Source: Lytechinus pictus (lineage: Eukaryota). From it: a DNA stretch of 64,000 bases. The stretch spans positions 35,774,001 through 35,838,000 of the forward strand of contig NC_087246.1 in NCBI RefSeq assembly GCF_037042905.1, read 5' to 3'. A program made the position numbers and the translations under genes. Under the pieces are notes generated by a model. It was not told the DNA's origin. It made no database searches and saw nothing but the letters and a program-made list of their open reading frames with translations. Positions 1 through 64,000 of the stretch are shown here, in pieces (the stretch's first letter is position 1; every line of letters begins with the position of its first letter).

Positions 1-1456
1 AATTTAATCAAAATCAGAAGTAAAATATGAAATTTATGATATTTTAAAGTTTTACTTAAGCGATGAATATTTCGGTGTTATGCTTGTTAGATTATTTTGG
101 GGGGTGGACTTAAATAAAAGGGGGTTTCAAGCCCAGTGTTATAATTAAGCCTGCATAACCTAGAAAGTCCTCGCCCTATCCCTAAGATGTTATTTGGCAA
201 ACCTCCAAAATACCCCTAGACAAGTCAAGGATTTCATCCATTCTTCCTTAGGTTAGAAAAACACCAACCCCTTCAAAATTATGTTTCCGAAATGTACTAG
301 GAAAGAACCATGGTTTCAAGAAAATTGCGAATTCTGGCACCTTAAATATATGAAGTTTTGTATGAAAAGCAATGAGAGTTTCAGTGTGCAGACAGCTAGC
401 GTATCGCTCACAATGCACATGCTAGTGGAGCGATCGCGTTCCTTTTGGGGGAACTGGTATGGCGGACAATAGAACTCGCGGGCTTCAAACAAAGGACCCT
501 CCCCGCATATCCAGTTTAGAGATCAGTGGGATAAACACACATTCGACCTCCCTCCCTTTTCCTCACTTCCTTATTTATTACCTTCTTATCGGACTCCCAT
601 TGCTTCCTGTATACATGGTCTATACCTCAAAGTTTCTTTCTTCCTCACTCGACACCCCTCTCTTACTTTTTTCTTTCTCACACTCGCTTTCTCAGACACA
701 CACGCACACACTCACACCACTCACTCATCCGTGCATAAACACATATGCAACCTTTCTTTCTTTCTTATCTTCGTCTCCGACTCATATTGCTTCATTTCTC
801 CATCTAAAATTTTCTGTTCTCCTCACTCTGCACCACTCTCCTCCCTTCTCTCTCTCTCCCCCTCCCTCTCTCTCGTTCCCTCTCTCTCTCTCTCTCTTTT
901 TAAGGAAATGTTCGCTGTATGTTACTTGACAAACTTCACATTTTCATTGCTGAACAACATTGTACATTCCTAAGAAACCCAATAATATAATATATCAATA
1001 ATTTATTAGTATTCAAACTTCGATTTAGTATGAAAACAAAATATACAAACAAATTTCAATCTGGTATCTCATTCTTCAGATATACGGATCCTGCACAAGG
1101 TAATTAAGTCATCAGCTCGTACTATGACGAAGGGATTAAAGCTGTATATTGTATTGTAGTCTTTGATTAAGTGATGAGGCTCAGAATCTTATTCCGGACC
1201 TTTCGTTTGAGGACGCGCACGCTTATTTACGACGTTAGTTGATTTTGGAAGAGACTTTTTGGGCCCGTCATCATGGTCGTCCTGCAATGCAAATTGTGTG
1301 ACATGAGATTTTTTTTTCGTTTCGCATCTGCGACGGAAACATTCAATATGCGTTTCGTGTGCAAAATTTTGGTTGCTACTATGGTAACAGCGATATATCT
1401 CATTGAGGACGACGTTCCAAAGCCACATTTGACTCCTCCTAGAGCTCGAGAGGCCG

Positions 1457-1756
1457 CCCGGGGGGCCCACTTCCATTGATTAGTGGATACCAGGAGCGAC
1501 CACGCGTAAAAGGGGACAGAGTGGGCAGGTACGTTACGTATAGGCCTATGTAACGTTATAAGGGTGTCAAAACGATGTTTAAAATGCTGACAAAAAAGGG
1601 ATATCCATTACTTGTAGGGTTTCACAAGCTAAATTCTTGTTAAGAGATGCATTTTCATAATCTGGAAAAGAATTAATTCCCAGCTTGTTTAGGGTACTTT
1701 TCGAAACCCCATGGTCGTGCCTGGTATCCACTCATTAATGGAAGTGGTCCCCCCGG
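1457..1756. mobile_element. MITE with about 37-bp imperfect terminal inverted repeats
   Basis: Ends read ccggggggcccacttccattgattagtggataccagg ... cctggtatccactcattaatggaagtggtccccccgg. Confidence 0.7.
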
Positions 1757-2578
1757 AATTTGAATCTAATCCCCCATTTCTGGGGGAAGTAAAACATAAT
1801 GCCCATTACATCGTGTGCGAGAGGCATATCGTTTGTGTAGAATGAATAAACAAAATAAACAAAAGAAACAAAAAGAAACGAGTTCAAACGTATTACATAA
1901 TGGTGTGCACTTATCAACTCACGCGAAATGTTCGGCTGGAGAGGTTGATCTGACCCATGAAATCAATTGCCAGTAATACACCAATAATCCACAATAAATG
2001 TAATATCGATTCGATGGACTGTAATGATCTATATCTAAGCCTTCATTCAGTAAGTTTTTCCTCACTCAATATGTACTCGATTTGTTTGAAAAACCACTTT
2101 CTTATCCATGTCATAATCTATTTTAGGTCTGCATTTCGAATATCTCAAGCCATCAGTCGTAATATACATGCTATGTATGGTGCGAGTGTCGCAGAAAAGG
2201 ATTTTGCACACGAAAAGCAGATCTGTAGGGCCTGTAACCCCCCTGTAACACAAAGTTTAGCATTGATTGTAGAGCAGTTTTCTACGTTTGATTCTATTGA
2301 CTATAATGCACATTCAATCTTAAAAATCAAGTGTATGATTAAGCGTTAACTTTTGTGTTAGGGGACCCTAATATTAGCGTCCGTGAGGATTGCGAAAGGT
2401 CCCAATTGTCGTCCTGGAGGAGATGACATAGGATCTAAAGTAAGCAATTGTTGTTCCAGTTGACTGGTTGAAAGTGTCGTTGGAACCTGTCGGACTTGTT
2501 GAATTGTGTGTGTTCTTATAACCGGCTACCTTGGTGATAGTGACCTGCAGAATGTGTTAGTTTCTTAAGGCGTTTAGT

Positions 2579-4568
2579 TCAGACAGTCGTAGCCGGTACG
2601 GCGGTCGTTGGCCCAGGGGTAGGTGGCGGGTTCGTATTTCCCCGTCGGGTTGGCATGGTGGGAGGATGGAAAGCTCTCCTTGCTTTAAGGGCTGTTAAGT
2701 TAAAAACACACATGTTTTAATTTCATTAAAGATCTTATGATTAAGATGATGCGAAGAAGTGGCATTAAAACATGGTTCTGGTTTCATGATAATCACTTTT
2801 CTTCAACACAATTACTTTTGACCTTTTACTTTGAGTTCTGAAAGAATTCTAGGGAATATGTAATTAGATTGTGAAAGTAGTTTTGACCCTATTATTGTCA
2901 AATAAGTATAGAGAACGGGAGAGGAGATCAATTAATGGAACGAAATGAAGAGGAGGTGCCGAGTATGCAGAAAGAGAAGAAAAATAAAAAGAAGGAGAAG
3001 AAGAAGAAGAAAAGAAGAAGAAAAGAAGAACAAGAAGAACAAGAAGAATAGGAGCATAAGGAGGAAGAAGAGAATGAGGAAAATATAGGAATAATCAAAA
3101 TGTGCAATAAAACAAATAAAGGTGAAGAGAAAGATTGATAAGATATAATAACAATGATGACAAATGTGTGAAAGATTTATCAAGAAGTTATATATTTATA
3201 TCCTATCTGTCCCGTTGTTGCTGCCTTGCCTCTCATGGTCTCACTATCCGACTGGCCCATACATGAACCGTCATTTCCCCCAGTTATTTATTGTTTTGTT
3301 TATCATTTAAAACGATAATAAACAAAATACTCACTGGTACAACGATCGACGACTGTTGAAGGTGTTGCACACACGATCTCCATAGCGGCACAACCATCGA
3401 AGACCGTCTGGACAACGGAACGTTCATCGAGGTAGCAGAGTTGTTTATTGTTCGCCTGATCGAGGTAGCTCTCGACTCTGTCGCCATTGTAACCCGGAGT
3501 TTCTCTCACCCCCTCGGCGTAGTCGTGCACGTGATCGAGGACCTCAGAGTTACAGCCACCCTCGCCTCGCTTCTTCTCCTCGTATCCGGGGCAAGACTTG
3601 ATAAGATGTTCGTAGATACTTTGTTGACCATTTCCATGATGAGCTGTATAACACAAAGAGATGGGTATTGGCGGTAATGCATTTGTTAAATGTATTAAAT
3701 TTTTTAATATTAGTAACAATTCAATAGCAATAATAATAATAATATAAAATAACCGACATGGTAATAATCATATTGATATGAGCAACTAGGTTTATGATAA
3801 TGATACTGATAACAATCACAAGCGCAACAAGAAAAAAATATTCCACTATGACCCCATTGTCCCACTCCTCTGAACATGCATGTGTACTTGTACTACTTAA
3901 TTTGATATAAATTCTAGTAAAATAACAGTTTTTACTACATACGCTATTATACTACTACTACTACTACTACTACTATTACTACTACTACTACTACTTCTAC
4001 TACTATTACTACTATTACNNNNNNNNNNNNNNNNNNNNNNNNNNNNNNNNNNNNNNNNNNNNNNNNNNNNNNNNNNNNNNNNNNNNNNNNNNNNNNNNNN
4101 NNNNNNNNNNNNNNNNNNNNNNNNNNNNNNNNNNNNNNNNNNNNNNNNNNNNNNNNNNNATGCTACTACTTTTGTTTATACTAATAATGCTGGCAAATTT
4201 GCAATTGCACTTGTCTCTCCCATTTACTTACGGAATGCTTCAGATATCGCGATGTAAGATAACACAACCAGGCATATTACAGCAGTTCGTTTCATCTGAA
4301 AAAAGAAATATATATATATATATACAATCACAATCAGGTGAAGCAATGTGGAAATCACTTATAGCCTAAAGTCTTTAAAAAAGTAGTACAGTTAGTACTA
4401 CTTTTTAATTCAAACACTCTTCAATTTACTGTAACATGGAATATAAGACAGTGATATATTACAAAGAATATCTAGAATGAAGAATAAACTAAATTTCCAG
4501 ATGAAGCTAAAGCCAAAAAAATGAAATGTTTGAAGAAAATTCTACAATTCACTTACAGTTGTGGCCAT
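2579..4568 (-). CDS. G1: secreted six-Cys domain protein, 165 aa; exons 4557-4568, 4232-4295, 3335-3643, 2579-2691
   Basis: All introns are GT-AG with phases 0/1/1, and the spliced CDS (498 nt) is open: MATT|MKRTAVICLVVLSYIAISEAF|PHHGNGQQSIYEHLIKSCPGY...GCAAMEIVCATPSTVVDRCT|TLKARRAFHPPTMPTRRGNTNPPPTPGPTTAVPATTV*. It has a hydrophobic signal peptide, and TATAAATA lies at 4666-4673 (-). Intron 2 contains an N gap. Confidence 0.85.
4019..4159. other. Assembly gap (N run) within a (TAC)n microsatellite
   Basis: 141 Ns. Confidence 0.99.
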
Positions 4569-4637
4569 GTTGGATATTCAAAGATACTACGATGACTTCT
4601 TAAGGTTGCCTTAAATATTTTCTTAGCTCCTCTGCTC

Positions 4638-4673
4638 GAATGATCCCTTGAGACCGACCTGCTCATATTTATA
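4638..4673 (-). promoter_or_regulatory. G1 core promoter (TATA + Inr)
   Basis: TATAAATA lies 32 nt upstream of TCATTC, just 5' of exon 1. Confidence 0.65.
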
Positions 4674-5624
4674 CTTTTCTCACTCTCCAGGCAAACAAAC
4701 TAAACATCACTTCTTGTAGAAGAAATAAAAGAAATATGTTGCCAGCAACTGTTCATTGAGATTAAGACAATGTCCACATTAAGGACAGTGAAATAATAGT
4801 AGCCTAGAGTCAGTGGATTTGTCAATTGTCAATTCATCACAGAGAGAATGTCAGGGGGCCTCAAGCTTGCCACAATCCTTCTCAGTCACGTCGGTAGAAC
4901 CTGCGCTTTGTTTCTTTGTAAGATGGATTTCAATTGATTTGATACAGAGTGTTATGAATGAAATATTTGGATTATTGCTTGTTTCGTGACATTAAAGAAT
5001 GTGAAAGTGACCGAATTATGAGGTCAATTGACTTAAGATACTCCCACATTGAGGGAAATTATTATTTTTTTTACTTAATAGTTCACTTGGAACAACTCAT
5101 ATTGTCTCTGTTTTATTTTTGTAACCTTCAGTTTGTCCGGTACTTCAACTAGGTCTTTTCATTCCCATTCGCTTTGACATTTAGTCGAAATATTTATAGC
5201 AGCTTCAAATTCAGCAGAATGAGTATTTTGTTTCATCATTCGAATAATTAATGTGATATTTTAAATTTCCGTTACAGCGTGAATTCATCCTCTACCATAT
5301 TACATGTATAGCCTTATTTATGTTGCTTCAAATTACAACTTCTCCCTTCTTACATCTTTTGATCAATATTGCTTATATTTTTTTAGCAATTCATTAAAAA
5401 CAAATTCAAGAGAGATAAGTTCTTTTTTATATTTTAAAACGCTGTTGTAATGTATCATGTCAGACTCTCTTTATCTATTAAACTATAAATATGCTACCTC
5501 CCCTTCTCTCTCTCTCTCTCGGTTATTTCTCTATCGCACACTCATATACGCGCGCACACACCCTCCCACATACACACTACACAAACCCGCACATCAACAC
5601 ACACCCAATCGAGTAAGAGTATTG

Positions 5625-6065
5625 TTAGTCATATTCGAGTAAAAGTATCGCTAATTGTAATCAGAGGAAAGAGACTGTATAGTCAAAATCAGGTAAGTGG
5701 GGCGCTAGACATAACAACAGAAGATGGTCGCTAGTAAATAAGGTCAACGCGTCATTTTTTTAGATGAAAGGATCCCTGTTAGAAGGCCGCAGGTCATAAT
5801 AAAAGAAGAGGGTCGTTCGTCATAATCAAAGAACGAGAGTCACTCGTCACAAACAAGCAACAGGGCAGACGTTAGTCACAATCAAAAAGGGTCGCAAGTC
5901 GCAATCAGATGAGACGGTCGCTCGTCATAGTCAAGCATACGGGTCGTTACTTATAAAGAAAGGTCGTTAAGTCACATTCACGTAAGCAGGTAAGAGCGTA
6001 GCCAGTCGGAATGAGATTAGGAAGTCACTAGTCATAATATAGTATAGAGGGTCGCTAGTTTTACT
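5625..6065. repeat. Degenerate ~30-bp minisatellite (core gggtcgctagtcataatca)
   Basis: Recurrent ggtcgc/tagtcata/atcaa units upstream of G1. Confidence 0.6.
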
Positions 6066-6345
6066 CCCACAGTTATAATTACACATATGTCTACATGCAC
6101 TCTAAAAACACTGAGTAAAATTTTACCCAATATTGGGTAGAAAAGGGTCTGCGTAAGTATACTATATACTAGCAGGCTAGCATCGTCTGCTACGTAAACC
6201 AAATGAGCGAACATGACCGAAACTAACCATTATGAAGTAAAATTTATATTAATGAACTCGATTTGAGATTATATTTGAAGTTACCTATAAAGGTTACGCA
6301 AAATCATTGTTAATCATATCTATATCGTTTTACATTAAACAGGAT

Positions 6346-6666
6346 CAGTGGCGTACCTATGATTTTCCACAGGGGGGCAAATTCGTCCGCCAAAAAATAT
6401 GAGAAGCAAAACAAAAAAAAAAAAGGTCTTGAACCAAAAATAAAGGATTTCGTACCATAAAAAAATTAAACAAGCAAAAAAATTAAAAAAAGGTCTTTAA
6501 CCACAAATAAAGGATTTCGTACCAGAAAAAAATTTGACAAGCAAAAAAAAAAGGTCTTCAAGACTCGTCAGGGGGGCAGGGATATGTCAAATGCGTGGGT
6601 TGTGACTCGTCAGGGGGGCAGTCTGCCCCTCTGCCCCCCCCCCCCCCCCCCGTAGGTACGCTAGTG
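6346..6666. mobile_element. hAT-type MITE with 8-bp target-site duplication
   Basis: TIRs cagtggcgtaccta...taggtacgctagtg are flanked by AACAGGAT on both sides. Confidence 0.8.
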
Positions 6667-8744
6667 AACAGGATCTTCGCCGGACTGAATAACGGATATT
6701 GTTAAGTCCGGGCAATTCGAGAAACTAAAGAAATCGAATCTATCAAACATATCATTGTAAATTTAATAAATAGACCGTGGCGTACAAATGGTGGGTGGAG
6801 GCTTCAGGACGTCCCCCCCCCCAAAAAAAAAAAAGAAGTTATCATGACCAAGAAAAAAGCGAGAAGGGTAAAATATAATATTATTTTCTAAACATCATGT
6901 CGAAATCTATCACAAAATTGGATTTATTTAAATAAAATTGTCGAAATTTTTGCTCGCTCGCTTCGCACTCTCGTAGCATTTTATATATATTTTCCCGATA
7001 CTCTCGCTCCCCCAAAATTTTCGGCTCATTATGCCACTGGACATGAGTAAAAAATAAAACAAATTAGTTTATACGTATACTAGACAAAACAAAGCTTTAC
7101 AGTGACCAATCAGATCATTCATTTTAACAAAACGATGGTAGAGGACATGGCCCCCTAAGTAGATTATAAGTAGAAAAATTGCAGACTCTCTTATAGATAA
7201 TAATAGACTGTTAGATTAAGCTCTTTCGATGACAAGTTTTCCATGATCCCAATAATAATTGAACGAGGCAACTGATTACAAACCATTTTTAATTTGATAT
7301 TTGTGTAGTTCCTAAATCTGATTTCAATCATGTCCATTTCATATTATATTTGGGTTTATTATTATTATTTCGGTGTTCATAGTAAGCCCAACTACGTTTG
7401 TTTATGCAATGATTTAATATCATAATATTATCGTTTTCTAACCACTGGCCCTTTTGAAGTCCAAAGGAAAACGGTTTAATAAGACTCCCCATATAACAAC
7501 CCCACAGGTAAATGTTTATAATGTATAGTATTACATTTTTTACTTATTGTTTAAGTTTATTAAATTATTAAAGCGTCTCCCATTATGTATAAACAATTTC
7601 ATGTTTTTGTCTACGCATATATGTATTATAAATATATTTGCGTAAATTTATGTACATGTATCGAATTTCCTATCCCTTTAAACGCTTGCCCCCCCCCCTC
7701 GTTCTTCTCACTTTTCTCACTCTATTTAAATTGGTTTTCCCTTACTTTTGTAATTCCTCCTTCTCACTCTCCTCTTCATTATGAGATCCAATATACTTTA
7801 TTTTACCCCACTTCTCAAACTACGTGTATATTCTCTTTTTTTTTTTTTTTTCTCAAAATGAGACCTGCTTTGTTGGGTTTTTTTCAACCGACGGTCATAG
7901 AGCCTAATTTCACATTTCTATTTTAGATTTTCCTTTTACTATACGTATATAGTAGCAATCTGAATCTCTAATCTCTCTGCTATTTCTTACATTTTTCTAT
8001 CTTTCCATTTCCCATTTTCTGCCCCCTCTCTCTCCACACACTCTCCCCCTCATTCCTTCTCCCTTTCTCTCTATCTTTACCTCTCTCCAGTATTCTATCT
8101 TCTTTCTTATCCTTCCCTAATATACAAATTGTATTTATACATGTAGCAACCGAGCATTAATATACAAGTATTTATTATTCATTTATTTTATTCATTTCAT
8201 TTATATTAAATCAACAAGCAATTTATACATATACAAACATATTATGTAACAAGTAGGGTCCCTAGAATGCTTATTTAGAACAACGAAGTTTAATGAAAAA
8301 TAATTTCAGGCTTTCTTGTAATTAAATTCATTTCATTACCACATGCGTTACCTTGTGTAGCTAACACAAGAAAGAACATGTGGGACCACACCATGAACGG
8401 ACGGGTATTTTCAGTAATTTTCTTTGTATCGTCATTTGCTCATGTTTACTCTGTTATTTAACATTTTCCTGAAAAACAATCGTTTGGAAGATATCATTTA
8501 TTCATAGTTTTACAATGTAAATTCGTTATATTCTGTGAACATTTTATTATCTGCTGTTAAAAGATCTGAAATTGTGTTAACTACAACAATTGAATAAGAA
8601 AGTACGAAATGATAAAAGCTTCCAAAAGTGTACTCAAATGGAGAGAATGTGCTATTCTCGGATACTATTCATATCAGTTCTGTGTGTTCCATCTAACATC
8701 CAGTGGTTAATGTAATGTCGATGTTCGGTGATTGAGAAATGGTT

Positions 8745-11700
8745 TTAGGCGGTCATGGTAGGTTGATTGGTTGGAAAATTAGCTGTAGTAGGAGATACGG
8801 GGTTGGTTGTAGTCGGTGCCTGGGTGACGTCTGTATTGTGAAAAAGAGAAGAGTTAAAGGCAAGTTGGTTATATCTGCTGACATGTAACTGATTTTTATA
8901 TCATTGCGATCTCATTGTATTTTTTTTTTATATTGTAAACGTATGCATTTGGTAACATGCACTAATAAACTTCCAATTCCCCGTATGAGAAAAAAAAATC
9001 AATTATAAAATCCAACAACAACAACAACAATACATTAATTTGCTTAAGGAATTGTTATAACATGATGTTATGGATATCATGTTATATGAGAGGTACAAAA
9101 TAATACTTGCAAATTATTTGATATATAGATCTGAGTTCAAAATAAGTATCTTAACATGTAGATGTTTAATCGATATATACATAATTTGTAAACAATTTTT
9201 TTGCATTACTCCTATGTGTTTAAGATCGCATGCTCGATCTGTAATGAAAATTATAAGTCAGAAAAAAATGGAACCAGTGGGATTCGAACCTGCCATCTAC
9301 TGCTTTCCGGGCAGCGACTTAACCACCAGGCTATTCTGATTCACGGCTAAATCACGATGAACTGGAAATAAAATACCCTCGATCCTCTTCTTTCCGACTT
9401 CCTAGTTCCATTTTACTGACTTATGATTTTCATTACAGATCGAGCATGCGATCTTAAACACAAAGGAGTAATGCCGAAAATTTGTTTACAAATTATAATT
9501 TCCTTCTATTAAAGCCTCTTTATTTACGATATATACATGTTTTGTTTTGACCTGCGGGCTAGTAAATTAATTAAAGGTTAAATCAGATGATATAATTTCG
9601 CCTCATCACTCACCTTGGCACCTAATGAGGTTCACCTTTGAAGGACCACAAACTGCTTCCATGGCTGCGCATGCGCTGAGGATGGCGCCTCCCTTGGCGT
9701 TGCAGAAAACATTTCCCCCTTGAGCCAAGTCTAGGATCTCCTCTACCTTGTTACCATCCCAATTCTGAAAGGGACCTCGAGGTGTTTCCAGATTTTCTCC
9801 GTGTTCTTTCACGTCTTCGATCACGTTTTCAAAGTCGCAGCCGCTAGCACTTTCTTTGTTGTAGAATGCACACATCTCTAGGAGGTACCGCGTTTCCAGT
9901 GAAGTGGTAGTAATTGCTGAAAGAGAACATTGAAAAGCATAATTGGTCACATATCTTTTTTAAACCGTGCACAGTCACGTCGGCATATGCATGTATTAAT
10001 TTTCAAAAATTTGCTGTAGGATAAAAGAATAGTGTAAGTGCATATCAACGCTGCTGATCAAGGGCAGAAGTGCCATGCCGGGATTCGAACCTCGGACTGA
10101 GTGAGGTCTCTCAGACCACACAACCACTGAAAATCTACAAATCCCTCTGAATAATTCGATATTAAATGTATGACGTTAATTATAAAAGGATTGCCAAAGC
10201 CTGTCATTTACTTCCTAACCATCAACATGATCAGAGAGCGACGAACTGTGAACAATTTTAGAATAAATTAACAAAAGAGCGGGGAAGAGTTTCAGAATAG
10301 AGAATTATCTTGGGGCCTAATGAATGCAATTTGTAAACGATTTGCAGGATAGCAAATTTGAATTTTTTTGTACCGTTTATTTTTCAGTGGCATTAAGAAC
10401 GCAGTTATTTATACATGATCAGGCATGTCAAGGTTAACACGTTTATTTCTCTGTCTCTCTCTCTTTCTATGTCTCTCAAGAGAGAGAGTGAAAAAATAAC
10501 GCATGCATTCTTGAAAGTTAATTTCAACAAAAATAAACTTGAATTGTTTTCAGAGTAGTAAATAATTATCGGAGTGCCGGTAGAGTTCCTTAGAGAACAT
10601 AGGTAAATTTCGAATTAATGTAAGGTTTTGATACCTCATTAACTCTTACTGTGCCAATACGAATACCCCTTGACTGCCAGGGGTATTCGATGGAATCCTA
10701 AATTGACCGAAACGTGAGCAGCGACTGATTTTAAAACGGTCATAATTTTTTACCCGTACGTTGTATAATAAAACTTTCTAAACATGAAATGATGCATGGT
10801 TCATGGGCTTTATGGTCGTGTTATTATCTTTCATATTCGCGTTTGGAAAAATTGAGAAAATATGTAATATTTTACATCGTTTTTTTTCAATAAGTAAAAC
10901 CTAGAAAATAATGATTTCATGAACATTTCAAAGAGTAAATAACCTGAGGAATTGTAGAGATACCAAGAAATTACGAAGATAAAATGAAAGTTCAATGTTT
11001 AACCTTTCAAATGACGTATCTATTTATGATATTGAACAAACAGAAATAACGAAAAAGTATGCTCTTTTGAATGAAATACTATTTTGCTATTCAAGTTATT
11101 TCCTCTGAAGTACGAGAGAGTATGTATAAAGGCATTGTCGTCGATCAAGTGACCAATCACAGCACAGCTGCGATCCCCACGCAAACACACACAACAATAT
11201 ATTAGTGCCATGTATCTTCAAAGTGCGGCCAACCATACCCTTTCATTCTATAGTCTTCAAAATAAGACTCTGTAATTTTTTTTATTCGTAGTGTAAAAAA
11301 CAAAGTTATTGCCAGTCAGAAGGAGACAAAATATAAAAGAACTAAAGATGATATATTGAAATATAGATAAAGAGGGGTCGGACAGATTCAATACTTACAA
11401 GTTTGGGGTATAAAATCCCACAAAATAATATGGGCGTTCTTGGCAAAGTGCACAGAAGTAAGAAAAAAAAAGTTTAAATTTTTTTGTGAATCAAAGAAGA
11501 GGGAATGCAGATCAGTTACAAACAACAAAATCAATACAAATTTTCAAAAATAAAATAGGCCTATTTGTTCTGTATTACTGGTCTGACCAAAGTAGCCACC
11601 TGTTAACATTCTACGTGAGTACATTCTTTTGTTCATGCCACCAAGTCATGAACAATAGATGCCCAGACTCTCTTTCATGAGGAATCTCTAATCCGCGCTC

Positions 11701-13896
11701 CCTCCTGACCTATTATCTAAAAGAAGAGTAATTTAGCACAGGATGTTCATAGAAATCGGGGCTCACGCGTGTCTTTTGATTTGACTTTTGAATACTTTCA
11801 AAGGTTCCGGTATTGATTTCTTATGGGTGACCCAGGTAAAGAGAAAACAATTTGCCCCCCCTACAGAAAAATCCTGCATCCGCCCAGGGCCTCCCCAGCT
11901 CGTAGCACTATCCATGGTAAAAGAAATAATTTGTTCAGATAACATAGTGTACAATAATATGCGTGGTATAAAGAATTGTAATATTCAACCCGTCATCATC
12001 ATTATCATTTCCATTTCTACTCTCTAAAGTCGATTTAAAATCCCCTTGATAGTGACGTCAATGATGCAGCAACTAACAGGTCGGTCTAATCGGTTTTGTT
12101 AATGTATCCCTTTCTTTCTTTTCCTAAAAACATCTGATATCACTTTATAAACTCCGTTTACTTTTTCTCTGACCAATGGTTTGATTTAGCAAAGGAAAAA
12201 CATCCACCTTGAAAAAAAATAAATCTTGAGACGAATAAAGCGGTATTATCGGCCGTTTTAATTATTACATTTATTTTTCTGCTTCTTCCTATTTAATTCG
12301 AGGAAAATATTGAACGATTCATCTTTTTTTGAGAAGTTTGAATATGATATTGATAAGCATAACAATAATTTTTTTAATGATTTGGGCTGTAAAAACACAA
12401 ACGAATATGAACCGTTATTTACCTGATCTTAAGTTTATGAAGAGAGAGTTTGGCTGCAGAAGGAATGCAATTGATATGATTACAACAATTATTTTTGAAT
12501 AATAATCATGATGATGATGATGATAATTCTGATGGCAATAACATTAATAATAATAAAAAGAAGGTGAAGGAGAAAAATAATGATAATAATAACAATAAAA
12601 ATAATGATTATGATAATAGTAATACTAATAATGATAATAATGATAACAATAATAAATGAATAAATAAATAATGAGTGTGATTATTGCAGTGCGCATACGA
12701 GAGTTGGAAATGACAGCCTTCTTTACTCATATATTTATAACGAGAACATTTTTGTGAGAATGCTAAAAACAAAGTATAAGACCTTTCCCCCGCCCCCTCC
12801 CCCACCCCCCCCAAAAAAAAAATCTCTCCCAAACCGTGCACATTTGCAGGCAGAAAGAGCCTTGACACAAGAATACTACCATACGGGCCTGCAAAAGACC
12901 CGATCGATAGCTCATGAATATTCATGTAACAATAGCGAATGGGCGAGTAGTGTTGGGTGAGGAACATCGTACCGCTCTGTCATTGGTCAGTTCCGAGCTG
13001 AATGCCTTTGCACATTCGCCTTTGCTCTGCCCATAGAAGTATGTGTATTGCTACACACAACCGTTATATCACACGTGTCTATAGGGGAAATCTTGATTCA
13101 GATCGCGGCAATATCCAAAATCAACTCTTCAAAATAATGATGCAAAAATACAATTTTACTCAAAAAATGTCTATGTAAACCACTATTTTTTATATGATAA
13201 AATGAATTGTGAATTAATTGCCAGTATAACAACATTAAAAACACATAATATGGTGTTGATTTTCTGGCTGTAAAATTGGTTAAACAAAAAAAAATATTTG
13301 GGCACGTATACGTGCCAATGGCACTAGAGGGCTAAGGGCACGCATAGCTGCCAATGGCTCTTAAAGAGTTAAACCAAGAAATTGTATTCTTTAAAGCCAA
13401 ATGAAGGGGGGGGGGTAAAACATTGAACATTGTAAACAGCTCCGACATATAATGTTATACTTACGTTGCCCTTTCACATACGTCAAGGCTACCAAGCACA
13501 GACAACCAACAATGGTGATTTTCATCTGTGAAGTGGGAAATAAAGGTAAATAAGTAATAATAACGTAACGAAACTGATATAGGTTATCTGTATAACCTAC
13601 ATTTCTTCCTTTGTAGGTGCGTGTCTATATCACCCGTCTAAGCTCGTCTACCGAATCCGGTCCTCGCAGCTTTTTTTAGAGGAATCATTTCCTGTCGAGA
13701 CCCATACCATTATTTTTTTTTAATCGATAAATTAAATAATGTAAAATTTGAATAAACAATGAGATAAACATAATGAAATTACATGACGAAACATTCCTGG
13801 GGCAGGATGGAATGATTCATACCGCCACCTTAATCTTAATATAACATAATATTAACATAATCTTAATCAAATAAGTATACTTACACTACTTGCCAT
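8745..13896 (-). CDS. G2: secreted six-Cys domain protein, 153 aa; exons 13885-13896, 13465-13525, 9614-9916, 8745-8830
   Basis: Spliced CDS 462 nt: MASS|MKITIVGCLCLVALTYVKGQ|PITTTSLETRYLLEMCAFY...ACAAMEAVCGPSKVNLIRCQ|DVTQAPTTTNPVSPTTANFPTNQPTMTA*. Splice sites are canonical with the same phases as G1. TATAAATA at 13989-13996 (-). Confidence 0.85.
9181..9496. mobile_element. MITE with ~95-bp TIRs enclosing a tRNA-like Pol III cassette (9269-9342, -)
   Basis: Arm ataatttgtaaacaa...gatcgcatgctcgatctgtaatgaaaa is repeated in inverse at the right end. The interior has an A box, a B box (GGTTCGAATCC) and a T7 run. Confidence 0.75.
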
Positions 13897-13958
13897 GATG
13901 GTGGATGATCGAGAAGCTGTGTAAAAATCTATCAGTAAACGCTTACTGTAATGTAATC

Positions 13959-13996
13959 GAATGTTATAGGGAACTAATTTTGCTTCAGTATTTATA
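13959..13996 (-). promoter_or_regulatory. G2 core promoter (TATA + weak Inr)
   Basis: TATAAATA lies about 34 nt upstream of ACATTC. Confidence 0.55.
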
Positions 13997-15169
13997 TGAA
14001 ATTCTGCTCCCTGAAAGTGAGCTGCTACAGTTCATTTGTTATTAAGAGATGCTATTTCCATAATCATCATTGTTTTCAATGATGTTTATGAAGAAAAAAA
14101 CATTTAAAACCATCTTGGGTGTGTAATCTTATTGAAACAAGCTAATCCACTTGACATTTCAAATGTCATTGATTGTTTTATTATGTTTTAAAGGCCTTGA
14201 GTTATCCACGCCAAGTGACCTAAGAACATCGCGTTGCCAGCATTCGACTTAACAGATGTTCATGGGCTTTGTGTCACTTTCTTGAAATTAAGATGATTGA
14301 GCTGTTAGCAAATGTGTTGCTGAATGGCTAGAATGGGAGGTGCCTTTCTGCTGTCGAGGGAGTTTAGATTCTTATCTCATTCTTAGATCTGTTAAACACA
14401 TTAATCATGTTCATTTTCGTGATATTGAATGGCTCATTCAATCACGATCATTCGAAAATTCAACAAATTTACATAATTTCAAGTTAAAATTAAAAGCCTA
14501 TCTATTCCAATAGTATGTACAGCACCTAGGAAGCTCTTGCAGCGCAGTAGAATATATAGAAATGGTTTTTGCGCTATATAAATGCATATTATCATTATTA
14601 TTATTATTAAAAGAATATATATATTATGTGGTTTATGGGAGAATGACCGAATGAAATGAGATTATTTACAGTTCATTAAATAGACCTGGGAAGTAAAATA
14701 TTCCAGATTTAAGAATCTTTTATTGGTCAATATATGCATGCAAAGAAATTTAGTTTCCAATGGCTAACAACAGGTATACACAAAGATGAAAAATACAGTA
14801 TATCATAACAACATTGAAAATTGTACAAACAAACAAAATGTATTAATAAGTTTCTGCAATAACATTAATACCCCTGAAAATTCATAATGCATGCGGATGA
14901 TGATAAGAAGTAGGTATATGCTGTTATAACCCCCCCCCCATCATCATCATCAGTGATTTGACGTCATTCTAGTATACTCATTTAGTATTCAAATTAATAT
15001 TGATGAAAGCAATGATATGGTAAAATAATATTGTTGATGTATATCCCACATGATTTATAGTTTTCATTAATGATATTGTTTCCATGAGAAGTTTTACAAA
15101 GCCTTGTAATCAGAATATCATGTGTTCTAATCCACACTAGCGTCTTCATTTGAGGCCATTTTGTATTAC

Positions 15170-17957
15170 TAGTAAGCCATTTCCAGGATAGAAGAGGCAT
15201 AACCTTGTTTTTTTATATATACAATATTTTTTGATGGTTTCTTGTCAATTCGAGGGTGCTGATTACGAATCTGAATGATGCCACTCGTGTAACCTTGAGC
15301 ATTTTCCGCAAATTTGCAAAATCCAATATGGCCGCAAAATATGCAAATTACCCATGAAAATCATAAAATTGTCCGCACACTGGCTATGAAATGCATGAAA
15401 TTGTATGGCAGGAGTGAAATACTCTCTGAAAAAATAATTTTTGACAAAATATTTATTTTCCTGATATTCAAAATGGCCGCCATAGGCCCTTGTATACTCT
15501 ATTATGTACAATATGAATAGGGAAAACTAATTTTCACAAAAATGAGCACCAAACTGCAAAAAATTGCGACGTATGAACGAAGTAATATATGCAAATCTTC
15601 ATTACTAACGAGATATATAATTTATTATGTCATATATAGGAACATTGCTGTATTTTGATATCTAAAATAGCCGCCACTGGCCCAAACAGTATTGCGTACA
15701 ATGGCAATGGGGGCCAAAAAAATCACAAGAGTGATCACTAAAATGCATATCATTAAGATTAAACGAGTGGAATACTGACTAAAAACATAATTGTTAACGA
15801 AATATATTATTAATATGCCATGTATGTGATGAATGTTGTATTTTGATATTCAAAATGGCTGCCAGAGGCCCTAATAGTGCTATGCACAATGAGAAAAAGG
15901 AGCAAAGAAATCACAAGAGTGAGCACTAAAATGCATATACATGTGATAAATCAATGGGATACTGTCTAAAAACGTATTTTCTAACGAAATATATTATTCA
16001 GGTTTCAAGTTTGTGTTAAATACTGTATTTGACTTTCAAAATGGCCGCCATAGACATTAACAGTATTATGTACAATGCAACGTGGGAAACCAATATTCAC
16101 AGGAGTGAGCACCATAAATGCACGTAATAGTGATCTATGAGTAAAATATTGTCTGAAAGCGTAATTTCTATTAAGATATATAATTTATTCTGCCAGTTAG
16201 GTGATAAATAATGTTATTGGAAAGTCAAAATGGCCGCTACAGGCCCTTACGGTATTATGCACAATGTGAATAAGGACAAATTATTTCAACAGAATTTGGC
16301 TTTGCTTGGCCAAATGGTGATGTATGAGTGAAATATAGTCTGAAAACATGATTTATAACAAAATATATCATATCTTATGTAATTTAGGTGATAAATACTG
16401 TATTTCAACATTCAAAATGACTGCCATATGCCCTTTTTGTGAACATTATTTGTTTCCACTCAAATTGTATATTATACGATAAGGGCCTATGGTGGCCATT
16501 TTCAATTTAAAAATGCAGCATTTATCACCTTAATTACACAACATTGTGATATATCTCGTTAGAAACCATGGTTTTATACAATATTTCACCCTTACATCAC
16601 AACTCACAATTATATGCAATATTTAGAGTCAAGCAAAGCCAAATTCCGTCAAAATTATATGTCCCATGTTACAATGTACACAATACTTTTAGGACATATG
16701 GCAGCCATTTTGGATTTCAAAGTACAGCATTTATTACCTCCACGACCAATATGTGATGTATTTAGTTAGAAATCATGTTTAAGACAATATTTTTACTCGT
16801 ACATCACAGTTATATGCATTTTATGATTCTCACTCTTGTGAAATTAGTTTCCCTATTCGCATGTTACATAATTTAGTTAGGGCTTGTAGCGGTTATTTTG
16901 AATGTCAAAATACAGTATTTATCACCTATATAGCAGAATAAATGCTATAATTTAAAAAAATATGTGTTTTCAAATAACATTTTACTCATACAACAGGATT
17001 ATATGGATGTCATAGTCAAGCAAATCCAAATTCTTACAAAATTATATGTCCCCATTCACATTGTAGATAATACTGTTAGGACCTTAAGGGCCCATTTTGA
17101 ATTTCATAATACAACATTTATCTCATGCATGACAAAAGAAATGATATGTCTTGCTATAAAACATGTTGTCAGACAATATTTTACTCGTAGATTACAATTA
17201 CATGCATTTTATGTTTCTTACTCGTGTGAAAATTAGTTTCTCCATTCGCATTGTACATGATAAATATGGGCCTAAGGCGGCCATTTTGAATGTCAAAATA
17301 CAGCATTTATCACATAAATGGCATATTAACAATGATGTTTTTAGTCAGTAGTCCACTCGTTTATCTTAATAAAATGCATTTTAGTGATCACTCTTGTCAT
17401 TTTTTTGGCCCCGGCCATAGCCATTGTACATAATACTATTTTGGCCAGTGGCGGCTATTTTGCATATCAAAATACAGCAACGTTCCCATATATGACATAA
17501 TAAATGATATATCTCGTTAGTAATGATGATTTGCATATATTACTTCGTTCATACATCGATTTTTTGCGGTTTAGTGCTCATTTTTGTGAAAATTAGTTTC
17601 CCCCTACTCGTATTGTACATAATAGAGTATACAATGGCCTATGGCGGCCATTTTGAATATCAGGAAAATAAATATTTTGTCAACAATTATTTTTTCAGAG
17701 AGTATTTCACTCATGCCACACGATTTCATGCATTTCATAGCCAATGTGCGGACAATTTTATGATTTTCTTGGGTAATTTGCATATTTTGGCGGCCATATT
17801 GGATTTTGCCAATTTGCGGAAAATGCTCAAGGTTACACGAGTGGCATCATCCAGATTCGTAATCAGCACCCTCGAATTGACAAGAAACCATCAAAAAATA
17901 TTGTATATATAAAAAAACAAGGTTTGGTCAAGTTTCTATGGGGCCTATCCTGGACTA
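15170..17957. mobile_element. ~2.8-kb foldback element with long inverted arms made of ~150-bp subrepeats (possibly Academ-like, TAGT...ACTA ends)
   Basis: The sequence from 15201 onward is the reverse complement of the sequence ending at 17924. ORFs 15263-15511(-) and 17523-17912(+) are mirror copies. AAAATGGCCGCC recurs throughout. Confidence 0.85.
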
Positions 17958-18271
17958 ATACTCAGTATTGCATGGTTACTTGGGGAGTGCTTAATGAAAG
18001 GATTTGGCAGATGTTTTAGCCAGCAAGTCCAGTTTTTATCCGACAATTGCCATAGTAACAGTGCTTCTTGGCCAATCAACATCAAGTTGTCAGATCCGAC
18101 AGGTTGATGAAATCCTCCCCTGATAAAATGCGATAGCAAAGTTTGCATATCGATTCGGTAGCTCTTGCTAGATTGTTATTATTATTATTATTATTATTAT
18201 CATTATTAATATTATTATTGTTATTATCATTGTTATTTTTACCAACACTGCTACTCCTACTATACTACTAC

Positions 18272-18408
18272 NNNNNNNNNNNNNNNNNNNNNNNNNNNNN
18301 NNNNNNNNNNNNNNNNNNNNNNNNNNNNNNNNNNNNNNNNNNNNNNNNNNNNNNNNNNNNNNNNNNNNNNNNNNNNNNNNNNNNNNNNNNNNNNNNNNNN
18401 NNNNNNNN
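18272..18408. other. Assembly gap (N run)
   Basis: 137 Ns next to ATT/TAC microsatellites. Confidence 0.99.
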
Positions 18409-19282
18409 ATCGTCATGATACTCGTCTTTGTCACTATTATTGCAATTGTTATTTCCAAAGCGTATTAAGTCATGTCAGCCATATCGAGCCTTTAAGACCT
18501 GGAGACCCTTTCCTATCGAAGACCAAAGATTTTGAGGGTGTGAAAAGGGAAGAGTGTGTGTATAGGAGAGGGTATGTGTGTGTAAGTTTTGTCAGACGTG
18601 TACCAATCAGATATGATTAATCACGTCTGGGTCCGACCTTTAACGTCACCTTCCGAAAGATGTGACCAGGGCTCGAACCGTGAACAGACATAGCTTGAGT
18701 TACAGGCTCTCGTGACAACGCCCAGTTGTGTGTGTGGTTCGTAAAGATGAATATTGTTTAACGAGTGTTTTTTTTTTCTTCAGTTAATTGTTCCAGATCG
18801 AAATGTCATCCCATGTCATGTCTTGCATATATTAATATATATATATCTTATTTGATCATGAGGGTCATGTCGAAGATAAAACGTTCGCCCTGGCAAATTT
18901 TGTCCTCATAGGCCTAGCTAGCTGACTTGATAGGATAAGAAGCACACGTAGAAGAAGCAAAAGAACAATTTGAGGTAACAAAGTTTTGTTTTTAACTTTA
19001 ATACCAGATGTGAAGAAGGTAGTAGAAAATAAAGGATGGTAGTGGAGTTTGATTGTAGAAAGGGGGGGGGTCTACATTGTCATTATAGCCGAAATAGGAT
19101 AGAATGTTAGTAGAAATAGTGTGGTAGTTTATATTGAAACGAGATGAGAAGCAAATATGCAGATATTGCCCAACTCTCTCCTTCTCCCCCTCCCCATCTC
19201 TCTCTCTCTGATATACTGTATATTCTCTTGTCGAAGTTCTAGGATAAAGAGTCAAAACGTTTCATGATCTAATCCACTCAAT

Positions 19283-19515
19283 AAGCCAGTTCGTAGTTCC
19301 TCTCTGCGCATGATCAAAAGATTCTACGCATGATCAGAGGAAGGTCATTTGTACTAAAGTGACATGGTGGTTTAAAATCTAATGAGATAAGCACCAACTT
19401 TTGATGTCTTGATTATTCATATATTCTTTTGAATTGTGGTTTTCATCTACATCCACAAAAAAAAACAATGCGTCCACGAACGACTGGTATTTCACAGTTT
19501 GCCAAGTACATTGTG
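19283..19515 (+). repeat. Interspersed repeat fragment also present at ~47825-48030 and ~62400-62607
   Basis: All copies share ctgcgcatgatcaga..gaaggtcatttgtactaaagtgac...gatgtcttgattattcatatattcttttgaatt. Confidence 0.75.
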
Positions 19516-19789
19516 CAACATGCTATGATATGCATTCAAGTAGGAATGCAACAAATACCTTCATAAAGTGTTCATTGGTGTGCTATTCTAGTCACTTGGT
19601 CTATTCAATTTCTTCATCCTGCTATGTAAGGCAAGCTTACGTAATATCTTGCTTTGAAATCTGCCTATCATAATGAAAGAAATGAAAGGTCATTTGACCA
19701 AAATTGTCCATGAAGTAACTACGAACTGGTCTATTAACACACTTCTTCGCGATGATTTTTTATTTTAACACATTAATTTCATATTTGTA

Positions 19790-20555
19790 TACGGAGTGAT
19801 AATCACCCTCATAAACTTACAACCACGAGAGCAGAATGTAGAATAAGATGTCTTTAGAAATATGAAATTTTAAAACAAGCTTCTTGTGTGTTTCATACTT
19901 TCATCATATTTATGTTCCTTAACACTTAACACCTCAGAAATCCCCGATTTCAGGAAAAAAATATGTAATGAACGCATAACCATTATAAATGGCTAAAAAG
20001 AGTATTTTCTCCCAATTAATTTGATACCATATTTATGGGGTATGTCTTCACGCTCGGATGATAGGTAGGTATCCTTTGCAGTGATGTAAATTTTGATTCG
20101 CGCCAAAGTAAGGTATAAATGCTATGAATGAATCGAGATGTCAATGATGTCATAATCCTACATGAGTTACTAAACATGATTATTCGCAAATATTTTCAAT
20201 GGAATTAACTTCAGAATTGATACTAAAAAGTGTTTATTATTAACAATTATAATGTAATTTATTGAAAATGTGTTTAGAAATAGGTTTTAATGCAACCCTT
20301 TTAGGATTATGACATCATTGACATCTCGATTCATTAATTGCAGTCATGCTTTACTTTGGCGCAAATCAAAATTTACATCACTGCAAAGAATACCGCCTGA
20401 TCTTCCAAGCGTTAACACATACCACATAAATATGGTATCTAATTATTTGGGAGAACATACTCGTTCAGAACAAATATAATACGTATGTGTTCATGCCATA
20501 TTTTCTCTTAAATTGGGGATTTGTGGGGTGTCATCTTTTTTTTATTCACACGGTA
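19790..20555. mobile_element. Palindromic MITE, TA-flanked (Tc1/mariner-like)
   Basis: Inverted arms at ~19925-20160 and ~20300-20535 (aatcgagatgtcaatgatgtcataatcct / aggattatgacatcattgacatctcgatt). Confidence 0.7.
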
Positions 20556-21509
20556 TAGATGAGCGTTAACGTGCGTGAGAGAGTGGGTGTGCGTGTACAC
20601 GTCACTCTCTCCTTCTAATATTCCTCAATTTTCTCTCAATTTTCATTCTTTTTTGTCATCTTGTTTCTCTCCTATAATAATTGTTTTCGCATTATTCCCC
20701 ATTATTATAATCCAGCCATCCTTTTTTACATTTTCACAAAATACTCGCGATACCACTTTTCCACATCAAAAGTTCATATAAAAAACTGTTCCAGAATAAA
20801 ACAAAGTACAAAGTTGTTGAAATAATCTGAATTGCTGTTTTATTACGTGATATACATAATTATCAAAAAATGAAATCAACAAAATGTACATGCACAAACA
20901 AACAAAAAATAGGGGAATGACATAAGAACAAAAAAATAGTAGTACAAAGAAATTTAGTAAAATGAAAAATATTTTGAAGGAAATACATTGAAATTGTGAA
21001 TAGTTTTGTCTAGTTCGTCCCACTTAGGCACATTAAAATTTAAACAAGTAATTACAAATTTTCTATGAAAGACAAGGTTCTCTAGCTTTTTGGTAGTCAT
21101 AAATGAACATCACAATCTTATTGTAGTGAAGAGATACAGTGGGTTCTTTTTTCTTATATATTACAAAATGAAAATTGCCTTGACTGAGAAAAAGAAATGT
21201 TTCCCTCATCCTATATATTGATCTATACGTAGGGTTCCATTCGATAAAGAGGCAAATCCGATTGATGGAAATGAACGTTACAGTTGTAATACTAGACGTT
21301 AAAGCGTTATCATTCTAAAGCAATCGTTTGATGGCTTTATTGACTGCTTATTCATAATTTTTCTATTGTGATCACTGGTGCAGAGAGATGATGTGACTTC
21401 CTTCAGTGATCAGCTTGACCGGTGATTGGTTTGTTAAGAGTGGATAATGGGCACCGGTCAATCAACGAGAACCATGCTCAAACACCCAGTAATATATCCT
21501 TGTCTTGAG

Positions 21510-23226
21510 TTACACTGCATTTGTAACAGGTCCCATATCTGCAATATTGAGAAAAAAAGTCAATGAGATGGTCGATTGATAAAGAAATTTCCTCACCCAG
21601 AATATTACATTTTTATCAGATAGTCTTGGGATATATTATATTTCCACTTGAAAAAGCATGAAAAATATTATACTCTTTGAATTAGTCTAATTAGATCAAT
21701 GAGCCATTCAAGAAGATATGCCCTCATGATAATTAATCCTGAGTTAACAAAATACTTTCAAAAAATGTTTTTTAATCAAGACCATTTTGCCAGTACCTGA
21801 ACGAATTGCTAACCTAGAGATGACCGCAATATTCATACTATATTTGTGTCTGGATCGTACTCACCTTTGCAGTTCATCACATTGACATTGTTCTCACAGA
21901 CCTGCTCCATGGCTGAACAACCATCCTTGAGGTTAGTCACCTGTTCTCCATCGGGCGAGAAGCACAGCTTCCCTTCCTCTGCCTTCTCCAGGTAATCCTC
22001 AATCTGCTCCTCATCGATGCCAACGAGTCCCTCGATCTCATCCGCCTCGTCGATGACTTCCTCGATGACGTCAGCATTACACGTGCCGCCTTCGTCCATG
22101 AGCTCCTCCCTGAACAGGTCGCACGCGGCGTCGAGGTGAAGGGAGATCTTCGACGTGAAAACTGCAGGAAATGAGGTAGCAATGAGAGTAAATGAATGAC
22201 TTCCTGATCCGAGTTAAGTGAATTACGATCGAGGGTTCACTTATACCGTGATCATGACATACTTGCAACTGCTTCAAAGGGGGTACTAATACGGCTATAC
22301 TACTTTCATTAGAAACTTTCATGACCTGTGTGCTCAATTTAAAGGTTGAGGTTCGAATCAAATCAATGAACTTCAAACCATTGCCCAACAATCTATGCAG
22401 GTCATGACTTTGTCGTGTGCATGTGTTGTACCCCTCGACACAACTTCTATTAAATTGGAAAAATGCACAAACATCACAAACTAGCATTTTTGATTACTCA
22501 GCGATCTGCTCTAGATAACCTAACACAGGGGCCGTGGAACGGTTTTCAAAGTGTGGGGGGGGGGGGGCTGACCATGCAAAAAATCACAATCATATGGTCA
22601 TTTTTACGTTTTAGTACATGGATTCAGAAAAAAGTGGGGGGCTGAAGCCCCCCCCCCCCCCCCGCTTCCGCGGCCCCTGTAACAAACTACAAACTTTGAT
22701 ATCTTCAAAAAGACTTAACATACCCTTAGCTTCGGCACTTCTTATAGCTGCACCAGCTATCACAACAAGGCAGAGTACAGCAGCAACATTCATCTGAAGA
22801 AGAAAATGTAATAAAGCAGATATTAGTTTTGAATTGCTCAGCAAGAAATGGAGGGAGGGAATCGCCTTCATGTGACGTTTTCATGACTTTTATCATGTGA
22901 CGGCTAACAAACTGACATGTACGTCTGCAACAGATAAAATGGACAATTATTCGATTTAATTCCAGTATAGTTTTAAGTAGAAAAATACAAGGAACAAAAT
23001 AATGTATATCTATCAAAAATATTGCTTGCGATCTTAGGCGGTAATAATAATGTGAAGGAAACGATCTTTTTTAAACTTATGATATTTACCATCTTTTCAT
23101 TGTTGGTACGTTTGCTATTTGAAAACTTATTATATGATAGGCATTTGTTTTCTTTGCATTTTGAACAGCCATCTTTTACTTCTACGATTGATTCTTTTTT
23201 TTGAATGAACTCACCGAAATGCCCAT
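21510..23226 (-). CDS. G3: secreted, highly acidic six-Cys domain protein, 135 aa; exons 23215-23226, 22724-22793, 21865-22161, 21510-21538
   Basis: Spliced CDS 408 nt: MGIS|MNVAAVLCLVVIAGAAIRSAEAK|VFTSKISLHLDAACDLF...DGCSAMEQVCENNVNVMNCK|DMGPVTNAV*. Canonical splice sites. TATAAAA at 23391-23397 (-). Confidence 0.87.
22526..22679. mobile_element. Short poly-G/poly-C MITE in G3 intron 2
   Basis: TIRs caggggccgtggaa...ttccgcggcccctg. Confidence 0.7.
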
Positions 23227-23361
23227 TATTATTTGATGTCCTCAACGGCTTGAAATTTAAATAAGAATTTTGAAAGTTCTGCAACGAATTGGCGAAGCTT
23301 GCTGGCTTACTGATTCAGTAAATCCGCTCACTTGATTTGTTCACTGGCTCCGAATGAGATC

Positions 23362-23397
23362 GAATGAAGTTGAAGCAGCATTAACCGCCATTTTATA
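23362..23397 (-). promoter_or_regulatory. G3 core promoter (TATA + Inr)
   Basis: TATAAAA lies 32 nt upstream of TCATTC. Confidence 0.65.
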
Positions 23398-24138
23398 CAT
23401 TCATTATAACCTCGGAAATTAATTTTGATTTCTTCAATCTTATGGACATCGATGTGAAATTGTATTGTAGGGCACGAGTCTTCAGAATATAGAAAAAAGT
23501 AAACTAACATGGAAAGAAGAAGGATGATTTGGGAAGATAAGTCGGACAGGACCGTTATCTAAGGTTGACCATAACAGAGAGATTAAAAGCATGTGCAGCT
23601 CATGTTGTCAGAATTCACTATCTAATGATTATATTTGACCTATGAGTAAGAGTCCTTATTGTTGTCAATGTTACAATGCTATGCTATGATCTTAACACTA
23701 GATGAGACCTACCCTTTCAGATTTATGATGATAAAATAAAAGGTTTCAATATTGGCCTTTTAAATAACATTTCAAAAGTCATTATGGAACGAAGAGGTCA
23801 ATGTGTAAATAAAGGGTGAATTGACTATTGGGCATCGAACTTGTAAAGTGGCATAATAATTAAAGGGCAAAATATATAGATTGGTTTTATATAGGCACAG
23901 TTTAAAAAAATAGAAAACCCTAGAAGTCACAAGACTGATTTCTATTGTGTAAATAGCCGTGTAAAACAATTGAAAAAAAATGGTAAAAACTAAAATCAGT
24001 ATTTATCAAACAATATATAATCAACACTTACGTGAATATAATTCAAGGCGATGTGAATTACAAATGGTATTTCCTCTGGGCTACTAATTTTGTTGAGATA
24101 TGACAATTCACAATGTATTCCTTCATATCGGTTTAGGT

Positions 24139-24384
24139 CACTAGCGTACCTACGGGGGGGGGCAGGGGGGCACTCTGCCCCCCCTGACGAGTCACAACCC
24201 ATGCAAAAACGTATCTTTGCCCCCCCCCCCCTGACGGGCTTGAGAAACCTTTTTGCCCCCCCCTGACGAGCTTTAAGACCTTTAATGCCCTCCTGACGAG
24301 CTTGAAGACCTTTTTTTTTTCTTTTTTTTTTTTTTTGGTGGACGGTTTTGCCCCCCCCTGTGGAAAATCCTAGGTACGCCACTG
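24139..24384. mobile_element. hAT-type MITE, same family as 6346-6666 in opposite orientation
   Basis: cactagcgtaccta...taggtacgccactg is flanked by the 8-bp TSD GTTTAGGT. Confidence 0.8.
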
Positions 24385-24635
24385 GTTTAGGTGTGATCGT
24401 ATGCTATTGCATATGCTTTAAACGAAAAGGAATAAATCAAATATATACACTATTCAGCGGTAAAAGGTGATCGCAATTCTGGAAAACATAATCATTGCCA
24501 TTGGAAAACGTCCCCTCCCCTCCAATGATGAAAGCAATTACTCGCAATCATTTTAGAAAACCCTGACTGATAATGATAGTTTAATGTACGATGGGGTGCA
24601 GCAAAAGATTAAGAATGCTATGTTTTTTTGGTAAC

Positions 24636-25172
24636 ACTTCGTAATTCCGAAGGTTCGTAATTCCGAAGGTTCTTTATTCCGAAGGTTCGTAATTCCGAAA
24701 CACGTAAATTGCCTATACCTCGATGTTCGTTAATCCGAAAACATAAAAGGGTTCGTTAATCCGAACATTTGTGGCGTTATTCCGAAGGTTCGTTACACCG
24801 AAGGTTCGATAATCCGAAAACGAAATAAGGTTCGATGTTCCGAAGGTTCCATAAACCGAAAACGAAATAAGGTTCGTTGTTCCGAAGGTTCATTAATCCG
24901 AAAACGAAATCAGGTTTGTTAATCATTTCGTTTTCGGACTAACGAACCTTCGGAATTACGAACCTCATTTCGTTTTCGGATTAACGAACCTTCGGAATTA
25001 CGAACCTCACTTTGTTTTCGGACTAACGAACCTTCGGAATTACGAACCTCATTTCGTTTTCGGACTAACGAATCTTCGGAATTACGAACCTTCGGAAATA
25101 CGAACCTTCGCAATAACGAACCTTCGGAATATCCGAACCTTCGGAATAACGAAGCTTCGGAATTACGAATGT
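24636..25172. mobile_element. Foldback MITE built from CCGAAGGTTCG subrepeats
   Basis: The left half is (ttccgaaggttcgtaa)n and the right half is (ttacgaaccttcggaa)n. Confidence 0.8.
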
Positions 25173-26349
25173 ATGCGGTTTTTTTGTGCCAAAATTGCAC
25201 TCACTTGTTTATTTGACAGAAATTAAGGTCATTTGCTATAAATTCATTGTACATGTTGTATATTACCGTACTGTTTCATCTTCTGAGAAGAGGATGGGGT
25301 AGGGAAAAGTTGGTGCTCTCCCCTCCCCTTATATTACTGGCAGAAATCGTTCATGTACTGGTCTCGCTAAACAAACAATACGAGCGCGGAGCGCAAGCTG
25401 AAATTTTGTATATATTTTAGGAATCCAAGAGTATACATATCTCACCATAGTCATCTAATGCGAGTGCCAAGCGCTCGCTGATTTGGTTAATTAGAATTAC
25501 ATCTAAACACATGAAGCACTTTTGTAGTCATTGTAATCATGATTATCATACGCATCTCACTAATCAAATATTGCTAGCGCGAACCGCGATCTGAAAATAT
25601 ACGAAATTTAGACCTGAAGAGGGGCATTCAACGGCTTGTTTGTAGGAATTCACTAAGACCATACGTATTTCGCTAACCAAATGATGCGAGCGCGAAGTGC
25701 GAGCTGAAAATTTTTTATATTCAGATCAGAAAACGTGACATTTTAAGGACTGATTTAAGGAATTCATGAAGAGCAGACATATGTCACAAATCCTTTTATG
25801 CGAACGTAAGCACGGGCAGGAAATGTTTTATATTAAGACTTTAAAATGGGGTGATCACTTTAAGTAGTCATGATATATGTCACTACATAAAACAATAATA
25901 CCTCGAAGTGCGAGGAAATATATTTGGTATATAGTGACTTGATTTGACAACGTCACGTCTCTCAAATATACTTGAAAACTATAGTATTCCGAAAAATATT
26001 TGATCTATTATATTTAGTTAAACAGACAATGCGAGCACCAGAACAATGAAGACATAGGCCCTGAGCAAATCATGTTTCATAAAGTTATGAAAAATGTTTT
26101 TTTAATGTAATATACAGTGCAAATAACATAATTATAATATAATACAACATTATAATGAACAATAATTTCTTCTTTCCCACTACGTTTCTTTTCCTTTTTC
26201 CCTCTTTTTCTCCTTTTCCCCGTTTTTTTTTTTTTTGGCCAGCCGATTGGGGGGCACGTGCCCCCCATGCCCCCCCCCCCCCGTAGTTACGCCACTGTTG
26301 ATTTATTCCTATGTGCTATAAGTATTACTTATTTTTTCAAACAGGGCAT

Positions 26350-28714
26350 ATGAAAACGTATGGCAAAAAAATGTCAGGTTCAGAAAGGAATCGTGTACGC
26401 TTATTCTTGTGGGTTGTTCCAAGAACTATATCGACAGCCTTGACTAAATGTCTCAGTGCCATCGAAGGAATGGAAGTTTGGTTCGAATGTTTCGTTGCAT
26501 GCAGTGCAGTTCGGAAACAATATCAGCTTGCCACCGGTGAAGATATTCCGATGACCTATGAAGGAAATGAAGAAAAGGCACAACAAGCAGCTACAATATT
26601 TAAGCCTTTCGTCGGCTGCGAAATTGAGCCCTCTCGAATTTTGTAAATATACGGGCTTTATCAATTATCAAAAGCTACCACAATCAACAGTTTGCACTTT
26701 ATTGAATTTCGTCCCATAATTATTTGCTCTTGTTTGAAATCCCCATGATGTCATGATTATACAACTTAGTTGGTATGGCGTGTGTGTGTGTATGTGGGGG
26801 GGGGGGGGTAAGAGTGGATGGGTGTGTGTAAGCGTAATAACTATCAGTATTATTGTTATCACCCCTATTAAACAAAATATGTGAAGTACTCCTTATTACA
26901 ACAGATTACTAATAACACTAACTTATGGATATTTCAATGACAAGTCCATCCCACCAAAAAGTTGATTTGAACAAAGAGAGAAAAATCCAACCAGCATAAC
27001 ACTGAAAATGTCATTAAAATCGGATGTATTTTAGTTTTGCAGAATTGTATAAACAGTTGTATGCACATCCTGGTCGGTATGCCAATGAGGGGATTAATGA
27101 CGTCACTCACTCACTATTTATTTTGTATTTTATCTTATGAAATATGAAATATTCTAATTTTCTCCTCAGTGGAAGGTGAAACTAGTTTTCTTCCTCCAAA
27201 AACATGGGGAATTACAATTGTTTAGACATTTAATGCTTCAGTCAAGCTGGTCCTTATTGTCAAATCTGTAAAAATTGAAATATTGTATAATTCAAACTAT
27301 AAAAAAACAAAAGAATTAGTGAGTGAGGGACATCATCGACTCTCTAATTTGCATGTTCCTGAGTTGTGCATATAACTGTTTTGTGAAAAATAAGCGAAAC
27401 TTTAGAATGTCATAACTTTCTTATTTTACATCCGATTTTGACGAAATTTCAAGCGTTATTCTTGTTTGATTTTTTCCTATATTAATTCAAATCAACATTT
27501 TCTGGGGTGGACTTGACCTTTAAGGATGCTTCTGAACGTATATAGGCTTAAGCATTTGTATTCAGATCAAAATTTTACTTGTACTGTTGCATGGTTTCCT
27601 TATTTTCATGCAAAATTATTTATGTTTCTTAGTCACTTACCTTGGGCAAATGTTGGGATATACATTTTGTCATGGCCTTTGGTGCACCTTACTTTAATCT
27701 GGCACTAATATCTGAATTCATGAATTTCTCCAATTATTTTCAACAAATCAGTTAATTCAAACAACTGGAAATAACTTTCTTCTAGTTTATAGCTTTAGTG
27801 ATAAAGACGCTGTTTTTTCGTTAATGTAGGATTATTCATGATAAAAACGACTTTTTTCACATGTTCCATGATAAATCAATTCCTGTGTAATATTATCGAA
27901 GGGAAAATTTAAATTCACATTTTTTTCATTAAAGAAATGAGCACAGTCTGTGAGCGTATGTTCCTTCACTTATACAACCCTTAATGTGCATATTGCACTT
28001 TTATTGAAATAAGTGAACATTAAATTGTTCCTTCGAACACAAATAAATGTAGGTGAACATCTTTTTTTTTTTCTTTATAGGTTTGCTGATGTGCAGCAGA
28101 AGATAGAATCTTCAGATAGCAGATACATCTTGGCAAAAGAAGGTGGATTCATCTTTCTTGATGATAAATCACGACAATACATACCACGGGGATTTCAACA
28201 CGTCTTCCTAATCCGGGATCCGTATAAAGTCTTCACCTCTTACAAGAAGGCCATTATCAGTCACATGACTCAATTAGGGTTATGGAATGGCGATGCAGAA
28301 TTATTCAACCTTGAGAAGGATGACGCCATACTGAATCCTCGTGAGTTCTTCAGGGAAACTTTCGAACTGTGGAGGTATGTCCGTGACAACGTGAATCCCA
28401 ATCCAATCGTGCTCAACACAGATGATCTGTTGGCCAACCCTGCTGAGGTCCTCTCTAAATTCTGCCATCTGACCGGCCTTCCGTTCAGTGATTCACTTCT
28501 CCAATGGGATGCTTCAGCGGACGCCACCAAGAAGTGGAAATTATCGATCGATCGAGCATTGGATGACCGGATATTTTTCAAGACAGCCACCAATTCCAGT
28601 GGATTTGCACCACCTACACCCGCTATCCCCCTGGACACGGTAGCTCCAGATGTCAGGAGGCTTGCAGAAGCATCAATGCCATACTTCGAGGAAATGAACA
28701 AGTACAAGATGTAA
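26350..28714 (+). CDS. P-loop sulfotransferase-like protein (Sulfotransfer_5 / BCAT-like protein 2 N-terminal type), about 301-308 aa; exons 26350-26642, 28081-28714
   Basis: A phase-2 intron (TT|gtaaat...ttatag|G) joins ORFs 26311-26646 and 28013-28714 in frame. Motifs: 5'-PAPS-binding loop LWVVPRTISTAL, 3'-PB motif HVFLIRDPYKVFTS, and the segment DDLLANPAEVLSKFC..TGLPFSDSLLQW. No signal peptide or TM segment. An acceptor at 26344 implies an upstream non-coding exon. The start is 26350 or 26371. Confidence 0.85.
26937..27519. mobile_element. TTAA-type (Kolobok-like) palindromic MITE in the sulfotransferase intron
   Basis: caagtcca...ggggtggacttgacct|ttaa. Same family as 42128-42723. Confidence 0.75.
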
Positions 28715-29237
28715 TCAATATATACCAAGAGTTTCATCTGTTCACTGTTTAACATAAAGCTGATAATTCTGGCTAATGAAAATCACTATTCAGTAAAATT
28801 GGGAAAGAATTGATGCCTCATATGTCTTAGTATTGCATATTGCCTATTTTTCACTATTTAATCAACAGCCTGAAATGGAAAATAATTTCATGCAGGTCTG
28901 TAATTAGCAGGAATAAGATATTTTTTTTTAATAACGCCCATAGAATGTGGCGCCGGAAGTATTTTCTGATCTTTCGTCCTTTCGATTATCTGTCCCGCGT
29001 ATACAGGTCATAGAGGATAATCTTAAATCTGAAAATATATCGTTCTCTTAATATATCTCAACTTACGAGTGTGAATTCATAATACAATATGCTGTTATTT
29101 GCAGCTACTTTAACACTGATCTTGCAGTAGCAAGTAAATGAATATGAAAGCAAATCGACAGCATGTTGAGGGTGATGGAAGGACTTTTTGCTCTTCCTTT
29201 CACTCTCATGATATCACTATACTCATGGCAACATATT

Positions 29238-29497
29238 GGCCCGAATTCACAAAGGTGGTTTTTGCAGAAACCATGGTTTCAACCGTGGGTTTTACTGATT
29301 TTGCGATTCACAAAGGTGGTTTCAAATGAAACCATGGTTTCAACCGTGGGTTTTCGGCATGATTTTGAGTCAACTGTTTTAGGTGGTTTCAAACCGTGGG
29401 TTTTAGAAACCATGGTTTTTGAAAAACCATGGTTTCTAAAACCCACGGTTTCTAAAAACCATGGTTTCAAACGAAACCACCTTTGTGAATTCGGGCC
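29238..29497. mobile_element. PIF/Harbinger-like MITE with 3-bp TSD
   Basis: Perfect TIRs ggcccgaattcacaaaggtggttt / aaaccacctttgtgaattcgggcc with ATT on both flanks. Internal AAACCATGGTTT repeats. Confidence 0.85.
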
Positions 29498-30763
29498 ATT
29501 AAGTTTACATATAGGTTTATGTAACGCTCTGCATTTATTCGTGTCCTTCAGTTAATTGAATTGGTATTTCTGGCTTACATCCAGTAAAAGAGTTCGCATG
29601 TTCGATCTGGTCATAAGGCAGAAAACTTATCATAACCATTAAGATTTGAACCTTTCGTCAAATACCAACCAAGTAGTGTCTGCAATGTAATTATATGAGT
29701 TTTTTTTCTCTTAAAAATCGATATTATAGATGTAGTAATAGAACATGATGGAAACACAAGTAACACAGAAAATGTGTTACCTACTGTCCATTAAATAAAA
29801 CAACCAAAATTTTTTGCTTGTAACTAGTAAACATTGACCAACACTCTTAAAATGGGTTGGGGTTAATAAAAACTAAAGTGCTGGTAAAGTAAATATCTCT
29901 TCTATAAATGGAAATGAAATAGTGTCGCAGTACGTGCTTCACGGGGTGTGTTTGCTGCCGGAAACACAAAATAACTTCATTGTGTCAAGTTTTAGAATTT
30001 TAGCAGTATGTCACATTTTTTATGATTATAGTTTACATTGTGAACTCACTGTATGACGATGCATTCTTTCCAGCATAGATATTGCTGGTCACAAATATTG
30101 GTAAAGATTAAATGATTTTATTGATCAAATGTACCAGAATTTTGCAGTTAGTTTTGTCGAACTTCCTTGGCAAACATTTTTTTGTTTCACAAACATTTTC
30201 ATTTTTTGTTCCCCCCAAAAAAATCGCCCAAAATCAAAAGAATTAGTTATTGGATTTACCTTTTTGCTTTTTTTTCATTTCCATGTTTGTCAAAAATCGT
30301 AAACATGAGGTTTCTAACAGAGATGACTTCTGCCTTTACTATCTTTTCTCCCTTCCCAACTCCTCTTTTCAGTTTGTAAAATATCTTATAATTTTGTAAT
30401 AAATTTAGTTACTTGAATATCTTTGAGTAATGTCTTCTATCCTTCTGTTTTGTTTACTTATCCAGTTTCCTTTTTTGATCAGTTCTCTCTGTACAGATTC
30501 TCTGTATAAAATACGAGAATTCGGCAGTCAGCTGGTTAATGGTACTTTTTCTCCCTCTTCTCCCTCCCGTTCTCGTTTCTCTCTGCAGTTGGCATCCTCA
30601 CCGGGTTACATAACCTGACTTATATTTTCAAGCGTTTCCTGAATAACAACTTTGCCACATTAATTCACATTGTATCGTAAGGGAAAGGGTTGGGAAATAT
30701 GATCAACATCAGCACCGGAGAACATGTTAGCTTTTTCTATTTATGTTTCTTCTCCCTATCTTA

Positions 30764-30796
<33 letters not shown>

Positions 30797-31774
30797 CCTA
30801 TCTATTTTACTATCTATCTACATTACATCTATATATATCTGTCTATGCTTTTCTGCTGCTATAATTTGAATGTCCTCTTTCTCTCAGTGATGTTTACACA
30901 CACTTTCTCCGACGAGCACTTTATCCAAACTCATTTTCATTAGTACTATATATTCAACGTTTCATGTCATCAGCAGTTCATTTCACGTTTTCTTTTCATA
31001 GGAAGCGCTATTCATTATCATAGACCAAAGTTATTTATCAATAAACAGACTTTGTATTGAATACTGAAGGTATTTAATATTTTATTCAATTCTAAACACT
31101 ATAGGATCAAAATTTACAAACACAAATACAAACCAAATATATACATCTACGGAAAGGAAAATAGTACCAAACTATACAGAAAAAAAAAAAAAGAAATAAC
31201 GGTTTTTCATATTGGAAACAACATGTGGTTTTGTTTTCCAAATATGTGTTCATGGCGGTTTATAATAAGCTAGGTAACTTAGTCGTAGATTTAAATCATT
31301 GGAATTATTTTGGTGCACAAATGTTCGGGAAATTATTACTCATATCTAACTCGGCTAAGCAAATTTCTTACTGTGGAAAGGAATGGAAAAATGAAATTGC
31401 TTAACGATTAAAATGGGGAAAAATAAATCAAATGAAAAATAAATCACAAACTATAATTTTCAACCAAAATAAAACAAATTATATAATGTCAAACAAATTA
31501 TACAATGTCAAACAAATCATAATCCATTAAGACTATTAAAAACAAATCTAATCGGACAAAATATAATTTAATTCAAATTAATTCACATAAAGTCTAATCA
31601 AATAATATAGTATAGGCTTTTTTAAATGTAATGAGAATGAAATAAATCAAATCAAATTAATCAAATTAATTTAGGCCTAATTACAATATATGGAAGCAAA
31701 TCGGAGTGTGCAGCATTTTGAGCGAGAGTCGTGGGATTCTATTCCAAGGCGGGTTCAGACTTCTCTAGAAATCT

Positions 31775-34700
31775 TCAGTCAATTCTCCTGGACCGAGTAG
31801 TTGTCTTGGCTGTCGTGCTAGGTGTCTCATTGGTCACTGTGGCCATTTCTGTAAAAAGAGAATAAATATAGACATCTATATATAGACATACACACGAACA
31901 CACACCCTATTTTATGTGAACTGAAGTGGAGAGACCTGTGTGGAAGATTGGACATTTCGGGCAGGCTGGTAGTCTTCGGTCTTTCTGAAAAACCGAAAAT
32001 CAACCTGCTCGAAACGTCAGGTCTTCTCTCCTGCTACACAGCTTTGCATGATGTCCTTATAAAATACAAATGTATACGTATTTTCGTCAGATTTTAGCAT
32101 TATACCAAGAAACTGAGTGTTCACCTTTCCGTTTTATTTAGGCCTATTCTTTTTTTACGCGCAAACACACACAAAAAAAGTATTTAAAAAATACATGGAA
32201 TAATGCAAATATAGAAGTAGTAGAATAAGAATAAGAAGGAGAAGAACGATAGAAAGAAGAACAAGATGTAGCGGAAGAAGAACAAGAAGGAAGAGAATGA
32301 GAAGAAAAAAAAGAAAAGGGAGAAGAAGGAGGAAAGGGAGGAGGTGAAGATGAATAAGAAAAACAAGAACAAGATGAAGGAACAGAACAAGAAGAAGAAA
32401 AAGGGAGAAGAAGCAGGAGGAGGAAAGAGGAAAAAGGAGAAATAAGAGGAAGAAGAAGGATAAGAAGAAAAATGGAGAAGGAGAAAGAGCAGGTAGAGAG
32501 GAAAAAGAAGGAGAAGATGAAAAGGGAGAAGAATGAGGAGGAGAAGGGGGAAAAGGCCGGTTATTGCTACACTCACACCGGCGAAATTCAGGATAAACTC
32601 CAGATCAACAAAGGCATTTAGCTTAAATGCCTACCATCGGACAGTTATTTAGTATGTTTGGTTCGTGTGAACAGGTGAATGTATCATCAATGGGTGGGCT
32701 GGCTTTCATGTAGCCAATTAGCCCAAATTCTACTCACGATCGCAGTCCATGACGTTTTCTTTCCCGTTACACACGGCATCCATCGTAGCACATCCATCCC
32801 GTAGACGAATCACTGTAGTTCCATCAGGAGAAAAGCACATCTTGCCCGGTTTGTTGGCCTCGATCAGGTATTTCTCGATCATGTCGTGGTTTGCACCAGG
32901 TACCTCGATCTCGTCGACTTCGTCAATGACCTCCTCGTAGACGTCGGGATCGCACTTCCCTCCTTCGTCCGCGACTTCCTCGGCGAACAATGTACATGCA
33001 TCGCTCAGGTAAAGGGCGGCCTTTGATATGAAAACTGTAAGGAAGAGGGCAAAAATAATCCGATTGCATCCTGACATGCTTCATAAATTATAGCCCTAAA
33101 CAAACACTGATAAAAGGGATGATGATGACTTTGTTGTTGTTGTTGTTGCTGATGGTGGTGGTGATGATGATGATGATGATGATGAAACGATAATAACACT
33201 GAAAATACCAATGACAACAAAAATGTTGAATTATGATATCTATGATAAAAAATAGATATGATAACAAATGATGATAGTCATGATAATCATGATGCTTATA
33301 ATAGTAATAATAGCAGTTGTATGAATAGTGATGATAACGTCGTTTATAAATCGCTCGAAATATTTATATTTTAGATCAAAATAATTCCACTCTTTCCCCG
33401 CTCTCTCAAATATAACAGAGTTCTATGGATTCAATTTATTTGTACAATTTTGTTTGATGCATAATCCAATCTTGATTATATGCTGTTTTATCATCAAATG
33501 CTATATTGTCATTGGGCAAAGTGTAGTGGTTCAACCCCCCCCCCCCCGCAAACCCCGTCTACACCCCGTCCTCTGAGTTATAAAATGTTTGATTATACTG
33601 TATTACAATAAATTGATATGATTGAGTGCTGTATGAGAACCTAATATTTTATTTGCATGGTATCCCTTTACAAAATTAGAACACTTACCATTTGCCTGTG
33701 TTTCCTTAACCAAAGAAGAGCAAAGGCACATCAGACAAAAGATACAGGAAAGCTTCACCTGAGAGTCAATCAAAAGGCATCGCAGACAATGTAATTCGAT
33801 TCATTTCACTTTCGGTGATTAAGATAGAGTTTTCTGGACCTGACCAATACGACAATTTCTCCCCTTTTGTTTTAAAGAACAAGACTTAATTGGAATCAAG
33901 TTACGGACGCATGACAATACCTATGAGTGACGATTCAGTATTTAATGATTAAAGATACAAAACTAGAGACCTCTTACTCGATTAAGGTCCAATCTCATCA
34001 AAGCTTTAAATGAAGAGCTCACTTGCAAAATGGGTTAGGTCCATTTTTCATCATTTTTTATTTTTATGTCTCAATGTATAAATTTTTAGTAGCTCTATAA
34101 GATGATACCAAAGAAAAGTTGAAATTTCTATCAAAAAGTATACCAAAATGGCAAAGAAAAATCACTTTTTTTCAAAAGGGGTTAGGTCCATTTCAGTTTA
34201 GTTGCAAAAGGGGTTAGGTCCACACATAATCTTTTTGGAAAAGAATATCTTAAAAAATATGAAGACAGGTAATTTTCTTTTATACCCAATTTAATGTTAT
34301 CATGGTAGTGTATCATGAAAATTCAGTTTCGCATAAGAATATTGCAATATGGGAGAATTAAAAAAATTATATTCTTGGAGTGGACCTAACCCCTTTTGCA
34401 ACTAAACTGTTCTGAAGAACTCATTTGTCAAAAGGGGTTAGGTCAATTTTTCATAAATTTTATTGTTTTCTGTCTCTAAACCTCTAAATGTTTAGTCACT
34501 CTGATGATACAAAAGAAAATTTGAAATTCAAATGAAAACGTGAATGAAAGTGGCAAAGAAAAATCAATTTTTTAATAAAAAAAGATTGGATCCATTTCAG
34601 TTTACTTGCAAAAGGGGTTAGGTCCACGATGATAATTTGTTTTTTAATATATAGAAAAAGAATTGAAGACAGGTAGATTTTTTTTATACCCAATCATATG

Positions 34701-34890
34701 TTCATATCATTCACATATATTCACATTATGGTCGTGAGCCTGATGTAACTATTATCACAAATTGTGGAAGTTTTTTTTTTGTAATAAAGATTGTATAATG
34801 CATATAGTTTTGTCATGTCCCCTACTTCAAAAAAATTGCGATAAACCCAGGCGATAAACGAATCTTTTGTCAACTTACCGAAATTCCCAT
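31775..34890 (-). CDS. G4: secreted six-Cys domain protein, 150 aa, closest to G3; exons 34879-34890, 33689-33758, 32738-33034, 31775-31848
   Basis: Spliced CDS 453 nt: MGIS|VKLSCIFCLMCLCSSLVKETQAN|VFISKAALYLSDACTLF...DGCATMDAVCNGKENVMDCD|QMATVTNETPSTTAKTTTRSRRID*. Exons 1-3 have the same lengths as in G3 (12/70/297). TATAAAA at 35085-35091 (-). Confidence 0.87.
32200..32560. repeat. Purine-rich (GAA/GAG) low-complexity tract in G4 intron 3 (a similar tract lies at 2940-3140 in G1 intron 3)
   Basis: Visible directly in the sequence. Confidence 0.9.
34013..34700. mobile_element. MITE with AAAAGGGGTTAGGTCC subterminal repeats plus an adjacent partial tandem copy, in G4 intron 1
   Basis: The motif occurs several times forward, inverted at ~34382-34400, then repeats again from ~34415. 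Confidence 0.6.
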
Positions 34891-35055
34891 GATGACCGTG
34901 CTCCCTCTCGTGTTAATAGTAAATTTGAAGACGAAGCCTTAATTCAAACTGAAATATTGCCAAGAGAATATTTAGAACAATAACCACAGACGATGGCTCG
35001 AGGAATCTATTGCCAAATGAAGATAAAGCTTATAGTCTGAGCCAATCTAAGAGAT

Positions 35056-35091
35056 GAATGATGTTAGGATGAGACGAGTTAGACTTTTATA
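35056..35091 (-). promoter_or_regulatory. G4 core promoter (TATA + Inr)
   Basis: TATAAAA lies 32 nt upstream of TCATTC. Confidence 0.65.
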
Positions 35092-36879
35092 ACTTTTTTT
35101 ATTAACCTCGACATGATTCATTTTCATGTATATTTGAAAAGGAAAACGTAGATGTTTTTGGAGATAACATCCCAACATTTGTTACAGCAACTAGCTGTTG
35201 TAGAACTGAAGGAAATTTCATTAATTGAACGAGATTTGCCCTCCAAAACGCTGAACGGTTGTCACTCGAACTGTTATCAGTAAATCTTCATGAACAGCAA
35301 TACTATATGAATATGGGAAGGAAATAAAAAAACATCTGCATTCTGCAAAATAATGAAATCATCATCAACAAAATAATGTAAATTCGTGAGGATGTTCACC
35401 TTCGAAGACTTATAATGCTCATGGCTCCTCCAAATGGCATTGGTTCACTGTCATTTATAGGGTGCGGACTAATAATAATCCATGCATGTTCGGTTAATGA
35501 ATTTAATGAAGGGATTAGAAAGATCATCGCGAGCATATTTTTTACGATGGAAAGAGCAGGTCATTTGCGATTTTTTTAAAATACTAGTGTAAATGCCCTA
35601 GATTCAAAGAGATTTGTTTATATTTTAAAGTATATTATAGACCAACTGAAGTAAGAGGGATATCTTCGCAAAATATAGTTTAAGAATGCAAATATCAAAA
35701 GAAGACAAGCGCTCGAAATAATACAATGGATATCATAAAAATGATCGCTGAGAAATATCACCAAAAACTAAAAGTGAAATTAAAAGGATCTGTAGACAGT
35801 GATGTTTTTACTTCATAAAAGTGCAAAGTCAAAAGGTCAGAGGGTAAAGGTAGAACTGAACAATAATATTTTGCAGAAAGATGGGCCATAAGGGTTTCTC
35901 CCGATGAGTGGCTCTTTAAATCGGAAACGTTGGCGGAATAGTTTTGGATTTAGGTAAGATTATTGTCAGTGCCATTAATTTGTATACTAGAGGTCATGCA
36001 AGGACAACTTATGGATACTATGACTCAACAAGCATATCTGCTTATAATAGTTAGCCTCTGTTTTTCATTTTTATTATTAAACCATGTGCTTACAGTAAAA
36101 ATTATGTTTTCACTCCTCTATTATAAAAATGGCACATGGTAATATATTTTACTATGTCATATTACTTTTATGTAAGGCCTATTATAAATTTATTTCGATT
36201 ACGCGATCATCACTGGCATACAAACAATGTAGAAACCCCTGCAAAAATGTTGTATTTTTATCTTTCTTTTGTAGATTGAACAAAAAATGATTGGTTTGAA
36301 TTGGATGAAAATGGTTTGAATTTGCATTGATTTATTATTAATTTGTAGATGACTCGATAGAATTTCTTCTTTGAAATAAAACTTGTTGGCATTTCAAAGA
36401 TGTATTGACGAGATTTCACCCCTTATTGGCACCTATGGGTATGACACAGAAAAAAGGGAAATGTTCTTGTGATGTTTAGGCCCTCAATCAAACCTTCCTC
36501 TGAATAAAATGAGATGAATCCAATCAGCTGGACCAAGAACTAACACCTCTTTGTATGGTCACAGGTGTTAAACGTCAAGCCAGAATCAAATTTGTATAGC
36601 TTTAGCGATATGAATATCATCGATAGAGTCTGACACTGTCGCACAGCTGAAAATGTCCTGAAAAAAAAACCACCTCAGATTTGAAATTATTGGGCTGTCG
36701 AATTGTTCATGATTACTAATGACATGTATACAATTCTAAATCGATACCAAATACAGTAGATTTCAAAGCAAAACAGATTATAAATTGTTCAGAACATTAC
36801 AAGTCAAACTGAATATGAATCAAGTTCGAAGAAGTGTTAGCGCATAACGAAGCGATTTAACTGATCATGAGAGCATTAA

Positions 36880-37464
36880 AGGGAAATGAAACCCTTGGAA
36901 CAAGTAGGCTTGTGTCCAAACAGAAAAATCAAAGAATAAGAACAAAGAAAGTTTGAGAAAAATCGGACAAATAAGGAGAAAGTTATGAGCATTTGAATAT
37001 TGCAATCACTAATGCTATGGAGATCCTCCCATTGGCAATGCGACAAGGATGTGTGATGTCACATGTGAACAACTTTCCCAATGATGGACTATAAAATACC
37101 CCCAAAATGTATCTTTTTGCTTTTTCTTATGGTGATACAAACTCTTTATACATGATGTATTCTTTAAAAATCTGTATTACATGCCCTCCTATAGAAAGAA
37201 TATATGCTCTACTGATAGATGTGAAAAAAGAGGCAGTTTAAGTGAAATATATACTAAAGTAATGGGGAGAGTTGTTCACAAGTGACATCACACATCTTTG
37301 TCGCATTGCCAATTTGAGGATCTCCATATCATTAGTGATCGCAATATTCAAGTGCTCATAACTTTCTCATTATTTGTCCGATTTTTCTCAAAATTTCGTT
37401 GATCTGTTTCTTTGATTTTTCTGTTTTCACACAAGCTACCTTGTTCCAAAGGTTTCATTCTCCT
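36880..37464. mobile_element. TTAA-flanked (Kolobok-like) palindromic MITE
   Basis: ttaa|agggaaatgaaacccttggaacaag ... cttgttccaaaggtttcattctcct|ttaa, with long inverted arms. Confidence 0.85.
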
Positions 37465-37972
37465 TTAATATAATATTTTTTAATTGTGTATGAATGATCT
37501 GGTGCACATTTTTTTAGATAATCACTTGCGAAAATTTTAATTAGAAATGGAAATAGTTTCTTTATAATTAGTGCTTAATATTAACTGCTGGCAAGATTTT
37601 GATCTATCATGCTGGGTATACATTCAACACAATGGTAAGCCTCACTCACCTTCTCTATAATGACGGCAAGGACGGGTAGCTTGGCGAAGCTTCAATTGTT
37701 TCCATGGTAACGCTAATATTATACATCCGCTACATTGTATGCACAAAATACAATGTGTTCTTAACCACAGAATGTGAGAAAACTTTTTTTCGGCAAGTTT
37801 CTTGCGATTGTTTGGACAAATTTAAAACAAAGTTTATTTCTGATCTTATCTAGTTAGGAGCACGATCATTCAAGTCTTTGCTTAGCAAATATCATAAGTA
37901 TTACTTGATTTTGGATTATCGGTATTCGGATTTTAAAGAAATCTATTAACAGGATTTTCCCCCTTTTTAAAG

Positions 37973-40900
37973 ATGACAACAATGGTAAGAGATATAATCT
38001 TTCATAACTTTAAGGGAGTAATTTATGTAACTTTTATATAACTAACGTGATATTTTGTTTTTAAAAAAAATGCCAATTTGTAACGTTTCGTCGATTTGGT
38101 ATGGATATTTTACCATCAAACATTACTCAATCAGAATTCTGCTGTGTATTTTCATATTATGAATAAGGACATGCATGCATATGCTGAATATACTTATATT
38201 TTCACTCAACATCAATCATTCTGATTAACATAATGCCTGAAAATTTGATACGATTAGAGAAATATACTCTTAGATAAGGTTTATGTGCGTTTGAAGGTCT
38301 TTTTATCGGGGGGGGGGGGTCAATTCAGAAGTTTGGGATATGTCAAGTTATCTAACCTGCGTAACAATTTTTTATTTTAGCAAATCAACTCACCTTCACA
38401 GTATCTTTGTCCCAATGTGGTCTGGAGTAATTCTTGCCATTTAAATTTCCTTTAAAGATAAAACATGGTTATAAGCTTTATTGTTAAGGATTATTAAAAA
38501 TTTACACAGGCGGAACCCCGGGCGGAACTTGAAACTATGGGAATGTGATCGCGCGAGTTTAGGGGTCAGTACTTTCCACACAAAAAACTGTGGTGCCACG
38601 TGCGTACAACGAAATAGTTCAATGCAACGTATCGCAATTTAACATCTTGTTGCATCTTCATGTGTGGGTCAATGTTCTTTAAATAAATGCTTTAAATAGG
38701 TTGGGCCAATAGTTGCCCTACATTGGGTTCAAATGGAAATTTTTTGGGTAACAACAGTACGTTTTCTGGACGATTTTTACACATCATTGGTTAAATTTGC
38801 ACAACCTTATTCCTAGTTTATGCACGTTGCGTTTTTTTTCCAATTTTGCATAAACCCTTCTTTTAGAGTGCAGGTAGGCGCAATCTTAATAATCTTCTGC
38901 ATTTGAAATAACTCTAATAGTAAATTGTTTGCTTCTTTCTATTGTTTCAGATAAGAATTACCCAAATCGCTGTCTCTCTCGTCATAGGCTTTGCTGTAAT
39001 ACAATATACAATCGGTAAGAAATAGTTAGAAATTTGTATGATAAGTATATGACCTGGTATGGAGCATGATGCCCTTGTTTAACAAATGATTGAGAGGAAG
39101 AGTACAGTAGGGGGTAGGCCCCCTTCATCCTATAAGAGAGAGAGAGTCAGAGAGAAACAGAAAAAAGTGGTACGGTCGAGGGAAAACCAAATAGTAACAA
39201 AAAAGAACAAGAAAATAGTGAAATAATTTGTTTGCCTGGCCTTTTATGATGAAACTTTGTGACATCTTTAAGATTCAAATTTTAAACCGTTTTTTTCTTG
39301 CTCTCTGGCTTCGCTCGCTCGATACTATCTGCGAGTTGTTTCCTTAAGGGCACTCTCAGTACCCTCAGTTGTTGTTTTACTCAATATGCAAATGGTAGGC
39401 GAAGTCCTTGTAATTTGATAGTTTGTGAGTTTGTTTGACACTAGGCTTACATAGTACCTTTCTATACTTGAACTTATTCCTTCAAATAACTTAAGCATCC
39501 AATCACGTGACCAAACCTCAAATTATTTACCCGGGTTTTTTTTCTCCTCTCAGCCAAAAAACCAGAACCTGACCGAAGCATTGCAGCAGTGGTGATGTCC
39601 CTGTGCACCCCATACCAGGAGGCTAAGAAGGAATATGACATGAAATGCAACAGAACCCTCACCGATGGGTTGAAAGGGCATTCCGATAAAGCTAAGATTT
39701 TCATTGAGGCTGCCGACAGCAAGACGTACTGCACGGGGAACGAGAACGAAGGATCGTTGCTTCGTTTTGACACGGCATGTCATGTGATTGCTCATCTCTG
39801 TGACTACATGCAACTTGGAGAACTGATGAAGTGCCCCCATGCTCGTAAGTATCACCCCCTTATAATTTCAGATTTGAATCTGACGGGGCTGTGCCGCCGA
39901 CTATTAAATTCTAAGTGTCTTTATTGGCTAAATATTTATCAAAATTTCCCCGATCTAGCTTCCGCTCAAAGGGCTAGAAACCACTTTTGTTTTATATTTT
40001 TTTATTGTGGAGGGGGTAGTCCTACAACATTTTGTGCTTCATATTATTTCTATCTGAAAATGGAACATTCTATGCACTTTTTGTAATCATGAACAAGATG
40101 CGTAATCAACGGAACAATACCAGCGTGAAGCGCGGGCTGATTTTTTTTTACATAAGAAAAGGGGATTTTTAAGGACATTTTTTGCAAGAGCTCATTTTGA
40201 AGATATAGAAAAATAATGTGAGCACAAAGCGCGATTTGAATTTTTTTGTAACATTCTGAACTTAAAAAAGAGAAATTTTAATCACGTTTTGTAAATGAAA
40301 AACAGGATGCGCATCTCACTTAATAACTGACCCGAATAAGGAACGCTTCAAGCACTGGCTGACATAGGAAGGCTGTGAAGAGGGCAGGTATCTCAGATAT
40401 AAGTAATGTGAAGGCGGAGCATGAGCTTATCTTTTTTATCATTAAAACTGGGACATTCAATGCATTTTTGCAGTCATGAACTTATGTATATGTCAAATAT
40501 TAGTGCAAGCGTGAGATTTTTTTTAATGATATGTACTGGTCTAATCAAATAATACTGGCGAATGTCAGCCCGAGTTTTGTTTATTTAGACCTGAAAAAGT
40601 GACATTTTTGCACTCTTTTCTCATCGTAAACATGATATGTATATTTTTATTTCAGATGAACTTTGGATTGTAATGGTCATGATGACGATCAAGATCAATC
40701 TAGACACTCAGGCCCCCCAAAAATAGGCTATCCAATATATTCAAAGGTTTCAGTATTTGCACATCTGTCAAAGGTTAAAGGCTCTGGGCTGATTATATTT
40801 ATATCTCAATAAATAGAGTAAAATTCATAGAGCAACACGCTGAAAGTTTTATCAAAATTGGATAAAAAATAACAAAGTTATTGAATTTTTAAGATTTGCA

Positions 40901-41996
40901 TTATTCCGGTAAAACAATTCCTGGCATGTATTCATGAATATTCATTAGGTGGGCTGGTGATGTCATATCCCCAATCGTTCTTTTTTGTATTTATTATATG
41001 AAATTAGGTTTATTCAATTTTTTTCTACCAAGAACTAAAACAATTGGATTGACAACTGATTAAGTACATTAGTTATTTATTGCTGCAACTTATTTCATCA
41101 TAATGGAGACACATCATTTACACATTTATGAAAACAATGAAACAATTATGATTTCATGCAGCAACAGAAGAAAAAGGAAAGTGGGGATGTGGCATCAACC
41201 CACCTAATGAATATTCATGAAGACATGCCTAGAACTGTTTCACTGGAATAATGCAAATCTTTACAATTCAGTAACTTCGTTAATTTGTTATCCGATTTTG
41301 ATGAAATTTTCAGCATTTTGCTCAGTGAATTTTACTCTATAGATATAAATATCTTTAGCCCGGAGCATCCCATTAGCATGATTACTGCCTTTACTCCTGT
41401 AACCATGGTAACTGATGTTGCCAGTGACTGTTGTCATTCAGGGGTGTAATGAAGGAGCTGGAAATGTTGTTAGAAGACTTCTCAGAAAAATGTCAGAGAA
41501 TGAAGATAGCGTGCAACAACAAAACAATCATTTTTTATACATCCTCAAAGTAAAATGCCACAATAAATTGGTATCGAATCGTCACTTTCTCCAGAAAGCT
41601 CAATCTATACGTTGATGTTTGAAAGTGCAGCGCGGAGATTTAACAAGCAATTAAATAATGATAGAACATTGTCTCTAACCTTTCTTTCAGCTCGTGCACG
41701 TCATTGTAGTCTTAAAAAAAATTGATTAAATAATTTATTAATAATACCAGTTATTTAACTAACTGGTATTCAAATTGAATGTTACTAAGCTGTAACAACG
41801 AGCGCCCCTATACGCAAAAAGCACCCAGGAATTGTAATTCCTTTTAATGATCATGATCATGATGGTATTAATGAGGGCGTTATAATTTTAATTTATATCT
41901 TTTATGTTTCTCTTTTTTGATCTCCCAGAACCACTGACTAAGAGGAAAAGCCACGTGAAAAGTAGCTCCAAGAAATCTGTGCGAAGAAAGGAATAA
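37973..41996 (+). CDS. G5: inverted, divergent six-Cys family member with basic tail, 144 aa; exons 37973-37984, 38951-39014, 39554-39844, 41929-41996
   Basis: Spliced CDS 435 nt: MTTM|IRITQIAVSLVIGFAVIQYTI|AKKPEPDRSIAAVVMSLCTPY...DTACHVIAHLCDYMQLGELMKCPHA|QPLTKRKSHVKSSSKKSVRRKE*. Same phases and Cys spacing as the other members. The first and last exons are less certain, since an alternative acceptor exists near 40655. Confidence 0.75.
40779..41372. mobile_element. Kolobok-like palindromic MITE in G5 intron 3
   Basis: ttaa|aggctctgggctga ... ttagcccggagcatccc, with inverted internal arms. Confidence 0.7.
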
Positions 41997-42127
41997 TTCA
42001 ATTCAACCAACACGGATGGATTTTCTGCAAATATTAAGTTAAATACAATAGGTTTTCACCTCTGCATTTGAAGCATACAGTATAACGACAATTATAACAG
42101 AATCGTGCAAGTGTCAGCCTAGCTTGA

Positions 42128-42723
42128 AGGACAAGTCCACCCCAACAAACAGTTGATTTGGATAAAAAGAGAAAATTTCAACAAGCATACCACTGAAAAT
42201 TTCATCAAAATCAGATGTAAAATAAGAAAGTTATGACATTTTAAAGTTTTGCTTAATTTCACAAAACAGTTATATGCACATCCTGGTGGGTATGCAAATG
42301 AGGAGCCTGATGGCGTTATCCACTCATTATTTCTTTCGTATTTTATTTTATGAAATAGGGAATATTCTATTTTTCTCCTTATTGTCAAGAGAAACAACGA
42401 TTAATTCCTCCCTGAACATATAGAATGAGCATTGTTAAATACTATATGATTCAGTCAAGTTGGTCCTTATTGTCAGATCTATTTAAAAAAATGAAATATT
42501 GTATAATTCAAACAATAAAAAACAAAAGAAATAGTGAGTGAGGGACATCATCGACTTTCTCATTTGAGTTGTGTACATCACTGTTTTGTGAAAAATAAGC
42601 AAAAATTTTAAGTACCATAACTTTCTTATTTTACATCCGATTTTGATGAAACTTCCGCGGTTTGCTAGTTTGCTTTTTTTCTCTATTTATTCAAATCAAC
42701 ATTTTATGGGGTGGACTTGACCT
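42128..42723. mobile_element. Kolobok-like palindromic MITE
   Basis: aggacaagtccacccca ... ggggtggacttgacct|ttaa. Confidence 0.8.
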
Positions 42724-43439
42724 TTAAGTAACCCCCAATCGAAAGTTCTTCATGACTATCATCTTGATCATGATTCTTGCTTTGTATAGATTGAGATAAA
42801 GCAAACCACTGGAACTAATGATGAATATATCTTCTTCTTTGTGAATTACTAATTTCAACGTTAGTTTCAATCTTTGAATATGAATATGGAATTAAAAGAA
42901 ATGAAAATGAAATATTGCTATACATTTAATATTCACCTTTATTGCAAAGTGTTAATTAAGATAAGGATTACACCAACGTCACAAATTTGGAATATCACCC
43001 ATTCTTTCTTCGACCCATACAAATTGACGAAAGATGCACTAATTGATTTTTTACTTGCTTTGGCAGCTGTATTTTGTTTCTTAAATTAAATATCTTTACA
43101 GAAAGTAAGTTATTGATGTTGATGAATTGTTGCATCTGTTATTGTCGTTTCTTTATGATTGATGATGATCATGATGATTTAATTGATGATAATTGTAATT
43201 ACAATGATGACAAGATTGACAAGGTGTTAAGGTGATGATGATGATGATGATGTCTCCTGTCTCCACAATGGTGAAGGAAATATGGGTTTTTAATGGGGAG
43301 AATAAAATTGCGATAATGGAGGAAGAAAGATTATTAATACAATGAAAATGATAATAATAACAATAATAATAGTAATCTATTTATCCAGAGTTAGGAACTT
43401 CAACTCTCAACTGTTTTTCAAATGGGCCCTTATACATGT

Positions 43440-43575
43440 ATCTGCTCTCCACCATGTCGAGCCATTAAAAGACATGATGTTGGAGTTCCCGTGTTTTAAG
43501 TCTTTGGTACGACTTGGTCGGGATCGAACCAACGACCTTCCGCGCATGAGGCGGGCGTACTATCACTGAGCCGTC
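43440..43575 (-). mobile_element. tRNA-derived SINE fragment
   Basis: The minus strand reads GGCTCAGTGATAG (A box) ... GGTTCGATCCCG (B box). Similar remnants lie near 18470-18700 and 43870-44005. Confidence 0.55.
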
Positions 43576-45095
43576 CATACCGATGTTGATGATAGTGGGG
43601 TTGAGGGCATTGTTGACGATCGTAAGGGTGATTGTTGTTGTTGTTGTTGTTGTGGTGCTGCTGGTGGTGGTGATTATGACCCCCTTTAAACATGGGCCGG
43701 TTTCATCGAGTCGGCCTCATGCCACTCTCACTCTTATGTGTAAATGGGATCTATGACACTGGTCATGATGATATGCGTCATAGGGGTGGCGGTGATGAAG
43801 GTGTAAATGATGGTGGAAGTAATGGGTTGTTTATTTTGTTTTAAAGTACACGCATAGCTATTCACATGATTGATTTGAATGTAGGATAAAAGAGCACAGT
43901 AGATGACATACCTTGTTCAAGGGCATAGGTGAGCGGCCAGGGATCAAACCCCGGACTTCCATGTGTTTGTGGTCAGGGGCCTTAGACCACTCGGCCACGG
44001 CATCTCCACAGGTGGAGGTGGTGGTGATTGTAGGTGAATAATGGTGGTCGAGGAAATGGGTAAGGTAGGGATTTCGATGATGATGATATAGAGATTGCTG
44101 TGGTGGTGATGGCTGAAGTGAGTGATCTAAGGGTTATATTTTGTTGGTGGTGGTGGTGGCGATGGTAGTTGTGATCGTGATGATTTTGCTTCTTGAGTTA
44201 CCGATATTGATAATTACGACGGTGATGTCTATTCACAAGAACCAAAATTTGTGTTATGTTGCCCACAATTACAATGTATACCCATGGATAAACTTTCCCA
44301 CCTTTCTTTTGCCCCCTTTTATTTCAGCTCACCGTCTCACACGCCCACCTCTTTCTCTCTTTCTCTCTCTCACTTTCATTTTTCCACCCACCAGTTGCTT
44401 ATTGGTTGTCTCTATAATTATTTCTCTTTCACCGCCTCTCTTTTAATCATCCTTTCTATCTTCTCTCTCTCTCTCTTCCTCCCCCCCCCCCCTCTTCGTC
44501 CCATTCACATCATCTTTATCTTTTCACGCTTTTCTATCTTTTCCTCTTTCCTGTCTGTGTCTCCATGACACACACACACGCACGCCCTACACAACTCCTC
44601 CCATAGTCCCCATGGAAGTGGTTTCACAATCAACCTCATTTATGGCGCAGTCGCATTTCTTTTACGGCGAGTCGAAAGCAGCCGTTTTAACATGTTTTGG
44701 TACCAGCTATATATAGGTGGTTTGAATAAAAAATAATAATGTTACTGCAGCATAACACAGCATTTTCTTTTATTAAGTTTCCTCACTTAGTTTTACAAGG
44801 TTTCACCTTTCCAATTACTTTTTTGCAACAATCTTACCAAAAATTATATATAAAACTTAAGAGATGACAGGCAAATTATTAAATGTGGCAATACTTGTTT
44901 AGAATTTATTTAAATATATTAGTGAAAGGAAGATACATAAAAAAGAAACAAGCAGCATCTTAAAATGTCATTTATAGAAAAATCAAATGAAAAAGTGATC
45001 TTCATACACATGACGACTCAAGGCAAAGCATCATAGATATGGTCCTCAGGGAAGATGGGATATTGTGTTTCGACCTTTGACCTGAAATTACCTCC

Positions 45096-46892
45096 TCAGT
45101 CTGTTTCACTAGATTCAACGGATGATGATTCGGCAGAGACAGACGAAGAACGTCTGAAACGAGCTGCAAGCAAAGAAATATAATTAGAACAAAATTGGAA
45201 TGATCATTAACATACGAAGAAACTCCTAAGGCTAACCAGAACATTGATATGCAGTGGTGCTAAAAATTTAGTGAACCCCACCAAAATATGCACTCGTTCA
45301 TGTTGATGGTTGAATGTATCGACAACACTACAATGTTTGATGAGCACAGAGAAACAAACTGAATGTATTATTTTTTCACCTGACTTCACATTAAAATATC
45401 TAAAAGATGGCAGAACTTGATCGCTTTTAAATATGCTCATTTTTTGGTGGGGTTCACTAACTTTTTAGCACCACTATATCAGTCAATTTCCACGTATTTT
45501 GTATCACTACACTTACATGACTTTGGACAATTTCACCGTGTCAGAAAAAAGTAGAGAAATTTGAATAAGACATAAGGAGATATTGAAATATAACCCACCT
45601 GTAGAAGAACAGTCGACAACTTCAAGGCAAATTTTCTCCAAGATTTCACAGGCATCAGCGCTATCCTGCTCTCCTTCCTCTACCAAACACACCATATCAT
45701 TCTCAGCTTCATCAAACAGGTTCTGTTCAGTAGATGTGAGAAGTCCTCTTAGGTCTTCTTTACACGTGTCAACCACCTGCCTGTATCTGTCACATAGAGC
45801 TTCGAACTGTGCAGTGCGATCGGTAGTTTGGGCTAGAAATCAAGGAAATTATCAAATAATGATGATTCGTTGGCTTTACCAGTATAACACACATAGCAAA
45901 CAGATAATTTGCATAATATAATAATGATCTGCATCATCGTAATAAGATACAAAATAATTGCACCAAAAAAAAATAATAATAACAAGTTTTGTTGTGTAAT
46001 ATGGAAATTCGCTTTCCTAAAAATATGAAATATCATACACATCAGCAATTTACAAAAATGATGAAAGACATAATAGATATATACCCGAGTAAGAAATATA
46101 TCTGCAGATTTCGAAAAATACATCTCCTTCTCTATTGATTTTTAAATGAAAAAATAAATATTATACCTTTTACTTCCATTGCAAAACATGCAACGAGACA
46201 CAGACAAACGCAGAATGTTTTTACCTGTAGAGGGGATGAATAGATAAAATACTCAATTTTATACTATATACAATTACAGTTTAAATCGTGAAATGAATTA
46301 AAGTATTAATTGAAATTCAATAATCAAGGAAGTCCATGTTATTGCAGATAAGTGTAAGGATCTGTTCGGACCAATTTCGATCGTTCATTAGATTTAGAAT
46401 TAAAGTTTTTACAAATAAATCACACAAGGTATAAGATTCCTACCCCAAAACGGAAGGAAAATAAATGATTTAAAAAAAATGAATCATAAAAACAAATGAG
46501 GATAAAATGAAATGAAATATAGATATAAAACGAGAAGGATATGATTTTTTATTTTAAATCTTAGGTTCCCTTGTATTTTCAATGTAGAACAGAAAATGAA
46601 GAAATTGGTGATATGATTAATATAAATGGAATTCAATAGCAAATACCATTAGTATACTCCGACCTGTGCGATTTTAGATAAGCATTTGGTATATAATACA
46701 GATTTCTATTTCTATTTCATTGTAAACATTTTTCAAAAGATATTTAATTTTATGTTATCAAATTTAATATTTTTTCTTCTCATTATATCCATAATATTCT
46801 TAAAAAGTGAAAACTAAATCAGATTTACACAGTTTAAACAGTTTCTGCTGGAATGATTTGGAAAATAATGGTGTACTTACCGATTGAGCCAT
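45096..46892 (-). CDS. G6: secreted six-Cys domain protein with RFRR + Ser/Glu tail, 123 aa; exons 46881-46892, 46167-46224, 45599-45832, 45096-45163
   Basis: Spliced CDS 372 nt: MAQS|VKTFCVCLCLVACFAMEVK|AQTTDRTAQFEALCDRY...DACEILEKICLEVVDCSST|ARFRRSSSVSAESSSVESSETD*. All four exons are conserved in frame in duplicate G7. TATAAAA at 46994-47000 (-). Confidence 0.85.
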
Positions 46893-46966
46893 TTCAGGAG
46901 TTTTGCTGAGTCGAGCGTTTTGAAAAAAGGGTAAAAAGTTAAAAGTTATTTTGAACGCTGATGAGT

Positions 46967-47000
46967 GAGTGATTAATGACTATATTTTCTCCCTTTTATA
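46967..47000 (-). promoter_or_regulatory. G6 core promoter (TATA + Inr)
   Basis: TATAAAA lies 30 nt upstream of TCACTC, and the arrangement is conserved in G7. Confidence 0.65.
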
Positions 47001-49509
47001 GTATTTCAACATAATCAAACTTTAGGTAGGAAATGTTTGGCTTTCACGATTGCGAGATTGAAATATGACATGATATGACAGTATAAGAATAGAACAAAAG
47101 GACATGTTACGTAATTTGTTTATGAAAGGTAATAAAAACTGTCATTACGAATTTCGTTTCTGCTTATATGCGTAATTAATATTTATATACCATTAAGATG
47201 AAGTTGACAGTTTGAAAGGTCAAAATTAAAGAATTAACAAACAAAACGAGTGAACGACCAACTGATACGTTTGTATTGAGATCCAAGGATTCTCTACCCC
47301 CCCCCCCCCCACTATCTCCCTCAGTCTCACCTAAATGGAATTGACACTGTCTAATAATTATCTTGTTTTCATTTACCTTTGAAAGTAAATGAAACAATGA
47401 AAGTCATTTGGCGACCGATCGCTTGATTGAAGTTCTCATTTGGAAATACAGAGAATTATCTGGTGTTCTAGTCTAGTGTCAATTATTGTGAAGAAATGGG
47501 GATAGAACAAGAGGTCTCACGTCGTTCACAAAATTTAAAGAATTCAGGATGACTTAACGGATGGTGCGTCAGAGCCACAGTGCATGAAGATAACCAGTTT
47601 TGTTTTAATCTTAATTTATTTTTGGTTTATTTCATTTCTATATCCACTTTTTTCAGCATACAAATCGGAGATACAAAAATAAAGGGTGTTTCTTTAAAAA
47701 AAGGGTAACCGAAGTTCAAAGGTTAGTTATATCAGGAATACATGATACAATTATTGTGATATCTATTTTACATAACTGAGTAACTCATCAACTTTCATCG
47801 ACACCTTGATTGCGCCACAATAAGACAGTTCGGAGTTCCATTCTGCGCATGATCAGAAGAAGGTCATTTGTACTAAAGTGACAAGGTGGTTTGATATTTA
47901 ATGAGATAATCACCAACTTTGATGTCTTGATTATTCATATATTCTTTTGAATTGGGTTTCCATTAGATAAAACTAAAAACAACAATGCGTCCATTAGCGA
48001 CTGGTATTTCACAGTTGGCCAAATACATTGTTTTAATAAACAAACAAACTAGAAAACCTATCTTATTACAGCTTGTGAACCAATTTGGTCCATTGTCTTG
48101 ATAAAAATGGTACTGATGCCAGGAGCGTTAACATTTCCCCCATTGTGCTAAAATAGCAATTAAAAACGAACATAAAAATAAAGATGAAATCGGAGGGTCT
48201 AAGTTTGACTCCTAGAGGATAGGAGATAGGACTTGTATTGCATATCTGACCAGGGCACCGTCTTACAAAGTGTTACGATTGATCCGGTCACTTTCACGTA
48301 TATGGAAATCCATCATTGTCATAATTTTTTCTTTAGGAAATTTGCTAATTGGTCCTTTGAAAACAAAAAGAAGCATACTGAATTGTCAAGAAAACAGTGG
48401 AGGTAAGAAAATATGCATCATATCTAGAAAATATTTTGAACAAACATGTATGTTAGATGTTGACGTTGCTGGCTTTCCATAGTTGTGGTTGATTGGATCA
48501 ATCGTAACTCTTTGTAAGACGGGGCCCAGGAAAAAACGGTATGCCGACCGTCTCATTTCGAAAATAAATCATCTCGTGACGAGATGTTTTTTATCACGTG
48601 AAACGTTGAATAGCCCTAATACTTCAGCTAGTCACATAATTCCAAAAGTTAAGTGATAATTCTTTTGCATTTAGCAAAGGAAGTTCAGTGATTACCCTTC
48701 CTAGAATCAGTGTCAAATGGCAAATTACACTTTTGTCAATCAGCTATATCGATTCAAAAATCTTGGGAATGGATTGGGTCGAATGAATGTATTTTGCCTT
48801 CATGTTGTAATTATGCTCATGCCACATAATTGTAAGCAATTTGGTCAGTATACTGACTTGGATACTTTCATCACTTCAGTGGACAGTGAAAAATAATATA
48901 TTGAGACAAATGTTCGACTCTTTAATACATTTTGTCTGCTGGCTCTTAAAGTTTGGATTTCATTTCATTTGGACATGAAAGTAGAGCACAGGACAGAGAA
49001 GGTAAAATTTATTTCCTGCTCTGCGTATAATTTCGGGTTTCTAGTTTTAAAATGGTACAGGTAATATTAATTCAGCTTTAACTTTGCAGAATAAAAAAAA
49101 ATGAAAGAAATAACACCATATGATTATTCAAGACAAACTGTGCTGTCTTGCTCATAGTATTCCTGAACCAGGCAAATGACAAGCCACACGTTTGATCTTA
49201 ACAGTAAGAGAATAATAGAATAATTAATGGTATCGAAAGTTCCTGAAAATAAAATGATATTTCGTGTCGGACTGCAGCTTTAAAGATAAAATGGGGCCAA
49301 ATTTAAGGGGAAAAAAGTATTCAATAAAACCAGAATCGTTAAAAAACCCATAGCGAGTGTATATACGTTGTATTTTTATTTTTTTTTACTGAATGGACAC
49401 TTCAAAAAGATCTGCTTCACTAATATGGAGAGCATTTTTTGTTAAATAAACGAAATTGCCAAGGAATGTTAAATACTTAGAACAGTCTAAAATTTTGAAT
49501 AGCACAACC

Positions 49510-49757
49510 AGGGGCGGATCCAGGATTTTCCAAAAGGGGAAGCACATTTCCCGAGGACAAGCAAAAAACAAAAAGGTTTTTTACCAATGAATAAGGAAAT
49601 TTCATCCACGAAAAAAATTTGACAAGCAAAAAAATACAAAAAAAAACGGGGGCACACTTTATTTTAACGGCATTTTTACATTACAAATTTTAATTGTGAC
49701 TCTCAAAAGGGGGGGCACGGGCCGGCTGTGCCCCCCCCCCCCCTGGGTCCGCCAGTG
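49510..49757. mobile_element. hAT-type poly-G/C MITE
   Basis: caggggcggatcc...gggtccgccagtg with a degenerate TSD (agcacaac/agcataat). Confidence 0.65.
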
Positions 49758-50062
49758 AGCATAATATTTGACTGATCCCATTTTGTCTGCGTATTCTTCA
49801 CATCGTTTTGTAAATCATTACTTACTTTGAAGATAAAATTTTCATTTTTTTATTATAAGAGAACCGCGTATGGGCCATTCTGGCAGTCTGTGTTTCTTTA
49901 AGAAGTATGTATATCTTTATCTACATGAACACATAGTATTAATAACAAACATGATAGTTAGCCAAAACAGAATTGGGCGAAAACTAATGTTAAATCGATT
50001 TTAAACCAGATTTTGATGAGATTTTCAGCGCTATGCTTGTTTAATTTTTTTCTCTTTCTTTA

Positions 50063-51225
50063 TAGTATAGGCGATTGGTTACCCCAAAAAGGCACTTTTG
50101 CTCAGAAAATGATTAAAGCATAAAACTTGGCCAATCATTCTTCACCTCATATTGATTATTTTCAGGAGTGGTGCCAAAATATTCAACACTTTCATTAGCA
50201 ACGAATGCTAGGTAAGGGCAGATACCACCCCTATTGCTGAGTAAACAATTCTACAATATTTTTTAGAGGGGGCCCACACACTTCAAGCATTTGATTTTTA
50301 GTGGATCCCTCCATTTCTTCAGATCTTTATAATGTGAATATTACTTTGCTTTTATATAATAATTTGTTTTATTTATGAACAATATTATAATACATTGTAC
50401 CTACCTCAATTTGTATTGTTATAAGTTTCATTTGCAAATGTCATTGGAATTATTTACGACCATTTTATTATTCTGTTGAAAATGAAATAAAGCAAATTTG
50501 GATTTAAATCCGTTTGTTGCCACCCCTTGTGAATGGTGCTATTTTTGAATAATTATTCGTCTTTTCAAAGACAGCACTGCCGTTATATTGAATGGCGTTA
50601 TACAGACAAGATTGTCAGATGCGTTCCGTTTGTCTCCTTGAGTTCTTGGTGGTGACTTTTTTTTTCATCAGTAGGCCCTATCTCATTGTATATTTCACTT
50701 GAAGTATGGTGTGTGCCAACTTCAATGAGCACTGGCTAAAAACTGGGGAAGTACTTTGATCCGCAATGAGTTTTCTTTTACTTGTTTGACATAGTATGTG
50801 GTAAACATGGCAACACAATTTCTGACAAATGCGAAGAGTGTGCCTTTCATCTCTCTCGCTCTAGACATTATGTGTGTACCAAATTTAACGGGCATAGAAG
50901 GAAGACGTAGTTCAATCCGCAAGATGTTTACAGATTAATTGTAATATGCTGTTACCATGGCAACGCAGTTTGAAAAGTAATTTTTATAGGAGATTTGTAG
51001 TTTTAAATGTTTAATTGCATCATAATCATTTAATATCATTGGCCCATAGGCATCCTATGTTCTGGTTGCTGATGAAAATACGTTTCCTAACAACCGCTGC
51101 TATTCTAATTAGAGTTCATTTTCGGCACCACAGTTGATGATGTTCGGAATGTTATTTTGATCATGTGTGACAGTTTCATGCTTTTATCACAATCTGAACA
51201 TTTTTTTCATCAATCGCCTAGACTA
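50063..51225. mobile_element. Non-autonomous Academ-like DNA transposon
   Basis: TIRs tagtataggcgattg / caatcgcctagacta with the 3-bp TSD TTA. Confidence 0.7.
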
Positions 51226-51537
51226 TTAGAATTAATTTGAGAGTGGAAATTTACTAAAATTGCACTCAAGAGGTAACTACAGTTTATGAATCAATTATTA
51301 AAAAGGAATCGAAATCGTTTTATAAAGTGTTATAAACAGAACAAAATCAATTCTTTTGGATGATTGATTCAAAGACATGATCGTAAATATACATAGATAT
51401 ATAGAAAATCAAAAATTCGAAATTGAAAGAAAAAAAGGGGCAAATTTTTTTTCAGGAAGAAAATAATAATTGCTTACTGTTATTTTTTGCCACAGACATT
51501 ACTGAAAGCCATTTAACGTTGTATATATATATATTAT

Positions 51538-52447
51538 TGTTATATATAAGAAGAATTGTAAGACCAATAACATTTATTTATTTGGTTATTTCCTCTTTAA
51601 GGATATTCATAGCATAGAATGATTAAGAATATTTAAGAATATTCCAGAATGTCTCAGTAAAGCTTTGTTAGACATGAGTAATCTTTGAGTAATCTTTGTT
51701 ATTTCTGGAATGTCCAAAGACAATAGACAATAGACTGCTGGTGGCAGTGAAAATGACAATAGGATTAGCTATGTTGTTGACATTGTTAATTTCACTTAGG
51801 TCATTCAAGAGTCTTATAAAATTAGACTGCTCTAGAAATTGGCAGAATGTTCTTTTGTAGACAATACTAGAAGCTTCCAGAATAGTGAATAATTTATACA
51901 TAAGCTGGCAGTTTCTTCAAGGAGATCACATCATATCAGAGTTTCACACCAGACTTTATGTCAGAGCATAGTTTATTTTCAACTGGAATATAACATTTTC
52001 TTCTGTGGAATTACTTGCACGCCATCAATGAACTGTTTGCAGTTACTTTGAGAGAGGAATTCTCAGTTCTCATCGAGATCATCAACCTGTTTCAATGAAC
52101 GCTTTTCAACCCATGGATTGCTGAAATTGACTGTTAATCATCATCAACATCGTCTTCACAGACATTTCAACTCGCTACAGTGACTCTTGTTATTCATCGT
52201 GCTTCAACATCAATTTCATCATCGCCATCATTGTGAACTGTAATTTAAGGAATCTTCGCCAACCAACTTGGATTTTATTTGGATATACTATAACTTTGGA
52301 TTGCAAATCTGACACTTCAAGAGATGTAAGATCAATATTTATTTATGTTTTGTTAGTTTATGATTGTTATATTTCCTGTATTAGATAAAAAAAGGAAATC
52401 AAATTTAAAACTAAATTTTTATTGTTATTTGTTGCAGTGTCGTAACA
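51538..52447. mobile_element. Possible solo LTR
   Basis: TGTTA...TAACA termini around ~910 bp of non-coding sequence. The TSD is not clean. Confidence 0.4.
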
Positions 52448-53377
52448 TAATATACTTTCCTTCTTTGTCTCTCTCTCTCTCTCTTTGTTCCATTAATATC
52501 ATCTTTCATCTTTCTCTTTCCACGTATCTCTCTTTCTCTTGTTCCTGTCTGTCTGTCTCTATAACTCTCTCTCTCACCCCCACACACACACCAACATAAA
52601 TATAACACACCCACCTATTGCATACTCATGCATTAGCTTTTCCACTCTTCATTTTGTATTATTTCAGCTCTTCATCGCGCACATCCACCTGACTCACTGC
52701 CACCCCCTCTCTATACTGTATATTGGTTGTCTCTCAAGTTATTTTTATTTCACCCCCTCTCTTTTAATCCTCCTAGTACCTCTTTCTTTCTTCGCCCCCT
52801 CTCTATCTTTCTCTCTCCCTAATTTCTCATGTACATGTACACACACACACACCATCTTTTTATTTAGGCTCTCTGTAGGATCTTTAGCTAGCGAAGAAAA
52901 TTCACATTATCATTTTCTTTACTTTGCACTATACTCTAACATGATATATACAAAGAGGCACTTTACTATTATGGAACCCCTCCCCGGGTAATTCCATAGT
53001 CCACTTGGAAGTTGTGTCACAATCCACCTCATTTACACAATTATCAATTAATTAAGTTTTCCTAAGTATATGTATTTCTTTCACTTTTCAACTTCCAATT
53101 ACTTTTCTCCAACAATCCTACCAAAAGTAATCAAACTTATGAGAATGACTGAGACAAATTATTGGATTTTTCAATATTTGGTTAGAATTTTAATTTAAAT
53201 ATATTAGTGAATGGAAGAGATACAAACAAGAAACATGCAGCATCTTAAAGTGTCATTTTATATAAGTCAATGAATGAATATTAATGACATCAATGAAAAG
53301 TGATCTTCATACACATTGCAAAAAGGCAAAGGGAAGATGGGGTTCTGAGTTTCGACCCTTGACCTTCGATGACCTCC

Positions 53378-56300
53378 TCAGTCTGTTTCACTAGATTCAA
53401 CGGATGACGATTCGGCAGAAACAGACGAAGAACGTCTGAAACGAGCTGCAAGTAACGAAAAGAAAAATGATCATGATTATTAACATACGAAGAAACTCCT
53501 TAGATTCATATGTATGCATATCATAAATTATGAATATGAATATATTCTCTATATTCAAGGATAACATATATCTATTCTAATTACTTCGAAATACTTGTAT
53601 ATCGGTGTGTTTTTTATAGTTTGGAAAAGGAGAGATTATAATAACCTAGCCCAGGTAACAATACAGCGTTGGACCAACGTTGGATCAACGTTGGGAATTT
53701 TTTTCCCAACGTTGCCTCAACGTTGGCAGGCCAACGTTGCATCATCGATAGAAGTGCACGCGCATACATCGTCAGACCAACAACATTTCCAACGTTAGTT
53801 CAACGTTGTCCAGCAACAATGTTTCAACGTTGTCTGGCAACGTTGATCCAATGTTGGCTAAATAGACAAATACAACATTGCTACAACGTTGGTAAGCAAC
53901 GTTGTATCATCGATAGAAGTGCACGTCCATACATCGTCAGACCAACAACATTTCCAACGTCAGTTCAACGTTGTCCACCATCAATGCTCCAACGTTGGTA
54001 TAATGTCGGCTGAGTCATCAATAACAGCGTTGCTGCAACGTTGATGGGCAACGTTGAAGCAGCGATGGACGTGCACTTGCATACATCGTCAGTCCAACTA
54101 TGTTTACAACGTTGGTTCAACGCTGTCCAGCAACAATGCTCCAACGTTGTCTGGCAACATTGCTCCAACATTGTTACAACGTTGTCACAACGTTGCTCCA
54201 ACATTGCTCCAACGTTATTCCAACGTATGGCAGTAATTAACAAAACATTAATTGGTTTCAAGGTGAAGTCCACCATTACAACTCTACACTCAAATCTTTA
54301 TCATCATATGTCTTATCCTATCCTAAAATCCTACATCCTAATCCTATATCCTATTCCTATCATCCTACACCTATCCACTGTAACCTGTCATTGACTCCTA
54401 TATATAGAGCAACTTTGCTATACTTGGCAGAATACAGTTAATATCATTTTCCACACTTAACCTTGAATATTTCACTTAGAATAATATGTTTTGATTATAT
54501 ATGATATGGTAATGGAGCCACATACTTTTCTGAAACTTTTCATGGTGGAAATATTGAATAAACATAAATACTCTAATTATTATAGCAATATTACCTAAAA
54601 TTTTGGTCATTTACTGATGTAATGAATATTCATGAGTGCATAATCATTGTCCAGATGAGGCAGGTATGGCAGCGTTGGTCCAATGTTGGTCCAACGTTGG
54701 GTGACGTTGATCCAACGTTGGTATAATGTTGGTCCAATGTTGATGGAAAGTTGATTCAACTTTAGTCCAATGTTAGTCCAACGTTGGCGTAAACGTTGAT
54801 TCAATGTTTGTCTAATATCGGTTAAATGTTGTTGTAACGTTGATTCTTTGTTGGTCTAATTATAAACAAATCCAACGATGCGCCATCTCCATCAAACAGT
54901 TTTCAACACTGTGCCATCATCATCTGTAATCTGTTCATGATTCTATCAAAAAACATTACAACTATTATTACAGCTATTCATTTCTTTTCATTCTTTCTGT
55001 TACAAGTCTCTTCACATAATTAAGAGAAATCAAGATAATTACGTGTGATATTTATTGAGGCCTTTGTAGCATTCAAACTTTTTTGACATCCTCTTTTTCT
55101 CAAACAAGACTAATACCAAAAAAACATATGCATATGTAATAAAAATTAAGATGTATTACATTTTCTTGCGAGTTGCAATCTCTGTTTCTGTCTACAATTG
55201 TTTAATGACTCGGTATGCAATGCCAATTGCAACGTCAGTAATCATCACAAAAACTCACATGTGTAATTGCAGTCTCTCAGTATTTACAAAATCAAAAAAG
55301 GAGGTCGCGTAACTTGGCCTCACTCAGAGTAACGTAGCTACTGCCTACTGTAACTAAAGAGTGCCTCTTTTTGATTAAGATAGAAGTCAACTGATATCTC
55401 AATATGCATGGCCATGGCCTAGTCTCGCTCGTGCCATAACTATTAAATGATATTTCAGCGTCAAGTGTAGCATGCCTCACATAGCAACTACAGGTTTGAC
55501 TGCAGTTGGAAAACACTCGGTCCAGGCTAGGCCAGGCAGGACCGACCAAGTCAATTCAAGGCAGCGTATAATAAATAAGGCAGGAATGCCAGGTAGCAAG
55601 TCATTTGGGTGATTTCAAGTACGGTGTACGGTGTTGAGTGCGTGAAAGGGCTGCTGAACTGAGCTCCAACACCAAGCGTAATATTATTTTTCATTGAAAT
55701 GTAGTAAAACTCTAATGATTTGCTCTCATCTTAAATGTAAAAGATAATTTTACGGAGATGGTTCGTCGTGTTCGCCCCCTGTTCGTAATAGCTACAGTTC
55801 ATCAACACCAACACTGAACTTTAAATCACGATTCTCCCAATCCCTGGGGTACGTCGGTGTTGCTGAATGGGGAAATTGCTTGTAGATCATCAACACCATG
55901 CAGCCACAGTGCAGTGTTGGGTTCAGCAGATGACAATCAACACCAGCCTTCAACACAAACTGCCGGAAATACACCATATTTTCCTAGGTCAATCTTAACA
56001 CCAGCCTGATTCAAGTACGGTGTTGTCACAACACCAACACTAACCCAGGGAGCTCCAGCCCGCTCAGCGGGCCGGAGCCCAGGGGCTTACCGTGTAATTC
56101 ACCATACCCACGGTAGTAGCGTGAAGTATGGTCTAAATAATTATCCGGATAAATAGTTAAAACAGAAATTAAGCACTTACCACGATTATATGGATGAAGG
56201 TCTAACGATTGGCAGCTTCCTGACATCGAGGTCTCAATCGGCCATTTTGTTTTGAATTCTGAAAGAGGAGAGCTACCGCGACAGAACTTTTCGTTTTTTT

Positions 56301-59300
56301 AGGTTCCAGTCTGTGCCTCGAATCGATGTCAGGAAGCTGCCACTCGTTAGACCTTCATCCATATAATCGTGGTAAGTGCTTAATTTCTGTTTTAACTATT
56401 TATTCGGATAATTATTTAATATTTAGACCATACTTCACGCTACTACCGTGGGTATGGTGAATTACACGGTAAGCCCCTGGGCTCCGGCCCGCGCAGCGGG
56501 CCGGAGCTCCCTGGGTTACACTCACACGTATTGCCAGGTTAGTATTAGTATACTGGGTTACACCAACACCAGATTTCAACACTGTACGTACTTGAATTTT
56601 GAAAATCATCCAATGACTGTTGCCTTGCCATTGGTATCGCATACTCGTTCCCACTCACACGTATTGCGAGGTTAGTATTAGTCACTCACACAAGCTAATT
56701 ACGAGGTTAGTTAGTATGTTATACTGTGCAGTGACTAGTGTTAAGTACTACTTTACTACTACTTACAGTACACGAATATACTAGCGTCGGACTGTACGCA
56801 CACAGAAGCTGACTCCGGGATCTTTCGGAGGGGATCAATGGTTGCAGTTACCGATTATCTGCAAGTGCAAAGAAAATTCAACTGTAGATTGTAGGTCCTA
56901 AATATACAGCTTATAAGTACTGTTCCAGATCACTAGATATTCTGGAATTTACTTATCTATATCCACTATCCAGTCCAAATTCTGCCAGATTCTTCAAGTT
57001 CAAAATTGAAGGAAGCAGACTACACAGACATGACAGGAGTCCGACGTCGCGACTAATTCTGCGCATCAGAATAGTATGGTATTTTTAAATAGGCACATTT
57101 GATGCTTGTATTTCCTTCTTCAATTTCTTCTAGTTATGTGACGGTAGGCCTATGACATATCTCGTACTTACTGTGAAAGGCCTTGCCAGCTGCAAAGGAT
57201 CGACGAGGGCGTTTCTGGAAATTCTGGTCTTGAACTACATTTTTTTTCTTGTTTTTCTTCTTTATTTTCTATATTAATCGACACATTTGCATCCCCAGGT
57301 GCATGCAGCCTCTCTATTCTACCCCATCTTTATTTTTGTTTTCCCCTTAGACTTAGTTTTAGTTCCTCTTTCCCTTCCCATTATTTTCCTTCTCTCTCGA
57401 TTTCTTTTCCCCTTATTGCTGGGGGATACCAAGGGTGACATGGATAGACAAGCAAACTTACTTGATCGACCCCCCCCCCCTTGGCCCCATTGGAAATTAT
57501 GCCAGTAGTCTTGTCTTGTCTTGGGTTAAGTCGGCATATGCAGACTTGCTGTACTCCGCCAACTTTATCAATTATCAATTCTCCAATGAACCAGTTTCTA
57601 ACGTTCTCAACACTGTGTATATTATGCCAGGATATTATGTTGACTGTCAAACAAATATCCAACAAACTATAGTTTCCAACATTGTGTCAATGTTAACTGT
57701 CCAATAAACTATTCCAATTACGCTGTCCACGTTGTGCCATTGTCCGTTGTTCAACAACTCTCCATCAAACTAGTTTCCAACTTTGTCAACGTTGTGCCAT
57801 TGTCGACTGTCCAACAAATCTCCAAGAAAATAGTTTCCAACGTTGTTCCTTTGTCGGTTGTTCAGCAACTCTCCATCGAACTAGTTTCCGACGTAGTCAA
57901 CGCTGTGCCTTTGTTGGCTGTTCAACACCTATCCAATCAAACACGCGTTTCCAACGTTGTGACGTTGTTGGCTGTCCAACAAATCTCCAACACACTAGTT
58001 TCCAATGTTGTGCCATTGTCTGTTGTTCAACAACTTTCCAACGTTGCCAACGTTGTGTCATCGTCGACTATCCTACTGATCTCCAATCTACCAGTTTCCA
58101 ACGTTGTGCCAGTGTCAGTTGTTCAACGACTTTCCATCTAACTAGTTTCCAGCTTTATCAACGTTGTGTCATTGTATACTATCTAACTAATCTCCAATCT
58201 ACCAGTTTCCAACGTTGTGCCATCGTCGACTATCCAACAAATCTCCATCGAACTAGTTTCTAGCTTTGACAACGTTGTGCCATAGTTGGTTGTTCAACAA
58301 CTTTCCATCGAACTAGTTTCCAACGTTGCCAACCTTGTGTCATCGTTGACTATCCAACTAATCTCCAACCTACTAATTTCCATCGTTGTGCCATTGTCGA
58401 CTGTCCAACAACTCTCCAACTAACAAGTTTCCAACGTTGCCAACGTCGTGTCATTGTTGATTGTTCAACAACTTTCCAGCGAACTAGTTTCCAACGTTGC
58501 CAACGTTGTGTCTTTGCTGGCTGTCAACAACTATCCAATCAAACGTGTCTCCAACGTTGTGACATTGTCGACTGTCCAACAACTCTCCAACTTACTAGTC
58601 TCCAACGTTGTGCCATTGTCGACCGTCCAACAAATCTCCAACAAACTAGTTTCCAACTTTGTCAACGTTGTGCCATTGTCGGTTGTTCAACAACTTTCCA
58701 GCGAACTAGTTTCCAACGTTGCCAACGTTGTGTCTTTGCTGGCTGTCAACAACTATCCAATCAAACGTGTCTCCAACGTTGTGACATTGTCGACTGTCCA
58801 ACAACTCTCCAACTTACTAGTCTCCAACGTTGTGCCATTGTCGACCGTCCAACAAATCTCCAACAAACTAGTTTCCAACTTTGTCAACGTTGTGCCATTG
58901 TCGGTTGTTCAACAACTTTCCAGCGAACTAGTTTCCAACGTTGCCAACGTTGTGCCTTTGCTGGCTGTTCAACAACTATCCAATCAAACGTGTTTCCAAC
59001 GTTGTGACATTGTCGACTGTCCAACAACTCTCCGACTAACAAGTTTCCAACGTTGCCAACGTCGTGTCATTGTTGATTGTCCATCATCTTTCCATCAAAC
59101 TAGTTTCCAACGTCGATTCAACGTTAATCCATCAAGTTTTCCCAACGTCCAACGACTTTCAAGTTTCCAACGTGGAGCCAACGTTGGCTTGTTACCTGGG
59201 AGATATTTCGTTTGATATGTGAATAAAGAAGGCCAGAAAATTGTAAAAGAGAGAAAGAGAATTAAAATGCTGATAATTATGATGGAAATGCTAATTCTAT

Positions 59301-61478
59301 TCAAAAGTTTCAGTGAGTTCAACTATGTAAACCGAGAAGAGGAACAATCTATAAGAGGATCTTTTGCATGTGTGTCATAAATGCATTTGGACGAGATCAC
59401 AGTGTCAACAAAAGTACAAACAATGGCATAAGGGTATTTGAAGATATTACTTACCTGTAGATGAACAGTCGACAACTTCAAGGCAAATTTTTTCCAAGAT
59501 TTCACAGGCATAAGCGCTATTCTGCTCTCCTTCCTCTACCAAACACACCATATTATTCTCAGCTCCATCAAACAATTCCTGTTCAGTAAGGGTAAGGCGT
59601 CCTCTTAGATCTTCTTCACACGTGTCAACCACCTGCCTGTATCTGTCACATAGGGCTTCGAACTGTGCAGTGCGATCAGTAGTTTGGGCTACAAATCAAG
59701 GAAATTATCAAATCATGATTTTTCGTTGAATTTACCAGTAACATAAATGAATAACCAGTGGAGCAATAAGCCCAAAAGAATTGAGGTGGCAAAATATGGC
59801 GTATCGGGAAAAAAAATTATACATATAAAAGCGAGCGTGCAAAAATGTCGTCATTTTTATTTTCAAAATCCTTTTTTTGTGATAATTTTGACATAACATT
59901 TAGAAAATAATATATTTCATCCTTCTCTCTTTCTTTCCTTTCCTTTTTGTCTTGTTCGTAAAACTTTTGAGGATGGCAAGCGCCCCCATGACCCCCCCCC
60001 CCCCCCCCGTCTGTGCGCCAGTGAGAATCAATATAGTACAAGACAAAAACAATCAGCTCTATTCTTACCAATGGTGAGGACAGAACATGGCAAAACTTCA
60101 ATCTCATTTATGGGTTCACAAATCTGGAATAGCCTTCCTGATGAAGTAAAACGGCTTAAATCTGTAATTCCTTCCGCAGAGCTCTTAAAAACATTTTCAT
60201 ACAAGAATATTCATGAGTTCCTCAATCATTTGTAAATATTGTATATATGTTTTAATTCATTTGTATGCAATTCTTGCTTTTACCCTATTGTGCTAGACCT
60301 ATTATTTTGTTTTATACACTAGTTATGTTATTTGTCGAAGAGCATGATTTGTTAACTTACTATTTAAACGTTCATGCTATCAATTATGATTATGTATATT
60401 GTAGGATAGGGTCTCCACGTCCACTAGCAGTACTTGCTATTTTTGTGGAGTCCTATTACCATTAAAGTTTATATGACAATTTACCCTGTATCAATGTATT
60501 TTGACATTATTTGGTAATAAATTCAGTTCAGTTCAGTAACAAATCTATGATTTATATTGTGCAATAATAATCTGCACCATCATGATAAAACCAAAATCAT
60601 TGCACCAAAATGAACAAATTGACAAGTTTGGTTGTGAAATGTGGGGAAAATATTAACATCCCCCAAACATAGATGTATCATATATAAAAGCGATTTCAAA
60701 ATGATGAACTATACCCAAGTGAGGAATATATCTGCAAATTTCGATTTTTCTCTATTAATTCTTAAATGAAAAAATGAAAAAAATATATACCTTTGGCTGC
60801 CATCGCAAAAACTGCAACGAGACACAAACAAACGCAAAAAGTTTTTACCTGTAGAAGGGAAAATAAATAAAATATTCAATTCATTTGCATACTCTAACAT
60901 CATAGTTTAAATAATCCAAGAATTAATTGAAATTTAGGTAAGACTGTCTTTTTGGAAACAACTTTAAGGATCTTTTCGGGTAAATTCCCTTGTTCATTAA
61001 AATTAGACTTTATTTCTTTACATAGATCTCGCAAGATAAATAACACCCCCCCCCCCTCAAAAAAAAGGAAAGGAATAAATAAATAAAATAAGTAATAAAA
61101 TAAAACAGGATGAAGAGTGATAATTAAATGGAATTAAAAAAATATAACATAAAATAATATAAAAATTGTAAAATTGAAGGAATTCAAAGATAATAAACCT
61201 AATGATTAAAATAGATGGAATTTAATAGCATATACCATTGGCGGACAAAAACATAAAGGTATACCCCGAATTGTGAGATCGTATATAAACCTCTGCTTTG
61301 GTATAATACATATATCTATTTCTATTTCACTGTAAACACTTTCAGAAAGAAATTAAGGCCCATGTCATCAAATTCGTTCTTTTTTTCTCATTATATCCAT
61401 AATATCAGATTTACACAGTTAGAACAGTCTCTGCTGGAATAATTTGAAAAATAATATTGGACTTACCGATTGAGCCAT
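53378..61478 (-). CDS. G7: recent duplicate of G6, 123 aa; exons 61467-61478, 60791-60848, 59455-59688, 53378-53445
   Basis: Same exon lengths as G6 (12/58/234/68), intact frame and splice sites, 11 aa differences from G6. Intron 3 is enlarged by a 5.55-kb transposon and intron 2 by a LINE fragment and a MITE. TATAAAA at 61567-61573 (-). Confidence 0.85.
53650..59200. mobile_element. 5.55-kb non-autonomous DNA transposon (CMC/EnSpm-like) in G7 intron 3
   Basis: Perfect 12-bp TIRs CCCAGGTAACAA / TTGTTACCTGGG with a 2-bp TSD AG. Subterminal arrays of CAACGTTG lie at 53660-54850 and 57590-59190. The element is absent from the G6 intron, and no transposase ORF is visible. Confidence 0.85.
59756..60023. 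mobile_element. Poly-C MITE (cagtgg...ccagtg)
   Basis: Termini resemble the other hAT-type MITEs. It is absent from the G6 copy. Confidence 0.55.
60024..60536 (+). mobile_element. 5'-truncated CR1/L2-type LINE 3' end in G7 intron 2
   Basis: Translates to NQYSTRQKQSALFLPMVRTEHGKTSISFMGSQIWNSLPDEVK, the typical ORF2 C-terminal motif. It ends in AATAAA + (TTCAG)3. Confidence 0.7.
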
Positions 61479-61539
61479 TTCAGGAGTTTTGCTGAGTCAA
61501 GAGCTTTGAAAAAAATATTTTTTTCGAATGCTGATGAGT

Positions 61540-61573
61540 GAGTGATTAATGACTGTATTTTCTCCCTTTTATA
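61540..61573 (-). promoter_or_regulatory. G7 core promoter (TATA + Inr)
   Basis: TATAAAA lies 30 nt upstream of TCACTC. Confidence 0.65.
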
Positions 61574-64000
61574 GTATTTCAACATAATCAAAATTTAGGT
61601 AGGAAATGTTTGGCTTTTATGATTGCGAGATTACAATATGATATGATAATTATGACAGTTTAAGATTTGAACAAAGGGATATTTTACGTAATTTGCTTGT
61701 GAAAGGTAAAACTGTCATTACGAATTTCGTTTCTAAATATATGCGTAATTAATATCTGCACCATTAATATGAAGTTGACAGTTTGAAAGGTCAAAATAAA
61801 AATAAAATAAAATAAAACGAATGAACGACCAACTAATACGTTTGTATTGAGATCCAATGATTATCTTCCCCCCCCCCTACTATCTCCCTCAGTCTCACCT
61901 AAAGGGAATTGACACTGTCGATTAATAATGTTGTTTTTATTTACCTTTGAAAGTAAATGAAACAATGAGAGTCATTTGGCGACCGATCGCTTGTTTGAAG
62001 TTTTCATTTGGAAATACAGTGAATTAACTTGTGTTGTAGTCTAGTGTCAATCGTCATGACCATTGTGAAGAAATGGGGATACAACAGGAGGTCTCACGTC
62101 TTTCACAAAATTTAAAGAATTAAGGATGACTTAACGGATGGTGCGTCAGAGCCACAGTGAAGATAACCATTTTGGTTTTAATTTTGATTTATTTTTGGTT
62201 TATTTCATTTCTGTATCCATTTTTTTTTCAACATACAAATCAGAGATACATAATTAAAGGGTGTTTCTTTTAAAAAAGGGTAACCGAAGTTCAAAGGTCA
62301 GTTATATCAGGAATACGTGATATATTATTGTGATATCTATTTTACATAACTGAGTAACTCATCAACTTTCATCGACACCTTGCTTGCGCCACAATTCGGA
62401 GCCAGTTCGGAGTTCCATTCTGCGCATGATCAGAAGAAGGTCATTTGTACTAAAGTGACGAGGTGGTTTGATATTTAATGAGATAAGCACCAACTTTGAT
62501 GTCTTGATTATTCATATATTCTTTTGAATTGGGTTTCCATTAGATAAAACTAAAAACAACAATGCGTCCATTAGCGACTGGTATTTCACAGTTGGCCAAA
62601 TACATTGATATAACAAACAAACAAACTAGAAAACCTATCTTATTACAGCTTGTGAACCAATTTGGTCCATTGTCTTGATAAAAATGGTACTGATGCCAGG
62701 AGCGTAAACATTTCCCCCATTGTGCTAAAATAGCAATTAAAAAAAGAACATAAAAATAAAGATGAAATCGGAGGGTCTAATTTTTACTCCTAGAGGATAG
62801 GAGATAGGACTTGTATTGCATATCTGACCAGGGCACCGTCTTACAAAGTGTTACGATTGATCCGGTCACTTTCACGTATATGGAAATCCATCATTGTCAT
62901 AATTTTTTCTTTAGGAAATTTGCTAATTGGTCCTTTGAAAACAAAAAGAAGCATACTGAATTGTCAAGAAAACAGTGGAGGTAAGAAAATATGCATCATA
63001 TCTAGAAAATATTTTGAACAAACATGTATGTTAGATGTTGACGTTGCTGGCTTTCCATAGTTGTGGTTGATTGGATCAATCGTAACTCTTTGTAAGACGG
63101 GGCCCAGGAAAAAACGGTATGCCGACCGTCTCATTTCGAAAATAAATCATCTCGTGACGAGATGTTTTTTATCACGTGAAACGTTGAATAGCCCTAATAC
63201 TTCAGCTAGTCACATAATTCCAAAAGTTAAGTGATAATTCTTTTGCATTTAGCAAAGGAAGTTCAGTGATTACCCTTCCTAGAATCAGTGTCAAATGGCA
63301 AATTACACTTTTGTCAATCAGCTATATCGATTCAAAAATCTTGGGAATGGATTGGGTCGAATGAATGTATTTTGCCTTCATGTTGTAATTATGCTCATGC
63401 CACATAATTGTAAGCAATTTGGTCAGTATACTGACTTGGATACTTTCATCACTTCAGTGGACAGTGAAAAATAATATATTGAGACAAATGTTCGACTCTT
63501 TAATACATTTTGTCTGCTGGCTGTTAAAGTTTGGATTTCATTTCATTTGGACATGAAAGTAGAGCACAGGACAGAGAAGGTAAAATTTATTTCCTGCTCT
63601 GCGTATAATTTCGGGTTTCTAGTTTTAAAATGGTACAGGTAATGTTAATTCAGCTCTAACTTTGCAGAATAAAAAAAAATGAAAGAAATAACACCATATG
63701 ATTATTCAAGACAAACTGTGCTGTCTTGCTCATAGTATTCCTGAACCAGGCAAATGGCAAGCCACACGTTTGATCTTAACAGTAAGAGAATAATAGAATA
63801 ATTAATGGTATCGAAAGTTCCTGAAAATAAAATGATATTTCGTGTCGGACTGCAGCTTTAAAGATAAAATGGGGCCAAATTTAAGGGGAAAAAAGTATTC
63901 AATAAAACCAGAATCGTTAAAAAACCCATAGCGAGTGTATATACGTTGTATTTTTTTTTTTTTACTGAATGGACGCTTCAAAAAGATCTGCTTCACTAAT

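What the first reader, a model, noticed from the sequence alone, without database searches (positions are those of the whole stretch)
45096..45163. G6/G7 tail: furin site releasing an invariant Ser/Glu peptide with three S-x-E motifs
Exon 4 encodes A-RFRR-SSSVSAESSSVESSETD. RFRR matches the furin consensus R-x-[KR]-R. SAE, SVE and SSE match the FAM20C secretory-kinase consensus S-x-E. The tail is identical in protein between G6 and G7 (53378-53445), with only silent changes, while the domain has changed. Inference: a cleavable 17-aa phosphopeptide analogous to the ASARM peptides of vertebrate SIBLING proteins (calcium or mineral binding), or an acidic propeptide.
Basis: partly seen in the sequence, partly recalled or inferred. 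Interest (0 to 1): 0.7.

Follow-up and report, generated by a model that had tools for sequence, protein, structure and literature searches.

The report
Conserved cleavable Ser/Glu tail exon
The last small exon of a sea-urchin-only family of secreted six-cysteine proteins encodes a convertase cleavage motif and a serine/glutamate tail that has changed less than the folded domain, so it probably matters, but cleavage, phosphorylation and function are all untested.

Summary
On the minus strand, 45163-45096 (G6) and 53445-53378 (G7) are terminal exons. Both encode A-RFRR-SSSVSAESSSVESSETD-stop and differ by two silent bases.

The window is Lytechinus pictus. G6 and G7 are two of 13 intact four-exon genes in one 92-kb cluster. 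NCBI models, all named 'uncharacterized', splice the tail in this frame.

- **Within L. pictus:** eight copies carry the tail unchanged; five carry in-frame insertions (+ESSET, +SSM) and one of these also an S-to-T change. dN/dS is 0.03 in the tail against 0.37 in the domain.
- **Other urchins:** L. variegatus has the identical tail. Against Strongylocentrotus purpuratus the tail keeps 20 of 22 residues while the domain keeps 43 of 78 (p = 0.001). A more distant unidentified source keeps ARFRRSSSV, then a different Ser/Thr/Glu tail that again has three S-x-E motifs.

Most likely this is a convertase-processing module with a Golgi-kinase target tail. Neither cleavage nor phosphorylation is shown. 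Three S-x-E motifs are only weakly more than the composition gives. Nothing supports the ASARM or mineral analogy.

The scan had already found this family on adjoining DNA. The kind of feature is known; the family is uncharacterised.

The parts
45096..45163 (-). G6 exon 4 (terminal). CT completing the Ala codon 45163-45162; RFRR 45161-45150; 17-aa Ser/Glu peptide 45149-45099; TGA stop 45098-45096.
45599..45832 (-). G6 exon 3: acidic six-cysteine domain (AQTTDRT...VVDCSST). Phase-1 boundaries on both sides; donor ACAG|gtgggt.
46167..46224 (-). G6 exon 2: hydrophobic core of the signal peptide (VKTFCVCLCLVACFAMEVK).
   Evidence: It matches exon 2 of the NCBI models.
46881..46892 (-). G6 exon 1, coding part: ATGGCTCAATCG (MAQS) followed by a gt donor. 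The 5' UTR extent is unknown.
53378..53445 (-). G7 exon 4 (terminal), protein identical to G6. RFRR 53443-53432; peptide 53431-53381; stop 53380-53378.
59455..59688 (-). G7 exon 3: six-cysteine domain, 8 of 78 residues different from G6. Separated from exon 4 by a 6,008-nt intron.
60791..60848 (-). G7 exon 2: signal-peptide core.
61467..61478 (-). G7 exon 1, coding part (MAQS).

Best explanation
Exon 4 is a self-contained C-terminal processing module of a sea-urchin-restricted family of small secreted proteins. The precursor has four parts: a signal peptide (exons 1-2), an acidic, probably helical six-cysteine domain (exon 3), the motif R-[F/Y]-R-R, and a disordered 17-22-residue Ser/Glu tail (exon 4). 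Inferred mechanism: in the secretory pathway a furin-type proprotein convertase cuts after RFRR and separates the domain from the tail. The tail's Ser residues in S-x-E are substrates of a Golgi Fam20C-type kinase, and further Ser residues in S-x-pS could be phosphorylated hierarchically. This would make a strongly anionic peptide or pro-region. Shown here: the exon structure, the reading frame, the motif, and purifying selection on the tail. Inferred only: cleavage, phosphorylation, and what the tail is for.
For: The frame and splicing are confirmed by sequence and by NCBI gene models. The gene has 13 intact copies, all in a single cluster. The tail is under much stronger constraint than the domain: dN/dS 0.03 vs 0.37, with a binomial P of 0.004 for the shortage of replacement changes. 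Exon 4 is 95% identical among paralogs while the flanking intron and 3' UTR are 75-81%. All six L. variegatus models have the identical tail. S. purpuratus tails are ARFRRSSSVSASAESSVESSETD and ARYRRSSSVSAESTSVESSETD, keeping 20/22 residues against 43/78 for the domain, p = 0.0014. A much more divergent source (domain 34 of 81 aligned columns, about 42% identical) has a tail exon about 250 nt downstream with the same acceptor and phase. It encodes ARFRRSSSV and then ESISNSTESNSTSTET, so the cleavage motif and P1'-P4' are the most conserved part and three S-x-E motifs reappear at new positions. RFRR is the only dibasic site in the mature protein. AlphaFold draws the last ~19 residues of the tail as coil, at low confidence. 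The genome has at least 5 convertase P-domain loci and 3 Fam20 loci. S-x-E-type serines are phosphorylated in S. purpuratus secreted matrix proteins, for example the phosphodontin EISSGEGEQPK repeats, and Sp-Fam20c was detected (PMC2830187).
Against: There is no direct evidence of cleavage or phosphorylation. No RNA run could be listed, so expression and tissue are unknown to me. No peptide or gene identifier appears in the searchable literature. The S-x-E count is only marginally above composition (P = 0.06-0.13). Between Lytechinus and Strongylocentrotus the whole tail is conserved, not just the site, which a disposable pro-piece does not explain. The domain is itself acidic, so a charge-masking pro-piece is unlikely. 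The signal peptide was judged by eye, not with a predictor.
Confidence: 0.55

Rival explanations
1. The tail stays attached. RFRR is not cut, or is cut only partly, and the Ser/Glu tail, phosphorylated or O-glycosylated, acts as an anionic anchor on the mature protein, for example binding Ca2+, mineral or matrix.
For: The whole tail is conserved between Lytechinus and S. purpuratus, not just the site. In-frame insertions add or keep Ser/Glu units. Phosphorylated acidic Ser-rich stretches occur in sea-urchin matrix proteins (PMC2830187).
Against: A perfect R-x-R-R followed by Ser-Ser, conserved at every evolutionary depth sampled, is the best-kept element. In the distant source the tail after SSSV is rewritten. 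There is no evidence of expression in mineralising tissue.
Confidence: 0.2
2. The released 17-aa phosphopeptide works like vertebrate ASARM peptides, binding calcium carbonate and modulating mineral growth.
For: It is a C-terminal, acidic, Ser-rich stretch with S-x-E motifs and a cleavage motif upstream. The Fam20 kinase is present.
Against: There is no homology to SIBLING proteins, and the family is found only in echinoids. The tail has one Asp and is Glu-based. ASARM release is attributed to cathepsin-type cleavage rather than furin (my own background knowledge). I have no skeletal expression or matrix-proteome evidence: the tail and domain strings I searched appear nowhere in the searchable full texts, which include the S. 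purpuratus shell and tooth phosphoproteome paper, whose main text I also checked directly for the tail strings; supplementary tables were not opened.
Confidence: 0.08
3. The tail peptide is the conserved bioactive product, hormone-like or pheromone-like, and the six-cysteine domain is a carrier or co-product, as in prohormones where the active peptide is the best-conserved part.
For: The tail is better conserved than the domain. The precursor is small, has a signal peptide and has a single convertase site.
Against: Thirteen tandem copies, in-frame length variation, and complete rewriting of the distal tail in the distant source fit a compositional role better than a receptor ligand. There is no amidation signal.
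Confidence: 0.1
4. There is no peptide-level function. The identity of the tails reflects recent duplication, gene conversion, or a constraint at the DNA or RNA level in the last exon.
For: The copies are clustered. Silent-site divergence in the exons (0.10-0.13) is lower than divergence in the flanking non-coding DNA (about 0.19-0.27). The +SSM tail variant sits on both domain subtypes, which suggests exchange between copies.
Against: The changes that do occur in the tail are 5 silent to 1 replacement. The tail protein is conserved in S. purpuratus and, in part, in a far more divergent source. Indels are all in frame.
Confidence: 0.05

Closest known systems
Furin/proprotein-convertase substrates with a C-terminal pro-region
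   Same: Secretory precursor. An R-x-[KR]-R motif followed by Ser, in a coil (poorly modelled) stretch just after the last disulfide-forming Cys. The site is encoded as a module at an exon start.
   Different: Cleavage is not demonstrated. The family has no sequence relative among known substrates.
Fam20C (Golgi casein kinase) substrates, e.g. caseins, osteopontin, sea-urchin phosphodontin
   Same: A secreted, acidic, disordered Ser-rich stretch with repeated S-x-E. Three Fam20 loci are present in the genome.
   Different: There are no phosphorylation data, and motif enrichment over composition is weak. The tail is only 17-22 residues long, not a long repeat array.
FGF23 R-H-T-R|S-A-E site (my own background knowledge, not tested here)
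   Same: A furin motif directly followed by a Ser-rich stretch that contains S-A-E. In FGF23, Fam20C phosphorylation near the site controls cleavage.
   Different: Here S-A-E is at P5'-P7', not P1'-P3'. Phosphorylation would reach the P1' Ser only through hierarchical S-x-pS priming. There is no homology.
ASARM peptides of vertebrate SIBLING proteins
   Same: A short C-terminal acidic Ser-rich stretch that could be released and phosphorylated.
   Different: No homology. Glu-rich rather than Asp-rich. A different releasing protease. No link to mineralised tissue was shown.
Neighbouring six-cysteine genes of the same window and chromosome region
   Same: The same four-exon plan (Mxx-S | VK...signal | six-Cys domain | tail exon). 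One neighbour, P0049, also ends in a conserved convertase consensus: RSRR-ID, which is RPKR-ID in S. purpuratus.
   Different: Its tail is Thr-rich with N-glycosylation sequons and the basic motif is at the far end. Domain similarity to G6/G7 is only marginal (hhalign E = 0.011).

Membership tests
Proprotein-convertase (furin-type) substrate | Enters the secretory pathway (signal peptide) | tested here: met
   Judged by inspection: MAQS-VK followed by a 13-residue hydrophobic core and a V-K-A site, conserved in all copies and orthologs. No signal-peptide predictor was available.
Proprotein-convertase (furin-type) substrate | R-x-[K/R]-R motif with a non-hydrophobic P1' | tested here: met
   RFRR|SS in all 13 L. 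pictus copies, in all 6 L. variegatus models and in the distant source. S. purpuratus has RFRR or RYRR.
Proprotein-convertase (furin-type) substrate | Site lies in an exposed, flexible region | tested here: inconclusive
   AlphaFold draws the residues after RFRR as coil but runs its last helix through the motif itself, and confidence is low (mean pLDDT 43.7 and 54.6).
Proprotein-convertase (furin-type) substrate | Convertase enzymes present in the organism | tested here: met
   PF01483 P-domain matches over the cut-off at 5 loci.
Proprotein-convertase (furin-type) substrate | Actual cleavage | not testable with these tools
   Needs peptidomics or an in vitro assay.
Fam20C substrate | S-x-E/pS motif in a secreted protein | tested here: met
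   Three motifs (four in the +ESSET variants) in every tail variant, including the divergent one.
Fam20C substrate | Motif count above what the composition gives | tested here: inconclusive
   Shuffle P = 0.06-0.13 per variant. The main and the distant tails are roughly independent cases.
Fam20C substrate | Kinase present in the organism | tested here: met
   PF06702 matches over the cut-off at three loci, on C10, C12 and C15. Sp-Fam20c is reported in S. purpuratus test matrix (PMC2830187).
Fam20C substrate | Actual phosphorylation | not testable with these tools
   Needs phosphoproteomics.
ASARM / SIBLING | Sequence relation to SIBLING proteins | tested here: not met
   Word-index and exhaustive HMM searches found only sea-urchin proteins plus an unidentified related source. 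Pfam gave nothing relevant.
ASARM / SIBLING | Expression in, or presence in, mineralised tissue | not testable with these tools
   No RNA run was listed. The peptide strings are absent from the searchable literature.
Syntaxin-5 N-terminal domain (UniProt automatic name for the S. purpuratus proteins) | Cytosolic N-terminal Sly1-binding peptide of a SNARE | tested here: not met
   Only a 12-residue match (DRTSEFQALCDR), 18 bits against a cut-off of 16.6, in S. purpuratus. It is absent in L. pictus. It lies after a signal peptide, so the topology is wrong. I treat it as a chance motif match.

The most novel reading that the evidence does not exclude
The invariant R-F-R-R|S-S-S-V-(S/E) core is a phospho-regulated cleavage switch. 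Fam20C-type phosphorylation starts at the first S-x-E and propagates by S-x-pS priming back to the P1' Ser. This would control whether the convertase releases the tail, as Fam20C does at the FGF23 furin site. The released poly-phosphopeptide, not the six-cysteine domain, would then be the conserved active product.
Probability: 0.1. Interest if true: 0.65.

Novelty: new member of a known kind. Interest (0 to 1): 0.38.

Why it matters
The folded six-cysteine domain has drifted to about 55% identity between Lytechinus and Strongylocentrotus, while the apparently disordered tail has stayed about 90% identical. That is the reverse of the usual pattern, and it points to the tail, and especially its cleavage motif, as the functionally critical part of an abundant, lineage-restricted, wholly uncharacterised secreted protein family. 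L. pictus is a genetic model urchin, so the prediction can be tested directly by peptidomics and by deleting the tail exon. If phosphorylation and cleavage are confirmed, this would be an invertebrate example of coupled convertase and Golgi-kinase processing. As it stands, it is a well-supported sequence feature with an untested mechanism, in genes that NCBI already lists.

Tried and rejected
- **RNA evidence:** The look-up of sequencing runs listed no run. Splicing therefore rests on NCBI models and on comparative evidence.
- **Pfam:** no real domain. The Syntaxin-5_N hit in S. purpuratus is rejected as a short chance motif.
- **ESM Atlas:** no usable hit.
- **Structure:** two AlphaFold runs gave a mostly helical domain and a coil tail, but at pLDDT 43.7 and 54.6. 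That is too low for a meaningful fold search, so none was run.
- **Exhaustive HMM search:** beyond sea urchins it returned only two low-complexity repeat proteins (P0036, P0037), which I reject as spurious.
- **Metagenome scan:** no relatives found.
- **Literature:** searches for LOC identifiers, for tail and domain peptide strings, and for the run and assembly accessions of the distant source found nothing. The species of the distant source is therefore unknown.
- **Link to neighbouring six-cysteine genes:** the profile comparison is only marginal (E = 0.011 and 0.063).
- **'Identity is merely recent duplication':** considered and rejected because of the cross-species data.

Full report
**What is there**

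Read on the minus strand, window 45096-45167 and 53378-53449 both translate to AARFRRSSSVSAESSSVESSETD followed by a stop. The coding stretch begins right after a ...ttgcag acceptor. Its first two bases, CT, complete an Ala codon with the last G of the upstream exon, which is a phase-1 join.

**Gene models**

The window is Lytechinus pictus chromosome-scale contig C2:35,774,001-35,838,000. G6 has four coding exons:
- MAQS at 46892-46881
- the signal-peptide core at 46224-46167
- a 78-residue acidic six-cysteine domain at 45832-45599
- the tail exon at 45163-45096

G7 has the same plan at 61478-61467, 60848-60791, 59688-59455 and 53445-53378, with a 6-kb third intron. NCBI predicted proteins of 123-129 residues, all named 'uncharacterized protein', use exactly these joins...FAMxVK|AQTTDRT... 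and ...CSST|ARFRR.... I could not obtain RNA reads, because no run was listed.

**The family**

The tail exon and the domain exon each occur 13 times, always paired. They lie in one 92-kb cluster in mixed orientation, and nowhere else in the 812-Mb genome. All 13 copies are intact.
- Eight carry the tail exactly as in G6 and G7.
- Three have an in-frame 15-nt duplication that adds ESSET. One of these also has a Ser-to-Thr change.
- Two have a 9-nt insertion that adds SSM.

**Is the conservation more than chance?**

For G6 against G7 alone it is not. There are 8 changes in the 78 domain residues and 0 in the 22 tail residues, where about 2 would be expected. Across the family it is.
- Pooled Nei-Gojobori dN/dS is 0.47 for the signal exon, 0.37 for the domain and 0.03 for the tail.
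- Minimum change counts are 27 silent and 32 replacement in the domain, against 5 silent and 1 replacement in the tail.
- Given the tail's share of replacement sites, seeing at most 1 of 33 replacement changes has P = 0.004. The plainer Fisher test on silent against replacement counts gives 0.09.
- Exon 4 is 95% identical among paralogs, while the last 100 nt of the intron and the first 250 nt of the 3' UTR are 75-81% identical.

**Orthologs**

Six L. variegatus models have the identical tail.

S. purpuratus has at least eleven models, with tails ARFRRSSSVSASAESSVESSETD or ARYRRSSSVSAESTSVESSETD. In a representative pair the domain keeps 43 of 78 residues and the tail 20 of 22, Fisher p = 0.0014.

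The exhaustive HMM search also found a 100-residue ORF from an ENA assembly and a Logan run of unknown species. This ORF is the domain exon read through its splice sites. About 250 nt downstream, behind the same ...tgcag|CTCGTTT acceptor and in the same phase, lies a tail exon that encodes ARFRRSSSVESISNSTESNSTSTET and then a stop. That contig holds two tandem copies of the domain exon. At 34 of 81 aligned domain columns identical (about 42%), the convertase motif and the next four residues are unchanged. The rest of the tail is rewritten, yet it is still Ser/Thr/Glu-rich with three S-x-E motifs.

**The motifs**

RFRR fits R-x-[K/R]-R. It is the only dibasic site in the mature protein. It sits five residues after the last cysteine and is followed by Ser-Ser. 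AlphaFold draws the tail downstream of it as coil, though at low confidence.

The genome carries convertase P-domain loci and three Fam20 loci. Every Glu in the 17-residue tail has a Ser two residues before it. Shuffling each tail gives at least the observed S-x-E count with P = 0.06-0.13, so the motif count alone is weak evidence. The recurrence of three motifs at new positions in the divergent tail adds a little.

In S. purpuratus, secreted matrix proteins are phosphorylated at casein-kinase-type sites, including the S-G-E serines of the phosphodontin repeats. Sp-Fam20c was itself detected in test matrix (PMC2830187).

**Interpretation**

The best reading, with confidence about 0.55, is a convertase-processing module with a Golgi-kinase target tail. 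The exon structure, the frame, the motif and the selective constraint are shown. Cleavage, phosphorylation and purpose are inferred.

A charge-masking pro-piece is unlikely, because the domain is itself strongly acidic (pI 4.05, net charge -13). Nothing here supports the ASARM analogy:
- there is no homology to SIBLING proteins
- the tail is Glu-rich rather than Asp-rich
- there is no tissue evidence
- no trace of these strings in the searchable full texts of published work, sea-urchin matrix proteome papers included (supplementary tables not opened)

A more interesting possibility that the data do not exclude is an FGF23-like switch. The spacing S1-x-S3-x-S5/E5 would let phosphorylation prime back to the P1' Ser and so control cleavage.

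**Known or new**

The genes are annotated but unnamed, apart from a spurious automatic 'Syntaxin-5 N-terminal' label on the S. purpuratus proteins. That label rests on a 12-residue motif match in a topologically impossible place. No paper in the searchable library mentions the genes or the peptides.

Earlier notes of this scan, made on adjoining windows, describe the same 13-gene cluster, its convertase site and the Ser/Glu tail with in-frame length variation. My results agree with them. What I add is the selection statistics, the S. purpuratus comparison for the tail specifically, and the divergent tail exon.

The kind of feature, a convertase site plus an acidic phospho-acceptor tail, is well known. 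The family is a new, uncharacterised member of that kind.

Noticed in passing
window 53446-59454 (G7 intron 3), especially 57724-59113 and 53867-54846: G7's third intron is 6,008 nt, against 310-450 nt in most copies. It holds a satellite-like array with periods of about 51, 111 and 222 nt (up to 94% matches) and a second set of CAACGTTG-rich repeats.
   Followed up: partly
window 60028-60204 (-), inside G7 intron 2: The newer NCBI model for G7 (P0007, 142 aa) replaces the signal-peptide exon with an exon from this ORF (SSAEGITDLSRF...). That product would lack the signal peptide. G7's intron 2 is enlarged, at 1,102 nt.
   Followed up: no
window 3345-3608, 9615-9887, 21869-22189, 32736-33077 (all -); tail exon 31778-31849 (-): There are four further six-cysteine domain exons with the same gene plan. 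The gene at 32736-33077 (NCBI P0049) has a Thr-rich tail exon that ends RSRR-ID. S. purpuratus has RPKR-ID there, so this is another conserved convertase consensus, here at the extreme C-terminus. Its relation to the G6/G7 domain is only marginal by hhalign (E = 0.011).
   Followed up: partly
window 28013-28714 (+): An ORF with a sulfotransferase domain match (PF19798, E = 9e-10) lies among the six-cysteine genes.
   Followed up: no
cluster copies at G000:C2 35,874,3xx and 35,902,9xx (my g08 and g12): The +SSM tail variant sits on two different domain subtypes (LTLTEQELFDG-type and LTSTEQNLFDE-type). This suggests exchange of tail exons between copies. Both domain subtypes also exist in L. variegatus.
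   Followed up: partly
all 13 copies: Silent-site divergence in the exons (0.10-0.13) is about half the divergence of the flanking introns and UTRs (0.19-0.27). This hints at exon-biased gene conversion or at constraint on silent sites.
   Followed up: no
L025:35-337 and 4783-5094: The unidentified divergent source also carries at least two tandem copies of the domain exon, 4.7 kb apart, so tandem amplification of this gene is not peculiar to Lytechinus.
   Followed up: partly
window 4019-4159 and 18272-18408: Two runs of N (141 and 137 bases).
   Followed up: no
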